Assembly (NCBI GenBank): GCA_964035545.1
Contig: CAXIUT010000281.1
Span: forward strand, 1 to 14,174
Source: Bugula neritina
Taxonomy: Eukaryota > Animalia > Bryozoa
Direction: 5' to 3'
DNA length: 14,174 bases
Part shown: positions 1-14,174 of the stretch, piece after piece
Position numbering within the stretch: position 1 is the first letter of the stretch
Layout: each line of letters opens with the position of its first letter
The notes under the pieces: generated by a model
Seen by the model: only the letters and a program-made list of their open reading frames with translations
Database searches by the model: none
What the model was told of the DNA's origin: nothing
Program-made: the position numbers and the translations under genes

Positions 1-597
1 TACTTTATGGGGTAGTATAGTTTTGCTAATGAAGTTAGTCTAGCTGTGTGTCCTCCCATCAAGATTAAGTAATTTACTGAAGGAAAACATATCAACGAAA
101 CCTTCAAACTCATCAACAAATAGTACAAAACAGTCCTAGAACAAAAATATGGCAAAAAAGTACAATATCTACTAGTTCTGTCTCTCTTGGGAATAACCTA
201 CCACCAAGTCTACGATAACATCTTTGAAGAGATGAATTTCTAAGAAGTGATGGGGAAGATAGGAGAGTAGATATGTAAAAAGCAATAGAAGAAAAAGAAA
301 TATCTGATAATAAATAACAGTCTTTTACACAAGAAGTAAATATTGCAATAATTTCAACACAAATATCAAATAAAGATCATTTTCATACCACCCAGATCTT
401 CAATGCTCAATCCTTTATAGTACTTATTTAGTTAGATAAAGATGATAATGAAAAGTAGAATACAAAGAAATAGAAAAATATACAGATAGCTACTAGAATA
501 AATACTGTAGGAATTCAAATACAAAAACATGCATAACTTCTACTACTGCCTCAAAACATATATTCAACTATCCATCAACCAGTAACCCTTCAAATGA
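1..597 (+). CDS. IS630/Tc1-mariner (DDE_3-like) transposase-derived protein, 5' part outside the window; catalytic triad apparently replaced by N/N/Q
   Basis: Frame 1 is open with TAR=Gln to TGA 595-597. YSFANEVS resembles F-x-D-E-S; YLIINNSLLHK resembles LIMDNAxxHK; IIFIPPRSSMLNPLQYLFSQIK resembles LLFLPPYSPDLNPIEQxFSxxK. There are 34 residues between the second and third triad positions. Confidence 0.75.
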
Positions 598-960
598 TTT
601 ATTTAGTCCTTTATCCATTCATGCTGTCTTTAAATATCAATCTTTAAACTACTTTATCATTTGTCAATTAAATAATACTTAACCATCTTCATCATATCTT
701 CAACTCATGATCTTTATATACTACTAGAAACTCTTAAATTTATCACATCCTCTTAAGTAATATTAACTCAAGTACTCATTTCAGATAGTTCTATAATACA
801 TCATTAATAAAATATAAAAATACAACTACAACTGACACCCAATCAATATTAAACAACTATTTCAACAATACTCAAAATAGTTAAAAATACTATCACATAA
901 TAATAGTCATAATTGCTATTAGTACTATCAACTAAAAGTCATTGGTACAATTACACGATA

Positions 961-2658
961 AACTAGTAGTTATTAGTACTATCAACTAGTAGTTATTAGT
1001 ACTATCAACTAGTAGTTATTAGTACTATCAACTAGTAGTCATTAGTACTATCAACTAGTAGTTATTAGTACTATCAACTAGTAGTCATTAGTACTATCAA
1101 CTAGTAGTCATTAGTACTATCAACTAGTAGTTATTAGTACTATCAACTAGTAGTCATTAGTACTATCAACTAGTAGTCATTAGTACTATCAACTAGTAGT
1201 TATTAGTACTATCAACTAGTAGTCATTAGTACTATCAACTAGTAGTCATTAGTACTATCAACTAGTAGTCATTAGTACTATCAACTAGTAGTTATTAGTA
1301 CTATCAACTAGTAGTCATTAGTACTATCAACTAGTAGTCATTAGTACTATCAACTAGTAGTCATTAGTACTATCAACTAGTAGTCATTAGTACTATCAAC
1401 TAGTAGTTATTAGTACTATCAACTAGTAGTCATTAGTACTATCAACTAGTAGTCATTAGTACTATCAACTAGTAGTCATTAGTACTATCAACTAGTAGTC
1501 ATTAGTACTATCAACTAGTAGTCATTAGTACTATCAACTAGTAGTTATTAGTACTATCAACTAGTAGTCATTAGTACTATCAACTAGTAGTTATTAGTAC
1601 TATCAACTAGTAGTCATTAGTACTATCAACTAGTAGTCATTAGTACTATCAACTAGTAGTTATTAGTACTATCAACTAGTAGTCATTAGTACTATCAACT
1701 AGTAGTTATTAGTACTATCAACTAGTAGTCATTAGTACTATCAACTAGTAGTTATTAGTACTATCAACTAGTAGTTATTAGTACTATCAACTAGTAGTTA
1801 TTAGTACTATCAACTAGTAGTCATTAGTACTATCAACTAGTAGTTATTAGTACTATCAACTAGTAGTCATTAGTACTATCAACTAGTAGTCATTAGTACT
1901 ATCAACTAGTAGTCATTAGTACTATCAACTAGTAGTCATTAGTACTATCAACTAGTAGTCATTAGTACTATCAACTAGTAGTCATTAGTACTATCAACTA
2001 GTAGTCATTAGTACTATCAACTAGTAGTTATTAGTACTATCAACTAGTAGTCATTAGTACTATCAACTAGTAGTCATTAGTACTATCAACTAGTAGTCAT
2101 TAGTACTATCAACTAGTAGTCATTAGTACTATCAACTAGTAGTTATTAGTACTATCAACTAGTAGTCATTAGTACTATCAACTAGTAGTCATTAGTACTA
2201 TCAACTAGTAGTTATTAGTACTATCAACTAGTAGTCATTAGTACTATCAACTAGTAGTTATTAGTACTATCAACTAGTAGTCATTAGTACTATCAACTAG
2301 TAGTCATTAGTACTATCAACTAGTAGTTATTAGTACTATCAACTAGTAGTCATTAGTACTATCAACTAGTAGTCATTAGTACTATCAACTAGTAGTCATT
2401 AGTACTATCAACTAGTAGTCATTAGTACTATCAACTAGTAGTCATTAGTACTATCAACTAGTAGTTATTAGTACTATCAACTAGTAGTCATTAGTACTAT
2501 CAACTAGTAGTCATTAGTACTATCAACTAGTAGTCATTAGTACTATCAACTAGTAGTCATTAGTACTATCAACTAGTAGTCATTAGTACTATCAACTAGT
2601 AGTCATTAGTACTATCAACTAGTAGTCATTAGTACTATCAACTAGTAGTCATTAGTAC
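961..2658. repeat. 23-bp tandem minisatellite, AACTAGTAGT(C/T)ATTAGTACTATC, about 74 copies
   Basis: Exact 23-bp period with one variable position (about 52 C and 22 T by hand count). Degenerate copies lie at about 917-960 and 2659-2675. Confidence 0.98.
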
Positions 2659-2744
2659 AATTACACTATCAACTATTCCTCATTATTACTATTATTATTA
2701 TAGATTAATTTGATGGTATAGTAGATGATAATGATGATAGATGA

Positions 2745-3464
2745 TCACTTTCTGAAGTATATTTTATAATTTTTAATATTTTTTTTATTTTTATAATTTT
2801 TAACTTGTTTAACAACTACATCTTCTCTAACAACATATTAAGACACAAACAAGACGGCCATGACTATCAGGACTAGGAAATATATTCCTATAAAGCTAAT
2901 AATGATGGTCATTCCTCCTCCAGAGCTAGCCATTTCTGTTAGAAATATCTATTGGCTTTTGGCGACTACAAGCAGACAAATGATAACCAAAAAGGCAATC
3001 AGCATGAGGATGTAAATAAATAAGATGCATTTGATTTGTTGTTTTTGTTTTTGGTAGTTTTTTCTAAATTGATCGCAATCGAAAGTTCTGGTGTTAGCCA
3101 GTTAATAGTTGAAAAGGTTGTGGCAAACCTAGCAACTAATGGTTTTGTTGTTTTGTTGTTGCTATAGTTTACGTTTTATCCACTCCCTTAGACAATGTTC
3201 ATGGGCGTATTATATTGAACCATTGCATTTGCAGGGAATTATTATCTTGTTGCTTTATTACTATGGCATAAGACTGCTGCCTTGTTATTATGGCTATAGA
3301 CAGATGCGGCATTACTTTTTATGGGATGTCTTTCTAATCTATTTAAGCTAGCTTACCAGATGTTTTTATATGTTGTTCATAGGTGCTATCTTCTGGGATG
3401 GAAATTTAACTGGAACGCACATCGAAGAAGAATCCATAGGCTAGGGCTAGTTGTTGCTTTCCAT
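2745..3464 (-). CDS. RING-CH (RINGv/MARCH-type) E3 ubiquitin ligase with two C-terminal transmembrane segments, about 239 aa
   Basis: ATG 3464 to TGA 2745 is open with TAR=Gln. CRIC...IPCKCNGSIQYAHEHCLREWI...SCQVC gives the C4HC3 pattern, followed by hydrophobic runs ILFIYILMLIAFLVIICLLVVA and MTIIISFIGIYFLVLIVMAVLFVS. An in-frame 18-nt GT..AG at 3339-3356 may be an intron. Confidence 0.9.
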
Positions 3465-3592
3465 TCTATGCTTTCGAAATTAATATAAAACCATTTCATT
3501 ACAATTCATAAATATAGCGACTCAGCCATTGATACTGGTTGATTTTTATTCTTTTTAAATATTGTTATGAATTAAAGTTATTTCGAATGACA

Positions 3593-3735
3593 ATATGATT
3601 AATAACAGCTATGAATGATACAATAGATAACAGCTATGAATGATACAATATGATTAATAACAGGTATGATTGATATGAACGATATGATTAATAAGAGGTA
3701 TGAATGATATGATTAAGAAGAGGTGTGATTGATAA
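3593..3735. repeat. Degenerate ~25-bp repeats in the divergent intergenic region
   Basis: TAACAGCTATGAATGATACAATA occurs twice, plus several variants of ATATGATTAATAA(C/G)AGGTATGA(A/T)TG. Confidence 0.7.
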
Positions 3736-3753
3736 TTAATAAATAATAAGGGT

Positions 3754-5262
3754 ATGTAGCAAAAGCATTTTATTTTGCTTCCTAACAAGCCTGCCCACTT
3801 CATATCAATAGGTACTTCTTTGAACTGTATTTTACCTTCATCAATCAAACCAGTCAACACTGCCCAGTCTATATTTGAGTCTCTGAAATATCTACCTAAA
3901 ATATCATACTTGGACAAGTAAATCAAATAGTTGAGTATTACTTGTATTCCAGCTTTAGACCTTTCGTACCAAGTGGAGTAGTCTTTCAAACCTTCATTAG
4001 CCTATTTGATTAAAACATAAAAATAAACTTCAATAAAAGGCTATCTATCAGGACATCGTTCTGGGTTGATATAACAAAATGGCAAACTGCTGAGATATAA
4101 AGGATGTGGGAATGATGGGGAGGGGTTCGTAGTCTTAAAAGGACAACTTTACGGCAGTCATTTTTTTCATACTGCTAAAAGAGAGATGTACATGACTGAG
4201 TTAGTTAATAGTCTGTTGTTAAAGGAAATAGGAGAAGAAAGTGCCAATAAATCTCTTTTGTTCTATTAGTATCCTCGCAATATAGCTGAATACGGATTGA
4301 AAAATGATATACCTTTGCTAGGGAAGTACTGTTGTGTATTTGAGACAATTGGAGATAGAAGAATTGGAACGCATCTCATCAGTCCTTTGGAATTGTTATT
4401 TGTTAATTTGTTTTAGGCTAAATAAAGTGATTTATAAGGGTTGTTTAGAGATAGATAAAGGTTGGATTAATATGGTTTAACATAGCTGCTGATAGACTTT
4501 TAGATAGAAGTCGATAAGGGGGAAAGGTTTATTGAAAAGTATGATCAGAGAGAGTAGTTGCATGGATATATTAGTCTTGGAGAGTTGATCTAGAAAGGAA
4601 TGTTAAAAATGGTTGATAATCCATAGGAAGTAGTAACTATGGTTGAAAATAAGTTTATTGGGAATAATAAATTTATATTGAAGTAGTTATTAAAGTAGAA
4701 AAAGAATTTGTTGGGATGGATAAACTTATTGGTGGAGAAGGTGGGTTGGTAGATGGGTCAGATAAAGCGTATATTTAGCATGAGGGGAATTAACTGGGGA
4801 TATTTTAGTGATAAGGGAACCAATCACTGTAACGCCCATCTTAACAACTTTGTTATCAAATAACCTAAAATCAATAGTAGATTAAGTATACCACTTGATT
4901 TCGATATGGCCTTTACCAAAGAGGAATTCATTCCATTCCAGGGAGAGAAGTATGCATAGAGGGATGATGATGGATTTGAAGGGTTGTTAATGGCAGAGTA
5001 TAGAGCTATGGAAATGGCTGTTTCAGGAATGGAGTTGATGGATAACTTCAAATATGGAATCTAAGAGGATAAAGAAAATTCTTTGTTGAGGAAGATGTTG
5101 AAGGTGGTGTTTAGAGACGGATTAGTTAGGAGTTTTAGATGGGGAATGAAGGGAAGAAAAGAAGAGTATGAAAGGATAAATAAAGAGTGGGACTTTAATA
5201 TCAAGGAAATTCATGGTTTGGTCTAGAGCTGTTTGCTTATTTCTAATGATTTCAACACATGA
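3754..5262 (+). CDS. Kinase-like fold protein resembling the SelO (protein adenylyltransferase) family, 502 aa, no introns needed
   Basis: 1509-nt frame open with TAR=Gln, ending in TGA. Motifs in order: SGHRSG (4048), LRYKGCG (about 4090), TAKRE (4171), HCNAHLNN (4825), LDFD (4894). These parallel the SelO motifs GDGR, QLKGxG, RE, HGVMNTDN and IDYG. The CDS is well supported; the family call is by eye. Confidence 0.7.
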
Positions 5263-5351
5263 TAATAGATATTCCAAAAAAATCATTCCTTTTTGTTGAT
5301 CGATATTTTAGATATGAAAATGATGTAATAAATAGATAATAGATATATTGT

Positions 5352-6245
5352 ATGCTATTCCTGAAGAGATCAAGAGTTTTTTCTTCTTTTTTAACAAATA
5401 AACTTGTCAACTGTCTGATTACTCACAAATATAGTTATGGTCAAGGGGGACAGATGCATCTGGATTTGACTCATCGAAGATATAATATAACTTTATAGAC
5501 CTTTTGGTAAGATTATAGTTAGTTATAAATCAATGGTCTTTCTGGAAATAAAAATTTCTATATCTATGAAGATCATGGAAATGCTCATTTTAGTGATTCT
5601 GATCTATAGCTAAATCTTTAAGAATAAATTAAGGTTCATTTGAAAATTCCTTAGGATTATACTCTTAAAGGGTAGGTTAAAGGCAGTTTGATTCATCGAG
5701 AAGGGTCGGTTGGTCGAAATATGCGATCAGATCCTTTTAGTTTGAATATTTTGGGGGAAGGGAATCGTTTGTAGTTGGGAAATATAAAAAGCTAGAGGGC
5801 TGATTTATCAAACAAAAAGGGTAAAATTGGTTTATCAGGATTGACTGTACAACAAGGAAACATAATATCAAAAACATTATAAAGCAAGAAGTTGATGACA
5901 TCGCAAAAGATATCTATCGATTGTTTATAAATAAATATTCGTAGTTTGCTGATGTTTGGCTAATCTAGAGGACTTATCAAGGGAAATAAAATCAGTATTG
6001 AGTCGATATCTGGGGAAAGTTAGATTTAAGGGGAGTTAGTTGATATTTAACGTTATTATGGAGGTAAAGATAACATAAAAATACTGTGCAAAAAGATAAA
6101 CAAAAAAATAGGAATTTAAACAGGAACTGGTTTTATTTGCTTTAATACTGAGGAATAGGCTTTAGAAAGTTTAGAAAAGGTTCTACTTGGTAGGATGCAC
6201 CGTGGAAAGGTAGCAGTGAACGCTGCTAGCATTTAAATAATATGA
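5352..6245 (+). CDS. Hypothetical protein, 297 aa, with a possible mitochondrial presequence and a Gly/Ile/Ser-rich beta-repeat region (DUF4097/FAM185A-like, tentative)
   Basis: ATG 5352 to TGA 6243-6245 is open with TAR=Gln. The N-terminus MLFLKRSRVFSSFLTNK is basic and free of acidic residues. VHLKIPQDYTL is followed by short G-x-I type strands. Confidence 0.65.
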
Positions 6246-6261
6246 TAGTTGTATATTTAAA

Positions 6262-7522
6262 ATGTCAAAACGTATATTTGCTGATAAAGAGCCAGCTCCT
6301 TTGACCGACAACGGAAGGACTCCTTCTTGTTATTATCACAAGCAGCCGATTACTCATTTTTGCACCAAAAGTATAGCGATTGAAAAGTAGAAAAGTGCAC
6401 TCTGCCTTTATGCCAAGAGTGTTTGTAGATTCATCGCAAAGAACATATCAGTAATAAAGAAATAGCTATGTAAGGAGTGGTTAAATTCTAAGAAGCAAGA
6501 GGGAAATCACTGGCAGCTTTTGAGTAGAGAAAGAAAGAAATCGAAAAAGTACAGATAGATAAAGTTAGATACAGGAACTGTTCAAGGAGAGAGTGTATGA
6601 TTATAGACAAAGGATACTATAAGTGGTTGATTTTTATTTGTAGGAGATGAGTGGAGAAAGTCTGATGGCTGATGGAAATTTGTAATTACTACAAGAGATG
6701 GATGAGAGGACTAAGGAAATTAGAAGAGGTTCTTTGAAGGAGATGATCAGATACTATGAGGATACCTATGGAGCTGAGCATTTTAGAAAGCTGTATAAGA
6801 TGTACTTTGGAGATTACTTATCTAATATTCGGTTCGAGCTTGATAAGGTGAAGATAAAAGAGGCAGTGAAGGCAGGTGTTATTAATACTAATACAAAGGA
6901 GATTTAGTTGAAGAAAAATGCTGAATAGAAGGTTATAATACAAAGTATGGGTAAAAAGAATAGTGAATCTCCATCAATATTTTAAAATGAAGAGTTTCAA
7001 TCTTTATCGATTCGCTAGACTAAATCTTTTGAACTAGAGAATAATCCTATTTTTATTCATCCTCAAAAGACGAGTATTCGGGATAGTAAAGTATCTGTTT
7101 CATCTGTTTCTTCATCTAAGTTGCTTAAAAAAATCCCTGAAATTAATATCTACACTCATCATAACCATTAAACTTAAAAATTGTCAAATTTACCTTCTAG
7201 TAATACTTCTAGGAGTAAAAGTAAAAGAAAAGGACTTAGTTTGGCCAAATCTCATGGATAGTTGCCTGTAGCTACTAAACAATCCTTTAAAAAAGAAGAT
7301 GTTTAAAGTAATCAAAGTCATAGAAAAAATAACTGGAGACAATTCATCAATTTAGCTGGAACTAATAGTGGGTAGACTAAGAAGTAAAACGACAACTAAG
7401 GTTAGAGACCTATATTAAATCCTAGGTAAATGAGACAATTGATAGTCAGAAAGAACAAGGAGAGTTAGTTTAACAGTGATAAAGCGAGGGAGTTAGTTGT
7501 GCCTGTCTCATAGAAGGCATGA
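6262..7522 (+). CDS. B-box-type zinc finger protein with a helical middle region and S/K/N-rich tail, about 406 aa; introns 6371-6390 and 6549-6568
   Basis: The spliced product contains CYYHKQPITHFCTKKKCTLPLCQECLQIHRKEH. Removing the two 20-nt introns gives one frame that includes the supplied 6698 ORF and ends at TGA 7520-7522. Confidence 0.85.
6371..6390 (+). other. 20-nt spliceosomal intron
   Basis: GTATAGCGATTGAAAAGTAG; removal joins the two halves of the B-box. Confidence 0.85.
6549..6568 (+). other. 20-nt spliceosomal intron
   Basis: GTACAGATAGATAAAGTTAG; removal restores the frame into the long downstream exon. Confidence 0.8.
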
Positions 7523-7623
7523 CAATGATATTATTGATGTTTTAATTCTTGTATTTTGTCAAATAACTATGGATCGATGATTGAAAAAGAGTTGTGAAAT
7601 AAGCTGTAGATCGAGTAGAAAGA

Positions 7624-7831
7624 TCATTTATTAGTTTAGTGATACAAATTCATATTTTTTTGGACACAAGATTCATATTCTGAGAGATAATCTGCTTATA
7701 GAATAAATACATTTGCAGTAGTTATCATTAAATCCATAATTCTTTTAGCATAAATGGTACTCTATCTATTTCTTTCGACAGGGATCTTTCTTTAATACTC
7801 TTCTTTCTTATATCACTACTGCTTTATCCAT
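7624..7831 (-). CDS. Twin CX9C (CHCH) small protein, 62 aa, Cox23/CHCHD7/Cmc-like, probably mitochondrial intermembrane space; intron 7692-7710
   Basis: Spliced product: MDKAVVIQERRVLKKDPCRKKQIEYHLCQKNYGFNDNYCKYYLSEYESCVQKNMNLYHQTNK*, with an exact C-X9-C-X10-C-X9-C pattern. Confidence 0.85.
7692..7710 (-). other. 19-nt spliceosomal intron
   Basis: GTATTTATTCTATAAGCAG on the minus strand; removal gives the second CX9C with exact spacing. Confidence 0.88.
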
Positions 7832-7925
7832 TTGCTTTAAATATTTCACTAATATAAATAAACAAATAATTGAGATCAGCCAATATAATGGTGATTAATA
7901 TATAAAGTAATAATTCTTTTATAAG

Positions 7926-9352
7926 ATGGAGGAGAATAATTCTAAAATGAATAGACGAGATCGCAAGAGACATTAACAATAGATGCAAAAACTAAAAGAT
8001 ATTCAATAACTGGAGTAAAATTTTGAAAAAAAACTTGGCTTTCAATAAGATCTACTTCAATTAGGTAAAAATGATAAACCTAACTAAAATAAAAAATATC
8101 ATAAGAAGTTTAATGAAGAAGAAAATAATTAATATAAATAAAAAGCAAGGAAAAAAGGTAGAGAATAAAAAGGAAACTATCATCACAACTATAATCCTTT
8201 TAATTAGTTGATAGGGGATAAATAACAGAAAGACAACGAATAAGATGAGTCTGAAGAGTTTTCTGGTAGAGGGTATCGAGGAGATAGAGGGGATAGAGGA
8301 AGAGGTGATAGAAATAGAGGAAACAGAAACAATAGAGGAAGAGGAGAATATCGAGACTATGATAGAGAAAGGAGGGAAGAGGATAATGAAGAGAGACCTA
8401 AAGGAAGAGAAGACTATCGGCAAAGAGATAGAAACAATAGAGATGAAAGGAGGGAAGAGGATAATGAAGAGAGACCTAAAGGAAGAGAAGACTATCGGCA
8501 AAGAGATAGAAACAATAGAGATGAAAGCAGGTAAGATGGAAATAAAAGATATGAAAGAAGATAAGATAAATATAACAGAAATGAGAAATAATATAAAAAC
8601 TAGGATAAGAGATAGTATAGACAGGAATGGAATAGGGATCATTAATAAAACAAATAGAGAGTTAATTTCAGAGATCAGTTCAGAAAGGAAGAAAATCGGC
8701 CAAAAGGTAGAGAAAATAATCGTGGAAAGGGAAGAAATGTTGAAGAAGAGGAATAATTGCAGTTTTAAAACAACAAAATAGATGAAGGAATGAATGATTT
8801 GAAGAATTAAAAAAGAGAAAGAAAGGAAAAGGAGATTTATGAAGGAAAAGAAAGATTTGATAAGGGAAAAGAAAGATTTGAAAAGGGAAAAAAAAATGAC
8901 AATTTTTACAAATACTAGAAAAGAGATGATTACAAAAAGAATAAGGATTATCGAGTGGAAAGAGAGGATAAGTCAGATTTTAAACAAAAGAACAAGTATG
9001 ATAGAGAAGATATCTACCAGAAAAGGTAGAAGTGGTAGAAAAGTAGCAAAGTTGAGAAGTCTGTTGTGGAGGAATAGAGAGTTAAGGAGATAGCTAAAGA
9101 GATAGGAAGTAGAGAGAGCAGTGAAATACCCTAGTATTTAATATGTCCGATAACTCAGGGTAATATTATAATGATATAGTGTTGATGGTATCTCCGATGA
9201 TCCTGACGAGTTGTGGTCATACGTTTGAATAGGTGGCGATTCGGGAGTGGTTGGTCAAACAGAAGAGTTGTCCGTTGTGTCAGAAGGCAGCTTAGACCTC
9301 TAGTTTGATTAAGAACTTTGCATTGTGCGAAGTTTGTTCTTCTTTTAAGTGA
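7926..9352 (+). CDS. U-box/RING-like domain protein (E3 ligase) with a long charged, RG/RD-rich disordered N-terminus, about 468 aa; intron 9160-9179
   Basis: Frame 3 is open from ATG 7926. The C-terminus after splicing reads EIPQYLICPITQVLMVSPMILTSCGHTFEQVAIREWLVKQKSCPLCQKAAQTSSLIKNFAL and ends at TGA 9350-9352. Confidence 0.9.
8367..8527 (+). repeat. 78-nt (26-aa) exact tandem duplication within the U-box gene
   Basis: ERREEDNEERPKGREDYRQRDRNNRD twice, starting at 8367 and 8445. Confidence 0.95.
9160..9179 (+). other. 20-nt spliceosomal intron
   Basis: GTAATATTATAATGATATAG; removal restores the U-box segment CPITQVLMVSP. Confidence 0.88.
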
Positions 9353-9386
9353 TAATATATGTTGATAGCTTGATATATTAATTATC

Positions 9387-9586
9387 ATTGTTCAATAGGC
9401 TGTAATATGATAATTGTTCAATAGGCTAATATGATAATTGTTCAATAGGCTGTAATATGATAATTGTTCAATAGGCTAATATGATAATTGTTCAATAGGC
9501 TGTAATATGATAATTGTTCAATAGGCTAATATGATAATTGTTCAATAGGCTGTAATATGATAATTGTTCAATAGGCTAATATGATA
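9387..9586. repeat. 50-bp higher-order repeat, four copies, made of alternating 26-bp and 24-bp monomers
   Basis: ATTGTTCAATAGGCTGTAATATGATA alternates strictly with ATTGTTCAATAGGCTAATATGATA. Confidence 0.97.
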
Positions 9587-9594
9587 TATAATGA

Positions 9595-12205
9595 TCAAAT
9601 CATTTTCTTTTATATTTTTTGGTTGATTTGTTCTTCTTTTTTATCACTGTGATTTGAATGAATGGTTTATATTTTGATTTTATCTGTTGTAGGAAGTTAG
9701 TGGTAGTATTATCGAGGTTGAATGAGGGGTTTGATGGATTTAATGAAAGACGTTTTGTTTATTTATTAAACTTTGTGGTTGCTTCTTAGTCCTAGACTAT
9801 CTATACTATTTAAACATGAAATAGAGGTGTGTGATTTTCTTAGTTTACCAACTAAACCATCTACTTCTTTGACATAGTTAACTCCCTCTTTAAACTATTT
9901 CAACTGCTATATTATTCTCTTCTAGGACTCTTCACTCTTATTTATCTTATTGTCTCTTATTTGCTTCTATTCTGTTTCTAAAAAATGATATCCACTATTT
10001 TTACTTTACATTTTAGTTGTTTTTTACTATGAGTGATTGTTTGAGGAGGGGTGATTGTTTGATGAGGGGTGATTGTGTGTTGATGGGTGATTGTTTGAGG
10101 ATGGGCTGACGTGTGTTGATGGGCTGACGTGTGTTGATGGGTTGATGTGTGTTGATGAGGGGTGACTTAGTTGTATTGTTGATGATTGATTGATGATGTG
10201 TTGACTTGGTTGTGTTGAGGATGGGCTGATGTTTTTTGTTGAGAGTCGGATGATTTGTTTGAGTTCTGAGTTGAAGTTGGTTTAATCTGGTATGTAGTTG
10301 GAATCGTATGAATCTGATAGGTCACTGTCTTAGTCATTGATGATGATTTATGTTGGATGATGATTATTTTTATTTTTATTTTGTTGTTTATGTTTTTAAT
10401 AAAGGATGTATTTTTTGGTGATAACATAGTTAAATAGTTATTTGAGTTATTCGTAATATTATTGATTTTATATTTTATTATATTTTTGATGGAAGTAGCT
10501 AGGTTTTAATTTTTATTGTTTGATTGAATTGATTTTAACAGGATTTATTTTTATTTTATCAATATTATTTTACAGCTTACTTTAAAGTTTATTTTAGAAT
10601 ATTTATTTATTTTATTGTTTTAACTACTTCCAAATATAGATCTTATTTTAAGTAAAGCAAGTTGTTTATTTACCATATCTTTATATTTGTTAAGCTGTTC
10701 CTGATACAATTGAAAACCTTTTTGTAATATCTAATTAATACTCATCCAAATCTTTATATTCCCTAACTTCCACTGGTATTCAGTAAATCTATCCTCTAAA
10801 TATACATATTTTTACTTCTATATTTCTATCCCACTATCCTTATGCAATCACCATATTCTCTCACATAATCTTCAAACCGATCCAGAATCTTCTTGCTCTT
10901 ATATTATCCCACTCCCCTCCCTATCTTCTTTTATCCCACTGCCCTCCCTATCTTCCTTTATCCCACTGCCTTCCCTATTTTCCTTTAACCTACTGCCCTC
11001 TCTGTCTTCTTCCTTTATTCTAAAATAACACCATTTATAACTCTCTATCTGGAATCACTCTCATTACCAGCAATCTCTTTATAAACTTTATTTTTCCCCT
11101 ACTTTTTTACCTTCTAGTTGACTGTTTAACTAGTATGCCACTAGACTGAGTTATTTTGCTATTACTATCTTTTGGGTGTTTATTAGGACTGTCTTTTGGG
11201 TGTTTATTAGGACTGTCTTTTGGGTGTTTATTAGGACTGTCTTTTGGGTGTTTGTTTATTTTATTTTTTGTGTGTTGATTGTGAGTATTGTCTGATGAGA
11301 ACTGGGTTGAGATTGGAGAGGTAGTCTTAGAATGAGCTTTGCTCTTATTTATAACTTTAGCTATCACTATTATCTTATCTGTAGCTGTGGCCTTATCTAT
11401 AACTCATATGTTATTTGTAGCTATTATATTAAAATAGATAGCTCCTATCAAAATCACTTTATTATCTTTAACTATTATCATTTTGTTATTTATAGCTGTT
11501 ATTATTTAATTCGTTGGAGTTATCATCTAGTTTACAACTGATTCTATCCTAGTTATTACTCTAAGAATTTTATTGATATTTATTGTTCTATTAGCTATTC
11601 TAGTGCTGATTTGGTGACTATTCCTATTTGATTGAGTGTTGATCAGGTTATTATTGGGTCATAGTTTTATGGAGTAATGATCTAATGGGATTATTTTCTT
11701 ATTTAACTTCTAATATTTGCCATTGATTCTATCTGTGGTCATTGAATTTAGAAGTTGCCACTTCTATTTATCTACAAACAGACAATAATAATTATAATTA
11801 TAACTTCTTTATCTATTATACTATCTATCTCCAAGAGGGAGCTTCCTGATTTGTTATTATGCTTGGGATAGACTCTAGAGTTGGATTATCTAAAATATCA
11901 AAATAGGACTATGAATCCAATTAAATATATACTGGTTCTAGTATTTGTATCGATTTTGGTTGTTTTTTGACTGAATCTACTGAGATAGGTTTATTATCTA
12001 AATTGACAGGCTAAACTTAAAAAGGTATATTGTTCGTTGTTAATTCATTACTAAATAAAGGTGGATCGTATTTTATTTAAATGGAAGGATCCTTTAACGA
12101 ACTTTTCCAAGTGTTGCAAGTTGATGGCAGTTAGTCTTTGCTTTACATCAGTACCCGAAGATCTTTGACTTATAAATGTGTTGTGATTGTTAAATATATT
12201 TGCAT
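9595..12205 (-). CDS. Large Q/N/S/K-rich hypothetical protein (about 850 aa); exon junctions near 10640-10815 are uncertain
   Basis: One minus frame has no TGA from ATG 12205 to about 10745. Another has no TGA from about 10779 to TGA 9595-9597. Both use TAA/TAG heavily. There is a candidate 20-nt intron at 10796-10815, but a second junction is needed to reach the 9595 stop; otherwise the gene ends at about 9900. No domain recognised. Confidence 0.65.
10030..10165 (-). repeat. Degenerate 18-nt coding repeats (PSTHVS / PSSNNH)
   Basis: Plus-strand units such as GATGGGCTGACGTGTGTT and GAGGGGTGATTGTTTGAT. Confidence 0.8.
10796..10815 (-). other. Candidate 20-nt intron
   Basis: GTAAAAATATGTATATTTAG on the minus strand, located where the upstream frame has to switch. 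Confidence 0.55.
10904..11011 (-). repeat. 27-nt coding repeat, about four copies
   Basis: Plus-strand TTATCCCACTGCCCTCCCTATCTTCCT and variants. Confidence 0.85.
11168..11253 (-). repeat. 24-nt coding repeat, 3.5 copies (TPKRQSQQ)
   Basis: Plus-strand TCTTTTGGGTGTTTATTAGGACTG; edge copies swap CAG with TAG and CAA with TAA. Confidence 0.92.
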
Positions 12206-12247
12206 ATAAAATTATTCCTGCTTTATTTTGAAATAATCTCACACTTT

Positions 12248-12331
12248 ATTAAGCTAAATATCATCTATATATCAAATTTTATCATCGATATTAAGCTAAA
12301 TATCATTTATATATCAAATTTTATCTTTGAT
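12248..12331. repeat. 42-bp tandem duplication
   Basis: ATTAAGCTAAATATCAT(C/T)TATATATCAAATTTTATC(ATC/TTT)GAT twice. Confidence 0.9.
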
Positions 12332-12587
12332 AACCAATAATCAAGATCTTCTTACGAAAGGAAAACAAGAAAAAGACAAAAATAGGACAAGAGACTTGAA
12401 AAAAGAATCCAAAAAATACTTTTCTGAATTAAGTATTTCTAGCATTATTTCTTTAGAGTCTCACTTCCCTCAATCAGAACTCTCGCACTTTATCAGATGA
12501 CCCCCAGTTTAGACTGGGTAGTCCTTGTTTATTTGAAAAAGTGAAGTAAGCCTATCGAGGTCAAAAGGCTAAGAGAAGGCTCATCTC

Positions 12588-12688
12588 ATTTATGGATAAC
12601 CCAAAGACTACTTATTTATGGATAACCCAAAGACTACTAATTTATGGATAACCCAAAGACTACTAATTTATGGATAACCCAAAGACTA
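12588..12688. repeat. 26-bp subtelomeric tandem repeat, about 3.9 copies
   Basis: ATTTATGGATAACCCAAAGACTACT(T/A), ending about 70 bp before the internal telomeric tract. Confidence 0.95.
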
Positions 12689-12756
12689 AATAATTTGATA
12701 TAAATGACTATTAAATAAATATAAAGATTTTAATTTTATGAAATGATTGGAATTAA

Positions 12757-12813
12757 GGGGTTGGGGTTGGGGTTGGGGTTGGGGTTGGGGTTGGGGTTGG
12801 GGTTGGGGTTGGG
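12757..12813 (+). repeat. Internal telomeric tract, (GGGGTT)9.5
   Basis: Perfect G4T2 repeats of the Tetrahymena type, followed directly by unique sequence. Confidence 0.97.
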
Positions 12814-12831
12814 AGAGTCCAACAGTAGATA

Positions 12832-14106
12832 ATGAGACAAACAGAAGCAGTAAATATTTTGCTTATTTCTGCATTGGCTGTTAACTAGAACTTTCCCTTC
12901 AAAATATCTCCACTTCCCCAGTCAGTCAAAATCATACTTATATATAAACTCATCACCATCATGAATAAGTGCCATCGAATCCACATCTGCTTCTCATAGA
13001 CCAGAGATTCTTCTTACTAAGCCTTTAACTTCTTGTTGATATCCACTTATTGCAATTATACAAAGGTTTAAGAGTCTTATTTATTAGAAGATCCATAGAT
13101 AGAACCAAAACTTGACAGAAGGACAAAAAAACAAGAGATAGGGATGTTTATTTTCAAGAAAAGAGTTGTGGTGATGAGAGTTGAAGTGTCTGGATGGAGT
13201 AGAGATTGGCTGCAAGTGTTATTGGATAATATAGCACTGAAGAACCAATATGAATTGAAGACCGAGAGGGCAGAAGTGGCAAGCAGAGAGTTTTGTTTGT
13301 TGTAGTTCAGCAACTGAATGCCAAATAAAGATAAAGTCATCACTGTTGAGAGGATATTCGGGTAGTTTTAGCAGGAAAAAGAACTGCTGAGAATGTATCC
13401 GTAGATATTTAAAGCAAAAGCTATGACGTAGTTGACGATGGAGAAGGAAATAAGAAGACAACCATAGAGCTGACTGCCTTGAGAGTAGTTTTAAGCCCAT
13501 TTTATTCCCCAAAGATAAGCAAGGTCTATTACAATGATGATCTAGTTAAAATAAAGGTACCTGCCAGACGATAAAAATATAAGAGAAGAGTTGACAGAAA
13601 TTGGAGAAACTTACCAGCCAGTGATTTTATAGTTGTAGTGTGAGGAGGAATATGAGGACAGTGATGACGAATTTGGTGAAGAAAAGTCCTTAATTGATGA
13701 CAGTTGCTATTCTAGTGGTACAGCAGAGCATGAGAAAGATCATTAGACAGCTGAAAAGGAAAAGTGAGAGAGTTATCCTATAGATGACTGAAGCAGAAAC
13801 GCAGTCAAACTCATGAGTAAGAGTCAAACAAGTGATCCCATCTGCTATGATATTCATGAAGAACTCCCACTACCTGAGGAGGTACATGGTGAGATATACA
13901 AAGAGGATGAGGGAGAAGTAGAGGAGAGAGTACATAAATTTGATGAAGGCGATTCTTCCGATGATTTTGAGTGCAGTTTAGAAGAACTCTTGACAGCAGA
14001 ATTGGATGCAGCAGCAAGTACCACTGACTACTAGTTGGTTGATCATATTGTATTAAATATTATTTATTTGTCTTACAGTTATAAAATATTTCTAATTATC
14101 GTTTGA
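12832..14106 (+). CDS. Long frame (about 400-424 codons) with an acidic C-terminal half and five internal TGA codons: either a TGA=Trp gene or a pseudogene
   Basis: Frame 1 is free of frameshifts from the telomere junction and ATG 12832. Internal TGA at 13315, 13471, 13480, 13765 and 13789. Strong GAN codon bias from 13560 to 14030 (EEEYEDSDDEFGEE, DEGDSSDDFE). The end is either TAG 14032-14034 or TGA 14104-14106. The start is uncertain. Confidence 0.5.
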
Positions 14107-14111
14107 TTTAC

Positions 14112-14174
14112 GGGGTTGGGGTTGGGGTTGGGGTTGGGGTTGGGGTTGGGGTTGGGGTTGGGGTTGGGGTTGGG
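14112..14174 (+). repeat. Terminal telomere, (GGGGTT)10.5
   Basis: Perfect G4T2 repeats to the end of the window, with the G-strand running 5'->3' toward the end. Confidence 0.97.

Follow-up and report, generated by a model that had tools for sequence, protein, structure and literature searches.

The first 597 bases of the window, by which we mean the entire 14,174-base contig C290 of a 216-Mb bryozoan assembly, appear to be the 3' two thirds of a single-copy IS630/Tc1-type (DDE_3) transposase-derived gene that lies on a ciliate somatic chromosome. The encoded protein would retain the third catalytic glutamate, carry an asparagine in place of the second catalytic aspartate and be missing the first, so that its site reads (no Asp)/Asn/Glu, not the N/N/Q of a preliminary description of this DNA. 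In DDE enzymes, the loss of either aspartate abolishes metal-dependent catalysis. Because the second aspartate is an asparagine here and there is no aspartate for the first position, the protein is very probably catalytically dead and unable to cut DNA, and on this point our analysis agrees with the preliminary description.

The ciliate contig and its genetic code

Contig C290 is ciliate DNA contaminating the bryozoan assembly, and it is a somatic-type (macronuclear-type) chromosome. Its GC content is ~30%, and its right end consists of GGGGTT telomere repeats (Table 1). Other small telomere-bearing contigs are likewise low in GC and have genes packed with in-frame TAA/TAG codons, and the complementary CCCCAA repeat opens contigs C87 and C122. 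The GGGGTT end, the low GC content and the TAA/TAG-rich genes that C290 has in common with these small contigs therefore identify it as a somatic-type chromosome of the contaminating ciliate. Beyond its left part, the contig is gene-dense and somatic-type, with a telomere at the right end only. The left end has no telomere and the break falls inside the transposase-derived frame, indicating that the gene was cut short by the assembly; its 5' end would have been removed by the contig edge and not by biology.

Table 1 Coordinates of the features in the window and of the paralogous loci in the same ciliate
Feature	Position	Strand	Evidence or description
IS630/Tc1-derived (DDE_3) gene, 3' part, 198 codons + TGA (putative)	1..597	+	PF13358 and family HMM; 5' end lost at contig start
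'MGeYSFAN' (residues 3-10), counterpart of MGYSY(K/R)N	7..30	+	MAFFT placement; shuffle test
RNase-H-like catalytic domain core	133..462	+	PF13358 (DDE_3) model positions 29-138 of 146
Asn105, second catalytic Asp position	313..315 (AAT)	+	Real Asp-to-Asn change
Glu140, third catalytic residue in 'LNPLE'	418..420 (TAG)	+	Retained
TGA stop	595..597	+	Coincides with C-termini of family members
RINGv domain (MARCH-type zinc-finger gene)	3123..3311	-	38.4 bits; 9 in-frame TAA/TAG; not part of the transposase gene
GGGGTT telomere, 10.5 repeats	14112..14174	+	Terminal; marks ciliate somatic-type chromosome end
C219 paralogue	L025:1865-3262		466 codons; 'LIFIDE', 'LVVDMNSIH', 'IPPCSPEFNPLE'; intact DD39E triad, catalytic Glu = TAR
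C133 paralogue	L023:2234-3454		407 codons; both Asp kept, Glu lost
C122 paralogue	L024:3073-4620	-	516 codons; first Asp to His, Glu block degenerate

In addition to the terminal telomere, we noticed an internal GGGGTT tract of 9.5 repeats at 12757-12813, which lies 1.3 kb from the terminal one, has unique sequence on both sides and could represent either an assembly join or an alternative site of telomere addition. The minus strand between this tract and the terminal telomere carries a Serinc-like frame with a weak score of 14.9 bits. On another ciliate contig, a perfect 386-base palindrome at L023:1391-1794 (G000:C133, about 59390-59793) runs from GGGGTT repeats through unique sequence into CCCCAA repeats. 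At this point, an 85-kb contig contains two ciliate molecules with telomere caps fused head to head, implying that the larger 'ciliate contigs' of the assembly are partly concatenations. The window also contains a perfect 50-base repeat in four copies (9387-9586) and a 78-base repeat in 2.2 copies (8367-8536), the latter lying in the frame 7581-9185, where it encodes a protein segment rich in Arg, Asp and Glu. An Rfam search of the window gave no match.

The meaning of the in-frame TAA and TAG codons was read from conserved proteins. Six ciliate HSP70 loci were aligned to the host HSP70, and of the 63 aligned positions with TAA/TAG, 25 have a host Glu and 3 a host Gln; counted by codon, Glu is found for 16 of 44 TAA (8 of the 12 with conserved flanks) and for 9 of 19 TAG. 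The invariant Glu of the HSP70 motif HLGGEDFD is TAG in C87 and TAA in C95. The RINGv gene provides a check within the contig itself: its open frame (2745-3521, minus strand) contains 19 in-frame TAA/TAG codons and reads C-TAR-V-C opposite the CELC of the host RINGv, while its remaining TAR codons sit in an acidic stretch after CRICL. Among the transposase-derived genes of the same ciliate, the Glu of the 'DE' block is TAR in both C219 and C133, and in C219 the Glu of the 'NPLE' block is TAR too. These alignments indicate that the ciliate uses the peritrich code (NCBI table 30), with TAA/TAG as Glu and TGA as the sole stop, and UAR = Glu has been reported for peritrichs (PMC11687900).

With TAA/TAG as Glu in this ciliate, the TAG at 418-420 is read as a normal catalytic Glu, and the change of the third residue from Glu to Gln that the preliminary description had claimed disappears. 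There is a lesson on method in this, namely that the meaning of TAA/TAG in ciliate DNA has to be settled before catalytic residues are read. Here, the correction of the code turns a 'dead' glutamine into an ordinary glutamate.

Identity of the frame and its catalytic positions

As previously described, the first TGA in frame 1 is the stop at 595-597; the frame contains 14 in-frame TAA/TAG codons, which we read as Glu. The proposed search with the DDE_3 HMM confirmed the assignment to IS630/Tc1: in a six-frame search of the genome, the match of PF13358 to bases 133-462 scored 36.5 bits (cut-off 28.6) and spanned four TAG and three TAA codons, and the frame passes the gathering score for DDE_3 membership. 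A family profile HMM, built from the paralogues described below and public fragments and representing the ciliate's own family, aligned to residues 35-186 without a change of frame and scored 45.6 bits. The window protein is identical to the family at 18 of 38 well-conserved columns, and most of the others are conservative. The blocks that define the fold are also kept in one frame, namely beta2-beta3, 'YLIINNSLLH' and 'IPPRSSMLNPLE..F..IK'. The window was not among the matches of a genome search with NCBIfam NF033545, and its longest stop-free piece in this region (124-240, 39 residues) had no Pfam match. Tiny-intron candidates within bases 1-606 were considered, and none was needed or supported; a candidate intron at 582-606 would delete the TGA, yet the C-termini of the family end there.

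The preliminary description had suggested recovering the 5' end and looking for a helix-turn-helix domain. The closing motif of this domain, MGeYSFAN, is present on the contig and is the sole part of it there; the remainder lies beyond the contig start, and no contig was found for it. A DNA search of the whole genome for an overlapping contig returned the window alone, and when the assembly was queried with the C133 helix-turn-helix piece and with an N-terminal family profile, only C133 and C219 were recovered.

The family counterpart of this motif, MGYSY(K/R)N, is near-invariant and closes the DNA-binding (helix-turn-helix) domain 37-38 residues ahead of the first catalytic Asp; it is present in C219, C133, P0001, P0011 and P0013. 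The likeness extends past the motif, in that the family 'NVS' corresponds to 'NEVS' in the window protein. Among 200,000 shuffled versions of the window protein, one contained a pattern of the MGYSY[KR]N form, the pattern having been set after the match was seen, and the match would be unlikely to arise by chance even after a generous correction for this post-hoc choice.

The codons at 28-30, 313-315 and 418-420 are AAT, AAT and TAG, as the preliminary description had reported, and the 34-residue spacing that it had noted is found between codons 105 and 140. However, its interpretation, in which all three catalytic acids of an otherwise intact transposase were swapped for amides, is very improbable, and of the three changes only that at Asn105 stands. 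All 11 family sequences have Asp in the column of Asn105, with a conserved Tyr four residues before it and a conserved His five residues after it. At codon 140, the interpretation draws on the fact that TAG is Gln in the commonest ciliate code, but TAA/TAG align with Glu and not Gln both in this ciliate and on C290, which contradicts the claim for the third residue. The column of Glu140 (family LNPxE) is E in the relatives, the codon being GAR in the public fragments and TAR in C219. For AAT 28-30, the stretch 'YSFANEVSL' loosely resembles a hydrophobic-DE strand, with a Pro at +8 and a Gly at +18 in register with a bacterial IS630 copy; against this, 'MGeYSFAN' fits MGYSY(K/R)N far better than chance, and placing the first Asp at residue 10 requires a loop of 43 residues before beta2, while the relatives have 17-33. 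The codon also lies outside both HMM matches, that of Pfam and that of the family profile. Given the fit of MGeYSFAN to the family motif and its position outside the Pfam match, Asn10 is most likely the native Asn of the DNA-binding-domain motif and not an altered catalytic Asp.

Of the complete D, D, E triad, the window copy keeps only Glu140. Residues 1-70 contain no Asp at all, and the sole Asp among the 198 residues, D71, is located in the beta3 turn. The placement of the first catalytic strand varies with the method: MAFFT deletes the strand, pairwise global alignments lead to N39, K40 or E47 depending on gap costs, and the local HMM alignment starts downstream of the first-Asp strand. 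From the MGYSYKN-like motif to beta2, the window protein is at least nine residues shorter than any relative and has no recognisable hydrophobic-Asp-Glu strand. The first catalytic Asp is thus absent, its strand being either deleted or unrecognisable, and the fold itself may be damaged, since the core is shorter on its N-terminal side and this strand is missing.

The preliminary description had taken three shape-preserving changes as an argument for domestication. This argument loses its basis, because one of the three residues is an unchanged Glu, one is most likely a native Asn, and the remaining one is a plain G-to-A transition. The change from GAT to AAT is a single transition for which mutation alone suffices, and therefore its 'shape-preserving' character says nothing on selection.

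Related genes in the same ciliate

The DDE_3 search of the genome revealed three more ciliate loci, C219, C133 and C122, which we read with TAR as Glu (Table 1). All three are full open frames, and the helix-turn-helix regions of C219 and C133 are 54% identical over 65 residues. No flanking inverted repeats were found for the three genes beyond AT-rich chance matches. The window copy shares with these paralogues the MGYSY(K/R)N motif, beta2-beta3, '(D)xNxxH', 'PPxSPxLNPxE', in-frame TAA/TAG codons and a location on somatic contigs with CCCCAA/GGGGTT telomeres. In contrast, its identity to them is only about 21%, it does not have the D, D, E at 39-residue spacing that is found in C219, and it has lost the second Asp, which is kept in C219, C133 and C122 alike.

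When a stop-free piece of C219 was used to query 1.8 billion representative proteins, 14 hits were obtained, mostly short fragments and up to 71% identical, which we read as the same family in related ciliates, fragmented by standard-code gene calling. An orthologue of the window copy was absent from these 14 matches. A degenerate pattern for 'IPPRSSMLNPLE' had 0 matches in metagenome contigs, and no homologue was found for a 64-residue piece of the neighbouring gene (4075-4266) that could have led to syntenic contigs.

IS630 copies of another kind were also observed in the same assembly. Contigs C212 and C300 (L001-L005), with a GC content of 43-48%, carry standard-code copies that score 108 bits with DDE_3 and have no in-frame stops, and we take these two to be bacterial contigs. 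In each of the copies, a frameshift-type junction separates the helix-turn-helix and DDE parts.

Retention, decay or mobility

The surroundings of the frame were compared with the rest of the assembly. In the proposed copy-number check, bases 1-960 matched only themselves in the 216-Mb assembly, which makes the locus single-copy at the DNA level in an assembly where the ciliate germline is probably not represented. Within the window, no inverted-repeat partner was found downstream of the frame, the 5' side being off the contig. A satellite of 1.7 kb starts 360 bases downstream of the frame (961-2658) and consists of 73.8 copies of a 23-base unit (AACTAGTAGTCATTAGTACTATC) with 97% identity. An identical 42-base sequence is present on both of its flanks (918-959 and 2628-2669). 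We also noticed a 21-base inverted near-copy of the satellite unit (19/21 bases) at 14017-14037, 75 bases inside the terminal telomere, and this near-copy is too good to be chance.

The uninterrupted frame is part of the argument of the preliminary description, and it carries little weight. With TGA as the sole stop, an open frame is weak evidence of a gene, and TGA-free frames of 120-800 codons occur by the dozen in the window, some of them antisense or running across the satellite. Within bases 1-597, frame 1 has no TGA while frames 2 and 3 have five and three, respectively, which has a chance of roughly 0.02. The codon-usage score of frame 1 is the best of the six (-0.08 vs -0.17 to -0.55), where the weakest genuine genes score from -0.11 to 0.04 and the flanking non-coding DNA from -0.43 to -0.72. 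Base composition differs by codon position in frame 1 (p = 1e-4), whereas in the flank 598-960 it does not (p = 0.4).

From these features, we consider it somewhat probable that frame 1-597 is a retained, domesticated and catalytically inactive gene. The telomere-capped somatic-type contig, the single copy and the somatic paralogues without TIRs make this the most plausible reading. The window gene would then be a divergent paralogue of the other somatic IS630/Tc1-derived genes of the ciliate, including C219 with its full DD39E; its product could not coordinate two metal ions and so could not cut DNA, and it would most likely survive as a domesticated DNA-binding or partner protein. Retention is supported by the lack of any frameshift over ~150 aligned residues, by a stop at the homologous C-terminus and by the conservation of the core motifs. 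What counts against a retained gene is that the start codon and most of the DNA-binding domain are missing with the 5' end, that the coding score only equals that of the weakest real genes, and that the composition of the frame is unusual. Asp makes up 0.5% of the protein (1/198), compared with 3-7% in the paralogues and other genes; G occupies the first codon position in 13% of the codons, compared with 17-36% in real genes here, a depletion of GNN codons; and the GC skew, unlike that of the + strand genes of the window, is negative.

The same anomalies suit a decaying relic, that is, a Tc1/IS630 transposase gene, or a paralogue that had already been domesticated, which lost its function and is drifting in somatic DNA, with the Asp-to-Asn change and the missing first-Asp strand as ordinary damage. 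We regard this as rather unlikely, although several observations point to it. Beyond the near-absence of Asp, the GNN depletion and the negative GC skew, the catalytic core is shorter in its N-terminal part than that of every relative and has no DE strand, the codon-usage score is poor across the last third (bases 451-594), open frames are cheap in this code, one transition suffices for the GAT-to-AAT change, and a satellite array lies directly downstream. Against a relic stand the preservation of the most conserved motifs of the family, the alignment free of frameshifts with its stop at the homologous C-terminus, and the lack of TGA in frame 1 but not in the other two. In addition, the third-position GC of frame 1 is 42%, compared with 24% GC in the adjacent non-coding DNA, which indicates little neutral equilibration.

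An origin in germline (micronuclear) or transposon DNA at the left contig end appears improbable. In that case, the frame would derive from a Tc1/IS630 element that is, or once was, mobile and that has its 5' half and its inverted repeats off the contig. Such an origin would be in line with the single telomere at the right end, the break of the contig within a gene, the unusually gene-poor region with its 74-copy satellite and the artificial joining of ciliate molecules elsewhere in the assembly. On the other hand, there is neither a second copy of bases 1-960 in the assembly nor an inverted-repeat partner in the window, and the remaining contig is gene-dense, somatic-type and telomere-ended.

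We return to the reading as a retained and inactive gene to place it among known ciliate systems. Paramecium and Tetrahymena, the best-studied relatives, use domesticated piggyBac excisases. To our knowledge, the genome-rearrangement machinery of peritrichs is uncharacterised. The piggyBac-type domain PF13843 was not found on any ciliate contig of this assembly, whose ciliate part may be incomplete, and all 14 of its matches are on host chromosomes C1-C8. For this reason, a role of the IS630/Tc1-derived genes in peritrich DNA elimination is conceivable. We consider it doubtful, to a high degree, that these somatic genes cooperate, with C219 as the catalytically complete member and C133, C122 and the window copy as inactive ones in a PiggyMac/PgmL-like manner, perhaps as the DNA-elimination machinery of peritrichs.

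Paramecium PgmL and the Blepharisma PiggyMac-like proteins comprise one complete triad plus inactive paralogues (PMC6143343, PMC9942806). The set described here is similar in that one triad is complete (C219, DD39E), several are incomplete and all are somatic genes, but PiggyMac and PgmL belong to the piggyBac DDD superfamily while the present genes are of the IS630/Tc1 DDE type. Closer in family are the somatic (MAC-) DDE_3 genes of Blepharisma stoltei, which have complete triads and are up-regulated in development (PMC9942806), and the somatically encoded DDE_3 genes TTHERM_00227320 of Tetrahymena and GSPATP00034752001 of Paramecium (PMC9942806, PMC3558436). Like these, the window gene would be a DDE_3 gene on a ciliate somatic-type chromosome with no visible transposon carrier. 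Unlike the Blepharisma DDE_3 proteins with their complete triads, the window copy keeps one acid of the three, is cut short at the contig edge and comes from a ciliate that uses the peritrich code. The Oxytricha TBE transposase and Euplotes Tec ORF1 share with it the Pfam family, the D-D-E architecture and the ~34 residues from the second Asp to the Glu. However, TBE and Tec are multi-copy, germline-limited and flanked by inverted repeats, with active-type triads, whereas the window copy is single, without the Asp residues and situated on a somatic-type contig capped by a telomere.

On present evidence, the window copy is an ordinary truncated case of a phenomenon already described in other ciliates. 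Together with C219, C133 and C122 it would form a set of four somatic IS630/Tc1-derived genes, of which it is a very divergent member, in a ciliate that uses the peritrich code. If this set proves to be selected and expressed in nuclear development, its members would be candidates for the genome-rearrangement machinery of peritrichs.
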